This document shows positions 1 to 32,000 of a stretch of DNA of 32,000 nucleotides, in pieces. This DNA comes from Promethearchaeota archaeon (GTDB lineage: Archaea > Asgardarchaeota > Lokiarchaeia > Sigyniarchaeales > Promethearchaeaceae), in the NCBI GenBank assembly GCA_016933055.1, contig JAFGBS010000011.1:1-32000 (forward strand), given 5' to 3'. Positions within the stretch are counted from its first letter, which is position 1; each line of letters opens with the position of its first letter. Position numbers and translations under genes: made by a program. The notes beneath the pieces were generated by a model. That model made no database searches. It worked only from the letters and a program-made list of their open reading frames with translations, and was not told the DNA's origin.

Positions 1-60
1 CCACCCATAGGAAAACTATGAAAAAATATATCCAATATTGACATATTAATCAAAAACGCG
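1..60. repeat. Direct repeat, 59/60 identical to 5164-5223 (3' end of a PIN gene plus downstream DNA); probably extends left of the window
   Basis: ccacccataggaaaactatg...caaaaacgcg; one mismatch by direct comparison. The TAG at 8-10 corresponds to the stop of the PIN tail at 5171-5173. Confidence 0.95.
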
Positions 61-70
61 TGAAACATCA

Positions 71-298
71 ATGAAACACAAAGAAGAGAAAAGCCTTCTC
101 CAATTACTAAAAGAATACGAAAAGGGAAAAATCGGATCAGCAAAAATATTAAAAATAACATGTATTAGTTCTGACGAATTGCTGGAGAAAATTGTAGAAT
201 TGGATATTGAATGTCCTATTACTCCAGAAATAGATGATTATACGACCTTGCTAACCGAGGAATTAATCAACAAAACGAAATTAGCAGCAAAAAAGTAA
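71..298 (+). CDS. RHH-less paralog of the UPF0175-like antitoxin 7738-8070 (C-terminal half only, own ATG)
   Basis: LLKEYEKGKIG...IECPITPEIDDYTT.LTE.LINKTKL.AKK aligns with the C-half of 7738-8070. Confidence 0.65.
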   Translation: MKHKEEKSLLQLLKEYEKGKIGSAKILKITCISSDELLEKIVELDIECPITPEIDDYTTLLTEELINKTKLAAKK

Positions 299-522
299 AT
301 ATGAAATAAATCTTTCGGGTATATCGTAAAGATTTTACATTTTTCACGGTACACCGTAAACCTTAAAGTAAATCTTTCGGTTAGGGATCCCAACGTAGAT
401 CTCCCGAAATTAGTTGAATTCATTAAATCACATGTTTTAGAAGATTCTAAATGCCAATTCCAGTATCGAAAATAACCATCTATACGGGTTTTTTAGAGAT
501 AAATTCCAATTTAATGATTCAA

Positions 523-565
523 TATAGCAAATACTAATATGCTATAGAATACTATAATATTCTAT
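523..565. promoter_or_regulatory. Two inverted repeats upstream of the antitoxin; candidate operators
   Basis: TATAGCA(523-529)/TGCTATA(540-546) and ATAGAATA(544-551)/TATTCTAT(558-565), the latter overlapping the ATG. Confidence 0.45.
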
Positions 566-782
566 GAGTAAAACCACTATTCAAGTAGATAAAGCAATCA
601 AGGACCAGCTTGAAGACTTGAAGATACATCCCCGAGAGCCCTATTCTGATGTAATATCACGATTATTACAACTATGTGTGGATTCCAAAGAAGAATATTT
701 AAAGTTGGTTTATAGAATCCAGGAACAAAAAATGAAAGAACTCTGGGATAATGAAGAGGATTCCGTGTGGGATTCTTTATAA
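564..782 (+). CDS. Antitoxin, RHH-like N-terminus with acidic W-x-x-E-E-D-x-x-W tail (MazE-equivalent)
   Basis: KTTIQV beta strand, YSDVISRLL helix, WDNEEDSVWDSL tail; directly upstream of a MazF-like gene. Confidence 0.85.
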   Translation: MSKTTIQVDKAIKDQLEDLKIHPREPYSDVISRLLQLCVDSKEEYLKLVYRIQEQKMKELWDNEEDSVWDSL

Positions 783-802
783 AATACGGAGAAGGATATG
801 AA

Positions 803-1135
803 TTGGGAGAGAGAGAAACTTTAAGATACAATTTTGGTGATGTCATCCTCGCAGAAATAACATTCGTTGAGAGGACTGAATCTAAAAAGCGACCTGCAGT
901 AGTTCTTTTTGAAGATCTCGGGAATGTGGTAGTTGCAGGAATAACAAGCAACTTGAAAATGCAAGGAATTTCGGTATCTCGAGATGAAGGGGCGATGAGA
1001 GAAAGTGTAATTAAAACGAATTATATCTTTACTATTGACCCAAGTATAATTGTACGGAAATTATTTTCACTTACTGAAGAAAAACGAGAAATATTATGCA
1101 CCGAATTGAAAGGAAAAATCTGTGGATATTCATAA
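803..1135 (+). CDS. mazF: PemK/MazF-family endoribonuclease toxin (ORF open from GTG 767; TTG 803 preferred)
   Basis: GDVILAEITF...KKRPAVVL...VVVAGITSN...SVIK...IFTID...I.RKL.SL motif pattern. Confidence 0.9.
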   Translation: MGERETLRYNFGDVILAEITFVERTESKKRPAVVLFEDLGNVVVAGITSNLKMQGISVSRDEGAMRESVIKTNYIFTIDPSIIVRKLFSLTEEKREILCTELKGKICGYS

Positions 1136-1299
1136 CGAGCTTTTTACTATCGCCGGAATGATTTCATCTATGTGCATTGTTACTAATTCGTTTAAATTTA
1201 ATTTCCGTTGAGTATGGTTTAAAACTTCAATAACTACAACCTTTTAACCTTTGGAATAATCGACTAAGATTCCGGAAGAGACCTAGTCTGATTCAGCAA
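1130..1299 (-). pseudogene. DUF2283-family remnant, C-terminal half, two stops and a frameshift
   Basis: FAESD*VSSGILVDYSKG*KVVVIEVLN; 1246-1299 matches 8103-8156 at 50/54 nt. Confidence 0.75.
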
Positions 1300-1307
1300 A
1301 CCTGCCA

Positions 1308-1442
1308 AAGGTAACTATTTATGATATGATGGAGCACTGCAAAAGAGAGCAAATTCGTCCTGTTGATCCAGATTCAACTGAACTGACGAGGGATAGGATA
1401 AATGCGGAAGAAATCTTTCGTAAATTGAAGGAGGAGAAATAA
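1308..1442 (+). pseudogene. C-terminal fragment of a UPF0175-like antitoxin
   Basis: KVTIYDMMEHCKREQIRP resembles EVTLYKMMEYIQREKIRP of 3228-3554; no N-terminus. Confidence 0.7.
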
Positions 1443-1461
1443 TATCTAGAAAAAGTTACGT

Positions 1462-1650
1462 ATGAAAAAAAGTCCGGAATCTTATCGGAATACTATTTTA
1501 TCACTGCAAGAAACAGCTATGTCAGCGAAAGTATCAATCTATTAGATGATGGAATTTATTGAAAGGCATAAAATTTATCCAAAGGAACTTTCAGATCAAG
1601 AGATGGAAGAACATTTTGAATATACTAAAAAAATACTAAAGAAAGATTGA
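1462..1650 (+). pseudogene. Second UPF0175-like antitoxin remnant with internal TAG (1543-1545)
   Basis: MKKSPESYRNTILSLQETAMSAKVSIY*MMEFIERHKI vs MKESARLYQKGIVSLQEAATSAEVTLYKMMEYIQREKI. Confidence 0.75.
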
Positions 1651-1826
1651 TGGAGTATCTTCTATGGCGAGATGTCCCTCCAAAATCAATAAAAAAGGTA
1701 TGTTACAATTTTTGCATCTATAAAAAGTGCAAAAAATATTATCTTAAAATGCTATGAACGCATCCTTGCTGGTTATTTTTTGTAGATAATATGTTGGATT
1801 TATATAGCTGTTTGCACTAGATAAAT

Positions 1827-2630
1827 ATGGAAGTACAATCCAATAGAGAAAAACGAGAAATGACGATTCTAAACGTGTACATGAGTGAAAAGGAGAAAAA
1901 GGAATTACAATCTATTACCAAATCTACAAATACCAAGTCTATGAGTGATTTGGTTAAAAATCTCATACGAGACAAGGTAAAAGTCGAGGAAATTGATCGG
2001 GAAAAACAATCACACGATATTGAAATACCTGATTATATACCCGATGAAAAATATGTGGTTTTTTCCAACAATGCCATAGTGTGTATTGGAGATACTGTGA
2101 ATGAAGTTACTCAAAAAGCAGTAGATAAAGGAATTCCTCCTCCTTATGTAATTAAGTATAAAGGAACGAAAATGAAGAAACAACCCGAATTTGTATTCAT
2201 GAGTTTAATCGAGGGATTTGCATCTCAATACACCATAATCAACAATACATCTTACCCATTAGTGCGAGTCCAACTTCGAATTGGACAGACAGAGTTGAAT
2301 CGGATTGCTATACTAGATACAGGAGCTTCGATATGCGTTTTAAATCAGAAAAATCTCCCCGAAGAAGTTCAGAAAGACTTAGAGGAGAGTATCTCAAAAA
2401 ATTCTAATGTAAAAGAAGTCGAAGTCCATACAGCGAGTGGAATCATGAAAAGTTCCGTTTATTCAGGGGAGATAACTATTTTAGATAATACTTTTGGAGT
2501 CAATTTTATCTTAAGCACGCTTAAAGACGAATTACCATTTAATTTTTTATTGGGAAGAAATATTTTGGACTCTTTAGATTCGTCTTTCTTTGGAAAGAAG
2601 CAAATTTTCTTGCTAAAAACGGCAGATTGA
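1827..2630 (+). CDS. RHH + DUF5678-like + retropepsin-like (clan AA) aspartic protease fusion
   Basis: N-term TILNVYM...SMSDLVKNLI (RHH-like); KYVVFSNNAIVCIGDTVNEVTQKAVDKG (DUF5678-like); LDTGAS (D164) and LLGRNIL protease motifs; TTTATATA at 1799-1806. Confidence 0.8.
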   Translation: MEVQSNREKREMTILNVYMSEKEKKELQSITKSTNTKSMSDLVKNLIRDKVKVEEIDREKQSHDIEIPDYIPDEKYVVFSNNAIVCIGDTVNEVTQKAVDKGIPPPYVIKYKGTKMKKQPEFVFMSLIEGFASQYTIINNTSYPLVRVQLRIGQTELNRIAILDTGASICVLNQKNLPEEVQKDLEESISKNSNVKEVEVHTASGIMKSSVYSGEITILDNTFGVNFILSTLKDELPFNFLLGRNILDSLDSSFFGKKQIFLLKTAD

Positions 2631-2654
2631 AACACTTCAAGGTGTAGAACCAAT

Positions 2655-2698
2655 AATGTATACAATCGATATGTTTAATATAATAAAATGTATACAAT
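2655..2698. promoter_or_regulatory. Two AATGTATACAAT boxes flanking a TATA-like element; probable autoregulatory operator
   Basis: Exact 12-mer at 2655-2666 and 2687-2698 (palindromic core TGTATACA), TTTAATAT at 2674-2681. Confidence 0.65.
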
Positions 2699-2704
2699 TA
2701 CATA

Positions 2705-3235
2705 ATGAAATACATTCTGGATGCAAACACCATACTTTATCTCACGAAACTAAATTTGCATGAATTTTTTCTTCAGCTACTAAAAAACAATGAAATTCGA
2801 ATTGATACGAGTGTCTATAAAGAAACTGTTGAGGATGGGATGAGATATAAATATCCTGATGGAATATTAATCAAAAATTGGCTGGAAAAATATCAAATAC
2901 CGATAATTCCAGTTGATATAAGTGAGATGATTCCACTTTATCGAGATCCAGGGGAAACTAGTTGCGCAATTTTAGTATCTAGAGATACAGAAGATAGTAT
3001 ATGTGTGACTTCTGATAACAAAACAATCGACAAATTCGAAAAAAATGCTATTCCATATACACAAATAGATACTTTCTTTTATGGAATGGTTTTAGAGGAA
3101 AAAATTAACTCAAAAACATTTTTCGATATACTGTACCAATTAGAATCAATATTTGCAATAAAATCTGAGCGTGTTTTATATTTTCACGAATTATTACAAA
3201 ATGAAAAACCTATACAAAATGATAACAATGAGTAA
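2705..3235 (+). CDS. PIN-domain toxin, DUF3368-like
   Basis: YILDAN, VYKETV, DPGETSCAIL, VTSDNK acidic motifs; overlaps the next gene. Confidence 0.85.
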   Translation: MKYILDANTILYLTKLNLHEFFLQLLKNNEIRIDTSVYKETVEDGMRYKYPDGILIKNWLEKYQIPIIPVDISEMIPLYRDPGETSCAILVSRDTEDSICVTSDNKTIDKFEKNAIPYTQIDTFFYGMVLEEKINSKTFFDILYQLESIFAIKSERVLYFHELLQNEKPIQNDNNE

Positions 3236-3554
3236 AACTATTAGTACGCGTTTATCTGATAAAGAAGTAGCGGAATTGGAAGAAATTGCTGCAAAAGAAA
3301 AGCTAGATCGGTCCGCACTTGTTAGAAGTTTCGTTCTACACCAACTTGAAGAATATAAAATGAAAGAAAGTGCGAGACTTTATCAAAAAGGAATAGTTAG
3401 CTTGCAAGAAGCTGCCACTTCCGCAGAAGTGACTCTATATAAAATGATGGAATATATTCAGCGAGAAAAAATTCGACCTCCCACACAATCAAGAGAAGAT
3501 TTTAAAGAGGAAATTGCGAAATCTCTTAAGTGGTTACTAAACAAAAAAATTTAG
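3228..3554 (+). CDS. RHH + UPF0175-like antitoxin, downstream of its toxin (ORF track starts at 3171)
   Basis: SKTISTRL, DRSALVR, LYQKGIVSLQEAA; ATG 3228 overlaps the PIN stop. Confidence 0.88.
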   Translation: MSKTISTRLSDKEVAELEEIAAKEKLDRSALVRSFVLHQLEEYKMKESARLYQKGIVSLQEAATSAEVTLYKMMEYIQREKIRPPTQSREDFKEEIAKSLKWLLNKKI

Positions 3555-3579
3555 AATAAAAACTTAGAAAATGATAAAA

Positions 3580-3693
3580 ATGCTTGACTTACCGGAAGAA
3601 AATAAGTCTACAAAGGAAATCAAATTGGAAAAACTACTTCCTGAACTATTAGATGAGTATCAACAAGGAAATAAAGGATTTAAAAAAATCTAA
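3580..3693 (+). pseudogene. Truncated RHH-less antitoxin-tail paralog (37 aa)
   Basis: MLDLPEENKSTKEIKLEKLLPELLDEYQQGNKGFKKI*; homologous to 9493-9710 and 7738-8070. Confidence 0.7.
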
Positions 3694-3729
3694 ACCTTTG
3701 AATGATGGTGTGGATGCAATAGATCTCTA

Positions 3730-3804
3730 ATGACGAATACTTATTATTCCAAAATGCTTAATTCTCTCAGAGAGATGCAATCTCCAATACTATTTCTTCC
3801 CTAG
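3730..3804 (+). pseudogene. N-terminal stub of the MNT nucleotidyltransferase gene seen at 8434
   Basis: 3732-3789 vs 8436-8493 ungapped 49/58 identical; MTNTYYSKMLNSLREMQSPIL vs MPNIYYSKKYNSFREMQSPIL. Confidence 0.7.
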
Positions 3805-4161
3805 GGTAATCCCTTTATCAAATGATACCCCCTTTTTCTGCAGCTCTTGCAGATAGGGGGTCAATTTCTTCCCAATTTCCCGAGAATAGGCAATAATCGA
3901 ATCATCCATATCAATATCGTCAATCAAATCAGGAAGCAGGTGATATATTTCCGTATGATGAATTCCGGTTATGTATGATATATTTTTGATCGAAATCTTT
4001 CCTTCTTTGTATAAATTGGCTAGATAAGGCATCATTTTCGTCTTCAGACCGTCCTGAAAAATTTCCTTGGAAATCGCTGATTTCGTTTTTTTCTCCATAT
4101 CTGCCATAAATTCAAGGAATTTATTGGTGATATCATCTATGCGAAAATTTACTTGACTCAT
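3790..4161 (-). CDS. RHH + UPF0175-like putative antitoxin, divergent pair 1
   Basis: MSQVNFRI, KSAISKE, LYKEGKISI...TGI; ungapped homolog of 7738-8070. Confidence 0.85.
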   Translation of the reverse strand: MSQVNFRIDDITNKFLEFMADMEKKTKSAISKEIFQDGLKTKMMPYLANLYKEGKISIKNISYITGIHHTEIYHLLPDLIDDIDMDDSIIAYSREIGKKLTPYLQELQKKGVSFDKGITLGKK

Positions 4162-4213
4162 ATCTAGCTATTGAAAGTAATCTTTTTATATATATTTTGC
4201 TAGAATGTCTATA
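4162..4213. promoter_or_regulatory. 52-bp bidirectional promoter with central TATA box
   Basis: TTTATATA at 4185-4192, about 26-27 nt from both ATGs (4161 and 4214); TCTAGC/GCTAGA inverted repeat at 4163-4168/4199-4204. Confidence 0.6.
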
Positions 4214-4717
4214 ATGTCCTCAATATCAAAACTAATAATTGACACAGGAACGTGGACAAAGTTGGATACTTTAGTAATTGATGGTGCAATTTCAAAGGAG
4301 TTCATCGAATTGCTTTACGAACAATTTGATATAATAATAACACCTGAGATTGAGATAGAGATAGAATACTACAATATATCTAGTTGGATTAAAAACCAAA
4401 CCTTTGTGATTCCTGTTAAATATATTGAGGCTAAGAAAAAGGCGGAGAGAGATGGATTTGATGAAGCAGATGCCAGTATTTTTGGAATCGATACTAGAGA
4501 TTGTATTATTTTATCAGAAGACAGACCACTAATAAAATATGGATCAATATCATTGATGAACTTTATGTATTTCGCTGAATTCTTACTATTATTATGTGAA
4601 TCCTCTCTTGTCTCCAAAAATAATTTATACGACCTAAATAAACACCTCTATTCTATTCGCAATATCGGTAAGAAGCTCTTTAAAGATATTAAACAGAAAA
4701 CTCACTTGATTACTTAA
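4214..4717 (+). CDS. PIN-domain protein, divergent pair 1 (ORF track starts at 4205)
   Basis: LIIDTGTW, ITPEIEIE, GFDEADAS, LSEDRPL; homolog of 7194-7685. Confidence 0.85.
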   Translation: MSSISKLIIDTGTWTKLDTLVIDGAISKEFIELLYEQFDIIITPEIEIEIEYYNISSWIKNQTFVIPVKYIEAKKKAERDGFDEADASIFGIDTRDCIILSEDRPLIKYGSISLMNFMYFAEFLLLLCESSLVSKNNLYDLNKHLYSIRNIGKKLFKDIKQKTHLIT

Positions 4718-4752
4718 TTATTCTATCAGAAACAATAAAAATTTCAAGCTCA

Positions 4753-4920
4753 CTAATCCAAATTACTTATCAAGCTCGCATCAGCTTCATCAAAACCAAG
4801 AGATTTAGAATCTTGATACATCCGATTTTTCAGTGTTGGAAGAATATGAGTTCTATTAATATCACATGATGTTAAACGAAAATGGTTGATTTCCTTAAGA
4901 ATTTCGTGTGTAATACACAC
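4753..4920 (-). pseudogene. Internal fragment of a PIN gene closely related to 7194-7685
   Basis: VCITHEILKEINHFRLTSCDINRTHILPTLKNRMYQDSKSLGFDEADASLISNLD*; no N-terminus. Confidence 0.9.
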
Positions 4921-4927
4921 AGTGATT

Positions 4928-5173
4928 GATTACACTACCAAAATAACTGAAGAATTACTAAACAAAATTCAGTTAATACCTGTCACTATGAATACTATTA
5001 TGAAATCAAAAGATTACATTACTGAACAAAACTTGTATGGGGTGGATGCTATTCACGCAGCGACAGCTGTAATCCATCAGTGTGATGAATTCCTCACTTT
5101 TGACGGTGATTTTAAGAATATCCACATTGGAATTCCAATTATTCATCCTGAAGAAAAAAAATTCCACCCATAG
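4928..5173 (+). pseudogene. Chimeric remnant: antitoxin tail (DYTTKITEELLNK) fused in frame to the C-half of a VapC like 19208-19657
   Basis: KIQLIPVTMNTIM...DAIHAATAVIHQCDEFLTFD.DF...IGIPIIHPE closely matches 19208-19657; first PIN acidic motifs absent. Confidence 0.85.
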
Positions 5174-5223
5174 GAAAACTATGAAAAAATATATCTAATA
5201 TTGACATATTAATCAAAAACGCG
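5164..5223. repeat. Second copy of the 60-bp direct repeat (see 1-60)
   Basis: 59/60 identity. Confidence 0.95.
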
Positions 5224-5224
5224 C

Positions 5225-5368
5225 AGTTACCTCAGATTTATTCACATGGAAAACGAGCTATCAGAGCTATTAGGTGTTAAAGTAGATTCAGTTACGAGAG
5301 ATTCTCTCCATCCTATGTTGCGAGAAACAATATTGAGAGAATTGAGGATTGTATATGATGAAATCTGA
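5225..5368 (+). pseudogene. C-terminal half of a minimal nucleotidyltransferase (MNT/MntA-type antitoxin)
   Basis: MENELSELLGVKVDSVTRDSLHPMLRETILRELRIVYDEI*; GS/DxD motif half missing. Confidence 0.8.
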
Positions 5369-5470
5369 CTGTTTTTACTTATCTCATCTTTAAAACTCAT
5401 TGTATAAAATCGATTATTACATTCTGGATATTGAGAATTAATTATTTTTATCCAACACAAAATATTAGAG
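5358..5470 (+). pseudogene. HEPN (DUF86/HepT-type) N-terminal remnant with stops
   Basis: MKSDCFYLSHL*NSLYKIDYYILDIEN*; homologous to 8609-8743; overlaps the MNT stop. Confidence 0.7.
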
Positions 5471-5583
5471 ATGATTAGCAATCATTAGATGTCTGTTTCC
5501 CTATTTTGATATGAAAAAATTTAAACTGCTATCCTTTTTCAAAGAAAGATACCATTATTAGTAGGAAATACTATATTTATTAT

Positions 5584-5826
5584 ATGACGACTCAATCATC
5601 CAAAATAAACAAAAAAGGAATGGTTACCATTCCCTATAAAATCCGAGAAAAATTTGACTTGCATGAAGGAACTGAAGTCGCGTTTGTTGTAGAAGAGGGT
5701 AGTATTGTGCTTGTACCTATACTTCCAATTGAGAAGCTTCGGAAATTTCTCCCAACTGCAGAAGAAATGATGAAAACTGCAGAAGAAAATCGAAAGTTGG
5801 AATTAAAATTGGAGCAGAGGGATTAA
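5584..5826 (+). CDS. vapB: AbrB/MazE/SpoVT-fold antitoxin
   Basis: KINKKGMVTIPYKIREKFDLHEGTEVAF...IVLVP. Confidence 0.93.
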   Translation: MTTQSSKINKKGMVTIPYKIREKFDLHEGTEVAFVVEEGSIVLVPILPIEKLRKFLPTAEEMMKTAEENRKLELKLEQRD

Positions 5827-6249
5827 ATGCAAAAAATCTGCCTGGATACGGGGATTCTTAATTTATATCTCGCTAATGAATCACCAAAAAAAATTAATGA
5901 GTTAATTTCTCGAGTAAAAAAAGGAGAATTACAATGTTACATAATTGAGTCGGTGTTAGTCGAACTTTACTTAAATATATGCAAGAGAGAAGGTATTGAA
6001 ATCGCCAGAATCACAACATTATCTTTTATCCGTGATTTTCCCCATATCCTTGTTAACTTAGATGAAGATCTGATCATCACTGCGGGAAAATTAAAATGCC
6101 AACACCAAGCCGATTTGTCTCACATTGATTGTATGAGTATTGCATTTTGTCTGAATACTGGTATAACCTTTCACACAACGGAAAAAAATCTCAAGAAAAT
6201 CCCACACAACACGCTTCAACGCTTAAAAGTAGTGAAATATGAATACTAA
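5827..6249 (+). CDS. vapC: VapC PIN toxin
   Basis: CLDTG, VLVEL, LSHIDCMSIA, HTTEKNL; abuts the antitoxin stop. Confidence 0.9.
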   Translation: MQKICLDTGILNLYLANESPKKINELISRVKKGELQCYIIESVLVELYLNICKREGIEIARITTLSFIRDFPHILVNLDEDLIITAGKLKCQHQADLSHIDCMSIAFCLNTGITFHTTEKNLKKIPHNTLQRLKVVKYEY

Positions 6250-6397
6250 TACACCGCAATCCATTATTCTTCCTCATTTCACTTAAAATGCAAAAATCTG
6301 CGTATACTTTCGTGAATTATTTAATCTTGGAACACAAATCTAATTACGAATATTACTCAAGTTTCTATCAATAAAGATCTTGCCAATTATATGTTAT

Positions 6398-6565
6398 TTA
6401 CTGATATGAATGGATTACTTCAATAATAGACTTATTCTCTCTTTTCGCAATTTCTGATATGATTCGTCGGGCTAGATGAACTTGTTGAAGAGCAGGATCA
6501 TTAGGAAATTCCTTTGTAACTTCTTCTTCCAATTTACTAATATCTTCTTTACTTAGATTTAACAT
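6398..6565 (-). CDS. 55-aa putative antitoxin partner of the upstream PIN gene (below the ORF-track cutoff)
   Basis: Hand translation MLNLSKEDISKLEEEVTKEFPNDPALQQVHLARRIISEIAKRENKSIIEVIHSYQ*; ATG 5 bp after the PIN stop. Confidence 0.75.
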   Translation of the reverse strand: MLNLSKEDISKLEEEVTKEFPNDPALQQVHLARRIISEIAKRENKSIIEVIHSYQ

Positions 6566-6570
6566 ATCTA

Positions 6571-7032
6571 TCAATCCAATAATTCTGCGGGTGTTATTAT
6601 GGAAATATCAGTTAGTTTACGAATTGTATTAACCATTTTTACTATATTTTTAGTTTTAATCTTAACTATATGTTTGAAATTCCAGCTAACCAAATAATCC
6701 ATATTATTTAATACTGCACACGCGATGTGAAGAGCGTCTTCTGCAAAATTTCCTGGAATTGCTCCATGGTCAACATAATCATTTGATAACTCTTGGTCTT
6801 CATTTCCTATTTTCAATACTGTAATTCCATTTGTCAATTCGATCATTTTATTCTTTAATTCAAGATTTGGAGTTAAATTCAATTCAGCAATTGTGATTTC
6901 AGAAATATAGAAACTAAAATCATGTTGCATCTTAAAAAATTCCAAGGTTAAGGTTTTTCGTTCGGGATTGCGTTCATCGAAATATGCAGAAATCACGGAA
7001 GTATCCAAATATACCTTTAGCTTGGATTTCAT
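6571..7032 (-). CDS. PIN-domain toxin (SWNFKHI subtype)
   Basis: VYLDTSV, ITIAEL, EDALHIACA, LVSWNFKHIV, IITPAEL. Confidence 0.93.
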   Translation of the reverse strand: MKSKLKVYLDTSVISAYFDERNPERKTLTLEFFKMQHDFSFYISEITIAELNLTPNLELKNKMIELTNGITVLKIGNEDQELSNDYVDHGAIPGNFAEDALHIACAVLNNMDYLVSWNFKHIVKIKTKNIVKMVNTIRKLTDISIITPAELLD

Positions 7033-7193
7033 ATATTCTTTGAAGTAAAATAACTACTAATCATTTGTGGTATAAAATATCTGATCATTTTTTCTGTTTC
7101 AACGAATTTAGATGTTCATCTGATTTAAGACAATCATTGTTTAACGATCTTTTCGTCAAATATGATGAGTTTTTGCTGATAAAGGATGACTTC

Positions 7194-7685
7194 CTAATTG
7201 TGTTGTAGCCATTTTTTCATATATTTTTCTTTTTTTTTCGATATATTCTTTAAATATCTCAATTCTTTGGTTATCGTGTAAAGATCGTTTTTTGTTAATA
7301 TATTCTGGGCGGTTAAAAATTGACATAGATCTATTAGTTGTATAATCTTTGCTCCATATCTAGTTCCTAGAGATAATAAAGGGCGATCTTCAGAAACACC
7401 AAGAAATTCTTTCGTTCTATCTAAATTACTTATCAAACTAGCATCAGCTTCATCAAATCCTAGAGATGTGGAATCTTGATACATTCGATTTATCTGTGTT
7501 GGAAGAATTTGGGTTCTAGCGATATCACATGATGATAATTGAAAATGGTTGATTTCCTTAAGTATTTCGTGAGTAATACATACATTGACAGAGTTATACA
7601 ACGAATCAAGAATTTTTAGTTTATTCTCAAGTATTCCAAGTTTTTTCCACGAAAATGTGTCGACAATTATAGATATTTTTTGCAT
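7194..7685 (-). CDS. PIN-domain protein, divergent pair 2
   Basis: IIVDTFSW, ITHEILKEI, GFDEADAS, VSEDRPL. Confidence 0.87.
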   Translation of the reverse strand: MQKISIIVDTFSWKKLGILENKLKILDSLYNSVNVCITHEILKEINHFQLSSCDIARTQILPTQINRMYQDSTSLGFDEADASLISNLDRTKEFLGVSEDRPLLSLGTRYGAKIIQLIDLCQFLTAQNILTKNDLYTITKELRYLKNISKKKEKYMKKWLQHN

Positions 7686-7737
7686 TATATTATTTCTACC
7701 CTTTACTTTATATAATCTTGAGTACTAAATATACTTA
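7686..7737. promoter_or_regulatory. 52-bp bidirectional promoter with a palindromic TATA box centred between two ATGs
   Basis: TTATATAA at 7708-7715; centre 26.5 nt from both 7685 and 7738. Confidence 0.65.
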
Positions 7738-8070
7738 ATGAGTCAAATCAATATTAAAATTAATGAAGAAATGGATCAATTATTAAATTACATAGCGCAA
7801 AAGCGTAAAATCGCTAAATCAACCTTAGCAAAAGAACTTTTATTAGAAAATATTCAGGATAAAATACTGCCTGAGTTATTAGAAGAATATGAACAGGGAA
7901 ATATAGGATTAAAAAAAATCATGCGATTAACCGGAATTGATGCAGATAGACTTCTTGCCAAAATAGTTGAACAGGGTATTGAATGTCCTATTACTCCTGA
8001 AATTGATGATTATACAACCAAATTAACAGAGGATTTAATAAACAAAACGAAACTGATAGCAAAAAAGTGA
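7738..8070 (+). CDS. RHH + UPF0175-like putative antitoxin, divergent pair 2
   Basis: MSQINIKI, KSTLAKE, EYEQGNIGL...TGI. Confidence 0.87.
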   Translation: MSQINIKINEEMDQLLNYIAQKRKIAKSTLAKELLLENIQDKILPELLEEYEQGNIGLKKIMRLTGIDADRLLAKIVEQGIECPITPEIDDYTTKLTEDLINKTKLIAKK

Positions 8071-8241
8071 TGTATCGGATTTTTTTACAGTAGAAAATGT
8101 ACAACCTTTGGAATAATCGACTATGATTCCGGAAGAGATCTGGTCTGATTCGGCAATTTTTTCTTCCGAAAATTTAATATAAAGCACATCGGCAACCTTA
8201 TCAAATGAAAAATCGATAAGTAAATGAAAAATTCCTTCCAA
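8035..8241 (-). pseudogene. DUF2283-family gene, N-half intact, C-terminus lost after DYSKG
   Basis: FDKVADVLYIKFSEEKIAESDQISSGIIVDYSKG, then unrelated sequence running into the antitoxin gene. Confidence 0.75.
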
Positions 8242-8433
8242 ATATGTAGTTGGGAAACCTCCTTATTATCATGTTAGAACAAATTTCTCCTATCCAACAT
8301 AAATCCTTTGAAAATTGTACAAGAGAATAGGAAATTAAGAGAATACCGGTGAAACAAACAATACTCACGCACCAAAATTCTTTTATCAAAGACACTCTTG
8401 ATCGTTAATTAGTTTGGATACTATGGACAATTG

Positions 8434-8622
8434 ATGCCGAATATTTATTATTCCAAAAAGTATAATTCCTTTAGAGAGATGCAATCCCCAATATTAACCC
8501 CAAAAAGTATCCCATTGCTGAAAAAAAAGGTTAAGGAGTATAAAATGAGTCTTTTAGCTATTTTTGGGTCTTATGGTCGTAATGAACAAAAACAAGAAAG
8601 TGATTTGGATGGTGAAATCTGA
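8434..8622 (+). pseudogene. N-terminal half of an MNT nucleotidyltransferase, truncated after DxD
   Basis: LAIFGSYGRNEQKQESDLD, joined directly to a HEPN start. Confidence 0.8.
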
Positions 8623-8743
8623 CCATTTTTATCTTACTCATATCCATAATTCTCTGAGTAAAATTGATTCCTATATTGAGGATATTGAATATGAGAAGTT
8701 TGTAAATACCTCTCTAAATCATGATGCAGTGTTAAGACAGTAG
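8609..8743 (+). pseudogene. HEPN (DUF86/HepT-type) N-terminal fragment, 44 aa
   Basis: MVKSDHFYLTHIHNSLSKIDSYIEDIEYEKFVNTSLNHDAVLRQ*; stops before the catalytic RxxxxH motif. Confidence 0.75.
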
Positions 8744-8778
8744 ATATCACAACATTTGAATTGGAAATACTTCTCCTT

Positions 8779-8816
8779 AATAAGTAAAAAACCATAAATA
8801 CGTGAAATTACTTATT
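8779..8816. promoter_or_regulatory. 9-bp inverted repeat bracketing a TATA-like element; probable RHH operator
   Basis: AATAAGTAA(8779-8787)/TTACTTATT(8808-8816), 6 bp before ATG 8823. Confidence 0.6.
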
Positions 8817-8822
8817 CTCATA

Positions 8823-9101
8823 ATGACAAATGTGACATTTAGTGTGGATGATGAATTGAATAAGCGCATGAAATCTCATCCAGAAATAAAATGGAGTGAA
8901 GTTTGCAGGCAGGCTATCCTTAAATACTTGGAACAACATGAGTATTCAGCAAAAATGTCTACAGACGAGCTCAGATCACGACTATCTCCCAGAACAAAAC
9001 AATTAATCAAATCACTTCCTTTGAAGGATGCCAGTAAATTAGCTCGAAATAGTCGTGAAGCAGATAGAAAAAGGGTTCAAAAATCAAACGGAGATTCATA
9101 A
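8823..9101 (+). CDS. vapB: RHH/CopG-type antitoxin (ORF track starts at GTG 8802)
   Basis: MTNVTFSVDDELNKRMKSHPEIKWSEVCRQAILKYL. Confidence 0.88.
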   Translation: MTNVTFSVDDELNKRMKSHPEIKWSEVCRQAILKYLEQHEYSAKMSTDELRSRLSPRTKQLIKSLPLKDASKLARNSREADRKRVQKSNGDS

Positions 9102-9103
9102 TT

Positions 9104-9475
9104 ATGTATCTTCTGGATACAAATGCCATGATTGTGCTGCATGAAGACCTAAAATCTTGGAAGAATGAAGAGAATCTTTTTACTACCATTTTAAATGTAA
9201 TTGAATTCCCAATCGCATTACGCATGGATGTTTTAACCATTCTCTTTCCATTACCTGAATCTTATATAAAAGGAATAGAATATTCCACCAATTTAAGGAA
9301 AAAAGGTACTCCGATTGCTACAATTGATATTATGATTGGAGTTCTTGCAGTTGAACATGGATTAACATTAGTTACTGATGACAAAGATTTTACAGCTTTG
9401 CAAAAAATTGAATCCAAACTTAACATTTGTAATACCTCCAAATTTATTGATAGTTTGTTATCAAAAAAGAAATAA
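9104..9475 (+). CDS. vapC: VapC PIN toxin
   Basis: YLLDTN, NVIEF, IATIDIMIG, LVTDDKDF. Confidence 0.92.
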   Translation: MYLLDTNAMIVLHEDLKSWKNEENLFTTILNVIEFPIALRMDVLTILFPLPESYIKGIEYSTNLRKKGTPIATIDIMIGVLAVEHGLTLVTDDKDFTALQKIESKLNICNTSKFIDSLLSKKK

Positions 9476-9492
9476 GAGTTGAATTCAGAAAT

Positions 9493-9710
9493 ATGCCTAA
9501 CCTCCCAGAAGAAAATGAGCATACCAAGGAAAACAAATTGGAAAAATCAATACCCGAATTATTAGATGAGTAGCAACAGGGCAAAATCGGGTTAAAAAAA
9601 TCATTCACCTTACTGGGATTGATGTAGATAATCTTCTTGCCAAAATACTTGAACTGAATATTGAATGTCCTATTACTCCAGAAATAGATGATTACACTGA
9701 ATACATCTAA
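9493..9710 (+). pseudogene. RHH-less antitoxin-tail paralog with TAG (9571) and a 1-nt deletion in an A-run (9594-9600)
   Basis: MPNLPEENEHTKENKLEKSIPELLDE*QQGKIGLKK/IIHLTGIDVDNLLAKILELNIECPITPEIDDYT. Confidence 0.85.
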
Positions 9711-9720
9711 TACTTTCATT

Positions 9721-10086
9721 GCTGGTGCAAGTGCAGATAATTAAGTGCGACTACCCTTGGAATCAACTGGCACCTATAATTTTTTCGTGGATTGGGGGGA
9801 TAGTTCCAGTGATACGATTACATCGTGGGATCAATCGGAAGTCTTGCATACATATCCAGCGCCCGGGGTATATGCCACTAATATTACAGGGACTATCATT
9901 GGATTTAACTTTCAAGGTCAAGGAGATAGGGGAAAAATAATGGACATTCAACAATGGGGATCGCTACAACTAGGAAACACGGGAGGATATTTCCACGGAT
10001 GTATTTATTTAGATATTTCAGCAGTTGACGAATTGGATTTGAATGGAACCACCAATTTTTCACCAATGTTTTTTGGATGCACGTGA
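9721..10086 (+). pseudogene. N-terminal cap fragment of a BspA/DUF285 surface protein, paralog of 20994-22865
   Basis: AGASADN*VRLPLESTGTYNFFVDWGD...IQQWG...LDLNGTTN vs PGVSGSNQVQLPLESSGNYNFLVDWGD...; ends before the repeats. Confidence 0.85.
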
Positions 10087-11184
10087 CTTAAACAAGTGTA
10101 GATTCTCCATAAAAATTGATATTTTTAAGCATTTGTAGCTATGAATCCAAGCATAAGGAGAAACAGTGGAAACTAAAAAAAAATAGAAAAAGCAAAAGAA
10201 ATGAGAATGACGCGAATGGCCGAATCGTACCTAAATGGGGATCTACGGCATTTTTAGGAACATAGTATTCTTAAAAATCGTAATCAAACTTTTAGGTGAT
10301 TTCTGGGAGGAATTGTTGAATTTCAGCTATTTTTTTTCTGAAAAGATACCTTTAGTTGCAGTATATACAGATTCTAACTCCTCCAACTCACGAGGAGCGT
10401 CCATGTTTGTCTGTTATAATAAGCTGCATAGGTTTAAGGCTATGTTTGACTATGTACATAAATAGAAAATGGATGCAAAAGAAAAAAACACACAAATGAT
10501 AGTGAAAGAAATGAAATTGAAAATAAGGTCGATAAAATGACTCTTGGGGATGAATTGCTTGAAAGGGAATTTGAAAGAGAAAAACTCGCTAAGAAAATTC
10601 TTGCAAAACACAAATTGGGAAAGCATGAGACTTCATAATCTCGGTTTTTAAAAATAGTGACGACGTGTAAAAAATCGGTCAAGAATCGATATAACAATGA
10701 AAACCTTCTGCCTAAAATCCTTTGCATAATCCATAAATGCCAAAGCAAAGAGTGAATTGGTGAAAAATCAATAACCTGCTAAGATTAATTCGTGGGAAAA
10801 TGAGTTCTGTGATAATCGGAGTGTATACACATTTCCTTAATCAAAAATGGAAAAAAACTGAGAAAAACTATCTTCGTCGCATTCTGGTAGAAAACAATAA
10901 CCCAATTGATTATCCTCTTCTCAATGAACAGATTCCTGCACCAAATATTGAATGATATTTTTATACATTTCTCTAACTATTCAATAGGTATGGATTTACA
11001 GCTCCTGATGAGGAGATAAAGATTTCTTGCTCCAATACTGCTTCGTGCATCTTCAATATCTTGCTGAGAAGTGCAAAAATACGAAAAACTAAAAGAACTT
11101 CAAACGGCATACGGCACCCTTTCTTGGACATATAAGTTAGATGGTTAGTTATTTACGTTTTCCTAGAAGTATTGATATTGATTA

Positions 11185-12600
11185 ATGAAAATGAAGGACG
11201 AACCAAAGGAAACGAACGGCTATTTAAATGGTAATTCCGATGATCGTGATGATTTTGACCTCCATATTGACGAATTTGCTAAACCAAGAAAGTATGCTCA
11301 AAAAGTTCCGTTTAAAATTCGACTTAAAAACGCATTCAAGGGTCTTACTTGGAAGACATGGTTCTGGTTTAGTATTATAATGCTTGTTGTGGCATTTACT
11401 GCATTCGCTCTGATTCAGCTTATCCGTGATCCCAGCTGGATATTTAAGAAAGTAATGCAGATCATTACCCCAATAATCAGAATCGAGGGGTGGGGGTTTT
11501 TGTTATTTGTAATTTTCATGGCTTTACAAGGAGTTATGCTTATTGGGGGAGAAGTTATGCTACTCACCTCGGGATTGATCTGGGGTACGTGGGTTGGTGT
11601 AGGAATAGGTCAAGTAGGCTTATTCTTTGCCGCTGTGGTTTCATATGAAATTGGTATTCGAGGAGGAAAACCTGTTGCAGAGAGATTTATAGGAGAAGAT
11701 CTCTACGTATTTGACTTTTATATGATGAAATACGGAAATCCCACTCTACTTCTCACTCGTGCTATTCCTGCATTCCCATATGAGGTCATCTCATTCGCTG
11801 CGGGATTTCTCGGGATACGAAGGCGTGATTATTATCTACTTACCTTTATTGGTTCTCTCCCTCGATGTTTGTTCTATGCTTTTATTGGTGCACAATTAAG
11901 ACCTGAAGATGGAAATCTTGATAGTTTGATACAAAACGAAGAGTTATTAAACGAGTTTATCCAAGCAGGCACTGCCAAATTCAATATTATAATTATATGG
12001 GCTATTGTTATCATTGGTGCTGGATTTGTGATCTATAAGTTTTGGCTAGCGAAATATCTTAAGTGGAAACGTGTTCAGCATGAAATTTCTGAATTAGATG
12101 AAGAAGGACATCTAGAAGAGTATGGATTTAGTAAGCACACTATACAAGCCCTCGTTGATGGAGAAATTCCTGCAAAAGCTCATAAGGTCATGGGATTCTT
12201 CACAATAACTGACGAAGAGGGAAACATAATGCTCCGAGAGACAATTGAAGTGATGGGTGATCTTATCTTAGGTCGAAAAATTCCCGATGAAATGGATGAT
12301 ATAGAAATTCATTATCCTGACGCAAATCTTAATGATAGATTATGGCTTCGTTTAGCGAAAAACTATCGGCTCTTGTTAAAAGATGTATTTGAATCGAAAG
12401 ACGCAGATATGATTGCTCACATGCTGGAGGGGATCGGTCACTGCTATTACAAATTGGGAGATAAGAAAGATGCAGGAAGAATTTTCGAGAAATCTAAGAT
12501 TATCTATCACCAAGCCGGTAAGAGAGAAGAAGCTATGAGAGTAGATAATTTCTTAGAAAGTCATTTTACTCAACCTAACAGAAATATCTTTTTTTACTGA
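11185..12600 (+). CDS. DedA/VTT (TVP38/TMEM64-like) membrane protein with about 180-aa soluble C-terminal extension ending in TPR-like helices
   Basis: SGLIWGTWVG...SYEIG.RGG, LLTRAIPAFPYEVISFAAG, GSLPR; tail EGIGHCYYKLGDKKDAGRIFEKS. Confidence 0.85.
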   Translation: MKMKDEPKETNGYLNGNSDDRDDFDLHIDEFAKPRKYAQKVPFKIRLKNAFKGLTWKTWFWFSIIMLVVAFTAFALIQLIRDPSWIFKKVMQIITPIIRIEGWGFLLFVIFMALQGVMLIGGEVMLLTSGLIWGTWVGVGIGQVGLFFAAVVSYEIGIRGGKPVAERFIGEDLYVFDFYMMKYGNPTLLLTRAIPAFPYEVISFAAGFLGIRRRDYYLLTFIGSLPRCLFYAFIGAQLRPEDGNLDSLIQNEELLNEFIQAGTAKFNIIIIWAIVIIGAGFVIYKFWLAKYLKWKRVQHEISELDEEGHLEEYGFSKHTIQALVDGEIPAKAHKVMGFFTITDEEGNIMLRETIEVMGDLILGRKIPDEMDDIEIHYPDANLNDRLWLRLAKNYRLLLKDVFESKDADMIAHMLEGIGHCYYKLGDKKDAGRIFEKSKIIYHQAGKREEAMRVDNFLESHFTQPNRNIFFY

Positions 12601-12953
12601 TTAATTGAAGGTTAATAACTAATATTTCGACATTGGGAGATACTAGATCTCTATTGGATTTGTGAAATTTTTGGGTGGGAATTTATAACTACAAATTCAA
12701 TTTGTGAAGAATTTAGGGCTCTTTGACCTTGCGATATCCAATAATTGTTGGAATTTTCAATGTGTTTTTACCATTAGCTTACTCTCCAACCTATCCTACT
12801 TTTCTCTTTCTATAGTTCATTCTCCGACTTAACCACCTGTAGTGGCCAATCTCATAGTTAATTCAATTTTCTTTAAATATAAAACTTTGATATATATATT
12901 TATAACATAATGCTACGCAGATTCAGTTTTTACCTAATAGTATTAGTCCATTT

Positions 12954-13093
12954 GGACGGCGTGGATGTGGGTAGATCTCCTTTATCTACGTTATCACCAC
13001 GGCTCTCCTCCCGTCGAATTTCCCCATGGTAGTGCCGTGGATGCAACGTAGGAGTGCCTATGACCCACGTACTGCTCTACCTACCGCCGTGCC
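12954..13093. ncRNA. Candidate structured RNA or non-autonomous palindromic element; family and strand unknown
   Basis: 80/140 G+C (57%) in AT-rich intergenic DNA; nested helices GGACGGCG/CGCCGTGCC, ATGTGGGT/ACCCACGT, CTACGTT/AACGTAG, CCACGGC/GCCGTGG. Confidence 0.55.
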
Positions 13094-13104
13094 CTACACC
13101 ACAG

Positions 13105-13260
13105 ATGTTGACTAATCAAGAGTTCCTACAAGAATTACGTAAGATTCACACAGACACATTTGATTGTATAATATTATACTTGGCTGTAGGTTTTGCGGAT
13201 TATTTCATAACTATGTATGATTCATTAAAAGAAACGGTTTATCTTCCGCATTTTGTATGA
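13105..13260 (+). pseudogene. C-terminal remnant of a PIN gene
   Basis: HTDTFDCIILYLAVGFADYFITM resembles the PIN D-x-x-D-C-I-I-L-A...T-x-D segment. Confidence 0.5.
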
Positions 13261-13398
13261 ATTGGATCACTTCAAATAATAAATCGTTTCAAATCCTTGG
13301 TAAGGAGAGAAACTTTCAGGAATTATAGAAAAATGGTCGATTTAAGAGGGAAATAGAAATAAACAAAACCAAGTTCACTGATTTTGCATAATTCTTCA

Positions 13399-14547
13399 TT
13401 ATTTTTTAGAAATTTTTAAATTCGCTATGAATTGAATGTATGCGCGTGCGTCATCTGGATAATCTTTTTTCTCCTCGAACATGAACGCATCTACGCATGA
13501 TCTGGTAATCTTTTTCACATTTTTGGATGCACACCATCGGAGGAAAATTGGAATGAGTTTTTTCGTTCTTTTTCGCAATTCGTCCTCGAACTCTTCATCA
13601 ATTAAATCTACGGCAAATCTACGAGCGATCTCAATTTTCTCCTGCAATTCTTCGGGTAAATAACGTTCTGGAATCCCATTAACACTGAATTCTCCTCTTG
13701 GTTTAATCATTAGCCAGTTATTTTCGGAATTAGATTCGTTTAGTATTTCTTTGGTTAACTCCTTAACTGACATTTTCCAGAAGAAAACCGGAATTTTCCG
13801 TTCAATAAGCATCTTTTTAGCTAGTTGTTCAATTTCATCAACTTTCATTCGGTAATCAGCGGGTAGAAGATAAGGTCTTTTAATGTGCATTTCCCAGAAC
13901 ATCTCACGAACAAAGTGTAGTTCCTCCCAATCAACCACATCAGGTTTCTTTCGGACGCAATATTCGACTAAAGCCTTGGTAATTTCTTCCTCTGATTTTT
14001 TAAGATAATCAGGGACCTCCTCTTCCCATTCTCTAATCGGAAAGGGATCCATTTGTTCGATAAGTTCCAAAATTTCATCCATAGATTTTCCTGAAGGCAT
14101 AGTACCTTCTTTTTCCTCCTCCTCCTCCTTATTTTCTTCATCGTCTTCATCTTCTTCATCTTCTTCATCTTCCTCGTCGTCGAATAAGTCCTCAATATCT
14201 TCCTCGAATTCTTCCAATCCCATTATTTCTTGCTCTTCTATATCTTCCAGTCCATCATCGTCATCAATTTCTTCGTCGTAGGTATTATCATCTATTTTAT
14301 TCTCGTGGTCATCATCCCCAGATTCTTCTTCGCGATAAGAAGTCGCTCCAACTTTCCGAGAATTTCGATGAAAGTGCTCTAAAATGACATTTGGTAATTC
14401 AATGAGTTGCTCAAGAATAATACACTCCTTATTCCCCCAAAACTTGCAGTTTTCAGAAATGCAAGTATCCTTCATAATCGGACAGATGAGAGTGGAACTC
14501 CTAAAATCCTCTCTTTTGATCCCCAACTTATTCATTTTGCTCACCAC
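13399..14547 (-). CDS. Hypothetical protein with N-terminal 4-Cys cluster, long D/E tract and an internal repeat (ATG 14535 also possible)
   Basis: 382-aa ORF; CPIMKDTCISENCKFWGNKEC; DDEEDEEDEEDEDDEENKEEEEEKE. Confidence 0.85.
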   Translation of the reverse strand: MVSKMNKLGIKREDFRSSTLICPIMKDTCISENCKFWGNKECIILEQLIELPNVILEHFHRNSRKVGATSYREEESGDDDHENKIDDNTYDEEIDDDDGLEDIEEQEIMGLEEFEEDIEDLFDDEEDEEDEEDEDDEENKEEEEEKEGTMPSGKSMDEILELIEQMDPFPIREWEEEVPDYLKKSEEEITKALVEYCVRKKPDVVDWEELHFVREMFWEMHIKRPYLLPADYRMKVDEIEQLAKKMLIERKIPVFFWKMSVKELTKEILNESNSENNWLMIKPRGEFSVNGIPERYLPEELQEKIEIARRFAVDLIDEEFEDELRKRTKKLIPIFLRWCASKNVKKITRSCVDAFMFEEKKDYPDDARAYIQFIANLKISKK

Positions 14548-14721
14548 ACCATATAATATATAGTTAAGATCGATAATAAAGTCTGTTAAGTTAATATTCT
14601 TAATATGTCAGATCGCTCATAACTATGAAATCAATAATTAAGTGAAAATACTGCAAGATACATGTTTTTTCATAAAGAGGAATAAAATATTTTTAGATAA
14701 TACGCAGCATTTTTGATATAC

Positions 14722-17058
14722 TTATTCTTCGTTAATTGCTTCTGCGAGTACTTGCCGGATTATTAACCGAAATGCCGGAAGAATCGAGAAAAGGACTGTA
14801 ACGATAGCAAATCCTCCCGAAAGAAGGTAGTTTATCCAATGATGATAAAGATCTACTGTAAAGAATATGGAAGAGAGGATGGAATTCCAGTAGAGTTCCA
14901 GAAAAATTCCTGCTGATAACCCAATAATTAACGCTGCTATACATAGGATAAATATTTCGAAGAGGAGCTGTCCTAATACTTGCGCAGGAGTAAATCCAAA
15001 CACTCGTAATAACGCATATTCTCTTTCACGTTCCAAGGCACTTATAAAAGATGTAGCAAAAATGGATAAAAATGATGCAATAAATCCCAGAAATACCATT
15101 ACGTGAACAACGATTGTTTGCGAATCAATAAGATTACCTATTCTTTCTTCAAATTTGTCTTTGGCTAGGGCGTAGGCTACATCTTGATGTTCATTTAATG
15201 CACTGATAACAGTTGGGGATTCTGAGGTGTCTACGTTTACAAGCATGCCATTATAAGGCGAAAATCCAAGAGTGGTTTCTAACGCGCTTAATTGCATATA
15301 GATAGTTACTGTCAGTTCTAAGTCTCGACAGAAACCCACGATTGTTGTATTGATCTCTAGACCGGAAAACCAAAAAGAAAAGGGGTCTCCAATCTGTAAT
15401 TCCAAACGTTGTGCAACATATATGGACATGATGATCTCTTGAGCGGTAGAATTTGTGAAAAAATCTCCTTCTTGAAGATCTATTCTTACCATACTGCTAT
15501 TTTCTTCTATTCCTCGTAAATATGCCAGACTATCTATATAATCTTCACTTTGGATGACTTCTTCTAAATACTGCTCATGTTCGGTTATACCAGAAAGATT
15601 TGATAGAATAGAATAAGTTGAGGGATTAAAACCGGGTTTAAACACGACTTTTATATCCCATTTTACTTGTTCATCAAAATAAGTGTCTTTTGTGGAATAT
15701 ACGCTTGATTCTGCAGCGATCAGTGAGAATGTCAGCATTATAGATCCTGCAAAAGCAAGAAATGTCAGAATACTCCTACTCTTATTACGAGAAATATTCC
15801 GAATAGGATATTTAATAGCATTCCTCCACCTTGAAATAACATCGTATCGTTTACCCGAAAACTCTTTGACTTTACCCCGTATTGCTTCATAGGGGGTCAT
15901 TCTCACATTAGTTCGTGCTGCTAACCACGTGAAAAACAAGGTCATGATTAAACTCGATCCTAAAATAAGTGTGATTATAAAGGGTGAGAATGCGGGGGTA
16001 ATAGACAGCAATCCCCATCTTCCCAATAACAAGTTCGTGATTAGATGTAGGAGTCCATATCCACCTAAAGTTCCGAAAATCATTGCCATAAAGCAAATTA
16101 GGGTCGTACGGAGGAGAAAGGCTCTCATAATCGAGGGGGGATTATATCCAAAAGCATATAATGTTCCAGTTTGCTTCCTTTGTTCAAGAGCATAACGTTT
16201 AGTAATGATATAAATGACCACGCCGACTACTATCACTATGATCAACGCTGCAGCGTTTAAATATTTTGTAGTGAGAGCTAGAGCGTCTTGTAAGACCGAA
16301 CTTACACTAATTTCCCTCATTTGCCATTCGAATGCAAGATTGATCCCTTGGGATTTAAATACGTCTCGAATGCCCGGTGAACAAGAGGAAATATCCTCCG
16401 TTGTGATGTTCTCCCAGAAATAGATAGTAATACTGTTCCGTATCGGCGAGGGAATTCCAAGGAAGGCATGGAGTAGCTCAGAATCTAAATATATCACCCC
16501 TTCTTGGTTCATTTCGTATGCTAGAAATTCAACACTCCTAACAAATCCTGCAATTGTTACATTAAAATTACCTAATCCGACTCTCACCGTAACATTCGAC
16601 CCAATCGTCAGTGAAAATGCCTCTGCAAAGGATTCGATTACAAAAACCTCATTCTCTTCTAATATTGTATTACCTTCAACTATAGCTATTTGATTAGTGG
16701 ATTGATTTAAGGAACTGGGTACTCCCACAAGCGTTGTTACTTGCCAATCATCGTTAATCTCTGTTTTTCCTCTTGCTAAGAGGCGTGATTCAATAAATTC
16801 AGGATAGCTCCCTAATGTATCATAAATAGAATCATTTATTAACGGAATCAAGCTATCATTTCCACCTGTAAATCGTAGATCCAAGTGGGATAATTTGTAG
16901 GCGTCATTATGGGTATCAATTGACGAAGATATATTAGGTGAAGTTGAGAACATAGCGAGAGGAAACGTAATTACGGCAAAGATCGCCAAGAAAGTAATAA
17001 AACTGCGCCACCGGTGATACCATATGTCTCGAATAACTGCTTTGAATATCTTATGCAT
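14722..17058 (-). CDS. ABC transporter permease, FtsX/MacB-like (two halves)
   Basis: Two periplasmic-like + TM blocks; EQRKQTGTLYAFG and EREREYALLRVFG; ATG 17058 overlaps the ATPase stop (ORF open from 17091). Confidence 0.92.
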   Translation of the reverse strand: MHKIFKAVIRDIWYHRWRSFITFLAIFAVITFPLAMFSTSPNISSSIDTHNDAYKLSHLDLRFTGGNDSLIPLINDSIYDTLGSYPEFIESRLLARGKTEINDDWQVTTLVGVPSSLNQSTNQIAIVEGNTILEENEVFVIESFAEAFSLTIGSNVTVRVGLGNFNVTIAGFVRSVEFLAYEMNQEGVIYLDSELLHAFLGIPSPIRNSITIYFWENITTEDISSCSPGIRDVFKSQGINLAFEWQMREISVSSVLQDALALTTKYLNAAALIIVIVVGVVIYIITKRYALEQRKQTGTLYAFGYNPPSIMRAFLLRTTLICFMAMIFGTLGGYGLLHLITNLLLGRWGLLSITPAFSPFIITLILGSSLIMTLFFTWLAARTNVRMTPYEAIRGKVKEFSGKRYDVISRWRNAIKYPIRNISRNKSRSILTFLAFAGSIMLTFSLIAAESSVYSTKDTYFDEQVKWDIKVVFKPGFNPSTYSILSNLSGITEHEQYLEEVIQSEDYIDSLAYLRGIEENSSMVRIDLQEGDFFTNSTAQEIIMSIYVAQRLELQIGDPFSFWFSGLEINTTIVGFCRDLELTVTIYMQLSALETTLGFSPYNGMLVNVDTSESPTVISALNEHQDVAYALAKDKFEERIGNLIDSQTIVVHVMVFLGFIASFLSIFATSFISALEREREYALLRVFGFTPAQVLGQLLFEIFILCIAALIIGLSAGIFLELYWNSILSSIFFTVDLYHHWINYLLSGGFAIVTVLFSILPAFRLIIRQVLAEAINEE

Positions 17059-17857
17059 ATCGATTCTCCTGATTATATGGTTGAACACCATCGCTAATTA
17101 TGTCTCCAGAGCGTAATTGAATTACTCTATCTGCGTATTTCAATAACTCTTGATCATGTGTAACAAGGATAACCGTAATACCTTCTTGCTTTGCGATCTG
17201 TTGTATCAATCTCACGATACTATCACCCGTTTTTTGGTCTAATTGCCCCGTAGGTTCATCAACCAATAAAATTGAGGGCTTTTTCGCCAATGCTCTGGCA
17301 ATTGCCACCCTTTGCCGTTCTCCACCTGATAATTGAGAAGGAAAATTATTTGCGCGACTCGATAGCTCGACCATATCCAAATAGTCTCGGGCTTTTTGTC
17401 TCATGGTTTTTCTATCCACGTCAATTAATTCCATAGTCAATTCCACATTTTCTAGGGCGGTCAGCGTAGGTAACAAAGAATAGAACTGAAACACAAATGA
17501 TAGATATCGTTTTCTGAATCTAGTTAATTTCTTTCCTGAATATTGAGTAATATCTTGACCATCGATATATATTACTCCCGTAGTGCAAGAATCTATCCCC
17601 CCAATCAAATTCAGGAGGGTAGTTTTTCCAGATCCGGATGGACCGACTATAAACACGATTTGTCCCTTGCAGATGTCAAAATTGGCATTATTCAAAGCCG
17701 GCACCTCGATATCTCCTAATGTATAGACTTTTGACAAATTTCGTACCGAAATTAGCGAGTCTGGAGGAATTTCACTCGTATCGCTAGCTTTCAATGTCAC
17801 GTTATGTTCCTTTAGTGCCTTTAGGAACGGATGATTATCGAGATTTTCTGTGGACAT
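17051..17857 (-). CDS. ABC transporter ATP-binding protein, LolD/MacB-like
   Basis: GPSGSGKTT, LSGGERQR, LLVDEPTG, VTHD. Confidence 0.97.
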   Translation of the reverse strand: MSTENLDNHPFLKALKEHNVTLKASDTSEIPPDSLISVRNLSKVYTLGDIEVPALNNANFDICKGQIVFIVGPSGSGKTTLLNLIGGIDSCTTGVIYIDGQDITQYSGKKLTRFRKRYLSFVFQFYSLLPTLTALENVELTMELIDVDRKTMRQKARDYLDMVELSSRANNFPSQLSGGERQRVAIARALAKKPSILLVDEPTGQLDQKTGDSIVRLIQQIAKQEGITVILVTHDQELLKYADRVIQLRSGDIISDGVQPYNQENRYA

Positions 17858-17913
17858 TACTACCTTCTCAATCTATTGATCTTGAATTTGCCTAGTGATT
17901 GCAATTATTAAAT

Positions 17914-17932
17914 TATTTCGGTTTCCGAAATA
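17914..17932. promoter_or_regulatory. Perfect 8-bp palindrome; probable MarR operator
   Basis: TATTTCGG-TTT-CCGAAATA between the divergent ABC and MarR genes. Confidence 0.65.
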
Positions 17933-17981
17933 TTAAGATTACGAAATATCTTTAAATTATCCTTCCCAAAAAATCTTACTG

Positions 17982-18446
17982 ATGGTGGATAATCGTACTC
18001 TACTTGCAAAAGAATTTTTTCAGTTTCTTGAGACAATGCGGGATTTATTGGTAGCTAGTCAGCCTGGTTTAGCCCAATTAATCAATTCCAAAGAATTTCC
18101 ACTTGATAAAGATCCCTTCGGGAGATATTTTCAAGTAATTCTTCATATTGGGAATAATGAGAGGTGTAGCATGACTGAATTTGCTGATTATTTCGATCTA
18201 AAACCCGCAACAGCAACAGGTATGATTGATCGATTAGTTCAATTAGAATTAGTACAACGCGAAAGTAATCCTAATGATCGGCGAAAAGTGGAAATTAAAC
18301 TGTCTGAAAGTGGGATAGCTATTTATGAACAAGCACATAGTTTCCTTGAGAATGAAGTAAAAAAAATTATCGACCAACTCACCGAGGAAGAAATTCAATT
18401 TCTGATCAAGATATCTAAAAAAATAAATGCAAAACTTGCAGATTAG
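17982..18446 (+). CDS. MarR-family transcriptional regulator
   Basis: TEFADYFDLKPATATGMIDRLVQLELVQRESNPNDRRKVEIKLSESG. Confidence 0.95.
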   Translation: MVDNRTLLAKEFFQFLETMRDLLVASQPGLAQLINSKEFPLDKDPFGRYFQVILHIGNNERCSMTEFADYFDLKPATATGMIDRLVQLELVQRESNPNDRRKVEIKLSESGIAIYEQAHSFLENEVKKIIDQLTEEEIQFLIKISKKINAKLAD

Positions 18447-18580
18447 GAAAATTTCTCTTCTATTCCATTGGATTTCCAATCAAGGGACAATTCTGAACAC
18501 AATAAGCGGCTCCGAAGTAAAGGTCACTATTAATCGACACATTCTCCACTTTTCGTCAATTTCTTGATCAGAATTGAGGA

Positions 18581-18697
18581 TTGTTTCTACCACCTATTCC
18601 TCCAATTTGGTCAGATATTATTATTCCCGCAGAGATATTTATTGTGATCGTTCTCGTTGCCTTATTTATCTTGATGCGACGACGAAGGAAGTACTAA
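18581..18697 (+). pseudogene. Orphan C-terminal membrane anchor of a lost surface protein
   Basis: LFLPPIPPIWSDIIIPAEIFIVIVLVALFILMRRRRKY*, preceded by an in-frame stop. Confidence 0.55.
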
Positions 18698-18742
18698 AAA
18701 AAAGGAAAATTTTGAGGTAAAAATAAATTGTAATAAAAGAGA

Positions 18743-18793
18743 CTACTTTCTTTTTCGCCCTACAACCAAAATTAATCCTCCAATAACCACTAC
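18743..18793 (-). pseudogene. Second orphan anchor; 18742-18761 identical to 31981-32000
   Basis: *VVVIGGLILVVGRKRK*; exact 20-mer actactttctttttcgccct. Confidence 0.6.
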
Positions 18794-18971
18794 TTAGGGA
18801 TCGAATGGATTTTTTAATCACACTGATATACTTTGAGGGCATCCTTCGGTACTATAGACAGGTATAATGGAAAATGTAGTATCGCAGTGTGATTCTACGG
18901 GATTATATTTTCGAGAAATTCCGTTATAATCAATAATATGATTTATATAATATGAAATTAGTATTATATCC

Positions 18972-19211
18972 ATGCCAAATATTTCCGTTATTGTAGATGA
19001 TGAAATACTGGTCTGGTTAGATCAACTTATTCAACAAGGCGTAATCAAAAATCGGAGTGAGGCTATTCGAGGAGGATTATATACATTTGTGCAAGATAAA
19101 TTAGGGATAAAAGATGCAAAACAACTCAGAGCTCGACTTGACAAGAAAAAAAAAAAGTCATTTCAAAATGGTGTAGAAGTAATTCGAGAGATACGTGAGG
19201 AAAGAGAATGA
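18972..19211 (+). CDS. vapB: RHH/CopG-type antitoxin
   Basis: PNISVIVDD...KNRSEAIR; TTTATATA at 18942-18949; ATGA overlap with the toxin. Confidence 0.9.
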   Translation: MPNISVIVDDEILVWLDQLIQQGVIKNRSEAIRGGLYTFVQDKLGIKDAKQLRARLDKKKKKSFQNGVEVIREIREERE

Positions 19212-19657
19212 GAGTGTATTTTGATACAAATGTATATTATTATCGATATTGTCCTTCAGAAAGTTCGGAATTGGTAGATGTAATAATAGACCAGCTAGGT
19301 CCGGGTGATTTAATACTGTCGTGTGAAATTATGATTGCAGAAATGTTTCGAGCATTCAAAAAACAAGCAAATTTAGGTGTTATCGGGAAGGAGGAAATGG
19401 AACTCGCGGTAAATTTTTTTCTTTCTGACGTAAAAAAGTTGGAGCAGAAAAAAAAAATTGAATTGATCCCTATAGATATGAAAACTATTATGATATCACG
19501 TCAATATATTGTAGATCAAAGTTTGTATGCAGTAGATGCTATTCATGCAGCAACTGCAGTCATTCATCAATGTGATGAATTCCTCACATTTGATCGTGAT
19601 TTTAAAAAACTAAACATAGGAATACCAATTATTCATCCTGAAAATAAAAGAGAATAA
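19208..19657 (+). CDS. vapC: VapC PIN toxin
   Basis: VYFDTN, IAEM, DAIHAATA, FLTFDRDF. Confidence 0.93.
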   Translation: MRVYFDTNVYYYRYCPSESSELVDVIIDQLGPGDLILSCEIMIAEMFRAFKKQANLGVIGKEEMELAVNFFLSDVKKLEQKKKIELIPIDMKTIMISRQYIVDQSLYAVDAIHAATAVIHQCDEFLTFDRDFKKLNIGIPIIHPENKRE

Positions 19658-19827
19658 CTCTTAGCAAAAAAACAACGAATGCTAAATATATAAAAACACA
19701 TCACTGGCTGAAACTTTTTGTGATATATATTGAAATTCTTGTTCAACTTGCAGAATCCTTGCATTTTTCTCAAGATATTCTTCATCAATCTTTTTTCCCA
19801 TACCCAATACTCAATATGTGCGGTTTT

Positions 19828-20754
19828 TCAAGATGTATTCTTGGTAGGTGGTATTTTTCGTTTTTGACCAATTCCTACCAGGCACTTCCCTATATAAAAG
19901 ATTGACAGAAAAATCTCAGGTAACAGCGCGACACAAATAAGGAAAATCAAAATATGTATTGAGACCATAATTGCAAGCATTTCGTTAGAATCATGTACCA
20001 CACTCCAGAGGTGCCCCCGAGAATGGAGTATAAATTGAATCGCTGCACGAGTTATATTAAAAAAATAAATCAATCCGACTGCAACAGTGATAGCATTTAC
20101 TTTTCTCCATAAAAAATCAGCTCTCTTAATCAAGTCTTCGCGATTGGAATGAGATCGGGGTCGAGGGACAACCAGTAATAATGCGGAAAATATTGCCATT
20201 GCAGGCAATCCGACACATCCATTAGTAACATATACTGCATCACCGTTTGTATTTTCGACTAACCATATAGCTGATGAATAATAGGTAAATGAATCTACAT
20301 CAGAAAAGAGATTTATGAGAAATACATCATGTCTTGCGAATAATTCTTGCCACCAAACCACTTCATGGGTGTTTTGATAATGAAAAAGTAACAAGATCAA
20401 AATTGTTGCCCATATTGGAAAAAATATAAGAGAAACAAGTGAGAAGCTGTATTGTTTCCTCATAAACGTAATAGTAACTGGTAGCGGAGAGGGTCTAGGT
20501 TCTCTATTAATTGGGCTCGCAATAAACCATAAATCAAGTGAAAGTTGTAACTTGGTTTTCCATTTTTGAGGAACAATAAAGCGATTTATCCAAAAAAAGG
20601 TTAAAATGAATATCCAGGGAATGAATAATACGCCCATCAGCGCCCGATTAGGGGATTCAAGCCTGAAAATTGCTAGCACAATCAGCAGGGTTAATACTAC
20701 ATTAAAGAATGAAAATACTACAATCAACCCGAAAGTTTTCAATTTCGAATCCAT
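19828..20754 (-). CDS. Archaeosortase/exosortase-family transpeptidase (ORF open from 20820)
   Basis: Multi-TM; VYVTNGCVG (Cys), FFNITR (Arg), VVHD (His) triad. Confidence 0.88.
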   Translation of the reverse strand: MDSKLKTFGLIVVFSFFNVVLTLLIVLAIFRLESPNRALMGVLFIPWIFILTFFWINRFIVPQKWKTKLQLSLDLWFIASPINREPRPSPLPVTITFMRKQYSFSLVSLIFFPIWATILILLLFHYQNTHEVVWWQELFARHDVFLINLFSDVDSFTYYSSAIWLVENTNGDAVYVTNGCVGLPAMAIFSALLLVVPRPRSHSNREDLIKRADFLWRKVNAITVAVGLIYFFNITRAAIQFILHSRGHLWSVVHDSNEMLAIMVSIHILIFLICVALLPEIFLSIFYIGKCLVGIGQKRKIPPTKNTS

Positions 20755-20993
20755 AATGGTACAATCCCAATATTGGCAATTATGCTTATAAATATGAATA
20801 ACAAAGCAGTCATGTTTCATAATCTACGTTTTTTTCACTTAAGCGTATTTTTAAGGTGGATTTTTGGATTATTTCCGAATAGTAGTATATTGTTCTGATA
20901 TTAGCGATTATTTACTATGATTTCAAAAATCTTAGGTTAAAATAATGCAATTGAGAGACGATATTCTTAAATAAAACATAAAAAGAATGTTAA

Positions 20994-22865
20994 ATGAGGA
21001 AAATGAATAACAATTCACGGTTCAAAGTTAAATTAGGTGTAATGGTTGGTGTTTTACTTATTTTGGTTACAATTCAGCATACTATTTCTTTTTTCCCCGA
21101 AAAACAACAAGCAATTCCGCTAAATACTCCTAAAAATTTTGCAGTACCTCTTAGTGCAGATCCTAATGCATTCATTTCCATCTGGGACACCACCCAGCCT
21201 GGTGTGAGTGGTTCTAATCAGGTGCAATTACCACTGGAATCGAGTGGCAATTATAATTTTTTAGTGGATTGGGGGGATGGGAGTGATGATACTATAACTG
21301 TGTGGAATCAAGCAGAAGTAATCCATACTTACTCTTTCTCTGGAGAGTATGTGATTAATATTACAGGAACAATTGTTGGATGGCGTTTTAATAATGCAGG
21401 TGATAGAACGAAGATTATGGAAATTCAACAGTGGGGGTGTCTACGTTTAGGAAATTTGGAAGCGTATTTTGACGGCTGTGAAAATTTAGTGTTATCAGCG
21501 AATGATAGTTTGGATTTGACAGGAACGACAAACCTAAATAAAGCCTTTCGAAATTGTTTGAGTCTCGGTAGTAATGGAAACATGAACAGTTGGGATACAT
21601 CACAAGTTACTGAGATGAAATATACGTTTCAGAATGCACAAAATTTCAATCAACCGATTGGTAATTGGGACGTCTCGAGTGTGATGAGTATGGCCTACAT
21701 GTTCGATGGGGCTTCTTTGTTCAACCAGTCAATAGGTGATTGGGATGTATCCAATGTAACAAACATGCAATCGATGTTTGAGGATGCATATTCATTTAAT
21801 CAACCCATTGGAACTTGGGACGTTTCAAGCTTGTGGTATATGGCTAGGATGTTCCTTGAAGCTTATTCATTCAACCAACCGATTGGAGATTGGGATGTCT
21901 CCAAGGTAGAGGTCATGCAATTCCTTTTTTATGATGCTTCTTCGTTTAATCAACTCATTGAAAATTGGAACGTTTCTAGAGTGACTACCATGTTTGGGAT
22001 GTTCTATAATGCATCATCATTCAATCAGCCGATAGGAGATTGGGATGTTTCCAAGGTGACAAATATGGGAATGATGTTTTGCCGAGCTTCTTCATTTAAC
22101 CAACCGATAGGAAATTGGAATGTTTCCCGTGTGACGACAATGAGTAGTATGTTTTCTCAAGCAGTTTCATTTAACCAACCGATTGGAAACTGGAATGTCT
22201 CTCGTGTGACAACAATGAGTAACATGTTCTATAATGCATCTTTTTTCAATCAACCGATTGGTACTTGGAATGTGTCAAATGTAGGATTTATGTTCAACAT
22301 GTTCAGCAATGTAACGCTCTCAAAAGAAAATTATGACAATTTGTTGGGTGGGTGGTCCCAATTAAACGTGCAAAATGGAGTGACATTTGACGGAGGTGGC
22401 TCAAAATATACCAATGCAGCTTTAGAAGCAAGAGAAAACCTTATTGGTACTTTTGGATGGATAATAACGGATGCTGGGTACGATCCATTACCAGATCCAT
22501 TCACACTCACATCTGAAGAAACCAATCCCGTAACAGATGGATCATTCACACTAAGTTGGATAAGTTCGTATGGAGCAACTAATTACACGGTGTATCAATA
22601 TACAAACCTTATCACTAATATAAATGAAAGTTTGACAATTTTAGCAAAAGAAACTACAGATGTAAATTTACATTTGGAGGATTATGCAGATGGCATTTAT
22701 TATTTCGTTGTAGTTGCATCGAATCCATTTGGAAGCACCCTATCAAATTGTATACAGGTAGTCATTATTAGGACCAAAATCGTTCCGGGTTATAATATAC
22801 CACTACTCTTAGGAGTTTTAGGACTAGTAGTTATTCTTATTCGGAAGAAATACAAAAATCTATAG
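20994..22865 (+). CDS. BspA/DUF285 surface protein with FN3-like domain and Loki-CTERM-like sorting signal
   Basis: N-terminal TM; FNQPIGxWxVSxVxxMxxMF repeats; YYFVVVASN; IVPGYNIPLLLGVLGLVVILIRKKYKNL. Confidence 0.93.
   Translation: MRKMNNNSRFKVKLGVMVGVLLILVTIQHTISFFPEKQQAIPLNTPKNFAVPLSADPNAFISIWDTTQPGVSGSNQVQLPLESSGNYNFLVDWGDGSDDTITVWNQAEVIHTYSFSGEYVINITGTIVGWRFNNAGDRTKIMEIQQWGCLRLGNLEAYFDGCENLVLSANDSLDLTGTTNLNKAFRNCLSLGSNGNMNSWDTSQVTEMKYTFQNAQNFNQPIGNWDVSSVMSMAYMFDGASLFNQSIGDWDVSNVTNMQSMFEDAYSFNQPIGTWDVSSLWYMARMFLEAYSFNQPIGDWDVSKVEVMQFLFYDASSFNQLIENWNVSRVTTMFGMFYNASSFNQPIGDWDVSKVTNMGMMFCRASSFNQPIGNWNVSRVTTMSSMFSQAVSFNQPIGNWNVSRVTTMSNMFYNASFFNQPIGTWNVSNVGFMFNMFSNVTLSKENYDNLLGGWSQLNVQNGVTFDGGGSKYTNAALEARENLIGTFGWIITDAGYDPLPDPFTLTSEETNPVTDGSFTLSWISSYGATNYTVYQYTNLITNINESLTILAKETTDVNLHLEDYADGIYYFVVVASNPFGSTLSNCIQVVIIRTKIVPGYNIPLLLGVLGLVVILIRKKYKNL
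21645..22319 (+). repeat. Nine in-frame 75-bp (25-aa) DUF285 tandem repeats
   Basis: Nine consecutive FNQ(P/S/L)I(G/E)xW units counted in the translation. Confidence 0.92.
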
Positions 22866-22906
22866 AATTGGGTTAGGTTTCCAGCCTAATCGAATGATCT
22901 TTTTTC
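22863..22906. repeat. Stem-loop repeat copy 1 (hairpin 22871-22891 plus T-tract); possible terminator
   Basis: 38/44 identical to 25803-25846; starts at the BspA stop codon. Confidence 0.75.
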
Positions 22907-22985
22907 TAATGTTTGGAAATAATCCTTTATAGAATAAACCAAGGTTAGTAAATAAAAAAAGAAGAAAAAATGGGAATTACATAGA

Positions 22986-25634
22986 TTATTTGGTAGGAGT
23001 GGAATCGGTACTTTTAGGTCTTGTTGGTGATTTTTTCTTCTTGCGAACGATGATAATAGCTGCTGTTGTTCCACCTACAACTGCTAATCCACCCAAAATA
23101 ATTCCAATTATCTCCCATATACCTAATCCTGGTTCAGAAACGTGGATCTCCACAGTATTTACAGCAGAATCTCCGTCCACATCCACAACAGTCAGAGTCA
23201 CCGAGTAATCTCCCGGAGTAGTATACACATGTGTAGGATTCGTTAATGTGCTATTTGCTGATCCATCCCCGAAATCCCATTGATAGGTTTCTCCACCATT
23301 CCCGATACTTCCTGTAAATGAAAACTGGATAACGTCATTGATTCCCACAGAAGTGCTGTTCGCTGCAAAGTTTGCAGTAGGAAATAGATCAGCAATGACG
23401 GTTATATAATCTTCTTTAGTTAGTACTGAGATGTCTCCATCTTCGTCTGTTATTGTAAGTGTTATAGAATAGCTTCCGACTCCAGTGAATACATGATTAG
23501 GATACCTTTCAGTCGAATTTGGACTAGAATCTCCGAAATACCACTGAATATTATTTTGTCCATTTCCGTATATCGCTTCAATATAAAATTGGACAGATTC
23601 CCCATCAATCACGTTAGTTGGATTTGCAGAAAAAGCTGCCACTGGGAAATAATCTATTTCAACAGTTATAAGATCTATTTCTGTGTGATACGATGTATCC
23701 CCATCAACATCTGTCACTTTTAAGCTCACTGTATATGTACCATCATCTAAATATATGTGAATAGGGTTTTGTTCATCGGACGTGGGACTTTCATCTCCAA
23801 AATCCCACTCATATTCAACAGGAGTATTTCCCGTGTTTCCGGTGAATGTGAACTGAATTTCCTCTCCCTCAAATATAGTTGTAGCATTTTGATCAAAACT
23901 TGCAAGGGGTTGTTCATCCGGGAACACCGTAATATGATTTATTTTGGTGATTGTTGCTATATCTCCATCTGAATCAGTAACTGTGAGAGATATATCATAT
24001 ATTCCGGGGCTCGAATAGGTATACACGGGTTCAGCATCAGTTAAATTATTCGTAACTTCTCCAAAATTCCATTGGTAGTCTGAAATCAAATTTCCTACTT
24101 CACCGGTGAATTCTGCTTCAACAGACATACCCGCTATGATTTCAGTTTCATTTACGACAAAATCTGCTGTGGGAACTTCATCTCCAATAGTGGGGTAATT
24201 ATCAAATATACCTCCAACTCCTATAGCTTCGTACGGAATGGAATAATAATATCCATTATGCGTAGCAGCAGGATAGCGAGTTTTATAATCATCCCAATAG
24301 TTTCCTATGGATCCATTATCCAGATGGACATTGGTATAGGTTGCCTCGGACCGGGTTTCAATGTGACCAGACGCATTATAAAACTCGTTACCAAAAACGG
24401 TGATGTTGGTTAAATCATTCCCTAACCCTAAAGATCTTGCGATAGAGCTGTTCACGATATTATTTTTAATTATTCCATTGGTCCCCCCTTCCAAATCGAT
24501 TCCCAATCGAGTATTATTAATATAATTTCCTTCCAGTGTGAAATTTAAGGTGCTATCTTTTGTTGATATCCCATCGGAAACGCCAAATTCGACGTAATCT
24601 ATATAATTATCTGAAACGGTTACATTATATGACCAAATATCTATGCCGTATTTACAGTATTTCAGAGTATTATGAACTATTTCACTATGGTTACTTTCAA
24701 TTGAGATCCCATACCCATCTAAGTCTCCAACTATAGTGTTGTTTTCAATTAGTAAGTAGGTCCCTTCATCTGATGAAATACCTGTATTACAATTCTCAAT
24801 CGTATTGTTATAAACATGACCCGAGAATGTGTTTAGATTTATACCACTTCCCATTCCGCCAATATTCTTAATGGTATTGTTATAAACAGTGATATTATCC
24901 GTTGCGATTCCCTCCATAAAATCATTCCAAAACCAGATTCCAGAGCGAGAATTGTTGATAGTATCGATAGTGTTATTTAAAATTGTTACATTGGATGAAG
25001 CAAACATGTTAATTCCATTATTACTACTATTCCGTATCGTATTATCGTAAATCCAGATTCCAAATTCAGGTTCAAGCCTACTTCCTTTAATTGATCCATA
25101 GCTTGGAGAATAAAAGGAATTATCTTCCATTAGACACTCTGAGATATTTACATTATCTACAATCGAGCCAGACATATAGACTGCCACACCAATGTCTCGG
25201 AAGGTACAATTTTTTATCCAAATATTTTTGGAGTTAGCTAGTTCAATTTGATAATCTGCATCTGGGCCATAAATGGTAATGTTTTGCAGTACCAAGTAAC
25301 TGCTCGTTACACTAATTCGGATTGCTGGCCCCCAAAAATCACTTGCATTAAATATCCTATTTTCAATAATATAGGGATCTTGTGCAGTACCAGAACCACG
25401 ATCTTTGGCGGAACTTAATTCCGAATTTCCCATAATATTAATCGGAGTATCTTCACTACTTTTTGGGGAAAGAAATTCAATTTCCCCCCCATAATTGACA
25501 TAAGGATTAAAATTGATGCTAATACATATAAAAAATGCAAATACTATAATCTCTGATAGTTTCCTAATTTTTTTCAATATAATCACCTTTTGTGAAAAAT
25601 CTCTTCTTTTCTCTAAATAATCAGACGCATACAT
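22986..25634 (-). CDS. Surface protein: parallel beta-helix (NosD/CASH-like) repeats + 4 PKD domains + C-terminal TM anchor
   Basis: I.NNTI repeats, NGSIGNYWDDY cap; four W(N/D/Y)FG(D/E)...TVTD.DGD units; GIILGGLAVVGG...VRKKKK. Confidence 0.92.
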   Translation of the reverse strand: MYASDYLEKRRDFSQKVIILKKIRKLSEIIVFAFFICISINFNPYVNYGGEIEFLSPKSSEDTPINIMGNSELSSAKDRGSGTAQDPYIIENRIFNASDFWGPAIRISVTSSYLVLQNITIYGPDADYQIELANSKNIWIKNCTFRDIGVAVYMSGSIVDNVNISECLMEDNSFYSPSYGSIKGSRLEPEFGIWIYDNTIRNSSNNGINMFASSNVTILNNTIDTINNSRSGIWFWNDFMEGIATDNITVYNNTIKNIGGMGSGINLNTFSGHVYNNTIENCNTGISSDEGTYLLIENNTIVGDLDGYGISIESNHSEIVHNTLKYCKYGIDIWSYNVTVSDNYIDYVEFGVSDGISTKDSTLNFTLEGNYINNTRLGIDLEGGTNGIIKNNIVNSSIARSLGLGNDLTNITVFGNEFYNASGHIETRSEATYTNVHLDNGSIGNYWDDYKTRYPAATHNGYYYSIPYEAIGVGGIFDNYPTIGDEVPTADFVVNETEIIAGMSVEAEFTGEVGNLISDYQWNFGEVTNNLTDAEPVYTYSSPGIYDISLTVTDSDGDIATITKINHITVFPDEQPLASFDQNATTIFEGEEIQFTFTGNTGNTPVEYEWDFGDESPTSDEQNPIHIYLDDGTYTVSLKVTDVDGDTSYHTEIDLITVEIDYFPVAAFSANPTNVIDGESVQFYIEAIYGNGQNNIQWYFGDSSPNSTERYPNHVFTGVGSYSITLTITDEDGDISVLTKEDYITVIADLFPTANFAANSTSVGINDVIQFSFTGSIGNGGETYQWDFGDGSANSTLTNPTHVYTTPGDYSVTLTVVDVDGDSAVNTVEIHVSEPGLGIWEIIGIILGGLAVVGGTTAAIIIVRKKKKSPTRPKSTDSTPTK

Positions 25635-25778
25635 TATCGTCGGTAATTAAAATAAATGTTTCATCATTTCCCAATCATAATAATACCCAGTTGGAAAAAA
25701 TAGACCACTGATACATTTCATATCAATCTAGATCTGTTCGACCTGTCTGTTGAGAAATGGAACGATTGAACCCAATAC

Positions 25779-25846
25779 GATTAGGTTTCCAACTTAATCG
25801 AATAGAATTTGATTAGATTTCCAGTTTAATCGAATGATATTTTTTC
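25779..25846. repeat. Stem-loop repeat copies 2 and 3 in tandem (32-bp period)
   Basis: GATTAGG-TTTCCAA-CTTAATC (25779-25799) and GATTAGA-TTTCCAG-TTTAATC (25811-25831). Confidence 0.75.
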
Positions 25847-25938
25847 GAGTTCTTGTGGAAATTATTAATAGCAGCGCCATGTTCGTTATTATAAGTCGAT
25901 TTCAAAAACTCAAAAAAGATGGAAATTTCATGATCTAG

Positions 25939-26169
25939 AACGATTATAGTGATGTTGGACTAGAAAATGGGAAGTATTACTATGTGATATCTGCCCAAAA
26001 TCCCAACGGGCTTTCATCGTTATCCAATTGTGAATCTATAGAAGTTCAACTTGAAGAACCAACCGAGCGAGGAATAAGAGGATATTCCATTGGGATTATT
26101 CTAATGCTAGGAAGCTCAGTACTGGCATTACTCTACTTAATTACCTCAAACCAACACTCATTTTATTAA
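25939..26169 (+). pseudogene. C-terminal remnant (FN3-like end + degenerate Loki-CTERM-like signal) of a lost surface protein
   Basis: GLENGKYYYVISAQNPNGLSSLSNCESIEV...GIRGYSIGIILMLG vs DGIYYFVVVASNPFGSTLSNCIQV...IVPGY of 20994-22865. Confidence 0.75.
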
Positions 26170-26281
26170 TTTTTTTTTTAATAATAAAAATTTACAAGAT
26201 TTGAGTTCAAGTTAAGAATAAGTCCGCATCCTAAGGTATCTTTATATAACTCTAATCCCCATTAGGATCGAGGGTTATCCG

Positions 26282-29200
26282 GTGTTACAAAAGCAGTATG
26301 TTGTGGTCCATGGGAAAAAAATCTTCATGGATGAGAATGGTTGTTTAGATCTCCATCAAAAAGCAATCAGTAATATGAATCAAATCGAAGGTTTAAACGG
26401 TTTAGTTGGATTGAAGCATTTGATCATTGGAAATGCAACAATGGCTTATAAATTTGCTGACGATACTGAAGATGACGTTATCCTTTATGATTTTAATGAC
26501 TTCTCAGATTTTGTAATCGTAGAGTCCATGAAGTCTCTGGAAGTTCTTGAGGTCGTTCATCAAGAGCATCTTTTAAGATTTTCTGAGGAGTTAGGAGCCT
26601 TACCTTACCTTAAAGAAATGATATGTTATTTTTGTCCAAATCTTCGGGACATTCCAGAATCTATAGGAAACCTCTCAGCACTTGAGAAATTGCATTTTAT
26701 CGATTGCAATGCAATAAAAAAACTCCCAAATTCAATAGGATCTTTGAAAAAACTAAATGAATTTACGGTCAACTCACCGGTATTGACAGAACTACCAGAG
26801 AGTTTTAAAAATCTTACAAATTTAACAAAGTTAGATTTAAAATCCAATAAAATAATCAGCCAGATTCCAGGATTTGAATCCTTCAGTAACTTAATAACAC
26901 TTAATCTTGCGTATTGTGAATCTCTAAAACCAGAATCTTTCCAAAATTTGCAATTATCAAAAGTTGAATCACTTTATTTAAGAGGATGCCAGTTAGCGTA
27001 TAAAGATTATACATTTTTGAGTCAGTGTAGTAATTTGAAAAATTTGAGTATTGGGAATGATGAACTCATCAATACACCCGTGGAACTAAAATATTTGACT
27101 AAATTAGAGACTTTACATATTTATTCTTGCGCAAATTTGAAGACAATTGGAGAAGAGATTGGTGAATTAACAAATTTACTAGAATTGGAACTTACTTCAT
27201 TAGGTTCGTTAGAAAAACTTCCGAACTCAATTGAGAACCTCATTTCATTAAAGAAATTGAATCTCTCCTATTGCGATTCATTAAAAACTATCCCAGATAC
27301 ACTATCAAACCTAAGGTCATTAGAACAATTATACTTAATTGCAAATAAAATGCTATTATCTCTCCCAGAAGATGTTGGGTTATTAAAATCATTAAAAAAA
27401 ATGTATATATCGAAATCTGGAATAATAAATAATTTGCCAGATTCGATATGTAATTTGTCAAATCTTGAAGAATTTGTATATTTTGGTTCACCAAATGACC
27501 AGTTATCCGAAATTCCTCGTATTATCTCAGAGATTAGAAACTTAAGGAATTTGAAATTCAGTTTTTGTAGGTATTTAACCAAAATTCCCACGAATCTTAG
27601 TAATCTTAATTATTTAGAGACTTTGAGCCTAGTGGGAACTAAAATTGAAAATTTACCTGAAAATATTGTGAATTTGACTTCTTTAAAAGAGTTAGATTTA
27701 TCAAGTTGCAGAAGTCTCCTCCAATTGCCAGAAGGAATTAATAATTTGACAAATTTAGAAATTTTAAACTTAAATGACTGTGAAAAACTTGCTGCTTTGC
27801 CGGATAATATTGCTAACTTAAAGAATCTTAAAAATTTGAACATTGAAATGTGTCATGAAATAAAGGAAATCTCTGTGGATTTTAGTCACATGAGTTCTCT
27901 AGAAATTCTTAAAATTTTTTGTAAAAATCTTATGTCAATTCCAAATAGCATAGGAGAATTGACAAATTTAATCGAGCTCAAAATTGGGGCACAAATTCAA
28001 GAGATCCCTTTTAATTTTAATAAATTAAAATCATTAAAAATACTAAATCTTGAATATTGCAGTTCTCTAACCGATCTTCCAGAAGGTATAGGTAAATTAG
28101 TCAAACTTGAAAAAATGAATCTCTCAGAACTTCAAAAATTAAGATGTTTACCCGAAAGTATTGGACAACTCCAAAATTTGACTTTTCTCAATTTGAATGC
28201 TACTGGTATAGAGAGATTGCCAATATCTCTCGGAAATTTGAAATCCCTCAAGATCCTTGATATTCAATATTGCAAACAACTTCAAGAACTACCGAAAAAC
28301 ATAGGTGATATAGAAAATCTGGAAATTTTGGTTGCATCCGGATGCAGTCAATTGAAATCACTACCGATTTCCATTGGAAACTTAATATTTTTAAGGATAT
28401 TAACCGTTGGAATAGCATTTGAAAATTTCAATAAAATGTTTGACTATGGAATTGACGGGTATTATCAAGAATATTCCCATGAAGCTCCAGAGATATCCGA
28501 AAATAAACTAAGTTCTTTACCAAATTCATTCTGCAAATTAAGAAATTTAAAAATTTTAGATCTTGGAAACTCTCAATTCTTAGAGACTTTACCTAAGGAA
28601 ATTGGTAATTTAGAGAGTCTAGTTTATTTAAATCTATTTAATTGCAGACCTTTGGTAAATTTACCGGATTCTTTTTCAAATCTGACAAATTTAAAAGTTT
28701 TGGATTTAACCAGCTGTCATAGTTTAAAAAGCCTACCAGAGCCATTTTCTCTAAAGAATCTAGATATTTTACTGTGTTATGATTGTACAAATTTAAGAAG
28801 ATTACCAGACGGATTTGGGAATTTAAGCTCAATTAAAATAATCGATTTTTATGGATGTAATAGACTAGAGATCCTTCCAAGTTCGATAGGAAATCTAAAA
28901 AATCTTTTTTTCATGAGGCTTACTAGATGTAGGAGTTTGCAAAACTTACCAGAAACCATAGGCAATTTAATTTCATTGAGAAATCTATGTTTTGGGGATT
29001 ATCAACCTATTTCTGATCAATCTTTATCTTACATAGAAGAAACCATAAACAAATTCAAAACTGAAGGATTTTCTGAATATTATGGGAAACAATCTGCAGA
29101 ATCCGTACTTACAAGTCCAATGCTAGGATTGAGTGTAATTTACAATCAAGCAATACATATTAAATCATTACCAGAATCCATTGGGGATTTACATAATCTG

Positions 29201-30280
29201 GAAACATTAGATCTTAGCTATTTAGTAAACCTCAAATCAATTCCTGATAGTATAGATAAACTAAAATCCTTGAAGAATTTAAAACTCTCCTATTGTTTTT
29301 CCTTAGAATCCATCCCAGAGAGTGTATCGGAATTACAAAATTTAACCGAATTAGATCTCAGCTATTGTAAAAACGTTCCGAAAATTCCAAAAAATATAGG
29401 CAATCTATCAAATCTCACAAATTTGAACTTGAAGTATTGTATTTCCATTGAGAACCTTCCAGAAAGTCTACAAAATTTAAAAAATCTTAACAACTTGAAT
29501 TTACACAATTGTAAGCTTACAGAAATCCCCATATCATTAAGAAGCTTGGAGAATTTGGAAACTTTAGATTTAACAGAGAATTTATTTACCCCATCCGAAC
29601 TCGAGATCGCAAAAAACGATATTCCCGTAATTTTTGATTATCTCAAACGTAAAACTGCAATCAATGTTTTCATAAGTCATGCAGTTGTCGACTTTAAGAG
29701 CCACCGAATTGAAGATCTCGCTACATTTCTGGAGCACCAAAAGGAAATCTATCAAGCATACTTTTGCGAGGAGGATCTCGTGGGAAATATTGATGACTTC
29801 ATGAATGATATGTTACCTCAGTGTCAATTAGTCTTGTTTATTGGAACCCAAAAATCAGTGTTTAATTCAGTCGATTGCAGTCATGAAATCGAACTAGCTC
29901 GAAAAAATGATATACAAATAATCCCAATTAAGGGAATTGATATTGATTGGAAGGATCTAGAAGCAATTGGGTTAAGTCGGGAATTAGGAATTGAGTTTAA
30001 TTTGGAGCAATTTGATAAATTCTGTGAAGATGTTTATGATTACATTTTCCAATTCAAACGAAAAGTAGATTTATTTGATAAAAGTACGGCAAGAATTGAA
30101 AAGTTAATCCTCGAGTACGGAACTCTCATTAATGAAATCCTAAGTTCAGAAGCCTATAAGGAACTTTTTTCGAATAAATTTGCAGAACTCAAAACCTTGA
30201 AAGCAAATTTCAGATCTGATAAGATCGATTTCAGTGATTTTCTACAGGGTATGTATAAGATCTTAAAGAAAGATAATTAG
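26282..30280 (+). CDS. Large LRR protein (about 40 repeats, estimated) with C-terminal TIR domain
   Basis: LxxLPxxIGxLxxLxxLxLxxC repeats; TIR from aa 1127 (INVFISHA); SVDCSHE with E1202 at the catalytic-Glu position. Confidence 0.93.
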   Translation: MLQKQYVVVHGKKIFMDENGCLDLHQKAISNMNQIEGLNGLVGLKHLIIGNATMAYKFADDTEDDVILYDFNDFSDFVIVESMKSLEVLEVVHQEHLLRFSEELGALPYLKEMICYFCPNLRDIPESIGNLSALEKLHFIDCNAIKKLPNSIGSLKKLNEFTVNSPVLTELPESFKNLTNLTKLDLKSNKIISQIPGFESFSNLITLNLAYCESLKPESFQNLQLSKVESLYLRGCQLAYKDYTFLSQCSNLKNLSIGNDELINTPVELKYLTKLETLHIYSCANLKTIGEEIGELTNLLELELTSLGSLEKLPNSIENLISLKKLNLSYCDSLKTIPDTLSNLRSLEQLYLIANKMLLSLPEDVGLLKSLKKMYISKSGIINNLPDSICNLSNLEEFVYFGSPNDQLSEIPRIISEIRNLRNLKFSFCRYLTKIPTNLSNLNYLETLSLVGTKIENLPENIVNLTSLKELDLSSCRSLLQLPEGINNLTNLEILNLNDCEKLAALPDNIANLKNLKNLNIEMCHEIKEISVDFSHMSSLEILKIFCKNLMSIPNSIGELTNLIELKIGAQIQEIPFNFNKLKSLKILNLEYCSSLTDLPEGIGKLVKLEKMNLSELQKLRCLPESIGQLQNLTFLNLNATGIERLPISLGNLKSLKILDIQYCKQLQELPKNIGDIENLEILVASGCSQLKSLPISIGNLIFLRILTVGIAFENFNKMFDYGIDGYYQEYSHEAPEISENKLSSLPNSFCKLRNLKILDLGNSQFLETLPKEIGNLESLVYLNLFNCRPLVNLPDSFSNLTNLKVLDLTSCHSLKSLPEPFSLKNLDILLCYDCTNLRRLPDGFGNLSSIKIIDFYGCNRLEILPSSIGNLKNLFFMRLTRCRSLQNLPETIGNLISLRNLCFGDYQPISDQSLSYIEETINKFKTEGFSEYYGKQSAESVLTSPMLGLSVIYNQAIHIKSLPESIGDLHNLETLDLSYLVNLKSIPDSIDKLKSLKNLKLSYCFSLESIPESVSELQNLTELDLSYCKNVPKIPKNIGNLSNLTNLNLKYCISIENLPESLQNLKNLNNLNLHNCKLTEIPISLRSLENLETLDLTENLFTPSELEIAKNDIPVIFDYLKRKTAINVFISHAVVDFKSHRIEDLATFLEHQKEIYQAYFCEEDLVGNIDDFMNDMLPQCQLVLFIGTQKSVFNSVDCSHEIELARKNDIQIIPIKGIDIDWKDLEAIGLSRELGIEFNLEQFDKFCEDVYDYIFQFKRKVDLFDKSTARIEKLILEYGTLINEILSSEAYKELFSNKFAELKTLKANFRSDKIDFSDFLQGMYKILKKDN

Positions 30281-30283
30281 GCA

Positions 30284-30445
30284 CTATACAATTTTTGTAT
30301 CTTCATCCTCTGTAGGTTTCTTTTTTCCTTTTTGAGGATAAATACGGCTACGACGTTCTTTATCTTTCTTAAAAACTACACCATATTCTTCCGAATTGTT
30401 TTCTGTAACTTTTTTTTTCTTTTTTTTATTCTTAGTATCGGTCAA
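30284..30445 (-). CDS. 53-aa lysine-rich hypothetical protein (TTG start)
   Basis: Hand translation MTDTKNKKKKKKVTENNSEEYGVVFKKDKERRSRIYPQKGKKKPTEDEDTKIV*; convergent with LRR-TIR, 3-bp gap. Confidence 0.45.
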   Translation of the reverse strand: MTDTKNKKKKKKVTENNSEEYGVVFKKDKERRSRIYPQKGKKKPTEDEDTKIV

Positions 30446-30806
30446 TAATCCCACTACTTTTTCTTAGAAAGAACAGAAATTTAAATAATAGGGCAACTAG
30501 GAAGAATTTTCGATGAGTATGATCAAATTAGTCAATTAATCCTTCTCTAGCTTTTTTCTGGATGATTTTAATAATATCTTTATTAATTGGGCCTTTAACA
30601 ACTAAATCAGAGAAATATAAGGCATTAAAGAATATACGCAGTGTTATCAACTAATAATTTTCAAAAATCGACGTTTTCGCTTGGTGGGAGGTGGCTTTTT
30701 TACCGTTGGGGAGCGTAGCAATCACAAAAAATTCTTCATAGAAAACATTTCCCTCAATAATGATAACTACAGGTTCAAATTCTAAAGCGGCAGCTTTCGA
30801 GTATAG

Positions 30807-30983
30807 CTATCTCAACCATTTTTGAACTCCTTTTTTGCTAAAATATAACTGATGTTTTTCCTGAAATCGTATTTTCCTTTGGATTCGGAAAAATTTCCTT
30901 GTGCTTCCGTGCGAGCTTTTTTTTCTGACTTGCACAAATGGAATAGATACCGGAATAATTATTCCAACAGCAACTGCAGCTAC
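30807..30983 (-). pseudogene. Possible orphan TM anchor plus basic tail
   Basis: *VAAVAVGIIIPVSIPFVQVRKK...; no start codon. Confidence 0.3.
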
Positions 30984-31014
30984 TTATCTCCCAATAAACA
31001 CCAAATTATGTTGA

Positions 31015-31515
31015 TTAAGCTATTTCGGATAAAACTCTGGAATATAAATCTGCAGAGAGATACAATAGCTGATTAATTTTATTTAGTATATTAACTGCAG
31101 TTCGAGAATTGATGAAACTCTTCTTGTAATTTTCAATTAAAATTCCTAATGTTCCTTTCACTCTCAGTCCCAAATTTCTAGCATAAAGTCGAGCTTCTTC
31201 ATCATCCAGTAAAATACTATTGCTTCCTTGAAGAGAAAGTGCAAGAAGAATTGATTCAGACTCACCAGGATGAATATTCGAAAAATCTAGATTGTGCTCT
31301 ACTTTTTCTGGATTTTTTATGATTATTTTTTTATTTTTTATTTCACTGGCGATGAGGTGTCCATCATGATAATGTTCTGCAATTCCTTGCATTACCGCTT
31401 CTTCATATACCGCGGGAGGGATATAGACTTCATCGAATAAGTTGAATATAAGGTCAAGGGAGTTTATAGTAGAAAGAATGATTAAAGGGCTTGAGTTACT
31501 AATCGCTATTTTCAC
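31015..31515 (-). CDS. DUF3368-family PIN toxin
   Basis: ISNSSPLI, IPPAVYEE, IHPGESESILLA, LLDDEEAR, VKGTLGIL. Confidence 0.93.
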   Translation of the reverse strand: MKIAISNSSPLIILSTINSLDLIFNLFDEVYIPPAVYEEAVMQGIAEHYHDGHLIASEIKNKKIIIKNPEKVEHNLDFSNIHPGESESILLALSLQGSNSILLDDEEARLYARNLGLRVKGTLGILIENYKKSFINSRTAVNILNKINQLLYLSADLYSRVLSEIA

Positions 31516-31798
31516 CCAGTTCCCGCTCCAATTCTTCTATAGATAAGGGATATGGTATGTTTTCTTCTCGTAGAATTCTAAGAAAAGATCTATAAGATTC
31601 TCCACAGTATTGTGCCGCTTTCCAGACTGTCCAACGCCGTAATCGGACATTTTCAAGCGATTCTTGTCTTTTTACAACTTGCAATCCCTTTTCTATTATT
31701 TGCCGTGCTGCTGTGGATTTATCTACTTGATTCTTTTTGGCATATTCTTCTATTTCGCGTTCTTGGTTTTCTTCTAGCCTTATGGAGGTAGTTTTCAT
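31499..31798 (-). CDS. RHH + UPF0175-family antitoxin (ORF track starts at TTG 31801)
   Basis: KTTSIRL, DKSTAAR, WTVWKAAQYCGESY...LREENIP. Confidence 0.9.
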   Translation of the reverse strand: MKTTSIRLEENQEREIEEYAKKNQVDKSTAARQIIEKGLQVVKRQESLENVRLRRWTVWKAAQYCGESYRSFLRILREENIPYPLSIEELERELGENSD

Positions 31799-31801
31799 CA
31801 A

Positions 31802-31823
31802 GTATACAAATTCATAATTTGTA
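31802..31823. promoter_or_regulatory. Candidate operator: GTATAC core plus TACAAATT/AATTTGTA palindrome
   Basis: 31802-31807 and 31805-31812/31816-31823, immediately upstream of the antitoxin start. Confidence 0.5.
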
Positions 31824-31981
31824 ATAAATTCTTGGGTTTTTGAAACGGAATTTTTGACATCTAGAGGGATTAATTAAAAGCCTTGATTATTTGACGGCTG
31901 CGATTTTTTTAGTGTTAATTGTCGCATTAAAGAATATGATAAGGCATAATAAAATTCAAAATAGAATTATAAAAAAAAAAA

Positions 31982-32000
31982 CTACTTTCTTTTTCGCCCT
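31982..32000 (-). CDS. Probable last codons (GRKRK*) of a membrane-anchored protein entering from beyond the window
   Basis: Identical to the end of the anchor remnant at 18743-18761. Confidence 0.4.

Follow-up and report, generated by a model that had tools for sequence, protein, structure and literature searches.

Type II toxin-antitoxin (TA) pairs are usually arranged as co-transcribed operons. VapBC modules join a PIN-fold toxin with acidic catalytic residues to a small DNA-binding partner of the RHH, AbrB or another type, and the pairs formed by UPF0175 (PF03683) proteins with COG2405 or DUF3368 (PF11848) toxins are co-directional. In the rac prophage of E. coli, the RacR/YdaS-YdaT genes are reportedly laid out divergently. 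The published account contains the words 'divergently transcribed' and describes a repressor gene adjoining toxic genes under its control (PMC5700377). That system resembles the locus reported below in the latter respect, but relies on bacterial sigma-70 promoters and on an HTH repressor that exerts its effect on transcription, and its proteins are unrelated and include no PIN domain. The survey of PIN-like proteins by Matelska et al. 2017 tallied same-strand neighbours only and for this reason could not see a divergent layout (PMC5499597). For Pyrococcus furiosus, Gruenberger et al. 2019 (PMC6640164) demonstrated, both in vivo and in vitro, bidirectional transcription from a shared TATA box with TSSs 49-50 bp apart.

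The window, a stretch of 32,000 nucleotides from a Promethearchaeota archaeon, contains two paralogous pairs in which a PIN-like gene lies head to head with the gene of an RHH partner (Table 1). Both pairs are present where a preliminary description of this DNA had placed them; the PIN-like paralogues share 31% identity (E 1e-19) and the RHH paralogues 34% over their first 67 residues (E 2e-14). We also found the motifs it had listed, DT..W.KL, IT.EI..E, GFDEADAS and SEDRPL in the former and MSQ.N..I in the latter. A collapsed third copy, claimed at 4753-4978, is real and spans ~4750-4968. In a search of its own genome the PIN fragment shows 79% identity to the pair 2 PIN protein over residues 30-91 and carries 3 stops, its region 4762-4920 matches the PIN genes of loci L005 and L003 (blastn), and the RHH fragment, which matches the 3' end of the L005 partner gene at 88%, is now inside a chimeric ORF (4886-5173). 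The same ORF also holds the C-terminal half of a canonical PIN domain (PF01850 positions 59-117). A canonical UPF0175-DUF3368 pair adjoins the modules in the window (2705-3554) and likewise at locus L080. Like VapBC, the modules are multi-copy (up to 9 per genome), patchy and located in a TA island, here next to MazEF and VapBC genes; they are also decaying.

Table 1. Features of the two divergent modules and the decayed copy in the window
Feature	Position	Strand or extent	Description
Pair 1 antitoxin-like gene	3790..4161	(-)	123 aa; ORF; N-terminal RHH, weakly UPF0175-like middle, C-terminal tail
Pair 1 spacer	4162..4213	52 bp	A/T core 4183-4198; TTTATATA at 4185-4192
Pair 1 inverted repeat TCTAGC/GCTAGA	4163-4168 + 4199-4204	within pair 1 spacer	sequence; weak evidence, z 0.2
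Pair 1 PIN-like toxin gene	4214..4717	(+)	167 aa from ATG 4214; ORF; family profile E 2e-45
Third copy, collapsed: PIN-like fragment	~4750..4935	(-)	residues ~30-91, with stop codons
Third copy, collapsed: RHH partner C-terminal fragment	4927..4968	(+)	blastn; adjoins PIN fragment
Pair 2 PIN-like toxin gene	7194..7685	(-)	163 aa; ORF; AlphaFold2 model
Pair 2 spacer	7686..7737	52 bp	central TATA; TTTATATA at 7707-7714 reading toward RHH gene
Pair 2 antitoxin-like gene	7738..8070	(+)	110 aa; RHH (DUF6290), helical middle, conserved ECPITPEIDDYT tail

The earlier assignment of the toxin-like genes to PIN holds on fold and catalytic residues, not on Pfam. Neither PIN-like protein of the window matches a Pfam or NCBIfam model at threshold, a point of difference from VapBC; PF11848 (DUF3368) gave no match to the toxin, and among the 67 family members Pfam PIN families returned scattered sub-threshold matches alone (DUF188, DUF5615, DUF4411, PIN, PIN_4 and PIN_9; best E 0.0014-0.02). 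The AlphaFold2 model of the pair 2 protein (pLDDT 94.5) finds only PIN domains among the best 50 Foldseek matches listed (E down to 1e-4) and among the top 50 VIA-aligned PDB entries (Z 9.1-11.7, r.m.s.d. 2.5-4.2 Å over 98-129 residues). The top PDB matches are 1y82, 1v96, 2mdt and VapC4 5h4g (Z 11.4-11.7), and 2mdt (Z 11.6) is a COG2405 structure. The family profile matches the PIN chain 1o4w (E 0.0012). The acidic active-site set of PIN domains (Asp in strand 1, Glu in helix 2, Asp near helix 4 and Asp after strand 4) is kept in the family: Asp-9, Glu-44 and Asp-100 are invariant among the 67 sequences, and Asp-78 and Asp-81 are conserved in at least 90%. Because the acidic catalytic residues are kept, as in VapBC, the toxin is probably a Mg-dependent RNase.

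The partner had been described as RHH-UPF0175-like. Its RHH part stands, since the pair 2 protein matches PF19807 (DUF6290, RHH; E 4.5e-7), with a sub-threshold match to the RelB antitoxin, and the pair 1 protein matches the family RHH profile (4e-38). Its UPF0175 part reduces to a weak likeness of the middle segment below the Pfam threshold: PF03683 scores 13.6 bits against a cutoff of 27.9 with the pair 1 partner (E 0.055) and has no match in the pair 2 partner. A PIN-like toxin and a partner with a UPF0175-like helical segment are also the components of the UPF0175/COG2405-DUF3368 pairs, but neither protein here reaches the Pfam thresholds of those families, and VapBC, in turn, lacks this extra middle domain. 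The most conserved part of the partner in the alignment is its tail, the ECPITPEIDDYT region. We modelled the complex of the PIN protein and its partner and obtained an ipSAE of 0.88 in three runs, compared with 0.00 for the best of 3 controls; 58 of 80 solved complexes and 2 of 110 mismatched pairs attained this mark. At least 96% of contacts are common to the runs and the partner pLDDT is at least 86, although the score may owe something to a resemblance to VapBC complexes already solved. Residues 54-104 of the pair 2 partner sit on the active-site face of the modelled PIN domain, whose side of the interface comprises residues 10-11, 44, 78, 80 and 99-102, including catalytic residues. The partner tail would thus cover the PIN active site, as the C-terminal part of the small partner does in VapBC.

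With 110 representative clusters, the family is a rare one, and it was seen in Asgard archaea only. The divergent set comprises 40 loci, all head to head, from at least 10 GTDB families across the phylum, including Asgard classes other than that of the window (f11, f13, f15, f16), and the layout persists down to ~25-30% protein identity. It is not a local accident. A further 26 loci have the RHH gene followed by the PIN gene in tandem, are confined to the window's own class and form a single clade on the PIN tree (SH-aLRT 99); by this tree, one change of architecture suffices for all loci. The proposal of a distinct TA class is too strong: we are dealing with a variant in gene orientation within a VapBC-like family, and its sister clade is organised as a normal operon with the antitoxin gene first, as in VapBC. 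From VapBC it differs in that the genes of the divergent clade are head to head and not co-transcribed, with separate mRNAs that are predicted to be leaderless. The two sister clades provide a natural experiment on the role of transcriptional and translational coupling in toxin-antitoxin balance. Surveys of same-strand neighbours (e.g. PMC5499597) are blind to such modules, and have probably left out of the count a whole Asgard-wide family whose PIN-like toxin is uncatalogued.

Both spacers of the window are exactly 52 bp when the pair 1 PIN gene starts at ATG 4214, as had been proposed. Two features favour this start over ATG 4205: the family N-terminus in the profile alignment and a TATA 8-mer starting at -29, the modal position genome-wide (145 hexamer matches at -29 compared with a background of ~35 in 2320 upstream regions). 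The single central TATA claimed for each spacer is indeed near both starts. In pair 1, the PIN ATG has TTTATATA at -29 and the RHH ATG has a TATA with one mismatch at -33; in pair 2, the RHH ATG has TTTATATA at -31 and the PIN ATG has ATTATATA, on the opposite strand, also at -31. The comparison genes 1827, 2705 and 18972 have TATA 8-mers at -28, -31 and -30, which agrees with the preliminary description and fits the genome-wide peak. Across the family, divergent spacers range from 43 to 111 bp with a mode of 52, so that their length is constrained though not fixed: 19 of the 40 loci fall at 47-55 bp and 9 at exactly 52 bp, a value that recurs in at least six separate lineages. Spacers of 48-56 bp separate only 13 of the 632 divergent gene pairs of the window genome (crude pair set; median 173), and with 18 of the 39 divergent loci then tabulated at 47-55 bp, the excess over genome pairs has a Fisher p of 4e-16, a value to be read with the reservation that relatives are not independent. 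An SD-like motif was found upstream of none of 37 PIN genes of the divergent clade and of 4 of 27 in the tandem clade; SD sequences have been reported to be rare in Lokiarchaea (PMC12993045).

We consider it likely that these loci are VapBC-like type II modules, restricted to Asgard archaea, in which the antitoxin gene has been inverted, the partner inhibits the PIN protein, a shared TATA yields two leaderless mRNAs and the RHH protein represses both genes. Here the partner would dimerise and bind DNA through its N-terminal RHH, and its C-terminal half, with the ECPITPEIDDYT segment and the last helix, would lie over the PIN active site and inhibit it. The 52-bp spacer may constitute a complete control region, consisting of a dyad or repeat, a quasi-palindromic TATA and a second repeat. 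The TATA lies at leaderless distance (~29-31 nt) from both start codons, so that one TATA could serve either direction; a single TBP-bound TATA could nucleate the pre-initiation complex either way and give two separate leaderless mRNAs, and both genes would be repressed once the RHH protein occupied the two flanks of the TATA. Toxicity and operator function are putative, binding is predicted by the complex model, and TSSs, leaderless status and TATA sharing are predicted from the spacing. Candidate operators are visible in part of the family: 12-mers common to both TATA flanks exceed shuffles in 9 of 35 spacers (p≤0.05; mean z 1.33), the dyad lies at -55 to -35, a position it also has in the promoters of the tandem clade, and the window's own two spacers show weak evidence of repeats (z ~0.2).

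A shared-TATA bidirectional promoter with two leaderless mRNAs is consistent with the geometry and, by analogy, with the mechanism known from Pyrococcus. As in P. furiosus, an organism that is likewise AT-rich, a near-symmetric TATA lies midway between divergent start points ~50 bp apart; the likeness is one of geometry, with 52 bp here separating the two ATGs. In P. furiosus a BRE-TATA-BRE motif can be seen and the second transcript is for the most part an antisense RNA without function (PMC6640164), whereas here both products are predicted leaderless coding mRNAs of a predicted interacting pair, the layout is conserved by selection and no BRE signal is detectable. Natural selection would in this case have kept a shared archaeal TATA with two functional products that are predicted to interact. 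The module would also offer a compact system for studying how TBP/TFB choose direction when the TATA is symmetric, and this in the archaea most closely related to eukaryotes. The earlier suggestion that BRE orientation sets stoichiometry finds no support, as no information content was detected at the BRE position beside 250 aligned TATA boxes of the window genome. More speculatively, and rather doubtfully, the symmetric TATA could act as a mutually exclusive two-way switch producing toxin or antitoxin mRNA at each initiation, with a noisy ratio set by the orientation of the pre-initiation complex and tuned by the flanking RHH operators. If true, this would be a TA regulatory logic without bacterial counterpart, Asgard-wide and reminiscent of eukaryotic bidirectional promoters.

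The central TATA could belong to the PIN gene only, with the RHH gene read from a weak or unrecognised promoter of its own or with a short leader, and with 52 bp as maximal compaction after the inversion. In 22 of 36 loci a TATA 8-mer indeed starts between -28 and -32 relative to the PIN ATG, irrespective of spacer length. In spacers of 58-77 bp it is still at -29 from the PIN start, but its distance from the RHH start grows to -35 to -54, and the RHH mRNA of such loci requires either a short leader or another, weaker TATA. One 111-bp spacer holds two TATAs. The dyad-TATA-ATG order has the same polarity as in the tandem clade's promoters, and in the divergent clade it points toward PIN. Against this, all 17 loci with 47-54 bp spacers have a single TATA-like element at -28 to -33 from both ATGs, leaving no space for a second one, its core is quasi-palindromic, TATA boxes of P. 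furiosus fire both ways at such spacing, and 52 bp recurs in separate lineages. We consider a TATA serving PIN alone unlikely. The predicted TATA sharing is common in the family but neither universal nor obligatory, because the distance to the RHH start drifts in the longer spacers.

The RHH protein might also be an ordinary transcription factor controlling a neighbouring PIN RNase with a cellular role in RNA processing, without any inhibitory complex. Transcription factor genes typically lie divergent from their targets, a homologue is called 'rRNA-processing protein FCF1' in one database source, and Utp24, Nob1 and HARP are among the top fold matches. We regard this as improbable, given the patchy and decaying copies in a TA island, the canonical antitoxin-toxin operon with a homologous partner in the sister clade, the modelled cover of the catalytic residues, the conservation of the tail, and a marine TA survey (PMC12654330) that lists DUF6290 among antitoxin partners.

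Least probable is that a single ancient inversion was kept by descent as a neutral relic without regulatory meaning, for although one change on the tree accounts for all data and related loci are not independent samples, the layout is kept at low protein identity and across Asgard classes, 38 of the 40 spacers measure 47-77 bp against a genome-wide divergent median of 173 bp, and the spacers are conserved above synonymous sites. The pair 1 spacer is identical in 51 of 52 bases to that of the same-genus orthologue L011 (third codon positions, 84-88%), and the pair 2 spacer is 75-83% identical to those of L003 and L005 (third codon positions, 49-57%); the flanks are unalignable. Comparison with third codon positions shows the spacer to be under purifying selection.

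The head-to-head arrangement of two gene pairs in the window, proposed in a preliminary description from sequence alone, is borne out by the ORF listing and by direct reading. Each pair consists of a PIN-like, toxin-like gene divergent from a gene for a smaller, antitoxin-like RHH partner (see table). The PIN-like proteins of pairs 1 and 2 share 31% sequence identity (E 1e-19), and the RHH partners share 34% over their first 67 residues. The spacer is exactly 52 bp in both pairs, as described, given ATG 4214 as the start of the pair 1 PIN-like gene. ATG 4205 was rejected as an alternative start, as it is located only 20 nt from the TATA box and 5' of the expected TSS.

Gene pairs, module remnants and neighboring toxin-antitoxin genes (window positions unless a contig is named)
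Feature	Position	Strand	Remarks
Pair 1 RHH partner gene, 123 aa	3790-4161	-	ORF listing, direct reading
Pair 1 PIN-like gene, 167 aa	4214-4717	+	ORF listing, direct reading
Pair 2 PIN-like gene, 163 aa	7194-7685	-	ORF listing, direct reading
Pair 2 RHH partner gene, 110 aa	7738-8070	+	ORF listing, direct reading
Third copy, PIN fragment	about 4750-4935	-	79% identity to pair 2, stop codons
Third copy, 3' fragment of RHH partner gene	4927-4968	+	adjoins PIN fragment
Further RHH partner-gene fragments	56-295; 3625-3696; 9517-9701		identity to pair 2 61%; 63%; 45-58%
DUF7557/VapB-like gene + MazF	564-1135		co-directional island module
MazE + PIN	5584-6249		co-directional island module
PIN genes of island	6571-7032; 9104-9475
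176-aa protein, without Pfam match	2705-3235		first gene of toxin-first module
RHH_1 + UPF0175 protein	3237-3554		second gene of toxin-first module
L047, tandem-clade copy in the window's own genome (G000)	C25:561-1418	-	RHH 1095-1418(-), PIN 561-1070(-), gap 24 bp

The PIN-like proteins of the window have no match in Pfam or NCBIfam, and PIN-like families compared with 67 relatives gave only scattered sub-threshold matches. With an AlphaFold2 model of the protein (pLDDT 94.5), the best 50 of about 500 Foldseek matches are all PIN domains, as are the best 50 VIA-aligned entries (Z up to 11.7). The fold matches include 1y82, PH0500 (1v96), the COG2405 protein SSO1118 (2mdt), VapC4 (5h4g), PAE2754, HARP, Utp24 and Nob1, and the PIN chain 1o4w is matched by the family profile (E 0.0012). 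Asp-9, Glu-44, and Asp-100 are invariant in the 67-sequence alignment, and Thr-10, Thr-38, Asp-78, Ala-80, and Asp-81 are near-invariant; the set of D9, E44, D100, D78, and D81 corresponds to the PIN acidic active site. The fold matches and the conserved acidic residues thus place these proteins in a new family inside the PIN-like superfamily. The module belongs to a known kind of system, of which it is a conserved variant in gene orientation, built on this uncatalogued family.

The partner N-terminus is an RHH domain (DUF6290, E 4.5e-7; RelB matches are sub-threshold), followed by a helical middle region with weak UPF0175 likeness (pair 1, E 0.055), a highly conserved C-terminal tail, ECPITPEIDDYT, and a helix. 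The AlphaFold model of the partner monomer is poor (pLDDT 65), as expected for an obligate dimer, and was left out of the fold search. Models of the complex between the PIN-like protein and its partner reach an ipSAE of 0.88 in three runs (best of three controls, 0.00), with a contact agreement of at least 96% and a partner pLDDT of at least 86. The ipSAE mark is attained by 58 of 80 solved complexes and by 2 of 110 mismatched pairs. Partner residues 54-104 are modeled over PIN residues 10-11, 44, 78, 80, and 99-102, which represent the catalytic face. The model supports the predicted binding of the partner to the PIN-like protein, although its score may be due in part to resemblance to VapBC complexes of solved structure.

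We located both genes in 68 fetched family loci using profile HMMs and tabulated their orientation and spacing. The RHH and PIN-like genes are divergent in 39 loci and in the distant member L080, with spacers of 43-111 bp; 19 of these measure 47-55 bp and nine exactly 52 bp, the latter across at least six separate lineages. Another 26 loci are tandem, with RHH preceding PIN and gaps of -4 to 93 bp. In total, the head-to-head layout is kept in 40 loci, with spacer lengths that are constrained yet variable. Three loci were corrected by hand to divergent (L014_943, 61-bp spacer; L043, 55 bp; L072, 58 bp), and L048 and L040, at contig ends, are uninformative on architecture. The 43-bp spacer of L013 probably reflects a GTG start, with which the spacer would be 61 bp. 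In a maximum-likelihood tree of the PIN-like proteins, the tandem loci group together as one clade (SH-aLRT 99), all remaining members being divergent; judged from this unrooted tree, a single architecture change would suffice. Tandem loci are confined to the window's class, and divergent loci extend to four families of the phylum that are more distant. Between the two clades, the partner proteins show homology along their length (28% identity). As the window's genome also contains the tandem-clade copy L047, both layouts coexist in one cell. No account of a head-to-head type II module turned up in the literature searched; a large PIN survey counted neighbors on the same strand only (PMC5499597). 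In the divergent module of L080, which uses a GTG start and whose spacer measures 52 bp, palindromes (GGTTA..TAACC, GTTT..AAAC) surround AAATTTAAATTT; a canonical co-directional UPF0175 + DUF3368 pair adjoins this module (L080 254-1974).

Ungapped comparison of the pair 1 and pair 2 spacers in the same orientation revealed that a central TATATA core falls at the same place in both, as do the start codons. In pair 1, the TATA 8-mer starts at -29 relative to the PIN ATG and at -33 relative to the RHH ATG; in pair 2, the value is -31 on both sides. Family spacers right-aligned on the PIN ATG share a constant plan: positions of about -55 to -35 contain a dyad or repeat (e.g. GTACT-n-AGTAC, GCTATA-n-TATAGC, GGTTA-n-TAACC), the TATA follows at -31 to -22, and another, related site is located at -20 to -3. 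In the tandem clade, the dyad-TATA-ATG plan is likewise found 5' of the RHH gene, and the divergent form thus looks like the same promoter re-aimed at PIN, with the RHH gene flipped across. Perfect palindromes reach p ≤ 0.05 in 4 of 36 spacers, most AT-rich spacers being non-significant. A flank-to-flank test is more informative: 9 of 35 spacers share a 12-mer across the TATA flanks beyond shuffled controls (mean z 1.33; several are perfect, 12/12), and the window's own spacers score weakly (z about 0.2). The pair 1 spacer shares 98% identity with that of the same-genus orthologue L011 (third codon positions, 84-88%), and the pair 2 spacer 83% and 75% with those of the relatives L005 and L003 (third codon positions, 57 and 49%, respectively), which shows the spacer to be under purifying selection. 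The L011 homology block corresponds to 3790-4758, and flanks beyond the module are unalignable.

Most likely, the pairs represent a VapBC-like module in which one TATA box would serve both genes, yielding separate leaderless mRNAs. The RHH partner would repress both directions via sites on each side of the TATA, and its tail would block the PIN active site. In Pyrococcus furiosus, a shared TATA is known to drive transcription in both directions: the paired TSSs flank a near-symmetric TATA at a mutual distance of about 50 bp, or 49 bp in vitro (PMC6640164). The 52 bp between the two predicted leaderless ATGs of each pair fits this geometry; a shared-TATA mechanism is plausible. The main rival explanation, which is less likely, is that the TATA is the promoter of the PIN-like gene alone and that the RHH gene has its own weak start. 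On the PIN side, 22 of 36 loci have the 8-mer beginning at -28 to -32, independent of spacer length. On the RHH side, the TATA is found at -28 to -33 in 17 of 17 spacers of 47-54 bp and at -35 to -54 in spacers of 58-77 bp; a 111-bp spacer contains a pair of TATAs, one at about 30 nt from each ATG. SD-like motifs precede the PIN gene in 0 of 37 divergent-clade and 4 of 27 tandem loci. Overall, the preliminary observation stands, and its interpretation as a TA-like class with one shared TATA is supported in part.

The window's genome (35% GC) shows a sharp TATA peak 29 nt 5' of ATGs (145 matches versus about 35 background in 2320 upstream regions) and, apart from it, an SD peak at -11. A considerable fraction of the genes thus probably lacks a leader, in agreement with the reported rarity of SD sequences in Lokiarchaea (PMC12993045). 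A genome-wide search returned no BRE logo next to the TATA boxes, and thus no support for the suggestion that BRE orientation sets stoichiometry. The 632 crude divergent pairs have a median gap of 173 bp, and only 13 of them have gaps of 48-56 bp; the PIN-RHH family is strongly enriched for compact spacers compared with the genome. A few of these 13 also have a central TATA. About a dozen of the compact pairs (e.g. C6:79936-79987, C6:226934-226985, and C17:82446-82494) are unrelated, and several of these have a TATA-like element at the center. Compact shared-TATA spacers are thus present elsewhere in the genome yet rare, and such bidirectional promoters may be a minor general trait. A search for RNA data covering 3700-8100 found none, and two metatranscriptome runs of the likely source study gave no match to the window, which has no bearing on expression.

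The family is rare, with 110 representative clusters (E ≤ 0.001) among 1.84 billion and 10 matches in a word-indexed search. The relatives with a name belong to the Asgard archaea (Promethearchaeota, Harpocratesius repetitus, Heimdallarchaeota, Baldrarchaeota, and Sigynarchaeota). The closed H. repetitus genome (G134) contains the divergent loci L042 and L068. Strong matches (E < 1e-30) occur in 29 of 400 genomes of the window's phylum, with at most nine copies per genome. Pattern scans of metagenome_contigs and viral_contigs with alignment A2 gave no confirmed relative; the diversity of the 67-sequence alignment precluded its use in such scans. Three families of the phylum (f13, f15, and f33; e.g. 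G024:C36:2133-2519 and G038:C27:17890-18279) contain open frames of ∼586-630 aa, whose first ∼125 residues weakly match the PIN-like profile (E 1e-6 to 5e-11) and which may encode a longer, fused relative.

The 10 kb around the pairs form a toxin-antitoxin island, in which the remaining modules are all co-directional. The third, collapsed copy noted previously could be confirmed: its PIN fragment, with stops, abuts the 3' fragment of a partner gene, and hence a deletion has removed the 5' end of the PIN gene together with the spacer and the bulk of the partner gene. A chimeric ORF (4886-5173), a leftover of recombination between TA modules, joins the partner 3' fragment to a canonical PIN domain of which the C-terminal half is present (PF01850 positions 59-117). 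The further partner-gene fragments have no facing PIN gene, and some contain stops; dead module copies outnumber live ones in the island. One co-directional module (2645-3554) has its toxin gene first. In its promoter, the 12-mer AATGTATACAAT (palindromic core TGTATACA) flanks on both sides a TATA located 31 nt 5' of ATG 2705, an operator-TATA-operator plan as in the divergent modules. Another gene within the island (1827-2630) has a TATA 28 nt 5' of its ATG; its product, of 267 aa, combines a retropepsin-like aspartyl protease domain (PF00077, E 1.2e-9) with a weak RHH at the N-terminus.
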